Positions 1 to 64,000 of a stretch of 64,000 nucleotides of DNA are shown in pieces. Location: positions 231,016 through 295,015 of the forward strand of contig NW_005201318.1 in NCBI RefSeq assembly GCF_000372725.1, given 5' to 3'. The translations under genes were made by a program, and so were the position numbers. The notes below the pieces were generated by a model. It did no database searches. It worked only from the letters and a program-made list of their open reading frames with translations, and had not been told where the DNA came from. Within the stretch, counting starts at the first letter, position 1. Every line of letters starts with the position of its first letter. The DNA is from Emiliania huxleyi CCMP1516 (Eukaryota).

Positions 1-2214
1 GACGTTGGCGACGCACGGGCACGAGATCTCCGCGTACGAGATCGGAACAGCCTCGCACCCCGCCTCGCCTTCGGGGAAGAAGTTCAGGGCGGTGCTACGA
101 GTCAAGAGCCACGTCGTGATTCATTCCGTCACGGATCGACCGAGTGCTACGCGCTACCATGTTGACTCAAGTGCTACGAAGGAATGAGTGCTACGGGCTG
201 GGTAGGACCTGTCGAGGCAGCCGTACACGGTGAACGTGCAGCTGCCGTCGTCAACCCCAGCGAGGGAGTCGTAGTTGTCCGCCGCGGGGTTTGTGCAGCC
301 CACCTTGGGCGGCGGCGGGGGCGAGGCCGGCGGCGGCGGCGGCGACGGTAAGACCAGCGGCGGCAGAGGCGGGAAGGGTGGAGGTGGAATGGCCGGCGGC
401 GTCGGCGGAGAGGGGGGCGGTAGCACAGGCGGCGGTGACAAAGGCGGCAGCGGCGGCGACGGCGGCGGCACAGAGGGCGGCGTCGGTGCCTTGCCCGGAG
501 GGTGCGGCGGCGGCGGCATCGGCGCCTTGCCCGGCGGGAAGGGCGGCGGCGTCGGTGCCTTGCCCGGAGGGTGAGGAGGCGGGGCGGGGGCTTCGCCCGG
601 CGGGAAGGGCGGCGGCGTCGGCGCCTTGCCCGGCGGGAAGGGCGGCGGCGTCGGCGCCTTGCCCGGAGGGTGAGGAGGCGGGGCGGGGGCTTCGCCCGGC
701 GGGAAGGGCGGCGGCGTCGGCGCCTTGCCCGGCGGGAAGGGCGGCGGCGTCGGCGCCTTGCCCGGAGGGTGAGGAGGCGGGGCGGGGGCTTCGCCCGGCG
801 GGAAGGGCGGCGGCGTCGGCGCCTTGCCTGGAGGGTACGGCGGCGGCGTCGGCGCCTTGCCCGGCGGGAAGGGCGGCGGCGTCGGTGCCTTGCCCGGAGG
901 GTGAGGAGGCGGGGCGGGGGCTTCGCCCGGCGGGAAGGGCGGCGGCGTCGGCGCCTTGCCTGGAGGGTACGGCGGCGGCGTCGGCGCCTTCTCCGGAGGG
1001 TGAGGAGGCGACGAGGGCGGGGCTGGCGGCGGTGGCGACGAGGGCGAGGCCGACGGTGGCGGCGGCGACGGCGAAGCCGACGGTGGCGGAGAGGGCGAGG
1101 CCGACGGTGGCGGCGGAGAGGGCGAGGGCGACGGCGGCGGCGTCGGTGCCTTGCCCGGAGGGTGCGGCGGCGGCGGCATCGGCGCCTTGCCCGGCGGGAA
1201 GGGCGGCGGCGTCGGTGCCTTGCCCGGAGGGTGAGGAGGCGGGGCGGGGGCTTCGCCCGGCGGGAAGGGCGGCGGCGTCGGTGCCTTGCCCGGCGGGAAG
1301 GGCGGCGGCGTCGGCGCCTTGCCCGGCGGGAAGGGCGGCGGCGTCGGCGCCTTGCCCGGAGGGTGAGGAGGCGGGGCGGGGGCTCCGCCCGGCGGGAAGG
1401 GCGGCGGCGTCGGCGCCTTGCCCGGCGGGAAGGGCGGCGGCGTCGGCGCCTTGCCCGGCGGGAAGGGCGGCGGCGTCGGTGCCTTGCCCGGAGGGTGAGG
1501 AGGCGGGGCGGGGGCTTCGCCCGGCGGGAAGGGCGGCGGCGTCGGCGCCTTGCCCGGCGGGAAGGGCGGCGGCGTCGGCGCCTTGCCCGGAGGGTGAGGA
1601 GGCGGGGCGGGGGCTTCGCCCGGCGGGAAGGGCGGCGGCGTCGGCGCCTTGCCCGGCGGGAAGGGCGGCGGCGTCGGCGCCCTGTCGAGAGGAGAGAATG
1701 GCGGCGGGGTCGGCGGCGGCGGCTTCGACGCCTTGCCCGGCGGGAAGGGCGGCGGCGGAGGGGGCCGCGGCGCCGCGTCCGGCGGGAAGGGCGGCGGGGT
1801 CGGCGAGGGCGGGGCGGAGGGCGGCGGGTTCGGCGGCGGCTGCGGCGCCGAGTCCGGCGGGAAGGGCGGTGGGTCGGGGGGCCCGGGCGGCGGTGGGCAC
1901 GGGTTGACGACGTCTGTGCACGCGACTGGGCATGCGCGCAAGAGGTCGGCTTTCTCGCGTTCGGAGTTCCAGCCGAAGCCGCCGTCCTTACATTCGTAGC
2001 CCCTCCAGTAGTCGCAGCCGCAGCCCTTGTTGCGAGGGTCGTCACAGTTGCAGTCGCTGCTGCAGAGCGCGTAGTCCGGGTCGTCCGAGCATGGGTCGGA
2101 CGGCGGAGCTGGCGGCAGCGCCGGCGGGCTGGGGGGCGGCGCCGGCGACGCGGGCGGGAAGGGCGGCGGCAAAGGCCCCCCCGACGCGAGCAGGGCGAGC
2201 GATGCGGCGAGCAT
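1..2214 (-). CDS. Secreted proline-rich (extensin-like) protein with a Cys-rich N-terminal module and GCxD/N...DDGSC repeats; 3' end runs off the window
   Basis: Signal-like start MLAASLALLA at ATG 2214, a Cys-rich block and many PPPFPPGKAPT repeats. GCTNPAADNYDSLAGVDDGSC follows, and a GT-AG intron (208..95) joins GCLD-S to TALNFFPEG. Confidence 0.8.
470..1860 (-). repeat. Coding tandem repeat with ~33-36 bp units encoding PPPFPPGKAPT / PPPHPPGKAPT / PPGEAPA
   Basis: Recurrent ggcgtcggcgccttgcccggcgggaagggcggc units with higher-order periodicity. Confidence 0.95.
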
Positions 2215-2473
2215 CTGGCCCACCGAATCCTGGTGAACAGCGGGCACGACACGATTTCGGCGTGCGCGTTTTCTTTTGGCTAGTGTGAATACCAAAGGAA
2301 TTTAGCATGGACAACACCAGTTTCTTTTTCTTGGTGTACCAGTTGGTTGACGCCCACCCTGGGGCCCTGCACGCTGCAGCTGTGCGGCGTGGCGCGTGCG
2401 GGAAAGAAAGGCCACGCGGCGGTTCACAGATGTATCTCTTCCCGCTGGTTCTCTGCGCGCGCTCAAAAACGTA

Positions 2474-5400
2474 CTAGTCAAACATGCTCCACGCCGCATG
2501 CTCGCTTTCCAGCACGCCGCACGCGTACCACTCCCTCCACTTGCCGCTGCGGGGCGCCGTCGGCACTGCCGCGGCGGCGGGCGCCTCGCCGCGCAGCTCG
2601 CGCTGCCACTCCACCTCCCACTCCTCGTCGCGCGCGATCGCCTCGTCTCGCCGCCTCTCCGCCTCGCCCACGGCGTCCATCAGCGCCTACGGGGCACGAC
2701 CATCGCCGCACATGTCGCGAATGCGTCGCGGGCGGGCGCCGCGCTTGCGGCGCGTCGGCACCTTTGCGCGCTCGCGGAACTCCCGCTCCGGCAGAAACGC
2801 CGGCACGCCCCGCGGCGGGCGGCCTCCCTCCGCTTCGAACCCTGCCGGGCGGGCGGTGGCAGCCGCTGCCGCCGCGCGCGCCGCCTCTGCCGCGGCGGGC
2901 GGCGGCGGCGGCGAGAGCGGCAACACGTCGAGCGCGTCAAAGTCCGCGTGCTGCGGCGTCGGCCCTGCGCCGTCGCCGGAGGCCGATGGCTGCGGCAGCG
3001 GCGGTGGGAGCGGCGCGTAGCCGGCGAGGCACGAGAACGGGAGCTCGGGGTCGTCCCGCACCTCCTCGTACGCGCGGAAGCCGTGCTTGTACACGCCGAG
3101 CAGCAGCAGCGCGTCGTCGCGCGGGGTCCAGCTGACGGCAGGATGCCTGCCCACACCGCCCGGCGCCGGCGGCGCCTCGAAGGTGTCGAAGGGCGAGGGG
3201 TGTCGCTCGATCGCGTCGGAGAGCCGCTTGAGCGCGAGGAGCCGCTGCAGCAGCGACGCGCCGAGCTTGTGGACCCGCTCAGCGTACTCGGCGCCGCCTG
3301 CGGCAACGTCGTGGACACGTCAGCGGCATGTCACAAGCGGTGGCGAGGAGGAGGAGGAGGAGGAGGAGGAGGAGGAGGAGGAGGAGGAGGGGGAGGGGGA
3401 GGGGGAGGGGGAGGGGGAGGGGGAGGGGGAGGGGGAGGAGGGGGAGGGGCAGGGGCACGGGGAGACGAAGGAGGCGGCGGAGGAGCGCGCTGAGCGGGTG
3501 CAGCGGCGAGGGGCGTCGCAAGGCAGCTCGGGCCGAGGCGAGGGCGGCGGCGGCGTGTGTCGCGATGGAGGGGGAGGGGCGGAAGGAAGTGTATCGGAAG
3601 TGTCCCACACCCGCAGAGACGAGCGGCTCGAGCTCCTCCTCCTGCGCGCGCGTGAGCGAGGGCACCGCCACACCCATCTCGCGCAACACCTCGCGCGCGG
3701 CCGCGATGCCCTCCCGCTCCGCCGCCGACGCCGCCGACGGCCGCTCGTCGGCCTACGGGACATCTCCAGGACATGTCCGACATGTCCTGCACGCGCCAGC
3801 CCATCCTGCCCTACGCCGACGCCGGCTCCAAATCGTCGTCTGCGGCGCCCGACGCACCGTCGTCGACGCCGCTCACGAAGCCGACCGACGCGACGGGCAC
3901 GCCGGTGCAGAGGCAGAGGAACGCGAGCCCGAACTGCGAGATCTCTTCCTCGGAGCGCAGCTTGGTGCCGCCCTGGGCCGCCTCCTTGATCCGCGACCAG
4001 CGGCCTACCCGTTGCGGAAACGAACCAATCAGTCGGAGCCGGGGGGGGGGAGGGGGGGGGGGGGGGCCAAACTAAATCTCGGCTAGATCTCGGCTAGATC
4101 TCGCCAAAGCCGAACGACAGGAGCGCGCGCTCGCAGTTCATCCGCTCCGTCTTCGACCAGACGTGCGCGAGCGCGCGCCGTGCCGCGCGGCGCGCGTCGT
4201 CGTCGTCGCGCCCGCGGCCCGACTTGTAGGCGCGGCCGCCGCGCCGCGAGAGAAAGTCGAGTTCGTCGTCGTCGAGCTCGCCGTCGTCCGCCTGTGAATA
4301 CACGAACATCGGGGCGGGAAGGCGGTGTCGTGCAGCGTCTACTCAGAGCACTTTGTGAGTACGAGGGGTACGAGGGCAGCGAATCCAGCCGAATGCAGCC
4401 GAAGACGGCCGAGTGTAGCGGAATACGAGAAGAGACGATACAGCGACTACGCGACTACGCGTCCCGCTTCTAGGGTCCTCCGCCATGCCAAAGCGCTTGA
4501 CCTGCTTGGTCTGCCGCTTGAGGAAGTACTCGGCGAGCGCGGGGTCCTTCTTCTCGAGCTCGGGCAGGATCTTGGTCCAGAACTCGGGGTCGTCCATGTC
4601 CTGGAAGAGTGGGGCGGGGGGCGGGGGCGAGAGAGAGTTGGGGGTCGCGATAACGAACGCATGCGCCGGCGGCAACTGCCGCCCGAGCTGAAAGCCTGTC
4701 AGGATGTGTCGGCCGGGGAGACTGCGGCGGGCCTCCGGCGGCCGCTGCGCCTTTGCCCTCACACGGCCCTCCCACTCCCCTCCCACTCCTCGCTGTCCGT
4801 ACTCCCCCGCGGCGCCGCTGTCCGAGATGACACACCCGAGATCCGCCGAGATCACACCCGAGGTACGCCGAGAATCGCGCGCCAGCTCATTGTCGTCGGC
4901 GATGAAGGCCGCCTTGGAGAAGACGGAGCCCGAGCCGGAGTCCTCGCCGCCGTACGTCACCTTGGTGGAGGAGGACTCGAGGATCTCGTCGATGTCGGCC
5001 TCGGAGAACTGCTTGAAGCGCGCGTCGCCGTCGCCGCCGTCCTCCATGAAGATGTTGTACGCGCCCCGCTTCAGCATCGCGTCGATCTCCGCGCGGTCCT
5101 GCGTCGGCCCGGCCGGCTTTGCGCCGCCGCGCCCGTCGGGCAAGCCGTCGGCGGCGCGGTCGGCGTTCATGGCGCGCTCGAGGCCGAGCTTGCGGTTGGC
5201 GCGCTCCACCATCTCCGCCTCGTAAGTGTTGCGCGTCACGAGGCGAAAGACCTTGACGCGCTTGGTCTGCCCGATCCGGTGCGAGCGGGCCATCGCCTGC
5301 ACGTCGTTCTGCGGGTTCCAGTCCGAGTCCATCAGGATGCAGGTGTCGGCGGCGGTCAGGTTGATCCCGAGTCCGCCCGCGCGCGTCGAGAGGAGGAAGA

Positions 5401-7730
5401 TAAAGGTGTCCGAGTCGGGGCGGCAGAAGCGGTCGATGGCGGCCTGGCGAAGGTCGCCGCGGATCGTCCCGTCGAGCCGCTCGTGCGAGTAGCGCCGCTC
5501 GAGCAGGTAGTCCGAGAGGATGTCGAGCATGCGCACCTGTGCGTTGGGGGAGGGGGAGGGGGGGGGGGGGGCTCGCGCGGCCTCGGGGGCGTTGATATCT
5601 CCGGGGTGATCTCGCGCGATCTCGGGGTGAGGCAGCCAGAGAGGAGGTGAGCATGCGCACGCCAGCAGGGAGTGTGCAGCCCACAACAATGTTGGGCAAC
5701 GATTCACGGTCGGGTGGCGGCGTGAGCGGAGACAGCATCTCATCTCCCACCATCTGCGAAAAGATCAGCACGCGGTGCCCCTCGCGCCGCAGCTTGGGCA
5801 GAAGCTTGTCGAGGAGCACACACTTGCCCGACGCGGCGAGGAACTCGTTGACCGCCGCTGCGCCGCCGCCGTCCGAGGAGGCCGCCTCCCCCTCCGCCGC
5901 GCGCAACTGGTCCGACGCGTGCGCCTCGACGCCCTTGATCAAGTAGGGGTGGTTGCAGCACTTGCGCAGCTCCATCTGCAAGTTGACCAGCGAGGGTAGC
6001 GCCGCGCCGGTGACGCCGCCGACGAGGAGCTCGCGCTCGCCCTCGAGGATGGCGCGGTAGGTCCGCTTCTGGAAGAGCGTCATCTCGACCCACACGATGG
6101 TCTCCTCGAGCGGCGTGAGCGACTTCTCGACGTCATTCTTCTGCCGGCGCAGCAGGTACGGCCGGATGCGAGTGTTGAGCCGCTCGACCTGCGCCGCGTC
6201 GGTGAGCGTGCCAAACTCCTCCAGAAAGGCGGGCAGCGAGGGGAAGAGGTCGGGGTCGAGGAAGGTGAGCAGCGCCCACAGCTCCGTCGTGTTGTTTTGC
6301 AGCGGCGTGCCGGAGAGCAGGTGCATGTGCTCCACGCGCAGCGCGCGCAGGTCCGTGGCGAGGGCCGAGTCGCGGTTCTTGAGGCGGTGCGCCTCGTCGA
6401 TGACCATGTAGCGCCACGGCACCGCCTTGAGCAAGGAGAGGTCCTGCTTGATCACCTCGTACGACGTGACCAGGGCGTGGAACTTGTACAGCGCGGGCTC
6501 GTGCTCGTCCCTCGAGTCTTTGGAGCCGGCTGCGCCGCCGTCTGCAAAGCGCCACTCGTGCGTCCGGAGCACCTCGCGCGACTCGGCTGTGCCGTGGTAG
6601 ACGACTGCGTTCATCTCGGTCCACTCGTCAAACTCTCGCTTCCAGTGCGCGAGCGTCGAGAGCGGCGCGACGACGAGGAACGGCCCGCGTACGTGCTCGT
6701 GTGTCCACAGGTGGTGCAGCGTGGAGATGGACTGGATGGTCTTGCCCAGCCCCATCTCGTCGGCGAGCATCACAGAGCGGCGCGCGTACCACGAGAAGAG
6801 CAGCCAGTTCAGCCCCTCGAGCTGGTACGGCCGGAGCCGGCGGCCGTCCTTGAAGACCGGCGACTCCGTCAGCTTGACGAAGGCGGAGCGCGGCGGCCGG
6901 GAGCGCGTCGTCGCGACGCGCAGCTCGCGCGGCGGCGGCGGCTGCTCGCGCGCCTGCCACGCGAGGATAGCCCGCTGCTCCTCGAGGAGAGTGCGAGGGC
7001 CCTCCCACGTGCAGCTCGCATAAGGCAGCCCGCGCCACTTGACCAGGAAGCGCGGCGGCGCCTCATCGGCCGCCTCGCTCGCAACGATGCGCTCGACGAG
7101 GTTGAAGTCGGCGTTGTAGCCGAGCTCGTCGTCCTTGGCGCCCGCCGCCGCATCGTCGCCGTCCAGGCCCCACGTGTTTTCCACCGCTTCCCCACTCGAG
7201 TGCGCCCGCACCCACCGCTGCACGCGCTGCTTGTTCGAGTGCTCCGCCTCCAGCGCGGCGCGCGGAACCCACTGGCAGTGCACGTGGGCGAGCCCCTTCC
7301 ACTTGACGAGCAGCTCGTCGTGTCGCGCGGGCGGCGGCTCCGCCGCGTCGGGCGGCACGCCGGCCGCGGGCACCGCGCCGGCAGCCGGCTTGCACTCTCG
7401 CGAGAGGAAGATCTTGTCGATCGGCGGCGCGGGCTCTCCCGGCGTCCACGCACCCGGCGGGTCGGGCGCTGGCTGCGCGGCCGGGCTCCAACCCCACTCG
7501 TCCGAGTCGTCTACCCACGCGCCGTCCGCCTCGTCAAAGCCATCGAAGCAGGCGTACAGCCGGCCGGGCTCTGTCCACGTCACGACGCCGAGGTACGGTA
7601 CCGCGGGGGCGCCCTCATCCTCCTGGTACTTGACGGTGAGGCGCCGGCCGACGAGCGCGCCCGGCTTGCCGCCCTTGAGATCCATGCGAGCGCCCCCCGG
7701 GACGGTAGCGCGCGCCTTGCGCTTTGTCAT
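2474..7730 (-). CDS. Multi-exon CHD-family (CHD6-9/kismet-like) chromodomain SNF2 helicase
   Basis: Two chromodomains (LLVKWKGLAHVHCQW, FLVKWRGLPYASCTWE) and helicase motifs LADEMGLGKT, IDEAHRLKN, LSGTPLQN, FLLSTRAGGLGINL, DSDWNPQND and HRIGQ. A SANT/SLIDE-like WTPRDDALLLLGVYKHG follows. Inferred introns include 5537-5750, 4601-4882, 4292-4483 and 4005-4104. Confidence 0.93.
4293..4474 (-). mobile_element. Introner-like element, copy A, in a CHD intron
   Basis: Flanked by near-identical 10-mers (gtcgtccgcc 4283-4292, gtcctccgcc 4475-4484). Starts CCTAGAAGCGG on the minus strand and is similar to 36061-36230. Confidence 0.75.
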
Positions 7731-8047
7731 CCAACGAAAGCGCGGTGGCGCGGTTCGCAGACAGCGCCAACACAGCTACTTCACGACGCGAGGCCGGAGA
7801 CTCTAACTCTCTCTCTGGCTCCTGCTGCTGGATTCGAGCTGTTTGGGTGGAAGGGCGGTGGTCGTGCGATGCTGCGGCGGCACGGCGCTGAGGAGGAGCC
7901 TGCAGCGCCTCCTCCTGCGGAAGAGGCCGCCGCCTGCAGAAGAAGATTGGCAGAAGGAGGAGTGGAGCTGGAGCGGCTGACGGTGGCGGAAAAGGGATTC
8001 GGGCTGGCGCACCGGAAAAGAAGACGGAACACAGCGCAAAAGGAGGA

Positions 8048-8120
8048 TTTCCCCACAGGGACTCGAACCCTGGTCTTTCGGGTGAGAGCCGAATATCCTA
8101 ACCAACTAGACTATAGGGAA
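8048..8120 (-). tRNA. tRNA-Glu (anticodon CUC)
   Basis: Minus strand reads TTCCCTA TAGTCTAGTTGGTTAGGAT ATTCGG CTCTCAC CCGAA AGAC CAGGG TTCGAGT CCCTG TGGGGAA A. The acceptor, anticodon and T stems pair, and a TTTT terminator lies a few nt downstream. Confidence 0.95.
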
Positions 8121-9096
8121 TGCGTGTCGTGGTAGAGCCCGTCGAGCAGTGGTTCATGTACGTCTGAGGTGAATATTTAAAAGAGATGTAGAGATGAAGA
8201 AAAATGGGGTTAAGTTATAAATTAGGGATAAGTAAGGGTGTTTTAGGGGGTAAATAAATAAATAAATAGAGTAGATATATCTCCAGGATGTTTTAGGGGG
8301 TCATATACGAATGTTAATGGAGAAGTTTCTTCGAAAAATGCTGTGAAACGAGTGTAAAATCAAGAGGACCGAGGGGTGGGAGGAGCCCTGGACACTGGAG
8401 TGGGGGTAGGGAGGCCTCTCGTGGCTCGGGGCGGGGGGTTCTATTTAATATTAGCTCCGAGTAGAGGGGGCGTTCCGCAGCTAGGGGAAAGCCAAAGCGC
8501 AGAGCCAACCCTCGGAGACCGTGTTTACTTTACGGCCCTTTCCCTGCGAACGCGCACCCCCCCAGGGCTAGGGCTCTCTAGCCCGCAACCCGATGCCAAT
8601 CATCCGGCCCGCTGGGTGTGCTTCTAGGGTGCCCACAGGAGTCAGGACCCAAAAAAAGAAAGGAAAAAAGAAATGGGCCACCACCAATCGCAGCACTTCG
8701 TGTTGGAGAGTCGAGATATTGAGAGTGTGACTAGGGAGGGTGGGACGCTGGGGATTCTCAAAGGTATACCCTTGGAATGGCCGGATCCAGCCTTAAACGT
8801 ACGAGATCGCGCGCGCTTCACGCACAGCACCGCCTGTTCTCCGCGGCTGTGTGACGACGCGTGCCGTGTCGTGCCAGCAGAGTTGGGCGCGCGCGGCGCG
8901 ACGGCGCCCGCGAGGGAAGGCGCGGGTGCAGCGGCCGCCGGCGGCCGTACCGCCCGCCAGCCGGCGCAGCAGCGGCCAGCGCAGCGGCCGCCGGCGCAGC
9001 AGCCAGAGCAGCCGGTGCGCGCCTTGCGAGGCGAGTACTGCCGCCCGGCAGCAGGGTCCTTCCTCGACCTTCGAAGGCGCGGTGTGATCGCTTCAG

Positions 9097-11666
9097 ATGA
9101 TCAGCGTCCAGCCCGCCTTGCTGCTCGCCCTGGCCTCCCGCCCCGCCCCCTACTCGCCGGGCAGCCTGGCGGCCCCCTTCAACGCCATCGGGCAGCCGCA
9201 AAACTTTGGAACGGGCGCCAGCCGGTTCGCCGCGGCGCGGCCGCACCCGATGCGCAAGGGCGAAGGCGACGCCGAGACGAGGGCGCGGCGGCGGCTGCAG
9301 GCGGAGTTCCAGAGGCAGGTGCGACAGGACAGGGTCGCCAAGGCAGCTGCGGGCGAGTACGACCGCGCCGGGGCTGCCGAGGACGTGGCGCGGCTTGCGC
9401 GCTCGGCGCAGGTCGTCGTGTTTTCCTGCGAGAGCGGCGAGGAGAGCAGCAAGGCGCGCGCCGCCCGCCTCCCGCCGCACGTGCGCGGTCAAGCGCGGGC
9501 ACCTGCCCTTACCCGCCGACACACATTCCCTGCTCCCCAGCGCTCCTCCCCCTGCTCCCCGCAGGCCGCGCGCCTCCTCCGCCTCGCCGGCGCAGAGCCG
9601 CGCCTCATCGACCTTGACCCAAAGAGCGAGGCGCGGGCCTCGACGCCGCACAGAAGCGCACACCTCGCTCGCACACGGCTTGTGTTGCGTCCCTCACCAC
9701 CGCCCCCCGCCGCCCGCCGCCCGCAGGAGGGTGCCGTGCGCCGTGCCGAGCTGCATCGCCTCACGGGCTGCGCCGCGTTTCCCTCCGTCTGGATCGGGGG
9801 CGAGATCTAGCCGAGATCGGGGAGAGATCGAGATCGGCGAGAGATCGGCGAGGGATGCCTGCGCCGCACGCTGCATCTCCGCCAGCTTCGCGTCGTCAGC
9901 CGGTCGGCGCGTGTTGACACCGGATCTGGGGAGATACGGGGAGATACGGGGAGATATGGGGAGATATGGGGAGAGATGTCTCGCCTCGTTGAAGATCGAG
10001 TCCGAGATATGTAGAGATATGGGGAGATATGGGGAGATATGTGGAGAGATCGCCTCGTTAAAGAGAGGGAGACAGGAGTCGTGAGAGCTCCTCGGGGGCT
10101 GCCTTTCGGGGAGGGGCCTCGGCCTGGCGAGTCCAGCTCAACCTGGCTTCTTCCCCCCCTCCCTCGAGGCAGCGAGTAGGCAGCGAGTAGTGAGGGTGGA
10201 GGGGCCTCGGTTGGAAGGCGCGCATGCAGCCCTACGTCTTCCCCTCCACCCTCGAGAGTACCTATACGCTAGACGAGCGAAGCCAACCGCAGCGGCCGGA
10301 GGGGGAGCAGGGGCGGGGGTGAGCAAGCGACGCGTCCGTGACGCCTTCCCTAGGCGAGTTCGTCGGCGGCTGCCACGAGGGGCCCAAGGCGGAGGCGCCG
10401 GGCATTGTCGACCTGGCCTTCTCAGGCGCGCCTCGCCCCCCCTCGCCCCCCTCGCCGTCGTAGCCCTCGCCGCCGTCGTAGCCCTCGCCGCCGTCGGCGC
10501 CGCGTCCCCTCACCACACGCGCCCTCTCCATCCCCCACCCCCCCCCCTTTCGCTTCCAGCGCCGCTGTGTGGTCGGCCACGCTCCTCCCCCCGCACCGCA
10601 CCCTCGCCCCTACCCTTCCGTGCCAGCCGCCCGCGCCGCGCGCACGCCTCACAGCAAGACTCCCGCGATTCCACGACACCTAGTGGGTCCGCGACACGCC
10701 TCGCCTCGCGCTTCTCCCCGCGCGCCACTCGGCCTGGCACCCCCGCCCCACAGGCTCCCTGCGCGAGAAGCTGGACGCCGCCGCCGCCGCCGCCGCCGAG
10801 GAGAAGGAGAAGGCGGCCGCGGCGTCGCGCGACGAGTCGGCAGCGCTGTGCGCAGCACCTCCCAGACACACCTCCGCTCGTGCCCGCCACGCACCGCCGC
10901 CCAGGCCACTGCCAGCTACGTCGATCCTCCACCGATAACGTCACACTCACGAGCGTCGCCCACGCCCACGGCGCGCCCACGACGTGTCGGTGACGCGACG
11001 TGTCAGTGACCCCCCTCGCCCCCCCGCCACCTCCACCGCCTCCATCGCCGTTCCCCCTCCTACCACCATCATCCTCCCCCCCGCGGCCGTTTCCCCAGTT
11101 TTTTCCCTGGCCGCCCCTTTTGCCGCCGCCCCCTTTTTTGGCCCCCCCCCTTCCCCCCCCCCCCCCCACACGCGCCACGGCCTCCCACCCCACCGCCTCC
11201 TTCTCCACCGCCTCCCCTCCACGCGTCGACTCTCAGGTCCGCCTCGGAGCGGCGCTTCAAGGAGCTGCGCTACAAGTTCTTCTTCAAGGCGGCCGTCGCG
11301 CGTGTGCCGGAGTTTGGCGTCGGCGTCGAGCCCGCCGCCATCGCCGAAGTCGACGCCGCCCCGCCGGCGGCCGCCCAGCCGGCGGCCGCCCCGCCGCCGC
11401 CGCTCCCGTCCGCAACGACCGTTTGCGCCGCGGCCAAGGCCAAAGCCCTGCGGTTAGAAGGCGAGCGGGCGGTGGCGGAGCGCGCGGAGCGGCGGGCAGC
11501 CTACGCCGAGCGCGCCGCGGCGCAGCGGGCGGCGGAAGGGGGCGCGTATGTGGAACGCGTGACGGCGGCGCATCTGCACAAGATCGAGAAGATCAGGGCG
11601 GAGGCGCTGCGCGGCCGCGGCAAGCGCGGGAGGAAGAAGAGGAAGCTTCGGGCGGTGGGTGCATGA
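9097..11666 (+). CDS. Multi-exon glutaredoxin-fold protein with N-terminal targeting sequence and helical C-terminal extension
   Basis: Spliced reading VVVFSCES...AARLLRLAG...RRAELHRLTGCAAFPSVWIGG|EFVGGCHEGP...PGIVDLAFSG|SLREKL. Inferred GC-AG introns include 9800-10353 and 10426-10753, and the last exon is 11237-11666. Confidence 0.72.
9925..10050 (+). repeat. Intronic GGGGAGATAY 10-mer satellite
   Basis: Visible tandem ggggagatac/ggggagatat units. Confidence 0.85.
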
Positions 11667-12653
11667 GGGCTCCACCGCGGCATGTGACCGCGCCGTCGGC
11701 GCTGGCTCCACAGCGAGCTTTGGCATTGGGAGGAGCAGGCAGGGCGCCGCGCGCCGGCGTCGCTGTCGTCGTTTGCGTTTCGTGGCGCGAAGCAGGTGGC
11801 ACACTCGAAAATACACACCCGCGCGGGGCGCGGCACCCCGATTAGCTGTGAGAGGGGGGCCGTCTGTGAGTCGTTTGTGTGTGGAGTTTTATTGGACGGA
11901 GTGTCGGAAACAGGTGAGTGAACGATCTATAAGTATAACGCCGCGGTTAACGAGCGCGTAATTAATTGGTAATACAACACCGCTCACCGGGGGCCGCGCG
12001 GCGGGCGGGGACCGGGGTCCCCGGCGCACTTCCCGGCGCCCGGGGAGGGCGGGGTGAAGGCGTGAACCACGTTCACGAGCTGTCTAGCTCTAGGTCGTAG
12101 GTGTAGCTGAAAGCGGAACACACCGAACACTGAGGAAAGCGCTCCTGAGTGCTGAGACCCTGCCGGCTGAACTCGTGAACTGTGAACCATCACGCAGACA
12201 CCTTGCCCTGCAAACACACCACACAGTACCGCACACGGGACCGGGCACCGGGGCGCGGAGAACCAGAACTACCAAGTACGCGGAACGAGTACCAGAGGTG
12301 CACACACCACTAGGGGCCAGGCCGCACGACGGGGGCCATTTCGCACTTGACATCGAACGAGACACATGCGGAGGTGAGTACTCGGAGACATGCACATGCA
12401 CATAACATGCACGGGGGGCATGAGCGCATGACGGGGGGACGGGGAGAGCTCGGAAGTGGCGCGCTGGCGCCCTGCCTACGCGCAACGGGTCAGTGGGCCG
12501 TCTCGACGCAGCCGAACGGGGCCACGCCGCACGCGCGGCGCACGGGTGCACACGGACACAAGCGCGATGAGGGGTGCCACGGGGATCACAAGCGACACGG
12601 ACACAGACACACGCAAGGGGCCAGACCGCTAAACACACCGCACGCGGCCTCAG

Positions 12654-14060
12654 TCAGCCGGCCGGGCCCCACGCCGGCACCACGCAAGCCAGTGCCGACC
12701 GCACGGCCGCCTCGAGGCTGGTGACGCGGGAAAGCTTGGAGGTGGCCGGCCGGTGCAGTGAGGGCGGCAGCGAAGCCGTGTCCAGCGCAAACGGAGACGC
12801 GCCGAAGTTGAACTCGACCGGCGCGCGCGAGTCGAGCCCGACGAGGGGGTAGAGCGGCATCAGCTGCGCCGGCGCGACGTATGGCGCTCCGAGGAAGACG
12901 CCGTTGCGACTAAAGAAGACGCGGCGGGAGAGCAGCGAGTAGCCCGCGCCCACAACGTCTCCGGGCGAGCAGGCGGGGCCGAGGGGCCGGCCGGAGGCGC
13001 CATGGCCGTGGAAGGCCTGTCCGTCGTCGGAGTGGTAGCCAAAGGACGCGCTGTCCCACCCCGGCTGCCTGCGGGTGGCGTGAATGGGTCGAGAGATGAG
13101 TCGAGAGATGAGTCGAGATCGAGGCGTGGGCGAGATGTGGGTGAGATGCGAGTCGAGATGCGGGCGAGATGTGGGTGAGATGCGAGTCGAGATGCGGGCG
13201 AGATCGCGAGTGCCTCACTCAGCCGGTGGCCACCGGCGCCCACTGCGTGTCCCCACTCTCCCCTCTCGCAGTCCACCGCCTCGCCTGCCATCGAGAGGGA
13301 AGTCGCGCGAGCCGAGGCCAACGGCAACGCAGTCGCTCTGCGGCAGCCACTCCGGCTCAGCCGCACCGCCGCCGCGCGGCCAGATCGTAACCTCAAAGTA
13401 AGCCACCAAGACCTCGTCCGCCACAAGCCGCTGCGGCGACACCGCTCGGAGGGACATGTGCCGATGCTGTGGCAGCGGCAGGCCGCCTCGCACCGCGCGG
13501 TCCCCGCCGAGCGCCGTCCCCACGTATCGCACCTCGTGGCCCCTCACCCTCAGGCACTGCAGAGAGGCGGCGCCGAGTGAAAAGTGGCCCACGTCCTCCT
13601 CCTCGTTCTCGCCAGCCTCCGACGCGGCCGCGGATGGCGCATGAGCGGTGAGCGCGGCGGCGAGCTGGGCAGGCGCCGCAAGATAAGGCAGGAAGGGTGC
13701 GCCGCCTGTAACCCGCGCCCTCGCAACGCCAGTCTTGCGCCGGCCGCCGTGCGCCCGACGGCCATCAACCGGACCGACTGAGCGTTCTATGCCACGCGTT
13801 GCGGCACGTAGGGCGCAGACTCTCACGCCAAGCAGGGCGCGATCGCACAGCGCCCACCCCCGCACCCGGAGCGCAGTTCGCAAGAGCGCCTGACGCCACA
13901 CGTCCTCGTCGACGAGCGAGCGCACAGCGCGGCTCGTCGCCTCCAGGCTGCTCAGCTCGCGCGAGCCGAGACAGGGCTGCTTGAAGATGAGGCGCTGGAT
14001 GTCCGCGGGAAGCTGCAACAACATACCCGCTGACAGGTCCACTGCATTGACATGCGCCAT
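12654..14060 (-). CDS. Multi-exon F-box + SPRY domain protein (RanBPM/SSH4-like SPRY)
   Basis: F-box-like LLQLPADIQRLIF. SPRY motifs AYFEVTI, VAVGL, QPGWDSASFGYHSDDG, GDVVGAGY, VFFSRNGVFLG and LYPLVGL...FNFG. Confidence 0.85.
13085..13205. repeat. Intronic GAGATG/GAGATC low-complexity repeat
   Basis: Tandem gagatgagtc/gagatgcgag units inside the SPRY gene intron. Confidence 0.8.
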
Positions 14061-15134
14061 CAACGCCCTTCGTCAAACTCTCTCCCTGATGACTCTTTAA
14101 AGAACTAGCTGAGGGGCTCGCTAAACGCTCGCCGAGCTCCATGCTGTGCAACACCAACTAATCGTCAGGGGCGCGGAGAGCGCAGTGCACTGCGGTGAGG
14201 CTGCGCAGCGGGGGCTCGCCCCCTGCACCGCGGCGCGCTCAGCGGCGTAGGGGAGAGGGCGGTCGGTGGCGGCGGCGGCGAGGCGCGAGGCGGTGGCGGC
14301 GGTGGTGCGGGCGGCGGGATGACAGGGGAGGCGGCGGGATTGACAGGGGAGGCGGCGGCCACGCTCGAGCGGAGCGGCGCGAGAAGGGGGGGGGCGGCGG
14401 CGAGGCGCCGGTGAGCGAGGCGCCCGCGCCATCAGAGGGACGCCGCCGCGAGATGGAGGGCGGCGGTGACGGAGGCGAGGGGCGAGGCGGCGGCGGTGGC
14501 GGCGGCGGCGAGAACGGCGGCACCGAGTTTGTCTCGGTGAGCGGAGCGGCGGCGGGAGGAGGAGCAGCGGCGGCGCTCGCTCGCTGTTGACGGGAGCGCT
14601 TTTGAGCCTGGGAGCCCATGCCACTGCGACCGGCGTGGCCGGGAACGGAGATCGCGCGCGCGCCGCCACTCACGACGCGCGCGCGATCTTCGCGGAGTCG
14701 GGTCCCCAGAGGGAAGCGGTCTTCTCGGCCGACGTCCAGCGGCGCGCAAGGAAGCAGGCGCAGCGGAGGCGGCCTAGCACCGGCTCGGCGCCGGGCGGTT
14801 GCGCTGCCCGCGAGCCGCGTCCTGAGCCTCGGCAGCGCGCTGCGCGGCGCGGCGCTCGCGCCGCTGCGGTTCCGAGAGCGGCATGATGGTAGGACCAGCT
14901 GAAGCTCGAGACTCCTCGGTATCACGAATTGCGCAGGTCACGGGGATAAACGGCGGACAACGCGAGGCCCTTATATCTTTAGATTTGAATTCAGCGCGAC
15001 CAACACCTGTGGTGATCGTCACGATGCACCCGAAGGGGGCCCCAGCGCCAGCACCATCTGTGGAGGCACAAGTGTTCGAAGAGAGAGTGGACCTGAGCAA
15101 CGACATGACTTGGTTGGCGGCAAATGTTGGTCTT

Positions 15135-15172
<38 letters not shown>

Positions 15173-15353
15173 GTGAAATGATCGCAGTGGGCGTCAGAAG
15201 AGTCGTCCTTGCGCGAGGAGAGCTCGATAAACTCGAGGGGCCAAAATATGCCGCGAGGAGGGCGGAGTTGCGCCGAAAGGCGAAAGAACTGAAGCCGCGA
15301 GAACAAGGGATCGGCAGGCGGCGGCGGCGTCGCAGAACGAGGCAGAGGAGAGC

Positions 15354-15590
15354 GACGCGACAGAGGAAGAAGCGACAAGGGAGAGAACGACGAGAGTGGG
15401 ACGACCGCGAGGTGGCATGAAGGTTGCAGCGAGAATCGGCGAGAGACTGCGAAGAGAGATAGGAAGAGGCGGACGCCCAAGGGCGGGCGACGGCTAGCGC
15501 ATCACACCCCTCTCCTTGAAATCCCTGTGTGGTGGCGGCGTGCCGTCCTCCCATCCCTCCCTTGGGTTGTCCGTTTTCTTTCTTTCTTTC
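15354..15590 (+). repeat. Dispersed ~240-bp repeat, copy 1 (inverted copy at 41248-41508)
   Basis: Shares ggcatgaaggttgcagcgagaatcggcgag and gaaatccctgtgtggtggcggcgtgccgtcctcccatccctc with the reverse complement of 41248-41508. Confidence 0.9.
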
Positions 15591-17543
15591 GACCAACCAG
15601 CGACCGCTTTCAACGTTGTTGCATATGCTTTGTATGATCTGTTGCTACGCGTGCAACAAGCTTGTCGCAGGCTGGGCAGTGCTTTGCTGTGTGGGGGCTT
15701 GCACGACTGCTATACGCTGTCTGTAGAAGACTGGCACCGAACGAAGAGGCAAGAGAGAGTGCAAAGACGAGAGAGAGATAATACGGGTGTGTTACTGAAT
15801 TCGGCTGGTGGCCGCACCATTGCCGCACTCCCTCCATTTTCTGGTGATACTGCAGCAATGCTCACCTTGTTTTCATTGCGATGACCTCGATAGCCTATCG
15901 CAAAACGGCAGCCTGTGGGAATCTCGCAAATCTTGGCTAACTCGTCACCGAGCCCACTGCCAAAGCCACGCACGCTTGAAGAGAAAGAGCCGGAGCTCTT
16001 TCGCACTTCCGTCGTAGATCAGCACAACGCTTGAGCCATCGGTTATTCGCGAACAGCACGGGTATGTCGCACTCGTCGTCCTCCATTTACTCCCTCTACC
16101 TAGGAAGTCACCCGGGGTGTGTGTGTGTGCGACTCTCACTCTGTCCCGGGCGCACAGCGAAGCGAAAATGCAAGTGCTCCAACCCTGGCGAGGTACTACC
16201 ACGCCTCTCGGGGATTTTGTCTGGCCGAGTCAACCCGAGATATGCTGTTCCCATGGCACGTCACATGAGCTTCACATGCGAGCGTTCCGGACCTCACCGC
16301 AGATGCAGTGTGAGCAGCGCTAGCGATAGGCGCGCGCGGTGCGGTTGGGAGGCGGAGGCCGTGCAAAAAAGAATAAAGGAGGGCGTGAAAAAAGAAAGTT
16401 ATTTGTTCAAGATACATTCGCCAACCAACAACCGGCCCCAACCCACTCGACTCACTGCCGCCCCTACCTTCCTTTGAGAGTCAAACCCCCCAAAGGTGCC
16501 TACGGCAGCTAGGGTAAGAGCTGCCCCAGGATAAATTGTGCGATCATCCCAGGATGGATGTTGGTACCTCATGTATCGGAGTCTTTGTTAGTATCGAGGT
16601 GTCGTGAGTTTTGGTCCTGATAAATTCGCGGCGTTCGCGGCGAGCCGAGCCAGGCCACGGCGCTCGGCCTGCTGAGAGAAGACCTGCCCGGACGGCAGTG
16701 ACAATTTACCCGACATCAATCGTCGACGGCAACCTCGAGAACTGCGCCTCCAAAGTCGCCCAGATTCGCCTCTCGCGGCGCGCTGAGTTAGTATCGCCGG
16801 TGCGCCAGCCGGCTCTGCTCCACAGCAGGGCATGCCTGACTGGCTCCTGCTAGCCGTGCGTCCTGGTGGCATCCATTGCCAGCTCAGGTAGCCTCAGGAG
16901 GTCGCCTCGCGCACAACTCGGCGCCGCACAGCACCGCCCCGCGTTACTACCGAGTTAGTATCGTCGACCCACAGAGACTGCTCTTCTGTAGGTGGAGCCG
17001 ACAAACGCCGACCGGGTCGGCCCCGCCGCCCCCATCGCCGCCGCCGGGGCGGCGGCGGCCTCGGCGGACCATCCGACGCGCCGCGCGCCCGACGGGGAGG
17101 TGTTCACCACTCCTGGCTCCTCACCCCGCCACGCCTTCGTGCAGACGCCGTGGCACCCACCTCAGGCGCCGCTCGGACTCGGTTGACGGCCGCCCAAGTG
17201 CTTGGCTCGTGCCCAGCCGACCGGCAGGCGATGCCCACTCGCTGCTAGGCTAATCTCGGGCTGTCAAGCGGCGGTGTGGTGCCGTGAAGGGCAGCGGTGC
17301 CAAAACTACGACTATTAGTACCGTGCGGGGGCAGTGCATTTAATTATGTCAAAAATCGAAACGTGCTCCGTGGGACGTATTGGGCTAGGATCATGCGTCC
17401 GGGAGGCCCCCCTTGCGTGCAGCTCTGAAGTGTGCGTAATCGCGTTTGCGAAATTGGACCCAACGTGCAAGCCGCAAGGCCCGTCGGCTTGGCCACACAG
17501 TTCCAAGCGCATCGTGGGCCGCCGAGGCGACCTTTGGCGGGCA

Positions 17544-19141
17544 ATGCTGCCGCTGTTGGTTATGCCGCTGGCCTCGGAAGACCCGTGTCTCGAGAGCAAT
17601 GTCTTCCGGGACCCGCACATCAATTTTGCCTACGGAGGCTCCGCCGACCTGCGCGGCCGCCACAACACGCTCTACAACTTCCTGTCTGCGCCCGGACTGT
17701 CGGTGAACGTCAAGACGGAGGAGGCTGTCTTCAAGATGCACGGCGGTGCCCTGACCATCAACGGCACCTTTCTCACCGAGGCGCACATCACCGCGCAGCT
17801 CTCCCCGCAGAAGCTCGCCACGGCCTCATTTTTCGCGTCGGAGCTCTCGTCCAACAACTTTGGGTGGCAGGTGGTGAACGGAACCTGCGTCGGCCGCCCC
17901 TTCAAGTTCGGCGCTCACGGCAAGAAGGATTGCTTCGGCCTCAAGATGGCAATGGACTACTCGAGCGCCACCTTCGCATTCCGAAACTGGACCATGAAGG
18001 TGCACGGCATGCACACGTGCAAGGGCTGCCTGGTCTCGGGCGCCGAGCACCGCCTCGACATCGGATTCTCCGCGCGCGGCGACGCGCCATCTCGCGACAG
18101 ACCACACGGCCTAATCGGCCAGTCGTACACGCGGCAAGAGCCACTCAACGGAAAGAAGGACCTCTACCCTTGGGCCGGCTTCTACACCACCAGCGCCCAG
18201 GCCGAGGGCGCCATCGAGGGCACGGCGTCCGACTACGAGGTGCTGAGCGCACACGCATCCAAGTTTCGCTTTTCGCGCTTCGACGCGATGAGGGGCGAGC
18301 CCGCATCCAAAGACGGTGCAAAAGCAGCCGACACGGTCGATGCTTCGTCCATCGAGCGCCTCGCCGATCCCGCTGTGGAAGAGGAGCGCCGCCGCCTCTC
18401 CGAGGTTTGCCCGCCCAGCGCGGCCCCCGTGGCTTCGATTACAGCACCGTCACCGCCTAGTCCCGACACCGACAGCGATGGGATCCCCGACAACCTCGAT
18501 CCCGATTTGGACGGCGACGGCATCCCCGATGCCGAGGAAGGCACGGCCGACTCGGACAGCGACGGCATTCCCGACCGACTTGACCCCGACTCTTGGCCGC
18601 CACCGAAGCCTTGTGCAGCAAACGGTTTCGAGGAGCAGAAAGGCTATGTCCACACCAATGCTTGGAGGACGGTCAAAATCATGGATGAGGCCGAGGTGAC
18701 GCGTCTCAGTAAGGCGGTGTGGGAAGACCCGTATCCGACAGAGGGCCTGAGGCAGACTGCGTACAACAAGATGCTGTGTGAGGCCATCAAACCAGAATAC
18801 TGCGGGGGCAAGAAATGCCCATACCGTTTGACGCCGATCGACCCCACATGCGATGAGCAGGCAATACCCGCATGCTCGCCGCGTGGACGAGCAGAAGGCA
18901 CCCCAGGCTCGCTCTATGCAGACTTTTTCTCGGGGGGGCATTACATATTCTGTATGGATCCCATCTGCGCTCAACTCTGTGCGGCAGAAGAAGCATGCAA
19001 TTCCTATGAGGTGAGCCAGCACACAGATTCTGCGAGCTGAATACACAGGGACAGGCAACCAGGATGCCTTATTACGGAAAGGATTCTGACAATTGGTTGG
19101 TGCCCCAAGACGGCATGTTCTGCGTGAAGCAGTCGCGCTGA
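17544..19141 (+). CDS. Secreted protein with VWD-like/beta domain, RRRLS motif, thrombospondin type-3-like Asp repeats and Cys-rich (PAN-like) C-terminus; frameshift or mini-intron near 19025
   Basis: DPHINFAYGGSADLRG...YNFLS and PHGLIGQS motifs, then DTDSDGIPDNLDPDLDGDGIPD and DSDSDGIPD. CAQLCAAEEACNSYEV continues in another frame as RFCELN...FCVKQSR* (stop at 19141). Confidence 0.7.
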
Positions 19142-19370
19142 GCCGCCTGTAGCACACCGGAGGAATTAGACACCACAGATACGCACACACCGATGTCCGA
19201 AGGGGTAAGAAGGACGTCATTAGTACTGTACGAAACCTCAGAAGGCCATGGGCGCCGAGAGAACATTCCCCCGAGAGGACAAAAAGAAAAAAGAAAAAGT
19301 CGACGCACCCCCTCCTTGCGCAGTGTCCCTCGCTAAGTGTCGCCGTTATCGGGGCACGCTATCCTGTGCA

Positions 19371-19788
19371 GGCTTACCCCGCCGACGATGCGGCGTCCGT
19401 GTCGCCTCTCTGGTTCGCGTCGAGGCCAAAGCTGCCTCCGATGCTGCTGCTGACGGGCGGAGCGGACCAGGTCGTGCCGTGCGACCAGACGACTCGCTTT
19501 GCAGAGGCGGCTCGCGGCGCCGGGAATGACGTCACGCAGCTCATCTTTGAGGAGGCGGGTCACGGCGGCGGCGCCGTGAATTGCGCTGCAGGGCGTCGTG
19601 CGACACTCGACTTCCTCCGCTCCAACGGCCTGCTCACCGGGCCCGAGAGGGAGTCGGACGACCCGCGCGACGCACTCGGCGGGACGATGAGAGCCTTCAA
19701 GCTGCAGGCTGTCGAGTACTCGCCGCCGCCGCTGCCGCTTCGCCCGGCGGCGACGCTCAGGCTGCGGCCTCGCCTGATACCAAAGTGA
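19371..19788 (+). pseudogene. Orphan terminal exon of an alpha/beta hydrolase (esterase/lipase-like)
   Basis: Begins at a splice acceptor (tgtgcag|) and reads PPMLLLTGGADQVVP...LIFEEAGHG, which includes the catalytic Asp and His. No upstream GxSxG exon is visible. Confidence 0.65.
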
Positions 19789-20393
19789 AAATACAAGGGG
19801 CCAAAGTTAGGACGTGACGATCCTGCATAGCCATAGGTGAGCGTGTGAGCATGCTCGTAACGTGTGTGCAGCTGCAGGGTCTCCACACATTCTCGATCAA
19901 AGTATGGCGGCTTCACACAAATCAACGTTTAGGAAGAGGTGTCCCGGTTTCGGCTTTCGCCGCACGCCCCGGTCCAGAGGGCGCGCTGGGCCTGGGGCGT
20001 GGGGGCGGCGCCGGGTGAACGGAACACCCCAGTCTCTGCCCGCGAAGAGCGACACAGACAAAGGGCCATACATCGAAGAGCACACGCGCTGCGATATCGA
20101 TCTGTTCTCTCCCCCACACACGTCACACGAACACACCGCGATCGCGAGAGAGAGAGAGAGTCAAGTGTACACAGACAGTCACGCGGACGTTTCATCGAGG
20201 AGGTACAGGCGTCACGCTAACTGACCTTGCTACATAGAGAGCGTTGCAGATGGGTCACGCTAGGGGGCGGCTCGGCGAGCCCCACAGGGTACACACTAAG
20301 CGCTGAGTGCTTCCCCACCTGCTGGCTCCTGCCGGGTGCACGCACCAGCTCGTGAGGGCGGTCGAGCCTCCCCTCACATCGCCGGGAGCTATC

Positions 20394-22502
20394 TCAGAAC
20401 AAATTCCCTGCGCCCTTGAGCATGTCGGGCGGCGTCGGCTTCAGGGATGGGTCCTTTGCCTGGATGGCGTCCACGGCAACCTTGACGTCCTGTAGGAAGC
20501 CCGCATCGACCGTCTTCAGGCCCTCCTTGTCGTAAACGTACGGAATCTCTCCGGCGGGCATGCCCTTTGGACCGCCGCGACCGAGGAACTCGTACGGCAC
20601 TGGCTTGCCTGTCGCGTCGACACCGGCAGGCACGACGACCTTTGGCAGCGGGAGGATCTTGTGCTGGAAGAGAGTGAAGAGCGCGTTCGTGGAGGCTCCC
20701 GCCTGTGCCGTGTAGAACTCGCCCGTCTCCTGGTCGAGCAGCTGGATGTCGCACGTGCCTGTGGTTGAGCACAGGTAGTCCTGCGTGTGCGACGCGCCGG
20801 TGGCGAGGATGAGGTCGAGATTGTTCTTGTCCATGTACTCGTTCCACGCGAGTATGGCCTTCTTGCGCATCTCCTGCATGAGAAAGACGTAGTGGAGCTC
20901 ATCAGTGTACAGCGAAGCCGTGAGAAAGCCGATGCCCGCGTGAGTCGCGCCAGCAGACCAAGTGTCCTCGATCAGATCCTTCATCGAGATTGAGGTGTTG
21001 AGGTATTGGTAGAGCCATTGTGACATCTGGCCGTACGCCGTGTGGAAGATGTCTAGTGGCCACGAGACGGGCAGCTCATCGCTCTCCTTCATCTTCACTG
21101 CCGGGGCGGGACGCACGCAAGCGGGTCGGCAGGAAGGGGGGGGGGGGCGCGGGGTAAAGGGGGGGGGGGGGGGCTGGTGCTCCGCTACCACCACCACCAC
21201 CACCACTGCTGCCGCCGCCGCCGCCGCTGCTGCTGCTGCTGCTGGGGAGAGGGGGAGCGTCAGCGCACTGCAGAAGAGAGCCTCATCGAGGTTGTCGTTG
21301 CCGTCTCCATCGTCGTCTGGGTACTCCGCGTCGACAAGCGTCGCTCCTGCTGCCACGAGCGCCACCTTTGCCTTTTCGTACGTCTCCATGAAGGGAACCG
21401 ACGGGCGCATCATCGACGGGAACTGGTAGAAGCCAAAGTTCTGGTTGGGGTTTGCGCACTTCGGGACGTACATGTCGACGAAGGGATGGCGGGGCACGCC
21501 GATGCGCAACTCGGAGATCTTCTTCCCGCCGAACTGAGAGGCGTTGTAACCGTACAAGCCGCTGTCGAAAGCGATGATGTCCTCCATCGACCGCGCGTTC
21601 AACCCGGTCTGGTCGAGCACGTACGAGAAGCCAGGGTTGCCATCATTCGCGTAGTGACCGCGGGTCGGGTCATAGCCGAAGTTGCCGTTTTGCGTGGCGG
21701 GGATGCGGGTCGACGAGCCCGTGTCCTCGGAGATCGCGATGGGCGCCAGGCGAGTCGCCACCGCCGAACCCGAGCCGCCGCTCGAGCCGCCTGCTGACAT
21801 GAGGCGGCCGAAGGGCGACTGCGTGCAACCGCTCGCGTAGTTGCAGGTGATGATGGAGCTCGCGAACTCGGGCACATTGGTCTTCCCGAAAATGATGCCG
21901 TTGGCGGCCTTGACGTCGATGAGCATCTGGGCGTCCTGAAGGGCGGTCATGTCATGCAGCATGCCAGCCCCGGCCGACGACTTGAAGTCAACCGTCGCCA
22001 TGGTGCCCTTGGCCGGAACCGGGAGGCCGTAGAACGGGGCAATCGAGTTGAGGCCCTCCGCGGCCGCCTTGGCATCCATCGCCTTGGCCGCTTCGATGAC
22101 CCGCTCCGGCCAGGTTGGGTCGTTGTCTAGGTACATGAACGCATTCATCGAAGCGTAGTGGCGGAGGCGCATCACCAGCAAGGAGACGTACTCCTCGCAG
22201 GTCACCGTCCCTGCCTTGCGTGCCTCAATATAGTCGACCACGCCCATCTTCGCCATCTCGATCTCCTTCGGCGTCATCTCGGGCGGACCGGGAAGGTCCG
22301 GGAGATTGGCTAAATACCAATCCGAGATGTCCTGGTGCGATGAGGTTCCGGGCCCGCGGCCCATGAGCGGCGCGAGGAGCTCCTTTGGTGGGAAGGAGCT
22401 ATGCCATTCGGGCTTCGTGGGGCCCTCGCACTCCGGGGCTGGCTGCGACGCAAAGGCGAGGAGTGTGGGAAGCGCAGCGAGCAGAAGGGCCGACGACCGC
22501 AT
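20394..22502 (-). CDS. Amidase-signature family protein, secreted, with one intron (~21100-21262)
   Basis: Signal MRSSALLLAAL. Motifs GLPVPAKG, GKTNVPEF, AGGSSGGSG and EDTGSSTRIPA give the Lys-cisSer-Ser triad. Confidence 0.92.
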   Translation of the reverse strand: MRSSALLLAALPTLLAFASQPAPECEGPTKPEWHSSFPPKELLAPLMGRGPGTSSHQDISDWYLANLPDLPGPPEMTPKEIEMAKMGVVDYIEARKAGTVTCEEYVSLLVMRLRHYASMNAFMYLDNDPTWPERVIEAAKAMDAKAAAEGLNSIAPFYGLPVPAKGTMATVDFKSSAGAGMLHDMTALQDAQMLIDVKAANGIIFGKTNVPEFASSIITCNYASGCTQSPFGRLMSAGGSSGGSGSAVATRLAPIAISEDTGSSTRIPATQNGNFGYDPTRGHYANDGNPGFSYVLDQTGLNARSMEDIIAFDSGLYGYNASQFGGKKISELRIGVPRHPFVDMYVPKCANPNQNFGFYQFPSMMRPSVPFMETYEKAKVALVAAGATLVDAEYPDDDGDGNDNLDEALFCSALTLPLSPAAAAAAAAAAAAVVVVVVVAEHQPPPPPFTPRPPPPSCRPACVRPAPAVKMKESDELPVSWPLDIFHTAYGQMSQWLYQYLNTSISMKDLIEDTWSAGATHAGIGFLTASLYTDELHYVFLMQEMRKKAILAWNEYMDKNNLDLILATGASHTQDYLCSTTGTCDIQLLDQETGEFYTAQAGASTNALFTLFQHKILPLPKVVVPAGVDATGKPVPYEFLGRGGPKGMPAGEIPYVYDKEGLKTVDAGFLQDVKVAVDAIQAKDPSLKPTPPDMLKGAGNLF

Positions 22503-22983
22503 CTTGTGTTGATGGCACCTAGCAGGGCGAAGGCGCGAAGCAAAGGTGGGCGACGAGCGAGGGCGCATCGCATGGGTGGGAGTGGTGCGGGCGCGGCGGG
22601 TTCCGTGAGCAACAGGCGTCGCGGGGGTCATGCGTGCAGCGGGCGGCTGTTCGTCAGCGCGGTGCGGCGGGGCAAGTGCGAGAGGAAGCGGAAAGTGAAG
22701 GGCGGCCTGTGAGGTCGGGGGGTGCAACACTCGGGGGGTTTACTCTCCGCAATCAAACCCAGCGGATTTGAGAGAAAGAAATCAATCTCTTTCTTCTTTC
22801 TTTTGCCACATGTGCATGCTGTACATGTGCATGTGCATGTGCACGCGCGTGTCCGTGTGCACGCACACGACACGCAGCTAAGACCCACATGATACCTCCT
22901 GTCCCCTAGTACTCCGAGACCCACCTCTCCTCCTCGAGGAGTCTCCCCCGCCCCTGCCTCCTCTCCCCTGCCTCCTCTCCCCC

Positions 22984-23150
22984 TTGCGCAGCAGCGCGAC
23001 GAAGCCGCCCTGGTGCTCCTCGTTCGGGAGGAAGGTGACGCCCTGCGGCTGCGTGCGGCTCAGCGCGCCGCGCGGCGGTCGCAGCGGCGCGAGCGTCGCG
23101 CCTGGCGCCTCCGCTGCGAAGCGCTGCACCGCCTCCTCGGACGACGGCTC
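22984..23150 (-). pseudogene. Possible C-terminal fragment of an RsmB/NSUN-type RNA methyltransferase
   Basis: EEAVQRFAAE...TFLPNEEHQGGFVALLRK resembles the family's C-terminal motif. Short and isolated. Confidence 0.35.
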
Positions 23151-23154
23151 GACG

Positions 23155-23664
23155 CTAGAGCTCGCAAACTGCTTCGGAAATTGGCCACAAACGACGGGCG
23201 CCTCGTGCGTGTCTGACGCTTTGACTTTGCCGCCGCCGCCGCCATCGCCCCGGCCGCCACCGCCGCCCTCGCCCTCACCGCTGCCGCCACCCTCACCCTC
23301 GCCGCCAGTCAATGCTGGCACATGCACGGTTGGTGCCGAGGGCTGCCGCAGCTCACGGGAAATGGAGCACTTTGCCTTGCTCAACGCCAAGCGGGCTGAG
23401 GGCTTCACCTGCCCTGGAGGGACATCATTCGCCCCCAACCCGGAACCGCTCGCTTTTGATTGCCGATTGTGGCGGGCGTCACAGCTGCATTCGCAAGACA
23501 TGGCCGACAACAACTACTTCAGCCACATTTCACAGGATGGGAGAACGCCGGGGCAGCGCGCCAGCGCTCAGGGAGCCCCGTACGGCGGCGAGAACATCGC
23601 GGCCGGGAATGCAGACCCGCAAGCCGTTCTCTGGGTAGCCTCACATCCAGGGCCGGGGAGCTAA
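23155..23664 (+). pseudogene. Truncated CAP/SCP domain protein fragment preceded by a Pro linker
   Basis: LLNAKRA...LWRASQLHSQDMADNNYFSH...GENIAAG. No clear start, and the C-terminal W..S.GH motif is not seen. Confidence 0.75.
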
Positions 23665-24414
23665 ACGCCCGCGATTTCTTTCCCCACGCTCCTCCTTTGT
23701 ATCTGGCCACGTTCCGCTGACACGGCCCGGACGCGCGTATCTCGCTCGACGCCAACATCCTCCTATCCCCTTGACCAGCGCATTTGGCGCATAGTTCACA
23801 CTTTGTTCTTCTCCGATCGCACTCAACCCGACCCGGGCATGTATCAGTCCTCACCACCCTCAGACCGTGTAGGCGATGTGCGTGACTCTGTCCATCCTTC
23901 ATATGGACCATCATGACCCAGGTGATGTGTGTACAAGTCATTGTACGCACAGTTGGCATTGCATCGTCAATATTATCGCGTCGGTCCGAGTACGAGCTTC
24001 TCCGCTCCCGCTCCCGCGGCTGCTGCTTCGGGACGGCGCCGCGGATCGACTTCAACGGACCTCTGAGTGGGAGGTTCGGCCCGGGCCCGCCCTCCTGCGG
24101 CCAGGCTGGGTGCACCCGGTAGCTGTGGGCTGGGGACAGCCAAGTAGACCGGCGTCGGACCGCGATAGGCCCGATAGTGGGACCATTGTTGGAGCCCGGG
24201 ATATCGGGATGTGAGCCGTCTCCGGGCGTGTTTTGCGTGGTCACGTAGCTATGTCTCCACGTAGCCTGCGGCTTCTGTGAGTCAAACCACGCTTGTCAGG
24301 GATGGGTATGGCATGTGTTGCGAGGCTGGTGAGCTTTCTGGCCGTCAGATTCGGCTCTACCGTCCGGTGTGAAAGGATTGTTGGATCGGCTGGTTTATCA
24401 AGTAAATAGGAGAT

Positions 24415-26442
24415 ATGCTGGAACGGCCAAGTTCAGACATGTCCCATCGGAGCGAGGAGCGTCGCTGGCGTGATGAGCAACGGCGCGCCGAGTGCGGACG
24501 CGAAGAGTGGCGATGGCAGGGCGAGCGACGGCGGTCGCGATCACGCGATGAGCCGCGGCGGGATGAGCTGCGGCGGCGCGACGAGCGTTGGCAAGGCGAG
24601 CAATGGCCGCACCATGACGGGCGGCATGACGAGCGGCGCGGCTACAACGACTCTTGGTGCAGTGGTCGCGAGCAGCGAAGGCACGCTGAGCCACAATTGC
24701 CCGCTGAGCGATGGCACGACGCGCCATTGCGCGGCGAGCAACGGCCGCACCATGACGGGCGGCATGACGAGCGGCGCGGCTACGACGATCGGGGCAGAGG
24801 CGAGCGCGAGCGCGACTGGCACGATCGGCGCGATGACCGGCGCGAACGCGGCGAGGGGCAGCCTCAGCACAGCGGTCGCCGGGAGCGACCGCCGATGCGT
24901 GGTGCGGGATCGCGCGACGAGCGGCAGAGCTCTGCTGCCGGTGGTCAGCTCAACGCTAAGCAGCTCAGCAGCCACATCTCAAATGCTGGCAGCGCTGACG
25001 CATTGCTCGCGCTCTCTGCTGCCCACAGCGCGAGCTTGAACCACATCCACGCTGCGAACCTGTGGAACAAACTGGGCAAGCAGCGCGTCGAGCGGCGGCA
25101 CGAGGAGCGGCTTGAGCAGCTGGTGCAGCGCACGCTCGACCTCGTATCTTCGTGCGAGGCACGTAACCTGGCGAACATCGCTCACGGTGCGGCAAAGTGC
25201 GGCCTGCGAACGAGGGTGGTGCGTTCGCTGTACGCGGCGGTGGCGGAGGCGGCGGTGCGCGGCGGGCTGGATCGCTTCAACCCGCAGGACCTGGCCAACA
25301 CGGTGTGGGCGTATGCGACGGCGGGCGTGGCTGCGGACGCGCTGTACGCGGCGGTGGCGGAGGCGGCGGTGCGCGGCGGGCTGGCTGGCTTCAACCCGCA
25401 GGGGCTGGCCAACACGGCGTGGGCGTACGCGACGGCGGGCGTGGCTGCGGACGCGCTCTACGCGGCGGTGGCGGAGGCGGCGGTGCGGAGCGGGCTGGAT
25501 CGCTTCAAGCCGCAGAACCTGGCCAACACGGTGTGGGCGTATGCGACGGCGGGCGTGGCTGCGGACGCGCTGTATGCGGCGGTGGCGGAGGCGGCGGTGC
25601 GGAGCGGCCTGGTTGGCTTCAAGCCGCAGGACCTAGCCAACACGGTGTGGGCGTACGCGACGGCGGGCGTGGCTGCGGACGCGCTGTACGCGGCGGTGGC
25701 GGAGGAGGCGGTGCGCGGCGGGCTGGCTGGCTTCAAGCCACAGGAGCTGGCCAACACGGTGTGGGCGTATGCGACGGCGGGCGTGGCTGCGGACGCACTG
25801 TACGCGGCGGTGGCGGAGGCGGCGGTGCGCGGCGGGCTGGCTGGCTTCAAGCCGCAGGAGCTGGCCAACACGGCGTGGGCGTATGCAGCGGCAGACCATT
25901 ATCACCAGGCGCTGCTTGCCGACTGCGCCCGCGTGATCAGCGACTCGCTCGCGCGGGATCCGTCAAGGTGGAGCGAGGAGGGCCGCGTTCAGCTTCACCA
26001 GTGGCAGCTCTGGCTCTCTCTTGAGCGAGGCGAAGACGGCCAGCAGCATCTCCTCCCCGCCCCCCAGCGCCAGCTTTGCCGCGACGCTATGGTGGCGACC
26101 GTAGCTCGGCCGTCAGGTTTGCATCGCTCGGTAGCGGCTGCCCTTGCCGCCGTCCGCTCCGGCTTCGAGGAGGAGCATCTCGAGCCGCGCACCGGCTACT
26201 CGCTCGACCTGGCGCTGCCCTCGTCACGCATCGCGGTCGAGGTGGACGGCCCCTCTCACTTCCTGCTGCCCGACGGCCGGGGCGTGCGCAGACCCAATGG
26301 GCCGACGCTGCTCAAGCGGCGCCTCCTTGCGGCGGCTGGCTGGAGGGTGATCAGCGTTCCATTCTACGAGTGGGACGGCTTCGCGACGGCCAAGGAGCGG
26401 CAAACCTACCTGCAGGGGGCGGTCGCCCCGCTGTTGGGCTAG
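24415..26442 (+). CDS. RAP-domain protein with tandem ~38-aa OPR/FAST-like helical repeats and an R/D/E-rich N-terminus
   Basis: Six F(N/K)PQxLANT(V/A)WAYA repeats. C-terminal GYSLDLAL...IAVEVDGPSHF...TLLKRRLL...GWRVISVPFYEW is a RAP domain. Single ORF. Confidence 0.92.
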   Translation: MLERPSSDMSHRSEERRWRDEQRRAECGREEWRWQGERRRSRSRDEPRRDELRRRDERWQGEQWPHHDGRHDERRGYNDSWCSGREQRRHAEPQLPAERWHDAPLRGEQRPHHDGRHDERRGYDDRGRGERERDWHDRRDDRRERGEGQPQHSGRRERPPMRGAGSRDERQSSAAGGQLNAKQLSSHISNAGSADALLALSAAHSASLNHIHAANLWNKLGKQRVERRHEERLEQLVQRTLDLVSSCEARNLANIAHGAAKCGLRTRVVRSLYAAVAEAAVRGGLDRFNPQDLANTVWAYATAGVAADALYAAVAEAAVRGGLAGFNPQGLANTAWAYATAGVAADALYAAVAEAAVRSGLDRFKPQNLANTVWAYATAGVAADALYAAVAEAAVRSGLVGFKPQDLANTVWAYATAGVAADALYAAVAEEAVRGGLAGFKPQELANTVWAYATAGVAADALYAAVAEAAVRGGLAGFKPQELANTAWAYAAADHYHQALLADCARVISDSLARDPSRWSEEGRVQLHQWQLWLSLERGEDGQQHLLPAPQRQLCRDAMVATVARPSGLHRSVAAALAAVRSGFEEEHLEPRTGYSLDLALPSSRIAVEVDGPSHFLLPDGRGVRRPNGPTLLKRRLLAAAGWRVISVPFYEWDGFATAKERQTYLQGAVAPLLG

Positions 26443-26860
26443 TGCTTGGCGGGCGGCTCCGCGGTGTACCTGTGTTAGTCGGCCAGTCAGTGCGCGTCGC
26501 AGGAAGGGCGCTGGGAGCAACACGGAGCTCAGTTGGACGTTTTCAAGAGTAGCGTGTCAGAGTGAAATGGAACTAGCCTTGTGCACTGGCGGTGGCGCGT
26601 GTGCTACAAGAAATAACGCCTCTGTCTAAAAGAATTAACAAATCCCGACCTTCACAGCTCACGACCTTGAAGGGGTGGTGATCTATCGCGAACCGGCGGT
26701 TGGCGGGGGGCTCGCACACCAGGGTAGCAGGGTTGGGCGCGCGAAGAAAACACACACGGGGGTGCGTGTTTTTTGTGTTCAAAGTTCCGGTGCCCAGGTC
26801 CGGTGGCCTGACTGTGTTCCGCCCCGTCTATTCTACAGAGCGCCCGCCTCCACGCTCTGC

Positions 26861-28520
26861 CTACCTTCCCTCTCCCGCTCGCTGACGCTGTGTCCCGAGG
26901 TGGAGCGGCAGCCCCACCATCCCGCTCGCCTTGACCGCGTCGATCAGCGCCTGCGAGCCCGCAACCATGGCCGCGACTGACTTGCCTTCTCCGGGACGAA
27001 AGATGACCATCGAGCCACATATGCAGGCGGGGCACGCCTTTGGGAAGTCAAAGAGCGGTAAGTGGAGGTACTCCGCCTCACACCCGTCCACGCTCAGCGC
27101 CTACGGTACACGTCCGCCCGCGCCTCCCCGTGAGTGCGCAGCCCGCCCCGCCGCCTCGCGCTCCGCAGCAGCGGGCGAGCCTTGGCGAACGATGCCCAGT
27201 TGGTGACTGCACCGTATGTGCCACCCATCAGGTGCTCCGCGTTGGTCAGCTGTGCGGTGCGCGGCTCTGCGGCTCGTGTGTAAACGCCGCCGCGCCCCGT
27301 CACGCTCCTGCGGATCAGCGAGGGCGTCGCATAGTCGGGAGGCATGTATGTCATCAAGTCCTCGTAGTTGCCCGCGTCCGCCTCGCCGCACCCGGTGACC
27401 TGCGGTGAACGACGTGGCGGGCTCATCCTCATCCTCGAGAGTTTCCGCCGGCGTCCCGGCGGCGGCGCCACCTTGCCGCGAAAGTTGATGGCCATCATGG
27501 CGCACCGACACTTGAGCGCGCTGAGGAAGGCGGAGACGAGCACGTCATTTGTGCTGACAAAGGGAACCTGTGGTGGCACGACCGTCGTGCGCTGTCCGAA
27601 TACAGGGGGTCGCCCGCCACGGAGAGCGTCCGGCCGCCCCGAGCGTATCTCATCCGCCTCTCTCGCATCTCCTGCAGCCGCACCCCGTCGGCGATGGTGC
27701 CAAAAGAGTCTCCGCGCGTCTCCTCCGCCTTTCGAGCCGCGACCCATTCCTCGTCGACGTGGAAGCCAAGGTGGACGGTGGAGGGGAAGAGGGCGCCGCG
27801 CAGCTGGCCAAACAGGAAGCGCGCGAGGAAGCCGGGCGGGCACACCGCCATGGCGCTCTCCTCGCCGCCCGACGCCTGAAGGATCCGCGTGGGCAACTCC
27901 TGCTTGCGGACGGGGTTGAGCGCCTCGACAGCCGCACCGGCAGAGAGCATGGTGTGGAGGCGGTAAAAGCCGTGCCCGTCGAGGAGCGAGTGGTTCGCGC
28001 TGACGACCAGGGCAAACCGCCCATCCGGCTCGTCGGCGTCCGGGATTAGGCACACGCGCCACAGTCGCTCGCCCGTGCCGAGGGAAGCGTCGCTCGTCTT
28101 GCACACCACGGGGTCGACGATGCGCACCATCTCATCGTATGCTGCGCCGCTCGCGAGCAGAATGTCCGCTCGCACCTCAAAGCACGGCTTTGGCGACGGC
28201 TGGTGGTAGTATGCCTCCATCAGGCCCGAGTCGGGATCCCTCTCGAGCACCGAGGTGAGCCACGGGTTGGCGGCGACGATCTGGCGCACGCGCCGCGAGA
28301 GCGACGCCGCGGCGACATAGGGCGGGCCGCGGAAGAAGGTGACCGTGCTCGTGGCAGGGCTCATGCACAGCAACGGACCGCGCTCGCTCGGCAGCAGCGA
28401 CAGCTTGACGAGCGAGGCGAGCCGAGCCGCGAGCCGGCGTTGCCGGCGGCGGCGGAGGAGCAGCAAGAGGCCCACGACGGAGGCACCGACGATCAGAGCT
28501 CGAGTCGCGGACTTGGGCAT
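26861..28520 (-). CDS. Multi-exon CoA-dependent (HXXXD, BAHD/condensation-like) acyltransferase with N-terminal membrane anchor
   Basis: N-terminal TM segment, VVSANHSLLDGHG, FVSTNDVL, INFRGK, GNYE and VTNWASF. The final exon ends at 26861. Confidence 0.8.
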
Positions 28521-28694
28521 GGACTAGGCGGAGGACGCACTCGGGGCGCTAGCGGTTTTTTCAAGCACAATCCTCATTCACTCAGCGGTCCACTTACGCA
28601 AATGCTCCGAGGTCTCTTGGAGCAGAGCCCCGGCGAGGCCTCGAAAGAGCCCTCGAGAGGGGTACCCTGGGTGGGCGGGGCCTCTACTCGCCAG

Positions 28695-28845
28695 CGCATT
28701 CACAGCCTTGTTATGAGAAGAAACTACGTCCTATGGCGCTATTCACATAAACGCACAACCAACCCCGGGCCCGAAATCGCACAGAGACAGTCACGCAACT
28801 CGGGGTCCCAGGGAAGGCGAGCAAAAACCTTATCGCGCGCGCTAG
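28695..28845 (+). mobile_element. Intergenic copy of the dispersed element related to the introner-like family
   Basis: Near-identical to 29288-29410 and 52059-52173 (minus), partly to 55953-56005 and 58928-58962. Similar to intronic 36159-36275. Confidence 0.8.
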
Positions 28846-29287
28846 GCGCCGACTCGGAGGCCGCACCGGTCAGGCGCGCTGCCGGAGAGAGGGAGGCGGT
28901 CCGAGGGTGAATCGCCAGCTGCCGCGGCAGGCGGCTGAGCAGCAGAGCTCTGGCACCGGCGGGCGGCGGTGTGCCGCCGCCAGGGCAGCTTCAAGTCGCA
29001 TTGCGAAAAAAGATTTTTTTTTGGTTGATGCTACCCAAACTGCACTCCAAGCTCCAAGTGCACTGGGCTTACTGGGACTGTCCCAAAATCCTGCTCGTGC
29101 AGGTGGGGACCCTGTCCTCCTCCCACCGCTCGTTGGTTGTCTGTTTTCGTTCTTTCTTTTTACTACTGACCCGGGACTACTTTCTTTCTGCCGGGCGACG
29201 AGCTGCTGCTCGACCAGATCTCTCCAATCTCACGAAAAATCCAGGGAGCCTAAAGCGACTCCTGCGAGGCCACGGCGAGGCACCGAG

Positions 29288-29410
29288 GAAATACGTCCTA
29301 TGGTTCACATAAACGCACAACCCCGGGCCCGAAATCGCACAGAGTTCAGAGACAGTCACGCAACTCGGGGTCCCAGGGAAGGCGAGCAAAAACCTTATCG
29401 CGCGCGCTAG
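29288..29410 (+). mobile_element. Intergenic copy of the same dispersed element
   Basis: tacgtcctatgg-ttcacataaacgcacaaccccgggcccgaaatcgcac...gggtcccagggaaggcgagcaaaaaccttatcgcgcgcgctag. Confidence 0.8.
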
Positions 29411-29779
29411 ACACCATGGTTCACACAATCTGCTCTGCGATGGCCGTGTGTGAAGAACGACTGAGATACGCTGCTTCTGCTCGCAGGCCCTAGCCAATTC
29501 TTGGTGGTCCAAGTCACCTCGATCCTCGTCGAGGTCTGGGCCCGCGTCAAATAAATAAATAAAAAAGGACACCTCTCTCCTGTGAGGTGGGTAAAAAAGA
29601 ACAGGTCCCCGCCCTTGCGATCTTTGTGCAGGGTTCTTTTGTGGGTGTGGTCGGCGACTAGCCGGGGTCGTCCTCCCGATGGGGGACTAGCACTAGCCGT
29701 CTTCCACATGGATCATGGTCCCTCGGGTCCCTGCTGCTCCTAATCTCTTCGTTTGGCCTGTACACGTTATTCTTCCGAT

Positions 29780-29897
29780 TCTATATTCTTTTTCGATGCG
29801 ATTTTCAGCGATTTTCAGCAGGAATATGAAGAATATTTGAGAATATAGACCCTGTTTTGGACAAGAATACGGAAAGAGTACGGAAAAAGAATATAGA
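29780..29897. mobile_element. AT-rich MITE-like element with 15-bp inverted repeats
   Basis: tctatattctttttc (29780-29794) is the reverse complement of gaaaaagaatataga (29883-29897). Confidence 0.5.
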
Positions 29898-30429
29898 TAG
29901 TACTTGGCGAGAAAAACGTGTGCAGGCCAACTCTTCGTACATCCTCCTGCTGATCTCCGCAAAGTCCTGCTCCCTCCCTCGTCTCGCCCTGCGCGTCTGC
30001 TCCGCCTCACCGTCTTCTGCCCTGCGTCGTCTGGCGACGGGCCCGCGTCAGCTTGTTCTGCCCACAGCGCGTTCGCCGCCTTCCAGAGAATCTCGCCGAC
30101 CCCGAAAGAAGATCTTACACCGCCCTTCCTGGCAGCGAGCTCCCTCCGACCCACCCGCGCTAGGTCTCGGGTTTGACGCATGGGGTCACTCCCGCGAAAC
30201 TCGTGAACTAGCCGGGGCAGTCGGAGAAGGGGCAACTCCGTGCACTGACGGTCGGCCGTCAGAAACCACGCCTGCGTGGATCGCGTCACACCAATCCTCG
30301 CTACCCAACGCGGCCAAAGGATATCCACCTCGAGAATCTCGAGAAAAAGATCTCCGGCAACAACACTTCCGGGTTGGCACGGGACTGGCAGGAAAGAAGA
30401 GCCTGTGCCGTGTGTGTGTGTGGCCGACG

Positions 30430-30766
30430 TGCCGTGCTGGGCCTCGAGCCCAACGACGCGTGCACCCCTGCGGCGGCGGCCCAGTGGCTCCAGTTCGCCG
30501 AGTGGTACCAGTGGCCGCACGTCACCTACTTTGACTCGCCCCAGGAGCTGCACGCCAAGGTGGAGCAGCTTCTCCGCGACGAGAGCGCCCGGCGCACCAT
30601 CTCAGACGGCGCAAAGGCATTCTTCGCCGCCGAGCGAGAGCGGGCCGCGGGGCACGTGCGCGCGGCGCTCCAGAGGTCGCTGCGTGTGGCGCCCGCGCGG
30701 GCAGCCCCGAGGGAGCGAGAGGGCGTGCCGGGGTTTGCGATGATTTTGAGTCGCGCATGGGGGTGA
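30430..30766 (+). pseudogene. C-terminal fragment of a glycosyltransferase-like protein
   Basis: WLQFAEWYQWPHVTYFDSPQELHAKVEQLL resembles the C-terminal part of GT-B-like algal proteins. No intact upstream frame. Confidence 0.45.
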
Positions 30767-31503
30767 TTCGGCCGGATGATTATTCGGCGTGCGCACGCAC
30801 CGCATTCGCCCTTTCCGCCGCCGCCCTCCTGGCCCCCTCCTCCCCCACCAGGCCCTCTTCCGCCGCCCCCCTTTCCGCGGACCCCCCCCCGTCGCCCCCC
30901 CCCCCGCCGCCATCCCCCCCCGCCGGCCCCCTCTCCGCCGCCTCACTGCCCGCCGCCCCCCTCCCCTCCAGGGCTTGGACCCGAGCCGTGAGCGCCGTCA
31001 CTCTCGCCGAGTCGCTCGCGTCATCGATGAGCGCACGAAGGATCGCTACCGCCTCGCGGCTCGCTGCGCGCTCGTCACGCCACTGGGCTCGCATCATTTG
31101 AATCTCGCCACCGCATTGACTCGTGCGCCTCCGTCGACGAGGCCCGCAACGGACTCGGAAAATACCTGCGGCAACTCCGCCACTGCCGCCGCCAGCGCTC
31201 CGAGCCGGCAGCTCAGCTGGTTGAGGAGTCTGGTCGGAACGTCCGGGCTAGTGCCATTTCACTCTGACACGCTAATCTTGAAAACGTCTCCAACGGAGCT
31301 CCGTGTTGCTTCCAGCGCCCTCCCCCGCGCTCCATGCGGCCATGGCCGATGCTCCTAGTATGAGAGGTCATCTGGCTACCGCAAGAGCGACCCAACTCGT
31401 CGACATCGTCCGATGATGGTGCCGCAAAGTCAGCCTTCGGAGGCTATCGTGGGGTCGAGCCGGCAGTAGCCGTGACATGTGGTTCCACCACCCCTCGTAG
31501 GCT

Positions 31504-34248
31504 TTGCCTCTGATCGCCACCGTTCCCAGGCTGCCTAATGGGATGGAAAGGAAGGCTGGGCGAGCGTATAGAAGCGTGCTCGACCTTGTCGTGGCAACCT
31601 GCACGGCAGCGCTGGCGGGCGCGATGAGCGTCGTGCCACCTGACCCGACGCTGCCGATCGTTGCAAGCGAGGCGAGGCTAGAGCAGGGCAACTGCCTTAC
31701 GCAGCTACCCCAACGCTTCCCTGCACTTCACTACACCTCGATCAAGTACAGTGGGCCGGCTCGCGGACAAACGGGCCGGCTCGCAGACTTCATGATGAGG
31801 ATAGAGATGACGAAACAGCCAGCGATGTCGAGGCTCCTGCAGAAGTCCCTCAAATGCACCGCGTGCCAGCAGTGCAAGCCACGGATTGACTTCTCCGCTC
31901 TCGAGCTTAAAAAAGGGGCGGCGCGTCGGAAGTGCAGCGTCTGCGAGGTTGCACCAGTGTCGACGCACAACAATCGCGCCCTCGCCAAGCAGCTCCGCCT
32001 CTTCCACACCACCTTCCCCGAGGATGCCGCGGCGCTGCCGAGCGAGGTGCCGCCTCCGTCGAGCGACGGCCGCGCCGCGCTGGCCCGCGCCGTGCCGCCG
32101 CTCATCAGCCGCTGCTTCGCATCCGCCGGCGCCGTGCCGCCAGACAGTGGAGGACTCGAGTCGCTCGTGCGGCTGATGGTGTCGGGACGGGCGGGAAGGC
32201 TGGAGGGCGAGGGCCGCGTGCGGAGTCTTCTGAAGCCGTCTTGCGACCACGCCAAGAACGCGTCCGACTTCACGCTGGCGGCGCTGCTCGAGACGACGCG
32301 GCGGGTGCACGCCTTTGTCTCGGCCACGCTGCTGCCGGCCCTCGGCGACGGCGTCGACGTGCAGACGCTGACCGTGGCGCGGCTCGAGGGGTGCAACCTG
32401 CCGCCGGCGGAGGAGGGGTCGTTCGAGGCGCGGCTGCTCGAGCTGCTGCGGGCCGGCGTGCAGGACGCGCACGACACTCGCGCCCTCGCCAAGCAGCTCC
32501 GCCTCTTCCACACCACCTCCCCCGAGGATGCCGCGGCGCTGCACCTGCCGAGCGAGGTGCCGCCTCCGTCGAGCGACGGCCGCGCCGCGCTGGCCCGCGC
32601 CGTGCCGCCGCTCATCAGCCGCTGCTTCGCATCCGCCGGCGCCGTGCCGCCAGACAGTGGAGGACTCGAGTCGCTCGTGCGGCTGATGGTGTCGGGACGG
32701 GCGGGAAGGCTGGAGGGCGAGTGCCGCGTGCGGAATCTTCTGAGTCCGTCTTGCATCAACGCCAAGAGCGCGTCCGACTTCACGCTGGCGGCGCTGCTCG
32801 AGACGACGCGGCGGGTGCACGCCTTTGTCTCGGCCACGCTGCTGCCGGCCCTCGGCGACGGCGTCGACGTGCAGACGCTGACGGTGGCGCGGCTCGAGGG
32901 GTGCAACCTGCCGCCGGCGGAGGAGGGGTCGTTCGAGGCGCGGCTGCTCGAGCTGCTGCGGGCCGGCGTGCGCGAGCGAGAGGAGGACTCCAAACGGTGC
33001 AGGCAGCTCCAGGAGGCAGAGCTCAAGCAGTTCGCCGAGGCCGAGAAGCGGCAGGCTCGCGACGCGTCCCGGCACAGCCGCGCAGCCTCCGCAGCCGCAG
33101 CCGCAGAGGCCCAATCGCCGGGCTCCTGCCCCGAGGGCCCTCCTCCCCCCCTCCCGCCGCCGAGCTGGGTGGACAGCCTGGGCTCACTCATTCGGTTCTC
33201 CGAGTTGTCCGTGCCGATGGGACTGCCCGGCCAAACGGCCTTCCAGCAGAAGGGGCTCGCACCCTGCTGGACGCGCATCCTCGACCTTGACGGCGGGGCC
33301 AAGCCGGTCAAGGCGTGGGCCGATGAGATGCACTCCTTCGCAGCCCGGCTGCACAGCGCCGTCGCCGACAGGTCGATGCAAGCCGGCCCGTTCACCATCC
33401 ACCAGCACGGTGAGCATGGCCTTCGATGCGACGTGCTCACGCCCGGCGCGCCGACGAAGGCCTCGGGCGATAAGATCGCCTTTCTGCGAGCCTTCTGCCC
33501 GAGCGAGGCGGCCGTGTGGCAGCGCATGGACGAGGACGGGGCGGTTGCGCTCGAGCTCACCCTCGCGCCGACGCCGGCGCACGCGGATGTCGTGCGTGCG
33601 AGCATACAGCGCGGCGCCGGTGCGGGGCGCGTGCGGTGGCGCGCCGCGCAGCAGATGTGCGGCTCGTCGCGCCTCTCCTTCTTCGTGCGCCACGCCGCGG
33701 GCATGCACGCCTGCCCTCGCCGCGACGAGCTGCGGCTCGGGTCGCTGCTGCGAAGCGCGCCCGGGACGGCGATGCTCATGCTGCCGCACCAGTTCTGCTT
33801 CGAGGTGAAGGCGGGTGCGGACGGCGACCCCCCCAAGCGCGTCTCGCCGTACCCGATGCAGCTGCATGCGGGCGAGCCTGTTGACCCGACGGTGGTGTCG
33901 ACGTCGCCTGGCCTGGTCAAGATTGTTACCGCGCGCGAGCTGCCGTCCACAGCGTCGCTGGCGCAGAAGGCGATGGGCGACGTGGAGCGTGCGGCCAGCT
34001 GGGGGCTCGCGCTCCTGCAGATGGACGAGGCGACGCTCGCAGCGGCGTGGAGCACGCAGGCAGAGGCCGGCGCGGCGGGCGCGGCGTCGGCGAGCGGCGT
34101 GGCGGCGACGCAGCTCGCCGCCGAGCCGGCGTCGAAGGAGGACCAGGCGCAGCAGGGGCCGTCATCGGCGCCGCCGCTGCCAGCGGCGGCTCGAGATCCG
34201 GAGACGGAGCCGCCGACGGGCGGGAAGAGGCGGCGCATCTACGAGTAG
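31504..34248 (+). CDS. Hypothetical protein with N-terminal Cys zinc-finger-like motif and an internal ~490-bp duplication
   Basis: Long uninterrupted ORF with KCTACQQCK...RKCSVC. The duplication is 31974-32461 / 32478-32971. True start uncertain (possibly ~31792). Confidence 0.55.
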   Translation: MPLIATVPRLPNGMERKAGRAYRSVLDLVVATCTAALAGAMSVVPPDPTLPIVASEARLEQGNCLTQLPQRFPALHYTSIKYSGPARGQTGRLADFMMRIEMTKQPAMSRLLQKSLKCTACQQCKPRIDFSALELKKGAARRKCSVCEVAPVSTHNNRALAKQLRLFHTTFPEDAAALPSEVPPPSSDGRAALARAVPPLISRCFASAGAVPPDSGGLESLVRLMVSGRAGRLEGEGRVRSLLKPSCDHAKNASDFTLAALLETTRRVHAFVSATLLPALGDGVDVQTLTVARLEGCNLPPAEEGSFEARLLELLRAGVQDAHDTRALAKQLRLFHTTSPEDAAALHLPSEVPPPSSDGRAALARAVPPLISRCFASAGAVPPDSGGLESLVRLMVSGRAGRLEGECRVRNLLSPSCINAKSASDFTLAALLETTRRVHAFVSATLLPALGDGVDVQTLTVARLEGCNLPPAEEGSFEARLLELLRAGVREREEDSKRCRQLQEAELKQFAEAEKRQARDASRHSRAASAAAAAEAQSPGSCPEGPPPPLPPPSWVDSLGSLIRFSELSVPMGLPGQTAFQQKGLAPCWTRILDLDGGAKPVKAWADEMHSFAARLHSAVADRSMQAGPFTIHQHGEHGLRCDVLTPGAPTKASGDKIAFLRAFCPSEAAVWQRMDEDGAVALELTLAPTPAHADVVRASIQRGAGAGRVRWRAAQQMCGSSRLSFFVRHAAGMHACPRRDELRLGSLLRSAPGTAMLMLPHQFCFEVKAGADGDPPKRVSPYPMQLHAGEPVDPTVVSTSPGLVKIVTARELPSTASLAQKAMGDVERAASWGLALLQMDEATLAAAWSTQAEAGAAGAASASGVAATQLAAEPASKEDQAQQGPSSAPPLPAAARDPETEPPTGGKRRRIYE

Positions 34249-35452
34249 TCTGATGCTCTTGTTCCGGCATCGCGATGGAAGTAGCCGACGAACTAGTAGC
34301 TGACCACAGCACCTAGCTGACGACAGTACGTTGGGTTCCGCTCCGCCCGCTGCCCGCCGCCCCGCCGCAAACCATTCTCCCCCCACACACACTTTGATAG
34401 CTGATACCGTGGGCCCGCGCACCCCGTGGCCGCTGGGTGCAACAACGTCCTATTCGAGAGAGGAATCCCTGGGACCCTGTCATGTGGGTGAACACTGCCC
34501 AGCCCCTGGCCTCCCTCTGTCGCGATAGAGCCGCGATGCGCGCCGATGGCGATACGCTCCGCCCCGCTCCTGTTACCTACCTGAGCTGTGCCCTGGTTTG
34601 TAGTAGTCTACCCCCCAAAACGATTTCTGACCTCTCCCGTGGCCCCGGCGGCGCGGGCCCGGCGGAGGTCCGGCGCGGCGCTCCAAATCCGCACTTCGCG
34701 AGCTTCTACGGGAGTTCACGCGGCCTCTCCGCCTCGTGAGGCACACCCCACACTCACCACGAGCCCTGGGACTGTGCGCGGATCTTTGGCCGCGGCGTCC
34801 GGAGCTTTGGTCGTCGAACATCGGCCGCCAACTAGGCCATCGAGCACGGTGGTGCGCGAGTGTTAGCGAGAAAGTTGCGGGTAGAGCCATGCCCGACTTT
34901 TCGAAGACGAGCCCCACGCCACGGATGCCAGCCGTGCCTTCGCGGGAGTCGTCTCTCGAGCCGCGTCCCGTCGGCACTGAGTGTCCCTGAGTGCGTCCCG
35001 CCTTGGCGGCACACACTCTCGACGAGGACAGTCCTGCCTAACGGGAACGTGTCGCGCGACGGCGACGATTGCGGCGTGGTCGTTGTCTGTACGAAGCGAC
35101 GATGGCACGCGCCCCCGCGAGAGAGATCACATGCCGCGCGCGCTCGCACACGCCGCCCAAGAGCACTCCCACCCTCGCCGCCCTCGCCAGCCCGCAGCCA
35201 GGTCTTTTGGGGAGAAGTGCTGAGGGAGATCAAAGCGGGAGCTGCGGGAGAAGGCGGCACGGCGGCGGCGGCGGCGCGGCGCCCCCCCCATCTCCATCCG
35301 CCTCCGGGCGTGAGTTTCCCCCCAGACGCACCCGGACGACCTCCCTGTCGACAAGGAGCCCAAATCCTCCGTCGCGGTGGTCGTTGGTCGTGACGCGCCC
35401 ACGCCGCTCTCACGCAAAGTCGAGAGCGGACAGACAGCGAACGACATTCCTC

Positions 35453-38400
35453 ATGGGCCGCAAGCCGCTCGCGTCCGCCCGCACGGCCAGCCGCTCGGCG
35501 GCGGCGGCGGCGCACGTGCTCTCGCAGTGCCTGAGGGCGGCCGCCCTCTACCTCGGCAGTGATAGCCTATTTCATGGACGGATCAGCGTGCCGGTGTTCG
35601 CGGCGGCCACGCACGCCGCCGTCGCCGCCACGCTTGCGGCGGCGTACCGACCGCCGCTTGCTGCCGCCCTCGCAAACGCGCACGCACTGCTGCTCTCTGG
35701 CGCAGCGTGTGCGGCGTCGCTCTGCCTGTGGTCGCTCGGCCTCGCGCGGTGCGGCCCGCTGCGCACCACCCTGCTCGACTACTCCGAGCTCGTCGTGGCG
35801 AACGTGCTCGCGGCCCTTTCCGGCAGGCCGGTGCGGCAGCGCGGGCGGCGGCGCGGCCTTCTCGCCCTGCTTCTCGCCTATGCCGCGCTGCTGCTCACCC
35901 ACGGCATGCACCACCGCGATGGCGGCGGCGGCAAGGCGGAGCGCTTCTTCGAGCCCGAGAGCGGGGTGTACGACTCTGCGCGCTCGCTCCTGGACTCGGC
36001 CTCCGGCGAGGCTGCGCTCGCTGCCGCCGCCGCCATCAACGCGCTGCGGCGGTCGGCGAGTCTAGAAGCGGAAGACGGATTCTTGTCCTCCACTCGAGAG
36101 GACACGCCCTCCGCTGTATTCGACCGTATTCCGCGGTCTTCACCGTGTTCGCACCCCTCGCATTCACGCGGTGCTCTGAATACAATGCACAACACCGTCT
36201 CCCGCCCTGACGCTGGCCTTCACACAAAAGCGCAGCCCAGGGCCCAGAGATCGCACGCCACACGGACAGTCGAGAACGGGCAGGCGGACAGAGACCGACT
36301 TGGTGTTCACCATGTAGGTCGGCGAGCCGCCGCCTCGAGGCTGAGGTCGGGCCAAACCGGCTGGAGGCGCTGACGCACGCTGCAGCCGGTTTGCTGCTGC
36401 TGCTGCTACTGCTTGCTCAGGCGTTGCTCGTCCTCCCTGCGCCCCTCCCCTCCCTGCCGCCGCCCGCCGCCGCTTCCGCCGAGAAGGGGCCTGCCGGTCT
36501 CGAAGATTGGCCGCGACTGACCGAGATCGACGCCTCGTCCTCCCAGGCGACACTCGCCCAATCCAAGGGCAGAGATGAGAGCCGCGAGGACGTCCACGCC
36601 AGTCTCGCTTCGGCGACGGCGGCGCCGCTCGCGGTCGCTTGGCTCGCGACGGTTCTGCCGGCGCACGCGGCCGCCGCGGCGCACGCCTGGCTGCGGCCCG
36701 CCGCCGCTGCCGCCCTCTCGGTCGCAGCCGCCTTTGGAGCCGCCCTCCTCCTCGACGCGCTGCGGGGGAGCGCCACCGGCGCAGCGTCCGCTACACCCCT
36801 CCTCTGCGCATGCGCTGCCGCCGTCGTCTACGGAGTTTGGGCGCTCCACGGAGGAGGAGGCGGCGCGGCTGCCGCGCCGCCGCCGCCGCTGCCCGTCGCC
36901 GCGCCACCGGCGCGCGGCTGGGGCGGAGAGGCGAGGCGCGCGCTGCTCGGCTCGCCGCAGGTGCCCCGGCAGAGTCTGAGATCGGCGGGAGAGGGTGGCG
37001 ACGTGCAGCGCGCGTCACAGTGTAGTCCCTGTAGTCTAGTCGTCTAGTCCCTCTAGTCCCTCTAGCCCCTCTAGTAGTCCCTCTAGTAGTCCCTCTAGTG
37101 CCTCTTCTCCCTCTAGTCCTTCTAGTAGTCCCTCTAGTAGTCCCTCTAGTGCCTCTTCTCCCTCTAGTCCCTCTAGTAGTCCCTCTAGTAGTCCCTCTAG
37201 TGCCTCTTCTCCCTCTAGTCCTTCTAGTAGTCCCTCTAGTAGTCCCTCTAGTGCCTCTTCTCCCTCTAGTCCCTCTAGTAGTCCCTCTAGTTCCTGGTGT
37301 CCCTTTAGCCGGATCTAAGACCTTGTAGATCTGTAGCCTCCAAGGCGGGTTTCGTCCAGCCATGCCGCGTGCCGTGCCGCTTAGGCGCAACGCCTCTCCG
37401 CCTTCCTCGCCCTCAACTTGGCGCTGATGGGGGTGGAGGTGGTCGCCGGCTTGCGCTCCAACTGCCTCGCCCTCGTCTCGGACGGCGCTCACATGCTCAT
37501 CGACTCCGCCGCCGTCGCCGTCGGCCTCGCCGCCGCCGCCGCCGCCTCGCTGCCCGCCGACGCATCCTTCGGCGCGGGGTACGGCCGCGCCGAGCCCCTC
37601 GCCGTCTTTGCCAATGGGCTGCTGCTGCTGCTCATCGGCGGCGGCGTGGGCGCGGAGGCGGCACGACGACTCCTCGCCGCCGCGCCACCGCCGATAGACG
37701 GCGGCGCGGCGCTGCCCGCGGCGGCGGCTGGCCTGGCTGTGAATTTGATCGGCCTCGCGCTCTGCTCGCACTCGCACATGCACGCAGGCGGGGAGTGCTG
37801 CGCGGCGGGCGGCGACGCGGCCGGCGCGGGCGGAGACAACTTGCGTGCAGTCGCCATGCACGCACTCGCGGACGCGTGCGGTTTTCCGTCGCCTAGAAGC
37901 GGAAGATCTCCCCATATCTCCCCCCGTATCTCCCCGCACCTGGCAGCACGGAGGCTAGAAGCGGAAGGCGTGCTCTTGTACTCCACCCCGCGCTTGAGAG
38001 GACACCGTACCGACAACGGAGACCAGACAGCGACGACAGTCAGAAGAGGCAGCATTGGGTCCCAGGAGGTGAGGAAGTGGTGTCTTGACCATATGCAGGC
38101 TCCGTCGGCGCCATCGTCTCCTCCCTGGCCGCAGAGTGGTACGGCTGGCGCTGGGTCGACCCAGTCTGCTCGCTCCTCACCGCCACCCTGCTCCTCACCT
38201 CCGCGCTTCCCCTCGTGCGGCGTTCGGCGAGGGTGCTACTGCTTTGCGCGCCCGCCGGCCTCGACGCGCCAGGCGCCCCCCCCCCCCCTTTCTCCACCCC
38301 CTTACCTCCCCCACCCCCACCCCCTCCCTTTCCGCCCCCTCCCTCTCCGCCCCCTCCCTCTCCGCCCCCTCCCTCTCCGCCCCCTCCCCCTCCGCCTCCT

Positions 38401-38866
38401 CCCTCTCCTCCTCCTCCTTCCCCCCTCCCCCGTCCCCAACCCTCCCCCCCTCCCCCCCCTCGGTCTCCGACTGCTTTTTGTATTTGGGACGGAAGCCCTG
38501 AACCTTTCCGCAGGCTCGACCGAGGAGCTCGCCTCGGAGATCGTTGCCGCTGTGCCAGGCGTGCGCCGCGTCGCGGACATACGAGTCTGGATGCACACGG
38601 CGGTCTCCTCCACGGCAACCACGACGGTGACGGTGGAGCCAGCGGGCAGCAGCGGCAGCTTTGGCGGCGGGGAGGGGCGAGCCTGCGCGGTCAGTCGCGG
38701 CGTGGAGGCGGTGCTTCGCCGGCGCGGCGTGGCGCGGGTGTACGTGCAGGTCTTGCGCGAGGGGAGCGGCACGTGGGCCGCAGAGGAGGCGCGGCGTGGT
38801 GGGGAAGAGGCGCGGATTGGCCGCGCGGAGGAGACAAGACGATCCGTTGGGTCGGGTGACGCTTGA
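35453..38866 (+). CDS. Multi-exon cation diffusion facilitator zinc transporter (ZnT5/Msc2/MTP12-like, long N-terminal TM region)
   Basis: LALNLALMGVEVVAG...SNCLALVSDGAHMLID, GYGRAEPLAVFANG, His loop HSHMH and NLRAVAMHALADAC|GSVGAIVSS...WVDPVCS. Introns 36052-36317, ~36961-37384, 37881-38098 and ~38273-38513. Confidence 0.88.
36061..36316 (+). mobile_element. Introner-like element, copy B
   Basis: Perfect 10-bp direct repeat GGTCGGCGAG at 36051-36060 and 36317-36326. Starts TCTAGAAGCGG. Confidence 0.85.
37020..37290. repeat. Intronic TAGTCCCTC / TAGTGCCTCTTCTCCC satellite
   Basis: Visible tandem array with a higher-order ~51-bp unit. Confidence 0.95.
37892..38097 (+). mobile_element. Introner-like element, copy C
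   Basis: Flanked by GGTTTTCCGTCG (37880-37891) and GGCTCCGTCG (38098-38107). Starts CCTAGAAGCGG, and its 3' end tggtgtcttgaccatatgcag resembles copy B tggtgttcaccatgtag. Confidence 0.75.
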
Positions 38867-39941
38867 GAGACCAGATAGACGTATACTGCAATACAATATA
38901 TGCGTCCTATGTGCGTGAGGCGGATGGACCGTGGTTCACACGACACAGACAAATGGTGACACTGAGGTGGGGGGGTGTCCTCTTCGCTCTTGCGTGTTGA
39001 TATGTGCCGAGCCGGTTTATAATTATAGCGTTTTTATCATGATTTCCTAGGAAGCGAGCTGCGAGGCCGTACGCGACTTTACCCCGACACTCGAGAGACG
39101 AGCGAGACTCGTAGGAACGACTCGTACGTACACTCGCGCGTTGGTTGCACCGCATATACTGCCGGCGACGTTTCTTTTTAGCGTTTATGCGGTATCGCCT
39201 AAAAGAGCCAGGACCCAGGTGACTCTCCCAGCGATTATGCTCGAGGCGGAAGGCTGCCTAGCCCGCTAGCCGGCTGGCGGCCGCAGGCCGCCCAATAATT
39301 GTCGCCCTCCTCGCCCAGCGCATTGCTTAGTGGTGCGCTCGCCTCCCTCCTGCGCGACGCTCATTCGAGCGCGTTCTTGTCTGTTTCGGCGCGCGCGCGC
39401 GAAGAGAGGGGGGTCGTGTCCGGTGTGAAGGGTAACCCACGAGGGTATCAACCTATCCTCTAGGGGCCCAATGCGGATCCTCTCAAGAGGGTATCAGAGT
39501 ATAGCCCTGGGGTATTATCTGGGATACGATGATACTATCCAAGCTGAAGTACCGAATCCTGTGAGGAGCCCTCCAGTGCCAAAAGAATAAACAATCCTCG
39601 CTCACAGCACGCTGGCGCGACAAGGGCGCGGACTGGTGCGGACTGGCACACACACCGGCTCCAAAAGAAGAAAATTTGGTGCCTCGCACAACACTGCACG
39701 GGACGCACTGGGACTAACACAGGTACACAAAGAATTCGTAAAACGCACTCTCGGGCGCTAGCCGGACCGATGCCGCGGGCAGCCAAGCCCAGCGGGGTCA
39801 GCTTGTTGCGCAGCCGAGCTCAACACGCACGGTGCCGAGGGCCATCTCCTCGGTGAAGCCCGCGTCCAAGAGGTCAGCACCCTGCGCCGTCCACTCTCAG
39901 AATTCACACTCACATCTTGAGCTTGAACCGTACCCGCCCGC

Positions 39942-41185
39942 TCACCGCACACCCCGAATCACTCCCTTCCCCTCGTCGCCCAAATCGTTTGCGCAAAGAT
40001 CGAGGGTGGTCAGCACCTCGTTGCCTCGCAGCGCCTCGGCGATCGCAGTAACACCCTCCGCGCGGATGCGGTTGTTGCCGAGGAAGAGTGTTTTCAGCCG
40101 CACCTCGTTGACCTCCACGTCCGCGAGCGCGATGCCGGATGCATCGTACTCACCGCTCAGGTCGACCGGAGCGGTGATCGGGCCGTTGCTGCTCAGGTCG
40201 AGGGTGGTCAGCACCTGGTTGCTCCGTAGCGCCTCGGCGATCGTAGCGGTGCCCGCATCGCCGAAGTGGTTGTGCCGGAGGTTCAGGTGGGTCAGCACCT
40301 CGTGCCCCGTAGCGCCTCGGCGATCGCAGCGGCGCCCTCGTCGCGGATCTTGTTGTTGGAGGTTCAAGTCGGTCAGCACCGCGTTAACCGCGAGGGCGCC
40401 GCCGAGCGCCTTGGCGCCCTCGGGGCCAGTCCTGTTGTCGCTGAGGTTGAGCGACTTTAGCACCTCATTGACCTTGAGCGCCTCGCCGATCGCCTTGGCG
40501 CCCTCAGCGAAGATGAGATTCATGCCGATGTCGAGGGTGGTCAGCGCCTCGCTGCCCGACATGTACTCGGCGATCTCTGCAGCGCCAGTCGTGCCAATGC
40601 TGCAGCAAGCCAAGCCCAGCGAGGTCAGCATGTTGCGCTGCCGCTCGACACGGACGATGCCGAGGGCTGCCGTTGAAACCCACGTCCAAGGAGGTCAGCA
40701 CCTCGTTGCCGCGCAGCGCCTCGGCGATCGCAGCGGCGCCCTCGTCGCGGATCTTGTTGTGGCAGAGGTTGAGGTCGGTGAGCACCTCGTTGCCGCGTCG
40801 CGCCTCTGCGATCGCGGCTGCGCCCTCCGCGCCGGGAGCGCGAGGGTGGTCAGCACCGCATTGCCGCGCAGCGCCTCGGCGGTCGCAGCGGCCCCCTCGT
40901 GGCGGATGTTTTTGTGGCTGAGGTTGAGGTTAGTCAGCACCTCGTTGCGCTCGAGCCCGTATGTTATCGCAGCTCCGCCTCGGCAGCCGATTTTGGCTGC
41001 TGCATCCCGCCACTTCTGGTTTGTCTCTGCCACAGCGCTTGCTACCAGCGGGGCGGCGAGTACCTTGAAGCGGCGGCTGCATCGTTTGAGGGCGACCGCG
41101 GAAGCGAGGACCGACTCGGCCAGCACCTTCACGATCGCTCCCAACAGCGAGTCCTCGCTTCCGTCATCTAGGTCCACGAGCATCA
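39942..41185 (-). pseudogene. Frameshifted ribonuclease-inhibitor-type LRR gene (NLRC3-like LRRs)
   Basis: Repeats of LxxLxLxxNxIxxEGAxAIAEALRxNEV are spread over three frames (ORFs 40695-41321, 40504-40785 and 39942-40631). Confidence 0.85.
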
Positions 41186-41247
41186 TATCACTTCGATCAC
41201 TCGCCCACGCCCAGTGGGGCTGGCCCCAACTCGTCGGAGCTTCCGGA

Positions 41248-41508
41248 AAAGAAAGAAACAAAATAATCGCCCCAAAAGAGGGATGGGAGGACGGCACGCC
41301 GCCACCACACAGGGATTTCACTGGAAGGAAGGTGTGTTGCTAGCCGTCGCCCACCCTTGGGTGTCTGCCCGCTTCCTATCTCTCTTCGCAGTCCCTCGCC
41401 GATTCTCGCTGCAACCTTCATGCCACCTCGCGGACGCGGTCGTCCCCCACTCTCGACGCGTCGTTCTCTCTCTTCACTTGTCGCTTCTTCCACTTCCTCT
41501 GTCGCGTC
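41248..41508 (-). repeat. Dispersed ~260-bp repeat, copy 2 (copy 1 at 15354-15590)
   Basis: Inverted match to 15354-15590. Confidence 0.9.
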
Positions 41509-41699
41509 CTCCGAGGTAACACGAATGGGGCTGGCGAGGCACTCCCACGCCTCTCGGGGTTCGTTTAGTCGGGCCCCGAGTGCGAGTCTGCTGGGGCGAG
41601 CCTTGGCGATCAGCGTTCAGCTGTTCCCACACTCGGGCGCGCGCGAAGAGGTGTGAAGACGGGGTTGTGCGATTACGTGAAACTCAGAGCCCAACGACA

Positions 41700-43814
41700 A
41701 TGCCCGCCTCGCGCTCCCGCGCCAACGCCGCGCTCCGCACGCCGCCGCCGCCGTCTGCTGACAGCGCGCCGGGTGGTGAAGTCCCAAAGAACGTCCTCAA
41801 GGCGGCTGAGGACGGCCGTGTGGGACCGGTGCGATCGTGGCTGAATGACGGCGGGAAAGCCAACAATCTCGCTGAGCTACCCTCTCAGGTCAGCGGCCGC
41901 ACGGTTCCATACACCCTGCTGATCCTCGCCGCACAGAGTGGGCACGCGCAGATTGTCGAGCTCCTCCTGAAGCGTGGCGCGGACATCAACCTGCAGAACA
42001 GTTGCGGCACCACTGCGCTCAACGCTGCCGCCTTCCGTGGCCGCGAGCGGGTGGTGGAGATGCTGCTGCAGCACGGAGCGGAGATGGGGACGGCGCTGGT
42101 ATTTTCCGCCCAGGGTGGACAAGAGCGGGCGGTCGACCTGCTGCTGCGGCGTGGCGCGGAGATCGACCTGCAAGACATGAACGGTGGCACCGCGCTGATT
42201 CTCGCCGCCTGCTTCAACCGCCCCGCCGTCGTTCTCCGCCTGCTGCGGGCGGGCGCGGACATGACGTTGCGCGATGCGGCGGGCAGGACGGCGCTACAGA
42301 TTGCCAAGGAGGACGGCCACGCCGAGTGCTTCCAGGCCTTCAAGACGTATCTCGGGGAGGTGGCTTCGCGCCGGAGCAAGGCACCATCGGCAGGCGGCGC
42401 AGTGGCGGTGGGTGCGAGTGCCGCGGCCTCTGCTCCGAGCGGCGAGGGAGGCGCGGAGGTCGAGCCGAGCGGCGGGGCGGTGCATAAGGAGGTTTTGGAC
42501 GCGGCTGAGCGAGGCGATGAGGAGGCGGTGCTGGCGTGGCTCGACGGCGGCGGGCAGGTCGACGCGGCGTTCGAGTTCGTCTTTTCGGACGGCCCTGAGA
42601 GCGGCATGACGCTGCTGATGCTCGCAATGATCTGCGGCCGCGAGGGGCTGGCCGAGGTGCTGCTCCAGCGCGGCGCGGATGTCTCGTTGCAGACCAGCAA
42701 TGGCGCCACCGCGCTGATGGGCGCCGCCGTGAATGGCCACGAGAAGCTGGTCGAGATGGCGTTGCGGCACGGCGCGGTGATCGACCAGCGAAACGAGTTG
42801 GGCAACACTGCACTAATAAACGCCGCCGGCAGAGGCCACAAGCAGACTGTCGACTCGTTGATCCGGCACGGCGCGGACATCGACGTCCAGTGCAACAACG
42901 GCGACACCGCACTGAGTCGGGCCGCTTTCTACGGCCAGCCCGCCGCCCTTCTCTGCTTGCTGCGGGCGGGCGCAGACGTGACACTGTGCAGTGCAGATGG
43001 CAAGACCGCGCTGCAGTGGGCCAAGCACAAGGGCCACACTGAGTGCGTGCGCGCCCTCGAGGAGCATGCGGCGGCCGAGAAGGCGGCGGAGAAGGCGGCG
43101 GCGGAGGCGGCGTGGGCCGCGGGAGCGGCGGAGAGGGCGGCGCAGAGGGCGGCGGAGGAGAAGGAGGCGGCGCGGCACGCCGAGGAGCTGCTGGCGGAGG
43201 TCGAGGCGGAGAAGCGCGCCAAGGGCAAGAAGAACAAGAAGAAGAAGAAGAAGGGCGGCGGGGCGGGCGGGGCGGGGCCGTCGCAGGAGCCCGAGGAGGT
43301 TGCCGAGGCGCCGTCGGAGGCAGCCGCAGCCGAGGCGGCGAAGAAGGCCGAGGAGGCGAGGCTTCTCCTGCTTCTCGAGACGCTCACCGAGGAGAGGATG
43401 CGGCTCGGCATCACGGCGGAGAGCCAGGCCGCTGCGTCGGCCGAGGTGGCCGAGGCGGCACGCTTGGACGCTGAGGCGGACGCGGCGGAGGAGGAGGCGG
43501 AGGAGGAGGCGGAGGCGGAGGCGGCGGCCGTGGCGGCGCTGGCTGTGGCCAAGGCTGTACGGGCGGAGTCCAGGGCGGCGCAGGCGGAGGCCAGGGCGGC
43601 GATGGACGAGGTCGTGGCGGCACTTGAGGAGGCCAAGGGGGCGGTGGAGAAGGCCACGGTGGCGATGGAGAAGGCCACGGCGGCGCGTGAGGGGGACGAG
43701 ACGGCGTTTGAGGAGGCTGCGGCCGCTGCCGAGGCAAGGGGTGCTGCTGCTGCCGCTGCGAGGGTCAGGGCGACCGCCGCCAGGATGGCAGCGGAGGCGG
43801 CCCAGCGCTCATAG
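41700..43814 (+). CDS. Ankyrin-repeat protein (two ANK modules) with poly-Lys stretch and Ala/Glu coiled coil
   Basis: GTTALNAAAFRGRERVVEMLL and GxTAL repeats, AAERGDEEAVLAWLDGGG cap, KKNKKKKKK. Single ORF. Confidence 0.9.
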   Translation: MPASRSRANAALRTPPPPSADSAPGGEVPKNVLKAAEDGRVGPVRSWLNDGGKANNLAELPSQVSGRTVPYTLLILAAQSGHAQIVELLLKRGADINLQNSCGTTALNAAAFRGRERVVEMLLQHGAEMGTALVFSAQGGQERAVDLLLRRGAEIDLQDMNGGTALILAACFNRPAVVLRLLRAGADMTLRDAAGRTALQIAKEDGHAECFQAFKTYLGEVASRRSKAPSAGGAVAVGASAAASAPSGEGGAEVEPSGGAVHKEVLDAAERGDEEAVLAWLDGGGQVDAAFEFVFSDGPESGMTLLMLAMICGREGLAEVLLQRGADVSLQTSNGATALMGAAVNGHEKLVEMALRHGAVIDQRNELGNTALINAAGRGHKQTVDSLIRHGADIDVQCNNGDTALSRAAFYGQPAALLCLLRAGADVTLCSADGKTALQWAKHKGHTECVRALEEHAAAEKAAEKAAAEAAWAAGAAERAAQRAAEEKEAARHAEELLAEVEAEKRAKGKKNKKKKKKGGGAGGAGPSQEPEEVAEAPSEAAAAEAAKKAEEARLLLLLETLTEERMRLGITAESQAAASAEVAEAARLDAEADAAEEEAEEEAEAEAAAVAALAVAKAVRAESRAAQAEARAAMDEVVAALEEAKGAVEKATVAMEKATAAREGDETAFEEAAAAAEARGAAAAAARVRATAARMAAEAAQRS

Positions 43815-44603
43815 CGCTGCTCGCGCGTGGCGACCACCCTGCGGACTCTCTGGGTGGAGCTTGGGAGCTTCCGTCGAGGACACGCTCGCCGGAGGGTCAT
43901 CATGCACCACTGCTATGTGTGCTGGGGTGTTGTCGCTGTTCGCTTGAGACGGGGAGGGAGGGGGGGAAGCGGGGGGGTTGGTGCCTTGTGGGGTAAACTC
44001 CGCGCGCGGACCGAGGTGCTCGCCGCGCGGGGAGAGCCGGACACTGTGAGCCGCGCGCGCGGGGCCGGCCGGGGGGGGATCACGTGGGCGGGGACAGACT
44101 CAGCTACCTTTTCGTTTTGCGCGTGGAGATCTATTGAGATCAAAGAAAGAAATGTAGGGCCCAAAATCGTGAGGACAGATCTACACTCTCCCTCTGAGTC
44201 AAAGACAGTCACCGACCTCTGTACTGACTCCTGTCTGTCTCTCTACGGTACGAACTCAAAAAAAGCAGGGCTGGAGATGTAGCGAGTTCTCTCTACACGT
44301 TCAAGAAGTCACACAGTAGACGAGACTGCGCGGGATGGCGAATGCGCGCAAACGGCAAACCGCTCACGTGACGAGAAATGCACACACACACACACAAACT
44401 GAGTAGCGAGCACAGCACACGTGCAGCACAAAAACCACAATCACAGACACAGTTCACACAAAGAACACGGTCGGCGGACCGGGACGACACGAGGTGCCAC
44501 AGATGGGCTGCGGGGCGACATGCACATGGAAAGATCGCGCCACTCCGGTGTCAACGATCGCATATACAGTGTGTGTAACACAAAGTACAAGGTCGCGATT
44601 GTT

Positions 44604-45808
44604 CTAGATGCCGAGCTCGTCCCCCTCTGGGCCATGATCTCCGCCGCCGCTCCACGCCCTGACGAGCGCGCCCTCCTTGTCCGGCCGCGCCCTGGCCCCG
44701 CGCCGCGCCTCATCGTACTGCTGCCTGGTGAACTTTGGCCCGCGCAGGTACTGCTTCGCCGAGGTGAGCGGGCACGCCATCTCGCTCGCGCCGCCCGAAG
44801 GCCGGGCCTCCTTGACGGCGCGCGGGTCGACGGTCTCGCGGATGTACGACTGCAGCAGCTTGACAAACCCGCCCTTTGCCTTGCCGCCCTTGGCCTCGGA
44901 GCCGCCGGTGCCCTTGACGTGCAGCGGGCTCTTGCTTGGCGGCCCGCGCGCCGGATCGCCCTCCAACTCGCGGGCAAACGAGACGAGGTACATCCCGGCG
45001 AGCGAGATGTGCTCGCGCCGCCACGCACGCAGCGACGCGACCGCGCGCGTGTACGGCCCGCGGTCGAGGGCGGGGTGCGCGTCGAAGAAGGCGCGGAGGC
45101 TGACGGCGGGCTCGGCCGTGAAGCGCTCGACGAAGCGGCGCTGCGAGGCGGGCATGAGGCGGCGCTGCTCTCGCAGGAAGGGCTCCTCGTGCGTCAGTCC
45201 GAGGATCGCGTCGAGGACGTGCCAGCTCCCCTGCTGCCCCGCGTTCGCGCCGGGGATGCCGCCGAGCACAACCGACGTGAGCGCGTCCGCGGTGCCCTCG
45301 ACGCCCGAGAAGGTGAGGCCGGTGGGCAGGTGCGAGCGCGAGAACTCAGACGAGGACTGCCACCCCTCAAAGTAGCGCCGAAATATGAGGAAGTCGTGCG
45401 GGTCGAGCCGCTCGAACATGCGGCCCATCACGAGGCGTGCGTCGTCGAGCCGCGACGCCAGATCGTCGCAAAACTCGGCGGCAGCCCGCGCGTGCGCCGG
45501 GTCCACCGCCGTGTCTGGGCCTATACCGCCCGTGTACTGCGGCAGGATCTCCTCGCGCAGGAGCAGCGCCCGGCCCATGAGCGGATCGAGCAGCCGGAGG
45601 ACGGCTCCCTGGATGACGCTGAACCAGCGCTCGTGAACTCGAGATGGATCAGGTCTGGGTCGGCCGTGCTGTCGCCGCCAGCTCCAACCATATTCCACAT
45701 GATGACTGCGTCAGTGTAGACTGGCTCGCAGCCAAGCGCCTTGGCGACGTGCCAGTACGGCGCGGCAATCGTGCGCGGCAGCACTCGCTGGAGCTGCGGC
45801 TCGGTCAT
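44604..45808 (-). pseudogene. Indoleamine 2,3-dioxygenase (IDO)-like gene, 5'-truncated with a frameshift near 45635
   Basis: LPRTIAAPYWHVAKALG..P..WN and EFT in one frame. ERWF, GANAGQ, LDAILGL, MPASQRRF, heme-ligand RREH..LAGMYL and KGTGGS are in another. Confidence 0.8.
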
Positions 45809-45897
45809 ATTGGCCGCTACACGCTCTGGACCTCCTGCACGGGTGGATTTTCTTTCTTTGTCAATTGTTACACGCAATTGTGGCGCTTTCTCTAGGT

Positions 45898-48800
45898 TTA
45901 CCAACCGCCCCGCCCCACGCCCCGCCCGCCCCGCCCGCCCCTCCCGCCCCGCCCACCGCGTCCGCCGCGTCCGCGCCTGCCGACTGCCGGCATAGCGCCG
46001 CCGGCCGGCGGAGGGTTCGGCACCGCGCGAGGAGACTGGTAGACAAAGGTCGTCTGCGCCGCCACGCATGCTCCAGTGTCGACGATCGGCAGCGCCGGAC
46101 GGCGGCAGGCCGGGCAGTTGGTGTCGCGCTCCAGCACGCGCGGCGCACATGCCTCGCAGTACAGCGCGTGGCCGCACGCGAATCGAACCGAGCGAGGCGC
46201 GTCGTAGCAGAGGTCACACTGGCGCTCCTCGGCCCCAGCCGTCTCCTCCACCGCCCCCGCCGCCTCGACCAGCGCCTCCAGCCTCGGCAGCGCCTCCGCG
46301 AGCGGCATCCGCCTCTTCTTCCGAACGAACGCCAGCCCGACCACGAGCCGCGCCAGCTCCTCGGCCTGCGCCTCCGACCAGCCCGCGTCGGCCGCCGCGA
46401 TGCTCTCCGCCGTGTCGGGCTCCTCCAGCGCATCATCGCACGCGCTGAGCAAGCCGAGAGCGCCGCGGCCGGTCAGGGCGACGAGCAGCGTGATGCCGAG
46501 CGCGAAGCCGTCAGTGAGCTGCGAAGCCTGGCCGTCGTTGAGGATGATCTGGTCAATGTAGCCGGGCTTGCCAAAGAGGCGCTGCGTCGACAGGTGCGAG
46601 ACCTGTCCGCCGGCCGTTGCCTCTGCCGCGCGCGCGAGGCCCACGTCGGCGAGGTAGCCGTTGCCGCGCTCGTCGAGCAAGATGTTGCCCGCCGAGACGT
46701 CGCGGTGCAGGATCATCGGAGAGAGCGTGTGCAAGTAATGCAGCGCTCTCGCCGCGTCGCGCAGGACGCGGAGCCGTGCGGCGGCGGAGAGCGGCGAAGG
46801 CGGCGTCTCGAAGCCGAGCATGCGGAGCCGCTGCAGCGCGGCTGGCGAGCGGTAGAGGCGGTCCTCGAGGCTGCCGCCGCGGCAGAGGGGGTAGACGAGG
46901 CACGCTCTCGCCGGCGCCAAGCAGACGCCGAGCAGAGGGAGCAGGGACGGGTGGCACGCCGCGCTGAGCGTACGCACCTCGCTCTGCAGCTCGGCGAGGC
47001 CTTGGGCGCCGACACCGACCAGCGCCGTCTTGACCGCGAACCCGCAAGCGACGCGCGGAAGCGACGGCAGCGCGTCGGCGCGGTAGACGCGCCCAAAGCC
47101 TCCCTCGCCCACCTTGCGCGCCTCGGCAAAGCCGTCGGTCGCCGCGATGAGCTCGTCGAGAGGGACGGCGGCGGGCGGCGCGGCGGCGGCGGCGAGGGCG
47201 GCAACACTCGCCGCCGCCTTCGCCGCCTCCGCCGCCGCTGCCGCCGCCTCCGCCGCCTCTTGAGCCTCCGCTGCCTCTCGAGCCTCCGCCGCCGCCACGG
47301 CCGCCACTGCCGCCTCTACAGCCGCCGCCTCCGCCTCCGCCTCCGCCGCCGCCACCTCCGCCGCCTCCGCCTCCGCCCTCAACCTCGCCTCTTCCCTCTC
47401 CCTTGCAGCCTCCTCCCTTGCCCTCGCCTCTGCCTCCTCCCTAGCCCGCGACGCGGCCTCCGCCTCCTCCGCCGCCCGCGCCGCCGCATCCGCCTCCTCC
47501 GCCGCCCTCGCTACCGCCGCCGCCTGCCTCGCCGCCGCCTTCTCCTCCTTCTGTCGCTGCCGCTTCAGCGCCCTGGCCTCGCGGGTCCTGCGCTCCGCCA
47601 TCTCGTCGCGCAGCCGCCGCGCCGCCCGCAGCGCCTCCGAGCCGTCGGCGGCGTCGGTGTTCGCGTTGATCGCCGCCCTGAGCGCCTCGAGATCGGCGTC
47701 GCCTCGACCGCACGCCTCAACCGCCTCGCGCAGCGCCGCCTCGGCAGCATCGCGCGCCTCCGCCGCCTCCGCAGCCGCTGCCGCCTCGCGTGCGGCCGCC
47801 GCGGCCTGTTCGGCTGATTCTGCGACCACCGTCTCCCTCTCCGCCTCTGCTGTGGTCGACGAGTGCTCCTCGAAGGCGCGCACGCACTCGGCGTTGCCCT
47901 CCTCCTTGGCAACCTGCAGCGCCGTCTTGCCGCTTTCAGAGCGCACCGCCGTGTCTGCACCCGCCCGCAGAAAGCGCCGCACGACGGCGGGGCGGTTGAG
48001 GAGGGCGGCGTACATCAGCGCGGTAGCGCCGTCGCTGTCCCGCAAGTTGACCTCAGCGCCGCGCCGTACCAGCAAGTCGACCACCTGCTCGTGGCCTTGG
48101 TCGGCGGCGTGCATCAGCGCGTTCCAGCCTTTGCTACTCTGCAGGTTGACCTCAGCGCCGCGCCGCATCAGCAAGTCGACCACCTGCTCGTGGCCTTGGT
48201 CGGCGGCGGCCATCAGCGCGGTGCCGCCGCCGCTGGCCGGCAGGTTGATCTCAGCGCCGCGCCGCATCAGCAAGTCGACCACCTGCTCGTGGCCCTGGCC
48301 GGCGGCGATCATCAGCGCGGTGTCGCCGTCGCTGCTCTGCTGGTTGACCTCTGCGCCGCGCTGCAGCAGCAACTCGACCAGCCGCTCCTGGCCGTGGCCG
48401 GCGGCGCCCATCAGCAGCGTGAAGCCGCTCACGCCGGCTCTCTCGTACGTCGCGTTGACCCGCCCGCCGCCCTCGAGCCACGCCAGCACCGCCGCCTCCT
48501 CGCCTCGCTCAGCCGCTGTCACGACCGCGTCGGAGACTGCCGCGGCACCGCCTGACACTGGCTCCGCCGCTGCCGGCGACAGATTACCCGGCCGCACTCG
48601 CACGCTCTCGCCGCCGCCCTCGAGCGCCACCGCGTACCGCCCGCCCTCGAAGCTCCGCGCCACGCCCCACCGCCCGTTCAGCTCGGGGCGGGCAGAGAGC
48701 CCGCCGAGCACGACTCGCTGGCCGAGGAGCGGCGCGTCCTCAGCTGCTGCCGCTGCCGCGCCCGAGGAAGCGCGGTCGGCCCCTACCCGGCCCTCCGCAG

Positions 48801-51800
48801 CCGCCGCCGCTGCCTTAGTCAAGATCTTGACGCACGCGGCGTTGCCCTTCTCCTTGGCAACCTGCAGCGCCGTCATGCCGCTTTCAGAGCGCACCGCCGT
48901 GTCTGCGCCCGCCCGCAGCAAGCGCTGCACGACGGTGGGGCGGTTGAAGAAGGCGGCGATCATCAGCGCGGTGCCGCCGGTGCTGTGCTGCAGGTTGACC
49001 TCAGCGCCGTGCCGAATCAGCAGCTCGACCACCCGCTCGTGGCCTTGGTCGGCGGCGAACATCAGCGCGGTCCAGCCGTCGCTGTTCTGCTGGTTGACAT
49101 CAGCCCCACGCCGCAGCAGCAGCTCGACCACCTGCTCGTGGCCGTTGTTGGCGGCGAACATCAGCGCGGAGGAGCCGTCGCTGTCCTGGAGGTTGATCTC
49201 CGCGCCGTGCTGCAGCAGCAGCTCGACCACCCGATCGCGGCCGTGGCCGGCGGCGCCGATCAGCAGCGTGATGCCGCTAGTCTCGCCTCTCTCGTACGTC
49301 GCGTCGACCCGCCCGCCACCGTCAAGCCACTCCAGCACCGCCTCCTCCTCGCCTCGCTCCGCCGCTGCGATGACCGCATCGGGGGCTGCCACGCCACCGC
49401 TCGGCGCCCGCCTCGCCGCCACCGCTGGAGATAGCGTCTTCGCGGCTCTCGATCCAGCCGAGGAAACGCCGCCTGCGGATTCGCCGCCGGCTGCCGTCGC
49501 CGTGGGCCGTCCCGCCACCACCTCCTGGACGTGCTTCTTGAAGGCATCGACGCACTCGGCGTGGCCCTCCTGCTTGGCCATCTGCAGCCCCGTCATGCCG
49601 TTTGCATTGCGCGCCGCCGTGTCTGCGCCCGCCTGCAGCAAGCGCCTCACAACGGCGGGGCGGTTGAAGACGGCGGCGAGCATCAGCGCGGTGGAGCCGT
49701 CGCTGCTCTGCAGGTTGATCTCCGCGCCGCGCCGTATCAGCAAGTCGACCACCCGCTCGCGGCCGTGGAGGGCGGCGCCCATCAGCGCGGTGCCGCCGTC
49801 GCTGTCCTGCTTGTTGATCTCCGCGCCGCGCTGCAGCAGCAGCTCGACCACCCGCTCGTGGCCGCTGCGGGCGGCGCCCAGCAGCAGCGTGAGGCCGCTC
49901 ACCTCGCCTCTCTCGTACGTCGCGTTGACCCGCCCGCCGCCTTCGAGCCATGCCAGCAGCGCCTCCTCGTCGCCTCGCACAGCCGCTGCGAGGATCTCAT
50001 CGGAGACTGCCGCGGCACCGCTCGACGCCCGCTCCGCCGCCGCCGGCGACAGATTACCCGGCCGCACTCGCACGCTCTCGCCGCCACCCTCAAGCGCCAC
50101 CGCGTACCGGCCGCCCTCGAAGCTCTGAGCCACGCCCCGCTGCCCGTTCAGCTCGGGGCGGGAGGAGAGCCCGCCGAGCACGACGCGCTGGCCGAGCAGC
50201 GGCGCGTCCTCAGCTGCCGCTGCCGCGCCCGAGGAAGCGCCGTCCGCCCCTGCCCGGCCCTCAGCAGCCGCCGCCGCTGCCTCAGTCAAGAAACTGACGC
50301 ACTCGGCGTTGCCCTTCTTCTTGGCCGTCTGCAGCGCCGTCATGCCGCTTTCAGAGCGCACCGCCGTGTCTGCGCCCGCCCGCAGCAAGCGCCGCACGAC
50401 GGCGGGGCGGTTGAAGAAGGCGGCGATCATCAGCGCGGTGGCGCCGCTGTCCTGCAGGTTGACATCAGCGCCGCGCCGTATCAGCAGCTCGACCACCCGC
50501 TCGTGGCCTTCCTGGGCGGCGACCATCAGCGCGGTGGAGCCGTCGCTGCTCTGGTTGATCTCAGCGCCGCGCTGCAGCAGCAAGTCAACCACTCGCTCGT
50601 GGCCCCCTTGGGCGGCGGCCATCAGCGCGGTGACGCCGATGCTGTTATGCAGGTTGAGCTCAGCGCCGTGCCGAAGGAGCAAGTCGACCACCCGCTCGTG
50701 GCCGTACACGGCGGCGCCCATCAGCAGCGTGAGGCCGCTCACCTCGCCGCTCTTGTACGTCGCGTCGACCCGCCCGCCGTCCTCGAGCCACGCCAGCACC
50801 GCCGCCTCCTCGCCTCCCTCAGCCGCTGCGATGACCGCATCGGAGACTGCCACGCCACCGCTCGACGCCCGCCCCGCCGCCACTGCTGGAGATAGCGTCT
50901 CCGCGACTCTCGATCCAGCCGAGGAAACGCCGCCGGAGGAAGCGCCGCCTGCGCCTTCGCCGCCGGCTGCCGTCGCTGCGGGCCGTCCCGCCACCACCGC
51001 CTCCTGGACGTGCTTCTTGAAGGCCTCGACGCACTCGGCGTGGCCCTCTTGCTTGGCAAGCTGCAGCGCCGTCTTGCCGTTTGCATCGCGCGCCGCCGTG
51101 TCTGCGCCCGCCCGCAGCAAGCGCCGCACGACGGCGGGGCAGTTGAAGACGGCGGCGAGCATCAGCGCGGTGCAGCCGTTGCTACTCTGCAGGTTGATCT
51201 CCGCGCCGTGCCGAAGCAGCAGCTCGACCACCCGATCGTGGCCGTTGCCGGCGGCGTCCATCAGCAGCGTGAGGCCGATGTTACTCTGCAGGTTGATCTC
51301 AGCGCCGTGCTGCAGGAGCAAGTCAACCACTCGCTCGTGGTCGGCGGCGGCCATCAGCGCGGTGCAGCCGATGCTGTTCTGCAGGTTGATGTCCGCGCCG
51401 TGCTGCAGCAGCAACTCGACCACCCGCTCGTGGCCGTAGAAGGCGGCGCCGATCAGCAGTGTGAGGCCGCTCACCTCGCCGCTCTCGTACGTCGCGTCGG
51501 CCCGCCCGCCGCCCTCGAGCCACGCCAGCACCGCCGCCTCCTCGCCTCGCTCAGCTGCTGCCACGACCGCGTCTGGGGCTGCCGCGCCACCGCCTGACAC
51601 TGGCTCCGCCGCCGCCAGCGACAGATTACCTGGCCGCACCCGCACGCTCTCGCCGCCGCCCTCGAGCGCCACCGCGTACCGCCCGCCCTCGAAGCTCCGC
51701 GCCACGCCCCACCACCCGTTCAGCTCGGGGCGGGCAGAGAGCCCACCGAGCACGACGCGCTGGCCGAGCAGCGGGGGGGCGTCCACAGCCGCTCGGCACA

Positions 51801-51801
51801 T
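45898..51801 (-). CDS. 1967-aa protein: three SH3-like repeats, five ankyrin modules, coiled coil, IRAK/Pelle-like kinase, RING finger and RGG tail
   Basis: GQRVVLGGLSxRPELNG three times and ANK repeats. Kinase motifs GEGGFGRVY, AVK, HRDVSAGNILL, DVG and GKPGYID. RING CDLC...CGH...CEAC...CPAC. Confidence 0.92.
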   Translation of the reverse strand: MCRAAVDAPPLLGQRVVLGGLSARPELNGWWGVARSFEGGRYAVALEGGGESVRVRPGNLSLAAAEPVSGGGAAAPDAVVAAAERGEEAAVLAWLEGGGRADATYESGEVSGLTLLIGAAFYGHERVVELLLQHGADINLQNSIGCTALMAAADHERVVDLLLQHGAEINLQSNIGLTLLMDAAGNGHDRVVELLLRHGAEINLQSSNGCTALMLAAVFNCPAVVRRLLRAGADTAARDANGKTALQLAKQEGHAECVEAFKKHVQEAVVAGRPAATAAGGEGAGGASSGGVSSAGSRVAETLSPAVAAGRASSGGVAVSDAVIAAAEGGEEAAVLAWLEDGGRVDATYKSGEVSGLTLLMGAAVYGHERVVDLLLRHGAELNLHNSIGVTALMAAAQGGHERVVDLLLQRGAEINQSSDGSTALMVAAQEGHERVVELLIRRGADVNLQDSGATALMIAAFFNRPAVVRRLLRAGADTAVRSESGMTALQTAKKKGNAECVSFLTEAAAAAAEGRAGADGASSGAAAAAEDAPLLGQRVVLGGLSSRPELNGQRGVAQSFEGGRYAVALEGGGESVRVRPGNLSPAAAERASSGAAAVSDEILAAAVRGDEEALLAWLEGGGRVNATYERGEVSGLTLLLGAARSGHERVVELLLQRGAEINKQDSDGGTALMGAALHGRERVVDLLIRRGAEINLQSSDGSTALMLAAVFNRPAVVRRLLQAGADTAARNANGMTGLQMAKQEGHAECVDAFKKHVQEVVAGRPTATAAGGESAGGVSSAGSRAAKTLSPAVAARRAPSGGVAAPDAVIAAAERGEEEAVLEWLDGGGRVDATYERGETSGITLLIGAAGHGRDRVVELLLQHGAEINLQDSDGSSALMFAANNGHEQVVELLLRRGADVNQQNSDGWTALMFAADQGHERVVELLIRHGAEVNLQHSTGGTALMIAAFFNRPTVVQRLLRAGADTAVRSESGMTALQVAKEKGNAACVKILTKAAAAAAEGRVGADRASSGAAAAAAEDAPLLGQRVVLGGLSARPELNGRWGVARSFEGGRYAVALEGGGESVRVRPGNLSPAAAEPVSGGAAAVSDAVVTAAERGEEAAVLAWLEGGGRVNATYERAGVSGFTLLMGAAGHGQERLVELLLQRGAEVNQQSSDGDTALMIAAGQGHEQVVDLLMRRGAEINLPASGGGTALMAAADQGHEQVVDLLMRRGAEVNLQSSKGWNALMHAADQGHEQVVDLLVRRGAEVNLRDSDGATALMYAALLNRPAVVRRFLRAGADTAVRSESGKTALQVAKEEGNAECVRAFEEHSSTTAEAERETVVAESAEQAAAAAREAAAAAEAAEARDAAEAALREAVEACGRGDADLEALRAAINANTDAADGSEALRAARRLRDEMAERRTREARALKRQRQKEEKAAARQAAAVARAAEEADAAARAAEEAEAASRAREEAEARAREEAAREREEARLRAEAEAAEVAAAEAEAEAAAVEAAVAAVAAAEAREAAEAQEAAEAAAAAAEAAKAAASVAALAAAAAPPAAVPLDELIAATDGFAEARKVGEGGFGRVYRADALPSLPRVACGFAVKTALVGVGAQGLAELQSEVRTLSAACHPSLLPLLGVCLAPARACLVYPLCRGGSLEDRLYRSPAALQRLRMLGFETPPSPLSAAARLRVLRDAARALHYLHTLSPMILHRDVSAGNILLDERGNGYLADVGLARAAEATAGGQVSHLSTQRLFGKPGYIDQIILNDGQASQLTDGFALGITLLVALTGRGALGLLSACDDALEEPDTAESIAAADAGWSEAQAEELARLVVGLAFVRKKRRMPLAEALPRLEALVEAAGAVEETAGAEERQCDLCYDAPRSVRFACGHALYCEACAPRVLERDTNCPACRRPALPIVDTGACVAAQTTFVYQSPRAVPNPPPAGGAMPAVGRRGRGGRGGRGGRGGRGGRGVGRGGW

Positions 51802-52058
51802 GCCCGCGCCCGCGATTTCTTTTTCTTACTTTCATCTGTTTTCGGGGCCCACTCCCTTTGCAGCCACTCATAAAATCGTTGGGTCGCTTCAGTTCACGAA
51901 GTCCCCCCGTGGGCCGACCCTCCGATTTTATGAGAAGAGAACAAAGGGAGTGTTCGGGGCCCCGTGTTGCGTTTACGAGAGAGATTTTTAGCAATACCAA
52001 ACAACTCTAACACTCACACGTAATTTGGGGCCTGGAGCCCTGTTCACTGAACAACGCT

Positions 52059-52173
52059 ATAAGGTTTTCGCTCGCCTTCCCTGGGACCCCGTGTTGCGTG
52101 ACTGTCTCTGTGCGATTTCGGGCCCGGGGTTGAGAGAGAGTTTGTGTTTGCGGGGTTGTGCGTTTATGTGAAC
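52059..52173 (-). mobile_element. Intergenic copy of the dispersed element (minus strand)
   Basis: Reverse complement of the 29303-29400 sequence, with a short insertion. Confidence 0.8.
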
Positions 52174-53613
52174 AACGCGGCGAGTTCCGAACGCGATTTC
52201 TGAGCCGGGAAGGTTCCTCCGGCGGCGCCGCCGGGCGCCTGCGGCTGCGCGCTGCGCCGCCCCCCCTGCTCCGACGAGTCTGCGAGCTGCGTGTGCAGCC
52301 GGGTCCTCGCTCCCTCCACACGAGAAAAGAATTTACAAGGCTCACTCTTGCCTCGGCCTCGCACGCACAACACTGGGCACGGGACTCGACAAAAGAAAAG
52401 GTACATTCGTATTATCGCTGTTTCCTGTGACGAACGTCGGCGATAATACAGCGATAAGCAATTTTTTTATCGTTCATCTCAGACGCCTTGAACCGACGTC
52501 GATCATACTCTCCTGGGACCACACACTCGACACTGTGCTGATGATTCACCGGACACTGTGCTGACGATTCACTGCTCCGTCGCAAGATGCTAGGCACTGG
52601 CACTCGTTACAAGAGTCAGGGAGAGAAGACAAGAGAGAGAGACCTACCTCCGGCCGTGAGATGGTGCCCACCAGACTGGGCGGGCGCGCGCTGCTCTCGC
52701 GTAGCGCGCCGGCACCGGGTCGAACCGCACGGGCACCAGCGAGTGGCACCGCAGCGCGCCGTCCGGCCCGGGTCGAACAGGTCCAGGCCCAATCTCGAAG
52801 ATGGCCAGCTTGCGCTCGGGCCCGTCCGCGTCCTGTGCGCGGCGCGGCAGTTTGGTGGGGTCGTTTGATGCGGTGCGAATGCCGGCGGGAGTGGCGAAAG
52901 CGGCGGTTCACTCGTTGAAGGTTGCTGTGTGCGGCGGTGGGGCGTGAGCGCACCGCTCGGCACTTTGCGCTGCAGGCCGCCTCGGGCGTCGGATAGCAGA
53001 CCAGGCCTACGGAGCGGCGCGCGACGCGTGAATTCGGCCCGGCCTCACGTCCACGGCGGCCAGCAAGGCGCGCGTGCCAGTGGCAGAAGCGTTGGTAACG
53101 GCGGCCGAGCTGACGCTCCGCCCGAGGTCAAAGGTGACTCGCGGCTGTCCGGCGGCGACCGAGTATGCGGAGCCGCGGTGCGGGGTGGGCCGTGGCGACA
53201 CCTCCACCAGTGCGAATCCCACCGCTGGCGCGCGGAAGACGGGCAGCGGTGTGCTCCACACCGGTGGCGGCCTGCCTTCGCGGAGCCTGCGAGCAAGCGG
53301 CGCAAAAAGAGGGTCGGAGGCGTTGCGACCGTGCGTGCTGAAGAGGCCGTGGCGGAGGGCCTGAGCTCGAGCGATCGGCTCACAATTTCGCGGCTGTGGG
53401 GGTGGAGCGAGGCGAGCGGAGGCTGCGTCCGAGGCTGCGTTTGCATGGCCGATGCTGAGAGCGAGAGCGATTGTGTCGCTCGACTCAAACGCGCCTGGGC
53501 GAGGTGTTTCTTTTGGCAGAATTCGAAGTGCTCCGAAAAGTAATTCTGTGTGCGTGTCGTGCGAGGGAGTTTCGTTGTAAAATTCTTTTTAGATTTCCGT
53601 GCGAGAGCTTTAA

Positions 53614-53860
<247 letters not shown>

Positions 53861-54038
53861 GATTGCGAGCGAGCGCGGGCGTGCTCGCAATCGCACACTC
53901 AGACAGAGCAGAGATGCTACGATTGCGAGGAGTGCTGCTCACTCCCGTGCTGCTCACTCCCCCCCCTTAAACTTCTAGGATTGCGGAGGCTGCTAACAAT
54001 CCTAGACGACGTCGGCCGTCCATTCCGTCTCATCCGCG

Positions 54039-55601
54039 ATGGTGGTGCCCTTCTTCATATACACGGAGCGCGCGCTCTGCCACGCATGGCTGCGGCAGTG
54101 CGACGGCTTCGATTCTCTGGCACACTCCGTCAACGACGCCAACCTGGCCGAGGTGGGGCTTTACGAGGCGCTTCGCCATCACCCCTGGCGGGTTCGCGAC
54201 GCGTCCGACGCGCAAGTCTTCTATGTCCCCGTGTTTGAGTTCACGTCACACACTCTGGGAGAGTGCAATGGCAGCTCTCACGAGGCACGGATGAGCGACC
54301 TCCACCGAGCGCTCCTCTCCTCTCCCCACTACCAGCGCTCTGGCGGGCTAGACCACATCTTTGCCAGCACGGCATGGTCAGCGCCTTGGCTGACCATGTC
54401 GGCTCGGATGGGCGACGCGGCTCGCGCGCTGACATGCGCCACCACCGGCCGATATAAGCGGTTTCCGACAGGCTCGTACAAGCGAGTCAGCGTGGTCGGC
54501 CGCTGCTCGCTAGAGATGCCGTACCAGGCGTCGCTGGCGGCCACGTTGCAATACAACAAGGACTGGACCAGACCGCCGTCGGCCAAAAATCTGCGCAAGC
54601 TCGACAGCGTGCTGCGTGCGCAGTCCAAGATGCTGCCGGCATCGCACGGGCCGACGGTGGAGGGCTCCTTCGTCGAGGCTTCCACCGTCGGAAGCCTCCT
54701 GGCGGGCGACGCCGATGGCGCCAACCTCCTCGCCAAGCAGGCGTTCCGGCGTATCCTCGGCCGCCGCCGCACGATGGTTCAGTTCTCGGGTGCGCTCGAC
54801 GTCTGCTGCACCGGTCGCGCTATCCGGTGCGCGGTCGGCAAGCTCATGGAGGCATGGCATGACGTGTCGGACGTCGTGATGCGGCCGTCCCTGCCGACCA
54901 ACCGATCCACCTGGGGCCGCTGCACCCGCGGCACTATGGAGCGTCTCGCGCTGCTGAAGAACGCATCGACACACGACCTAGTCGAGCTGGCAGGTTCGAC
55001 GGGCAGCTTAACGCCGATGGGGCGAGGCGCGAGGCGGAGGCGCCGGCTGGACCGGCGGCGGTCGGCTCGGGGCGGCAAGGCGAACGCGGGACCTGAGGCG
55101 GAGGGCCAAAAGGGCGGGCCCAACATGTGGAGGTACGCGTCGGTCGACAACAGCAAGGTGGAGCAGGCGGCAGTGGAGATGGCGGAGAGCGTCTTCTGCC
55201 TAGCTCCCGCCGGGGACAACTGCGTCTCGGCACGCTTCTACTCGGCGATCGCCGCCGGTTGCATACCGGTCGCCATCTGCGACGGCCTCAGGGGCGCCTT
55301 TGCGAACACCGTGCCATACGACGACTTTGTCGTACGCGTCAAGGCACGCGACTTTGTCAAGAACCCCGCCACTGCACTCGCTGTCCTGCGAGAGATGCCA
55401 GGGGAGGAGCTCCTGCGCCGGCAGCGCGCCTTGCAGGCGCACCGCGCCGACGTGCTGTACGACGTGCCGAGAACGCGCGTGGGCTCGCACTTTTTGCGCG
55501 AAGTGGTCGAGCATTGCATGAGTGGGAGCAACAATGAGAGCCTGCGGTCGCACGCGCCTACGGTCGAGCACTGTGTGCGGAAGGCAGGAATAGAGCTGTA
55601 A
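54039..55601 (+). CDS. Exostosin-family (GT47) glycosyltransferase; true 5' end uncertain
   Basis: AQVFYVPVF, RSGGLDHIF, SVFCLAPAGD...SARFYSAIAAGCIPV. Confidence 0.88.
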   Translation: MVVPFFIYTERALCHAWLRQCDGFDSLAHSVNDANLAEVGLYEALRHHPWRVRDASDAQVFYVPVFEFTSHTLGECNGSSHEARMSDLHRALLSSPHYQRSGGLDHIFASTAWSAPWLTMSARMGDAARALTCATTGRYKRFPTGSYKRVSVVGRCSLEMPYQASLAATLQYNKDWTRPPSAKNLRKLDSVLRAQSKMLPASHGPTVEGSFVEASTVGSLLAGDADGANLLAKQAFRRILGRRRTMVQFSGALDVCCTGRAIRCAVGKLMEAWHDVSDVVMRPSLPTNRSTWGRCTRGTMERLALLKNASTHDLVELAGSTGSLTPMGRGARRRRRLDRRRSARGGKANAGPEAEGQKGGPNMWRYASVDNSKVEQAAVEMAESVFCLAPAGDNCVSARFYSAIAAGCIPVAICDGLRGAFANTVPYDDFVVRVKARDFVKNPATALAVLREMPGEELLRRQRALQAHRADVLYDVPRTRVGSHFLREVVEHCMSGSNNESLRSHAPTVEHCVRKAGIEL

Positions 55602-55952
55602 CAGGCGGCCCTGTCCGCCTGTGCTTCTGGCGGGGCGCGTTGAGCCGTGCAGGCTGCAGCTGCAGCACTAGCAGGACGTAGAGGAGCTAGGAGCGTTAGA
55701 GTGTCGAGCGTGGTGCGAGGCCGAGGCTCGCTCACTCCAACAGTCGCGGGGGGGTCTGTCCGCGGGCTGCCAGGCTCCGACTGTGGGTGTGGCGTATCTA
55801 TCTGGGCGGTGGCCGGTGTCTCCGGGGAGCAGCAGCAGGGGGGCGGGCCTTCCCGCGCTTCCGCGACCGCGTTCCCGCGGCGCGGCACCCGCAGCACTTT
55901 ACGGCGGCCTGATTCCCCTTTTTCCTATAGGTTTTGATCGTATATACGAATC

Positions 55953-56005
55953 GTTCACAGCCTTGTTATTGAGAAGAAGATACGTCCTATGGCGCTGTTT
56001 TCACA
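55953..56005 (+). repeat. Partial copy of the dispersed element
   Basis: gttcacagccttgttattgagaagaagatacgtcctatggcgct matches 28699-28740. Confidence 0.8.
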
Positions 56006-57892
56006 GACCAAGATCGACACTGGGTCGGTGGGCGCGGCGGGCGCTGGGAGCCTATCATGAGGGCTAACGTCAAAAACGTGCGCGCTTGCCGCCTCAAAGC
56101 CGAGGAGGTCGCGACCTGGGTGGGTGGAGCCCTTGCCATGCTCAGCATGCTGTTTCTCTGCACAGAGGACTAGGTCCAGCCCTGGGGGTGAGCCGGGTGT
56201 TGTGACATTTGGCGATTCCGCGGCTTACTGGGTCCCTGAGCCGCTCCCCGTGTGCGATTCTTGTGACCCAGGCATGGTACTGATAGTAAACGGGTCAGAA
56301 CCGGCCAAACACAGGCTACAGCCCCACACACGCGCCCGCCACAGCTCCTGGAGAGCATGCGCGAGTGACGCGCTACAAGCCGCGAGAGTGGCATCAGAGG
56401 CAGGAACGACGTGCTCTTGCTGCACCTCGCAGCTGCACCGAGTGTGCTCGCAGTGTATGCCACGGCCGCCACCTGCGGCATTGCTCTCGTGCAGCTAGGC
56501 GACGCAGGTCCATCAGCAGGGCTCATCCAATGCAAGCGCACATTGTGCGTAGCCGCGGGCAGGTGGCAGTGCACAGCCGCACACCGGCTGTGGCGGCTCG
56601 AATGCCACCGGCAGCAATGCTGGTCATTAACTTGCGTATTGGGGCCGCAGCAGACTGCTGCTGTGGCAACAGCAGCAGCCTGCTGCTGCCTGATTCAGTC
56701 AAGCCAGCGGTGCAGCGAGGCGTGCAGAATTCGCGCGGTTTTGTCCCTCCTGAGGCTGAGCGCATTCGAGCCGTCGACCGGAGTTGGATGGTACCACGCG
56801 TCTCACTGAGACGCGGGGTACTGGCCATGGCCGGGCTACGGAGCGTGAGGTGGCGAGCGACAAAACAACGAGAAAAACACGGTTGTGACGCGATGTCCCA
56901 AAACGTCAGATTGGCTCACCCAGGGCTTCGGCCCCGGTGGGGGGTGCCCGTGCCGCCTAGCTCTGCGGACGGGCCCCTCCACCCTTCATTCACGTACGGA
57001 TCATGTAGTCCCCACACTCGCTGTCGTGGGATCGCTTGTCATGTGAGAGAGTGCGTTGTGTTCCCGAGCACTGACTGCTGGGCTGGGTTTTTAGGCATTG
57101 TGGGGTTGGCACTCCCATCGACCCTCATGACCTCCTGCGGTCTCTGAGATGGACACCAGTGGGTGTGGGGCCACAGCCAGGATACACTCGAAGGCTTGGT
57201 AAGCAGTAGAGGTCGATACTCGACGCGTCCCACATGGTCTGTGTCGCTGTCGGCACCCTGTCGACAGGACGTCGAGCGACACCGGTGGCAGTGCCACCCA
57301 GGAGTGGTCGGGCGGTCTCCCGTCATGAGAGAGCCACCATGTGATCCGTATGATGGTTCCTGACAACCGCCTCATTCACTTTCGTCACAGTTCCCGCTCT
57401 GAGAGGAGCTGCGGGTCAGTTCGACAGCTGGAGCTGTGTCGCCGGCGTGCGGCGGCCTGCCTCCGGAGGTGCCTCTGAAGGTGGACATTTTTTTGTCACC
57501 GTGAGAGAACGCGTTCGAATTTTCACTCCGGAACTTCAACTCTGCACGCGCACCGGCCAGGGCTACAATAGTGCCAGTGAGGCGGAGGCGCGAGTCGGAA
57601 GGCCGCGACCGTGATTTGGTCCCTCCACTTGCCTAACGCTAAAGTACAATCGCTGTGAACCCAGCCACGTACCCGTCTCCAGCGCCGAAATTCACCTTCG
57701 GGTATGTTCGTAAGAGCTATATACACTGAGAGAGAGAGAGAACGTACACTGAAATTACACGGCTGTGCGGGACGTCGCGCGCGCCTGGTCTTTTCTTTTT
57801 TGCCTCGCTCTATTCTTTTTTCCCGGCTCGCGCCTGCGGGCGAAGCTACCCAACGCGGCCAACGGATGAAGATCCAGCCTTCCGGAGCGCCC

Positions 57893-58927
57893 CTATAGCG
57901 CAGCCTGCCTGTCGCTGACTGAGGTGCTTCCGGGACGACCCGTGATGTTGCAGTGCAGCAGGCTCGGTGGAATGCGTGGACGCTCGACGCTGGCATATTC
58001 CATGTGCTCCCAACCACGAGCAAGGGCACCCTGTTGCCTCCACGTGCGATGGTTCGTCGGCTTCAACATTCCGTGCGTGTACTCTAAGCAGCAGTGTTCA
58101 GGCCGACGAACAACATTCAAGCATTCTTTCTCGTTGATGCCTGTCAGCCACTCGTGTAGTTTGGCCCGAGGAATCGTAAACAGCATGTCGGGTTTGGGCC
58201 GGACTGCCAGCATTTGCGTAAGGTTGGGCTGCATGGGCTCTGGATTCCACACGATGTAGTTTGGGCGCGATCGAATGAAGTAGTCGTAACGGACGCCGTT
58301 GCGCCTCTCGTGCTCCATGACATGGCGGAAGCAACGATTAATTTGGCGATGTTGAACGGTGGCCTTAGATTTGCAGCCATCGTACGGCAGGTGTTCCACG
58401 TGTGTGTAATTCTGAAGCAAATGCGTCTCCTCGGCGCATGCAACCGCGTTTTGCCTGTTTTTATGAGCCATGGCCACAGCGTCATATCGGGTGTGGTAAA
58501 ACATGAAGACGTCAGCCTGCCACACGTGCCGCGCCAGCTCGACCCCTTCATGGACAGCGGGCATGCCGAATGTCCGCCATTCGCCAACGATGCAGAGAGC
58601 AGCACGGCCCACACGGCCCTTCAACCCCCCCGGGCTCTTCAAAAGCTCTTCTTCCTCCGCTTGATCTGGCATCCAAGAATCCAGCACGCTGGAGGGTGAC
58701 CCGGTCCGCGATGCCGCATGCTGCCGTCGCTGAGGCCGGCTGTCAAGCCGTGGCATACCCAGCAGACCCTTAGGTGGTGGAGCCGGACGCTCATGCCCCA
58801 CAGCAAGCGAGAACGGCGCTGAGCCGCGAAACCAAAAGCCGGCCACAAGCAACGTGAGAACAGGCCGGCCAGGCGAAGCAGGTTTCATCGCAAATTTGAG
58901 CTGCCTGGCAGCTGGGGCTCCGCACCC
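57893..58927 (-). CDS. Glycosyltransferase-like protein (AxCxxGxxR...YDxxIRxRP type); 5' end abuts a repeat and may be truncated
   Basis: AALCIVGEWRTF...ADVF...CFRHVMEHERRNGVRYDYFIRSRP. Confidence 0.6.
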   Translation of the reverse strand, partial: GCGAPAARQLKFAMKPASPGRPVLTLLVAGFWFRGSAPFSLAVGHERPAPPPKGLLGMPRLDSRPQRRQHAASRTGSPSSVLDSWMPDQAEEEELLKSPGGLKGRVGRAALCIVGEWRTFGMPAVHEGVELARHVWQADVFMFYHTRYDAVAMAHKNRQNAVACAEETHLLQNYTHVEHLPYDGCKSKATVQHRQINRCFRHVMEHERRNGVRYDYFIRSRPNYIVWNPEPMQPNLTQMLAVRPKPDMLFTIPRAKLHEWLTGINEKECLNVVRRPEHCCLEYTHGMLKPTNHRTWRQQGALARGWEHMEYASVERPRIPPSLLHCNITGRPGSTSVSDRQAAL

Positions 58928-58962
58928 GTTCACAGCCTTGTTATGAGAAGAAAATACGTCCT
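58928..58962 (+). repeat. Partial copy of the dispersed element
   Basis: gttcacagccttgttatgagaagaaaatacgtcct. Confidence 0.75.
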
Positions 58963-59065
58963 TTGATATTGAACCCGCCATAAAAACGGTATGGCGGTGG
59001 AGTGCTCTCTACTGCCGCGGCGCCCCTGTCGGTTCGGAGGCGCCCGGCGGCCGCGCGCTTGGTCA

Positions 59066-59330
59066 TGACCGTCGACTACGAGCACGGCCTCTCCTTCCTT
59101 CGCCACGGTGGCACGGCTCTGGCCACATGGTCCCCACCTTCCGCCCGCGCGCCGCCCTGACCCTGCTTCGGCACGTCGTCGAGAACTCGACCTTTGCGCC
59201 GCCGGTGCCGAGCGACGCCGCCCTCGCCGCAATGGGCGGCCCCGAGTTTGACGGCTTCGTGTGGACAAGTGGGTGGCGGCGGCGGCCGGGCCGGACTACG
59301 TGGGCAACGGGCAAGCGGTGACGGCGCCGG
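59066..59330 (+). pseudogene. Frameshifted C-terminal fragment of a serine carboxypeptidase (S10)
   Basis: TVDYEHGLSF / FATVARL / GSGHMVPTFRPRAALTLL, the catalytic His motif, is split across frames. Confidence 0.7.
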
Positions 59331-59781
59331 TAGCGGGGCACGCGAGGCCTCGAGAGGTGACGTGGGGAGTGTCCCGCCGCCATTTTTCGTGTCAGATGAT
59401 GCGAGAGTTGTACTATCGAATACGCTCAACTCGCAAGCCTGTGCTCCCTCGCACCGCCCATCGAGGAAGCGCCATCGTTTCAAACCGCACATAAAGTACT
59501 TTCTTTGTCTCTTGGTCTTGGCTCTTTGCTGGAACCTCAACCTGCGAGGTAACTTGGATGCTCTGGTGTTGCTGCGGCCTGCGCGCGGGGACCGGGACGG
59601 GGCGGTGTACTGACTACTGTCTTACTGGAACACGCGAATTCGAACACGCACAGCAATCATAAATAAACAAAACGGAGGCCATCTCAGGGGATCATGGGTA
59701 AAGGAGCAAGTCCCGACACGCCCACACACGCACAGCAACGAATCCGCATGCACTCACGACACTCTCCTTCTTTAATATAAC

Positions 59782-60538
59782 TCAGGTCAAGCGTGCGCTG
59801 CACCAGCTGCTCAAGCCGCTCCTCGTGCCGCCGCTCGATGCGCTGCTTGCCCAGTTTGTTCCACAGGTTCGCAGCGTGGATGTGGTCCAAGCTCGTGCTG
59901 TGGGCAGCAGAGAGCGCGAGCAATGCGTCAGCGCTGCCAGCATTTGAGATGTGGCTGCTGAGCTGCTTAGCATTGAGCTGACCATAGGCAGCAGAGCGGC
60001 TAAACGAGGGGCGCTCATTGCGCATTCGTGCGTCGCGGCGTCCCTGCGCGTCGCATCCTTGCGCTCCGTGCATCGGCGGTTCCACCCGGCGACCGCTGTG
60101 CTGTGGCTGCCCCTCGCCGCGTTCGCGCCGGTCATCGCGCCGATCGTGCCAGTCGCGCTCGTGCTCGCCTCTGCCCCGATCGTCGTAGCCGCGCCGCTCG
60201 TCATGCCGCCCGTCATGATGCGGCCGTTGCTCGCCTCGCCATGGCTCGTCGCGCCATGGCTCAGCGGGCCATTGTGGCTCAGCGTGCCATCGCTGCTCGC
60301 GACCTCTGCACCAAGAGTCGTTGTAGCCGCGCCGCTCGTCTTGCCGCCCGTCATGGTGCGGCCATTGCTCACCTTGCCAACGCTCATCGCGCCGTCGCAG
60401 CTCATCCAGCCGCGGCTCATCGCGCGATCGCGACCGCCGTCGCTCGCCCTGCCATCGCCACTCTTCGCGTCCGCACTCGGCGCGCCGTTGCTCATCACGC
60501 CAGCGACGCTCCTCGCTCCGATGGGACATGTACATGTC
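59782..60538 (-). pseudogene. Truncated paralog of the RAP gene's 5' third, disrupted at its start by a Harbinger element
   Basis: High identity to 24436-25143 (MSHRSEERRW...RTLDL), then similarity stops. The first codons are displaced to 63821-63839. Confidence 0.9.
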
Positions 60539-61613
60539 TGAGAGGTTCACGAGAGTTGAACTCTACCCAGCTGCCGAGGTGGGCAGATAGCGGCGTAGCC
60601 AGAAAGAGTGTAACCGAGGGCGGCTGATCGTGCTTGACTGTAGCAGAGTGTAAACAAGGCCAACCTCGGCACGGCCACACTCGGCCACACTCTACCACGC
60701 ACCCCGACCCCGAGATGAGCCCTTCCCACCTGGCACTCGATGTGACTGAGTGTGGCAGAGTCCGTGCAGTCAGAGGGTGCCTTCGTTCGGCATCGAAGAG
60801 TGTTCATGAGCACGGCCGACTGTGCCCGACTGTGGCCGAGTATTACTGAGGGCGGAAGATAGCAACAGAGTGCAGCAGAGTGCAGCAGAGTGCAGCAGAG
60901 TGCAGCAGAGTGCGGCTGAGTGCGGCTGAGTGCGGCTGAGTCTGGCGGATAGTCCTGGACCACGCAGCACGGATGGAGCCGCCGGGCGCAGCAGGCCATC
61001 GAGCCACCGCACGGAGGCGCGGGCCGCGTCTCCCCGCCAGCCCTCTTGTTCGAGTCTCGCACCCACCGTGCCGGCGGCCCGGCGGCCGCCGCGCCTGCCG
61101 CCTCCTTCCCGAATGCACAGCCCCCGGCTCGCGCCGGGCCGCTCTCCGCGACCAGTCAGAGCAGCCTGTCCTACTCGGTCACGCGACGACAGCGGCACGC
61201 GAGCGCGGCCTCGCCACGGCCGCGACAATACAAGAGCTGGCCAAAGGCTGCGCGGCAGCGGCGAGACGCACATCGCAGCGGCCGAGGCAGCGCGCACCCG
61301 CCGAGCGTAGACTGCCTACACGCAGGCCGTGCATGTGAGCTCTCCAACGTACGCGCCGTGCGGCACGACCAAAGACCGACGCCTATCCGGCGAGACAAAA
61401 GAGCACCGACGGCGACGCCACGCATCCGTGTAGGTGTTTAGGTGCACGTCGGCCTCTCGTGCCGTGCGCAGGAAGAGAGAGGCGCTGCCAGAAGCTCGCG
61501 CGGGCGAAGTGGTAGAAAGAGTCGGGGAGCGCCAGCGCTGGCTAAAAGCCCGACGAAGCTGTGCGGCGTCGCTCTCGGCGAGCATATAAAAAACAAATAT
61601 TACCCTTAGTATA

Positions 61614-62055
61614 CTAGTGCGGCCACGGCCCAAATGAGCGAAACCGCTGGAAGCGGCGCAGCTCCAGGGCGCTCACGTGGCCAACAATCTTCATGACTGT
61701 GGCGAGCTCCTCAACGCTATGCGTGAAGGCCCGCCCTTGGGCGAAGAGCTGATGCCGCTTCACGTAGCTCACCACATTCTCAACCCGGTTCCGAATACGC
61801 TCATGAGCGCGATTAAAGCGCCTCTTATCGATGCGTCGTCCGGGACCGTTCATCTGGTTCTTCTTGAACTTGGTGAGGATGCCACGGCAGCCAACGTAGC
61901 CGAGATCTCCCAGCCAGCGCTCACCGTGTCGGAACCGGTGCTGACGGCGTGTCCTGCGCCAGATTGTGGCGTCAGAATCAGACCCCAGGTGTGGGCCTGT
62001 CCACAAGACAATTGCACCAAGAAAGGTGATGCCAAGCTGCCACTTGTACACGTGC
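61614..62055 (-). pseudogene. C-terminal part of a PIF/Harbinger (DDE_Tnp_4-like) transposase
   Basis: HVYKWQLGI...GPHLGSDSDATIW...LGDLGY...FNRAHERIRNRVENVVSYVK. The N-terminal part with the first catalytic Asp is not seen. Confidence 0.85.
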
Positions 62056-62573
62056 CTTTGGGGATCATGGTCGCTGGTCGTACTTTGGCGACCACTCTGC
62101 CAGAGTGGTCGTGACCGTGGTCGCAAGTTGGCGACCACGCGACCAGCTGGCCGTATGTTGGCGACCATATAGGGTTTCTGGTCGCGTGGTCGCTGGTCGT
62201 ATGATGGCGACCACCCACGCGACCACGTGGTCGTGACCGTGGTTCTAATTCTGTTTCTTCTTTTTCAAAACAGGCACCGAGGACTCAGACCATTTCGTCC
62301 GTCGAGGCACTTCTCCGAACAACGCTTTGTCGAGATCCGGAGATCTACCTCTGAAAAACCTCTCGACTCGTGCCCCCCAAAAGCGTAAAAAAGGGCAGCG
62401 GCCTCGCTGGGCCAGAACATCGGCCCCGAGTGCTCCGCAGCAGCCTTGCTGGGCCAGAACGTCGGCCCGCGAGGTGGGGTGCTAGTCTGGGACCCATACG
62501 TGGCAGTTCCCTTGCTCCAAGCGCTTGCGCTTCGGCGGTAGTGATCTAATCACCCGAATACCACGTTCGGATC

Positions 62574-62750
62574 GCTCCTCATCGCAAACCCTGTCAGCAG
62601 TTCGCCTACGGGTATGTTCGTAAGAGCTACATACACTGAAAAAGGTGCACTAACCTCCGAGAAACCCTTCGGGCCGCTCCTCATCGCAAACCCTGTCAGC
62701 AGAGTCTCCTACGGGAATGTACGTAAGAGCTACATACACTGAAAAAAAAA
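62574..62750 (+). repeat. Two tandem copies of a ~70-bp unit ending in oligo(A); a third partial copy at 57690-57740 ends in (GA)n
   Basis: cgggtatgttcgtaagagctacatacactga is shared. Confidence 0.85.
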
Positions 62751-64000
62751 CATCTTGGAGAAGCGAATTCCGACCGTCCCTCCTCGCGCCGTGAGAGCAC
62801 CAGCTTCGTCGGGCTTTTAGCCAGCGCTGGCGCTCCCCGACGATCTTTCTACCACTTCGCCCGCGCGAGCTTCTGGCAGCGCCTCTCTCTTCCTGCGCAC
62901 GGCACGAGAGGCCGACGTGCACCTAAACACCTTCACGGATGCGTGGCGTCGCCGTCGGTGCTCTTTTGTCTCGCCGGATAGGCGTCGGTCTTTGGTCGTG
63001 CCGCACGGCGCGTACGTTGGAGAGCTCACATGCATGGCCTGTGTGTAGGCAGTCTACGCTCGGCGGGTGCGCGCTGCCTCGGCCGCTGCGATGTGCGTCT
63101 CGCCGCTGCCGCGCAGCCTTTGGCCAGCTCTTGTATTGTCGCGGCTTTGGCGAGGGCCGCGCTCGCGTGCCGCTGTCGTCGCGTGACCGAGTAGGACAGG
63201 CTGCTCTGACTGGTCGCGGAGAGCGGCCCGGCGCGAGCCGGGGGCTGTGCATTCGGGAAGGAGGCGGCAGGCGCGGCGGCCGCCGGGCCGCCCGCACGGT
63301 GGGTGCGAGACTCGAACAAGAGGGCTGGCGGGGAGACGCGGCCCGCGCCTCCGTGCGGTGGCTCAGTGCTTCCGTGCCGGTGGATTGTGTGTGCTGCCAC
63401 GCCACTGACTGGCCGAGTGCAGCAGATTGTAGCAGAGCGCAGCAGAGTGCAGCAGAGTGCAGCAGAGTGCAGCAGAGTGCGGCAGAGTGCGGCAAAGTGC
63501 GGCAGATTGCGGCTGAGTGCGGCTGAGTGCGGCAGAGTTTGCTTGCCTGTGGGAGAGCGCTGCAGCACTCTGGCTTCCGTCCCAACGAATTCTCTGGGTG
63601 TGACCGAGTGTGGCCGAGTTCGTGTGCTGACTGTGTGCGCAACCGGACGACCATTTGATTCCCACCTGCACTCAACCACACTCTGCTGCACTCCTTCACT
63701 GTAACAGAGTTTGACCGATTGAGGCCGAGTGTGCTGGAGGGTGCCATCGCGTGGCAGAGCCCGCCAGAGGGCGACCGCGTCGTAAAAATGTGGCAGAGTT
63801 CAACTCTCGTGAACCTCTGAACTTGGCCGTTCCAGCATACGGGGAACGCATCTCCATCGCTTCGGTGAAGGGGGTGAACCGTGCCATCCTCGATCGCCGT
63901 GCTAAGCTCGCTTCCGAGCTCTCACGCCGCGCGTAGGGCCCCTAGGGGCCTAGAGAACACACCCCCCTCTCTCTTTTCTCCCAGTAAGCTAAAAGTACGT

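What the first reader, a model, noticed from the sequence alone, without database searches (positions are those of the whole stretch)
36051..36326. Introner-like element: a mobile element whose 10-bp target-site duplication creates a precisely spliceable intron (copy B)
Seen: the zinc-transporter exon is interrupted by a 256-bp insert (36061-36316) flanked by a perfect direct repeat GGTCGGCGAG. The left copy supplies a G|GT donor, and the insert's terminal A plus the right copy's G form the AG acceptor. Removing 36052-36317 restores the frame (LRRSASRRLEAE) with no footprint. The insert starts YCTAGAAGCGG, as do two other introns in the window, and it shows no terminal inverted repeats. Established: TSD-assisted intron creation by transposons is known in Micromonas and Aureococcus. 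Inference: this is an intron-generating family in this alga with ~10-bp TSDs (a Mutator-like length) but no TIRs. I cannot tell whether it has been described.
Basis: partly seen in the sequence, partly recalled or inferred. Interest (0 to 1): 0.9.

Follow-up and report, generated by a model that had tools for sequence, protein, structure and literature searches.

The report
Intron-making mini-transposon family in Emiliania
A short repeated DNA element, found in many genes of a coccolithophore alga and spliced out cleanly at this site, is likely an old non-autonomous transposon that created new introns by borrowing its 5' splice site from the host gene, which would help explain this alga's unusual GC/GA splice donors.

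Summary
An RNA contig skips exactly 266 nt (GT..AG) at 36052-36317; five DNA runs show no empty allele. The host is Emiliania (Gephyrocapsa) huxleyi or a close relative. A metagenome scan gave 28 loci; with the window, 27 independent copies have both ends. Intron bases +2..+9 match the next exon's +2..+9 at 164 of 216 positions (shuffles: mean 74, max 103). The duplication is not 10 bp: base -1 is not G in 8 of 27 copies. Short imperfect inverted ends exist (CCTAG..GAA.ACG / CGT.TTC..TAGG; 11-12 of 17). Best model: an ~180-nt MITE with an 8-bp target duplication. It carries the AG acceptor, its last G replaces the host G, and the donor is host G plus the first duplicated base. Donors are GC 16, GT 6, GA 5, matching exon composition without GG. 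Copies are ~74% alike, so the burst is old. Introners are known, also in this species, but the tabulated families are 37-70 nt with TSD/TIR unresolved. New member of a known kind; no transposase found.

The parts
36052..36317 (+). Copy B intron, 266 nt, GT..AG
   Evidence: RNA contig joint; frame restored
36052..36052 (+). Host G that becomes intron +1 (8-bp model)
   Evidence: G at this place in 27 of 27 copies after five by-eye indel shifts; role inferred
36053..36060 (+). Left target-site duplicate (8 bp), intron +2..+9; its first base completes the donor
   Evidence: 8 of 8 identical to 36319-36326; family 164 of 216
36061..36318 (+). Element, copy B (8-bp model): family core 36061-36220, a ~80-nt extension shared with copy C and L008, then the 3' end
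   Evidence: nhmmer E 1.7e-39 to the family model; extension alignment
36061..36077 (+). Left imperfect inverted end (family CCTAGAAGCGGAA.ACG)
36302..36318 (+). Right imperfect inverted end; holds the AG acceptor (36316-36317) and the G (36318) that starts the next exon
   Evidence: AG followed by G in 23 of 23, partly imposed by the anchor choice
36319..36326 (+). Right target-site duplicate (8 bp), exonic
4292..4483 (-). Copy A intron, 192 nt, GC..AG, downstream of a chromo/SNF2 helicase exon; element 4474-4291, duplicates 4482-4475 and 4290-4283 (7 of 8)
   Evidence: splicing inferred from frame, not seen in RNA
37881..38098 (+). Copy C intron, 218 nt, GT..AG, in the Cation_efflux domain; element 37892-38099 with a duplicated 5' end and an internal deletion; left duplicate carries a 2-nt insertion and a C>T change
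   Evidence: (profile 3-147 then 150-198); the CCMP1516 model P0001 reads across the same junction in another frame
35444..38250 (+). Host gene, likely one cation-efflux (zinc transporter-type) gene holding copies B and C
   Evidence: PF01545 on 37385-37879 and 38101-38250; RNA contig covers 35405-36961 and runs on; single-gene link inferred

Best explanation
Copy B is a spliced intron made by one member of a repeated ~180-nt element that is likely a non-autonomous cut-and-paste DNA transposon (a MITE-type introner) with imperfect ~17-bp inverted ends and an 8-bp target-site duplication. Inferred mechanism: a transposase supplied in trans inserts CCTAG...YAGG into an exon at G|X8, giving G X8 [CCTAG...YAG G] X8. 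The spliceosome cuts at the host G (donor = G + X1: GC, GT or GA) and at the element's own AG. The element's last G then stands in for the host G, so the mRNA is unchanged. Only sense insertions just after a G, with X1 not G, survive selection; a branch-point-like CTGAY/CTCAY ~23 nt before the AG likely explains the one-way orientation. Shown: splicing of B, the family, fixed ends, the site-specific duplication, the donor spectrum. Inferred: 8 versus 9 bp, the transposase, the branch point, selection. The burst is old and the element is probably inactive. The mobilizer is most likely hAT-like (about 45%) or KDZ/Novosib-like (about 25%).
For: RNA joint of 266 nt, GT..AG. 28 loci from an interior motif that contains neither end; both ends conserved. 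Per-position identity of intron +2..+9 with next exon +2..+9: 16-19 of 23 each, permutation p<=0.0002; +10 3 of 22; -1 without site-specific signal. All 27 copies: 164 of 216, null mean 74, max 103 of 20000; control windows null. Inverted-end match 7.63 of 17 with the G after AG included, 3.33-5.19 in eight other registers. Target profile symmetric about the 8-bp centre (r 0.83, best of 15 pairings) and anti-symmetric about the 9-bp centre (r -0.85); T at X2 12 of 27 and A at X7 10 of 27, not reached by any of 51 control columns. L028: conserved TCP|FEP of CCT5 fixes -1 as C. Second donor base at insertion C17 A5 T4 G1 fits exon composition among non-G (p 0.70) and lacks G (p 0.0002). Branch-like motif 12 of 27 sense, 2 of 27 antisense. 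About 510-550 contigs per DNA run lay on the stretch, mostly on the element core.
Against: No empty allele: no joint across 36052-36317 in 5 of 5 DNA runs, and no orthologue's genomic DNA could be fetched. No autonomous element found. The inverted ends are weak (consensus 11-12 of 17, per copy 3-13) and their first three matches follow partly from my anchors. The symmetry test rests on 3 column pairs (p about 0.07), T at X2 and A at X7 co-occur in only 3 of 27 sites, and codon position could bias them. The 8 non-G at -1 do not exceed the 24% mismatch rate of the intronic duplicate (p 0.32). No copy outside an apparent intron was found, so 8 bp plus terminal G cannot be told directly from 9 bp. 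Only B has RNA support; twelve copies had at least one end set by eye. CCTA..TAGG does not fit the usual hAT terminus (recalled).
Confidence: 0.7

Rival explanations
1. Same introner, but a Mutator-like element with a 9-bp duplication (G X8); the element is CCTAG...YAG and the whole donor comes from the duplication.
For: Formally identical in every intron-forming copy; +1 is G on both sides; weak inverted ends and 9-bp duplications suit some MULEs (recalled).
Against: Inverted ends align only when the G after AG is counted as the element's; target symmetry is -0.85 about the 9-bp centre against 0.83 about the 8-bp centre.
Confidence: 0.18
2. An RNA-mediated element: a SINE-like retroposon, or introns spread by reverse splicing.
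For: All 27 copies look genic and in one orientation; many RNA contigs hold element sequence; Micromonas and fungal families without TIRs are known.
Against: Both ends are fixed, duplication length is constant apart from five 1-2-nt shifts, there is no poly(A) tail or 5' truncation series, no Rfam hit and no unusual fold (z -0.98). A reverse-spliced lariat would carry the old site's first 9 nt, but these match the new site's exon.
Confidence: 0.06
3. One reading: a TIR-less element with a 10-bp duplication whose G completes the acceptor.
For: Fits copy B perfectly; -1 is G in 19 of 27.
Against: -1 is T, A or C in 8 of 27, and cannot have been G in the CCT5 Pro codon; exon-final G is the ordinary donor preference; inverted ends exist.
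Confidence: 0.03
4. Pre-existing introns secondarily invaded by a repeat, or local tandem duplication, with the flanking match a coincidence.
For: These introns do acquire microsatellites and local duplications; chance 10-bp repeats are common in the window.
Against: The element begins at +10 (+11 or +12 in five copies) and ends at the acceptor; the site-specific match is far beyond shuffles.
Confidence: 0.03

Closest known systems
Introner elements of Micromonas pusilla and Aureococcus anophagefferens (Huff et al. 2016, recalled; review PMC11282704 parts 1-2 read; Gozashti 2022 passages)
   Same: Short non-autonomous DNA transposons with TSD and TIR; one splice site carried, the other co-opted; mRNA unchanged. 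Aureococcus elements have 8-bp TSDs.
   Different: Micromonas IE1 carries the donor and co-opts the acceptor from a 3-bp TSD. Here the acceptor is carried, the donor is likely split between an unduplicated host G and the TSD, only one orientation was seen, and copies are only ~74% alike.
Symbiodinium microadriaticum family 1 and Polarella introners (Gozashti 2022 Fig. 2B legend; review)
   Same: Carry the 3' splice site, co-opt the 5' site from the TSD; associated with GC-AG-rich genomes.
   Different: 4-bp TSD in Symbiodinium; another lineage; no sequence comparison was possible.
Emiliania huxleyi CCMP1516 introner families in Gozashti 2022 (5 families) and 2025 (3 families)
   Same: Same species or a close relative; GT/GC donors; 2025 fam24 is 'co-opt 5' carry 3''.
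   Different: Listed lengths 37-70 nt, TSD/TIR '?' or 'N' in 2022, TSD 2-4 bp or none in 2025, no GA donors.
hAT-superfamily MITEs (Ac group)
   Same: 8-bp TSD and short TIRs; T at target position 2 and A at 7 resembles the Ac-group nTnnnnAn (recalled).
   Different: Termini CCTA..TAGG rather than the usual YA..TR (recalled); TIR imperfect; no transposase identified.
KDZ/Zisupton and Novosib DNA transposons
   Same: 8-bp TSDs for Zisupton/KDZ; a Novosib-1_EmiHux entry exists for this species.
   Different: Their termini in E. huxleyi could not be seen; the KDZ TIRs I read of are 139-241 bp.

Membership tests
Introner (intron-generating TE) | Multiple introns in unrelated genes with end-to-end similarity | tested here: met
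   27 copies in the window and 18 loci, both ends conserved
Introner (intron-generating TE) | Spliced at the predicted borders | tested here: met
   Copy B in 1 of 3 RNA runs; other copies only by frame or homology
Introner (intron-generating TE) | Absent from orthologues or from other alleles | tested here: inconclusive
   No empty allele in 5 DNA runs; no outgroup genomic DNA reachable
MITE / class II TIR element | Fixed-length site-specific TSD | tested here: met
   +2..+9, 164 of 216 against null mean 74
MITE / class II TIR element | Terminal inverted repeats | tested here: met
   Imperfect only: consensus 11-12 of 17; register-specific mean 7.63 vs 3.33-5.19
MITE / class II TIR element | Short, non-coding, high copy | tested here: met
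   181-nt consensus; ~510-550 contigs laid per DNA run
hAT (Ac group) | 8-bp TSD | tested here: inconclusive
   8 bp favoured over 9 by TIR register and target symmetry, not separable directly
hAT (Ac group) | Target consensus nTnnnnAn (recalled) | tested here: inconclusive
   T 12 of 27, A 10 of 27, both 3 of 27
hAT (Ac group) | Terminal motif YA..TR (recalled) | tested here: not met
   Ends are CCTA..TAGG; therefore not filed as hAT
hAT (Ac group) | Autonomous partner encoding a hAT transposase with the same ends | not testable with these tools
   No genome held; window and prokaryote/virus scans blank
Mutator/MULE | 9-bp (8-11) TSD | tested here: inconclusive
   10 bp excluded; 9-bp centre anti-symmetric
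KDZ/Zisupton/Novosib | Shared termini with an autonomous element | not testable with these tools
   Repbase sequences not available
Non-LTR retroposon (SINE/LINE/Penelope) | Variable TSD length, 5' truncation, tail | tested here: not met
Helitron | No TSD, CTRR 3' end | tested here: not met
   TSD present

The most novel reading that the evidence does not exclude
This family and its decayed relatives made thousands of E. huxleyi introns and are a main cause of the species' GC-majority, GA-tolerant splice donors: donors were sampled from exon sequence at insertion rather than mutated from GT, and then drift towards GT (3 of 3 observed changes: GG>GA, GA>GT, GC>GT). The mobilizer would be an 8-bp-TSD transposon with CCTA..TAGG ends not yet linked to intron gain.
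Probability: 0.3. Interest if true: 0.72.

Novelty: new member of a known kind. Interest (0 to 1): 0.5.

Why it matters
E. huxleyi is a model bloom alga whose 56-65% GC donors and ~4% GA donors were put down to high genomic GC content (PMC4028052). This family offers a concrete route: when the donor is borrowed from exon sequence, its spectrum follows exon composition (GC 16, GT 6, GA 5 here). It appears to have escaped two large surveys, plausibly because similarity starts at intron +10, the edge of their 10-base window, copies are ~74% alike, and the JGI models mis-call GC donors. It gives hundreds or more dated insertion sites for testing how new donors evolve and a profile to correct gene models. 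The class of mechanism is already established.

Tried and rejected
No whole genome is held, so no genome-wide count or transposase search. Element patterns found nothing in viral contigs or GTDB; a 17-letter end pattern gave 5 viral loci, all without the element by nhmmer, taken as chance. 30 window frames scanned with Pfam showed no transposase (39 or more of the 69 long frames were not scanned). Rfam: no match in 6 loci. Folding of intron B is no better than shuffles. A homologue search with the exon before B found nothing; the one used the wrong frame but hit an E. huxleyi model at 94%. Pfam on four downstream exons of loci was blank (frames not checked); PDB search with the 22-aa L028 downstream exon was blank. 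Three look-ups of earlier findings were empty. Helitron (CTAG end) and Penelope/SINE readings were dropped once both fixed ends and the constant duplication were seen. Depth ratios (about 450-1100 times local depth) are not used as a copy number, as the tool warns. Dropped rows: L009, L014, L018, L024, L026 (same loci as window B, window A, L004, L016, L023) and L001, L005, L012, L013, L019 (one end cut off). X13 and X14 do not span the junction: no evidence either way. Huff et al. 2016 is not held.

Full report
Observation. The repeat, the insert and the restored frame are as described. Of three RNA runs laid on 35400-37020, one (X11) has a 2230-nt contig that skips 266 nt with GT..AG ends; the other two do not span the site; the DNA run X9 holds the insert. 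Four more DNA runs show no joint across the insert. So B is a spliced intron, and no empty allele was seen in 5 of 5 DNA runs. A peptide from the window matches an Emiliania huxleyi CCMP1516 model at 94%, which places the host in or next to that species. No genome is held.

Family. I scanned the metagenome collection with an interior 26-letter motif shared by copies A and B, which contains neither end nor the duplication, and got 28 loci. Five repeat other loci (two are the window's own A and B sites) and five have one end cut off. A profile built from 15 copies gave a 181-nt consensus and found further copies in the flanks. With the three window copies, 27 copies have both ends. Ends were set by fuzzy end-motif scans, taking the outermost where an end is locally duplicated; for twelve copies at least one end was set by eye, when I could see the flanks. 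Pairwise identity among the 15 seed copies is 61-83%, median 74%. DNA runs lay about 510-550 contigs each on the B stretch, concentrated on the core; the window has 3 copies in 64 kb (a selected window) and the 23 distinct loci 6 extra copies in 41.8 kb. Hundreds of copies is safe, thousands is plausible.

Duplication. In the first 23 copies, each of intron +2..+9 matches the same position of the next exon in 16-19 of 23 (permutation p<=0.0002); +10 matches in 3 of 22; +1 is G on the exon side in all; -1 carries no site-specific signal. For all 27, without any indel shift, 164 of 216 bases match against a shuffle mean of 74 and maximum of 103; flanking control windows do not differ from shuffles. 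After shifting five donors by 1-2 nt by eye, base -1 is G 19, T 4, A 2, C 2. That share alone does not exceed the mismatch rate of the intronic duplicate (p 0.32), but in L028 the element sits in CCT5 inside the Pro codon of the conserved TCPFEP motif, where -1 must have been C at insertion. The 10-bp reading fails, and the AG belongs to the element.

Ends. The 5' end is CCTAGAAGCGGAA.ACG and the reverse complement of the 3' end, counting the G after the AG, is CCTACGTG.TGAATACG: 11 of 17 in the 27-copy consensus, 12 in the 15-copy one, 3-13 per copy, mean 7.63 against 3.33-5.19 in eight other registers. The first three matches are partly imposed by my anchors; positions 11-17 are not. The symmetry CCTA..TAGG implies that the exon's first G is the element's last base and the duplication is 8 bp. 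Independently, the exon-side 8-mers have T at position 2 (12 of 27) and A at 7 (10 of 27), levels not reached in 51 control columns, and their profile is symmetric about the 8-bp centre (r 0.83, best of 15 pairings, so p about 0.07) and anti-symmetric about the 9-bp centre. T and A co-occur in only 3 sites, and codon position was not controlled. No non-genic copy was found that would settle 8 versus 9 directly.

Mechanism. Inferred: a trans-acting transposase inserts the element at G|X8. The intron runs from the host G to the element's AG, the element's last G replaces the host G, and the mRNA is unchanged. The second donor base on the exon side is C 17, A 5, T 4, G 1: G is avoided (p 0.0002) and the rest follows exon composition (p 0.70), so GT was not favoured. 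Present donors are GC 16, GT 6, GA 5; the three changes are GG>GA, GA>GT and GC>GT. All 27 copies face the same way; sense was confirmed by homology or RNA only for A, B, C and L028. A branch-point-like motif lies mostly 23-24 nt before the AG, 12 of 27 by a strict pattern against 2 of 27 at the other end; B, with its 3' extension, has CCGAC at -20 instead. No autonomous element was found.

Literature. Ten full-text searches found no description of this family; most subscription papers, among them Read et al. 2013 and Huff et al. 2016, are not held and are recalled only. Gozashti 2022 (PMC9860276: passages, section 26, supplement rows, file cut when stored) lists 653 introners in 5 families for CCMP1516, average length 37-70 nt, TSD/TIR '?' or 'N', and describes carried-acceptor/co-opted-donor families and donors partly recruited from neighbouring exon. 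Gozashti 2025 (PMC12130899: passages, section 6, supplement rows, files 13-14 not searched) lists 3 families of similar size, one hitting Novosib-1_EmiHux. Their consensus sequences, kept outside the papers, could not be seen. Feldmesser 2014 (PMC4028052, passages) reports 56% GC, 40% GT, 4% GA donors in curated genes and ascribes this to GC content. The review PMC11282704 (parts 1-2 of 5) links introner spread to relaxed donors in dinoflagellates. For superfamily features I read passages of PMC12730594, PMC3942097, PMC3517528, PMC5751038 and 10.1101/2025.05.19.654958: 8-bp TSDs fit hAT and KDZ/Zisupton. The Ac-group target nTnnnnAn and the hAT terminal motif are recalled, not read.

Verdict. 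It works like a MITE-type introner and meets the tests I could run for one, except absence from orthologues, which is open. It is not filed under hAT because its termini do not fit. It is a new member of a known kind, apparently large and overlooked, in a model alga. Its best use is as a test of why E. huxleyi has mostly GC donors. Interest 0.5.

Noticed in passing
L004, L006, L022, L011, L016; window B and C: Copies cluster: neighbours 30, 67, 77, 251, 596, 770 and 1563 nt apart, which suggests local hopping or gene-level targeting.
   Followed up: partly
window 37892-37953; L001, L006, L007, L008, L011, L022: An element end is often duplicated locally with an ATCTCCCCAT-type microsatellite between the two copies: a recurring intron-expansion process of unknown cause.
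   Followed up: no
window 36221-36301 versus 35409-35449 and 55755-55795: The 3' extension shared by B, C and L008 weakly resembles sequence just upstream of the host gene's start (E 0.014) and another spot (E 0.049); possibly a captured fragment.
   Followed up: partly
window 36421-36546: The X11 contig also skips 126 nt here; shifted by 3 nt this reads as a GC..AG intron with CAGGCG at both borders, not of this family.
   Followed up: no
window 36092 versus L009: A 10-nt indel inside intron B separates the window from L009 and run X9; L009 keeps the family-like longer form.
   Followed up: partly
window 37022-37295: Intron filled by a CTAG-rich tandem repeat, period 51, 5.3 copies.
   Followed up: no
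P0001 / window 37800-38860: The CCMP1516 model EMIHUDRAFT_440463 reads this region in a different frame from the Cation_efflux frame, probably a mis-translated model.
   Followed up: partly
window 45898-51825 (minus), 41520-43814, 24406-26442: A 1975-aa frame with many ankyrin repeats, a kinase and a RING finger; a second ankyrin frame; a RAP/FAST-domain frame.
   Followed up: no
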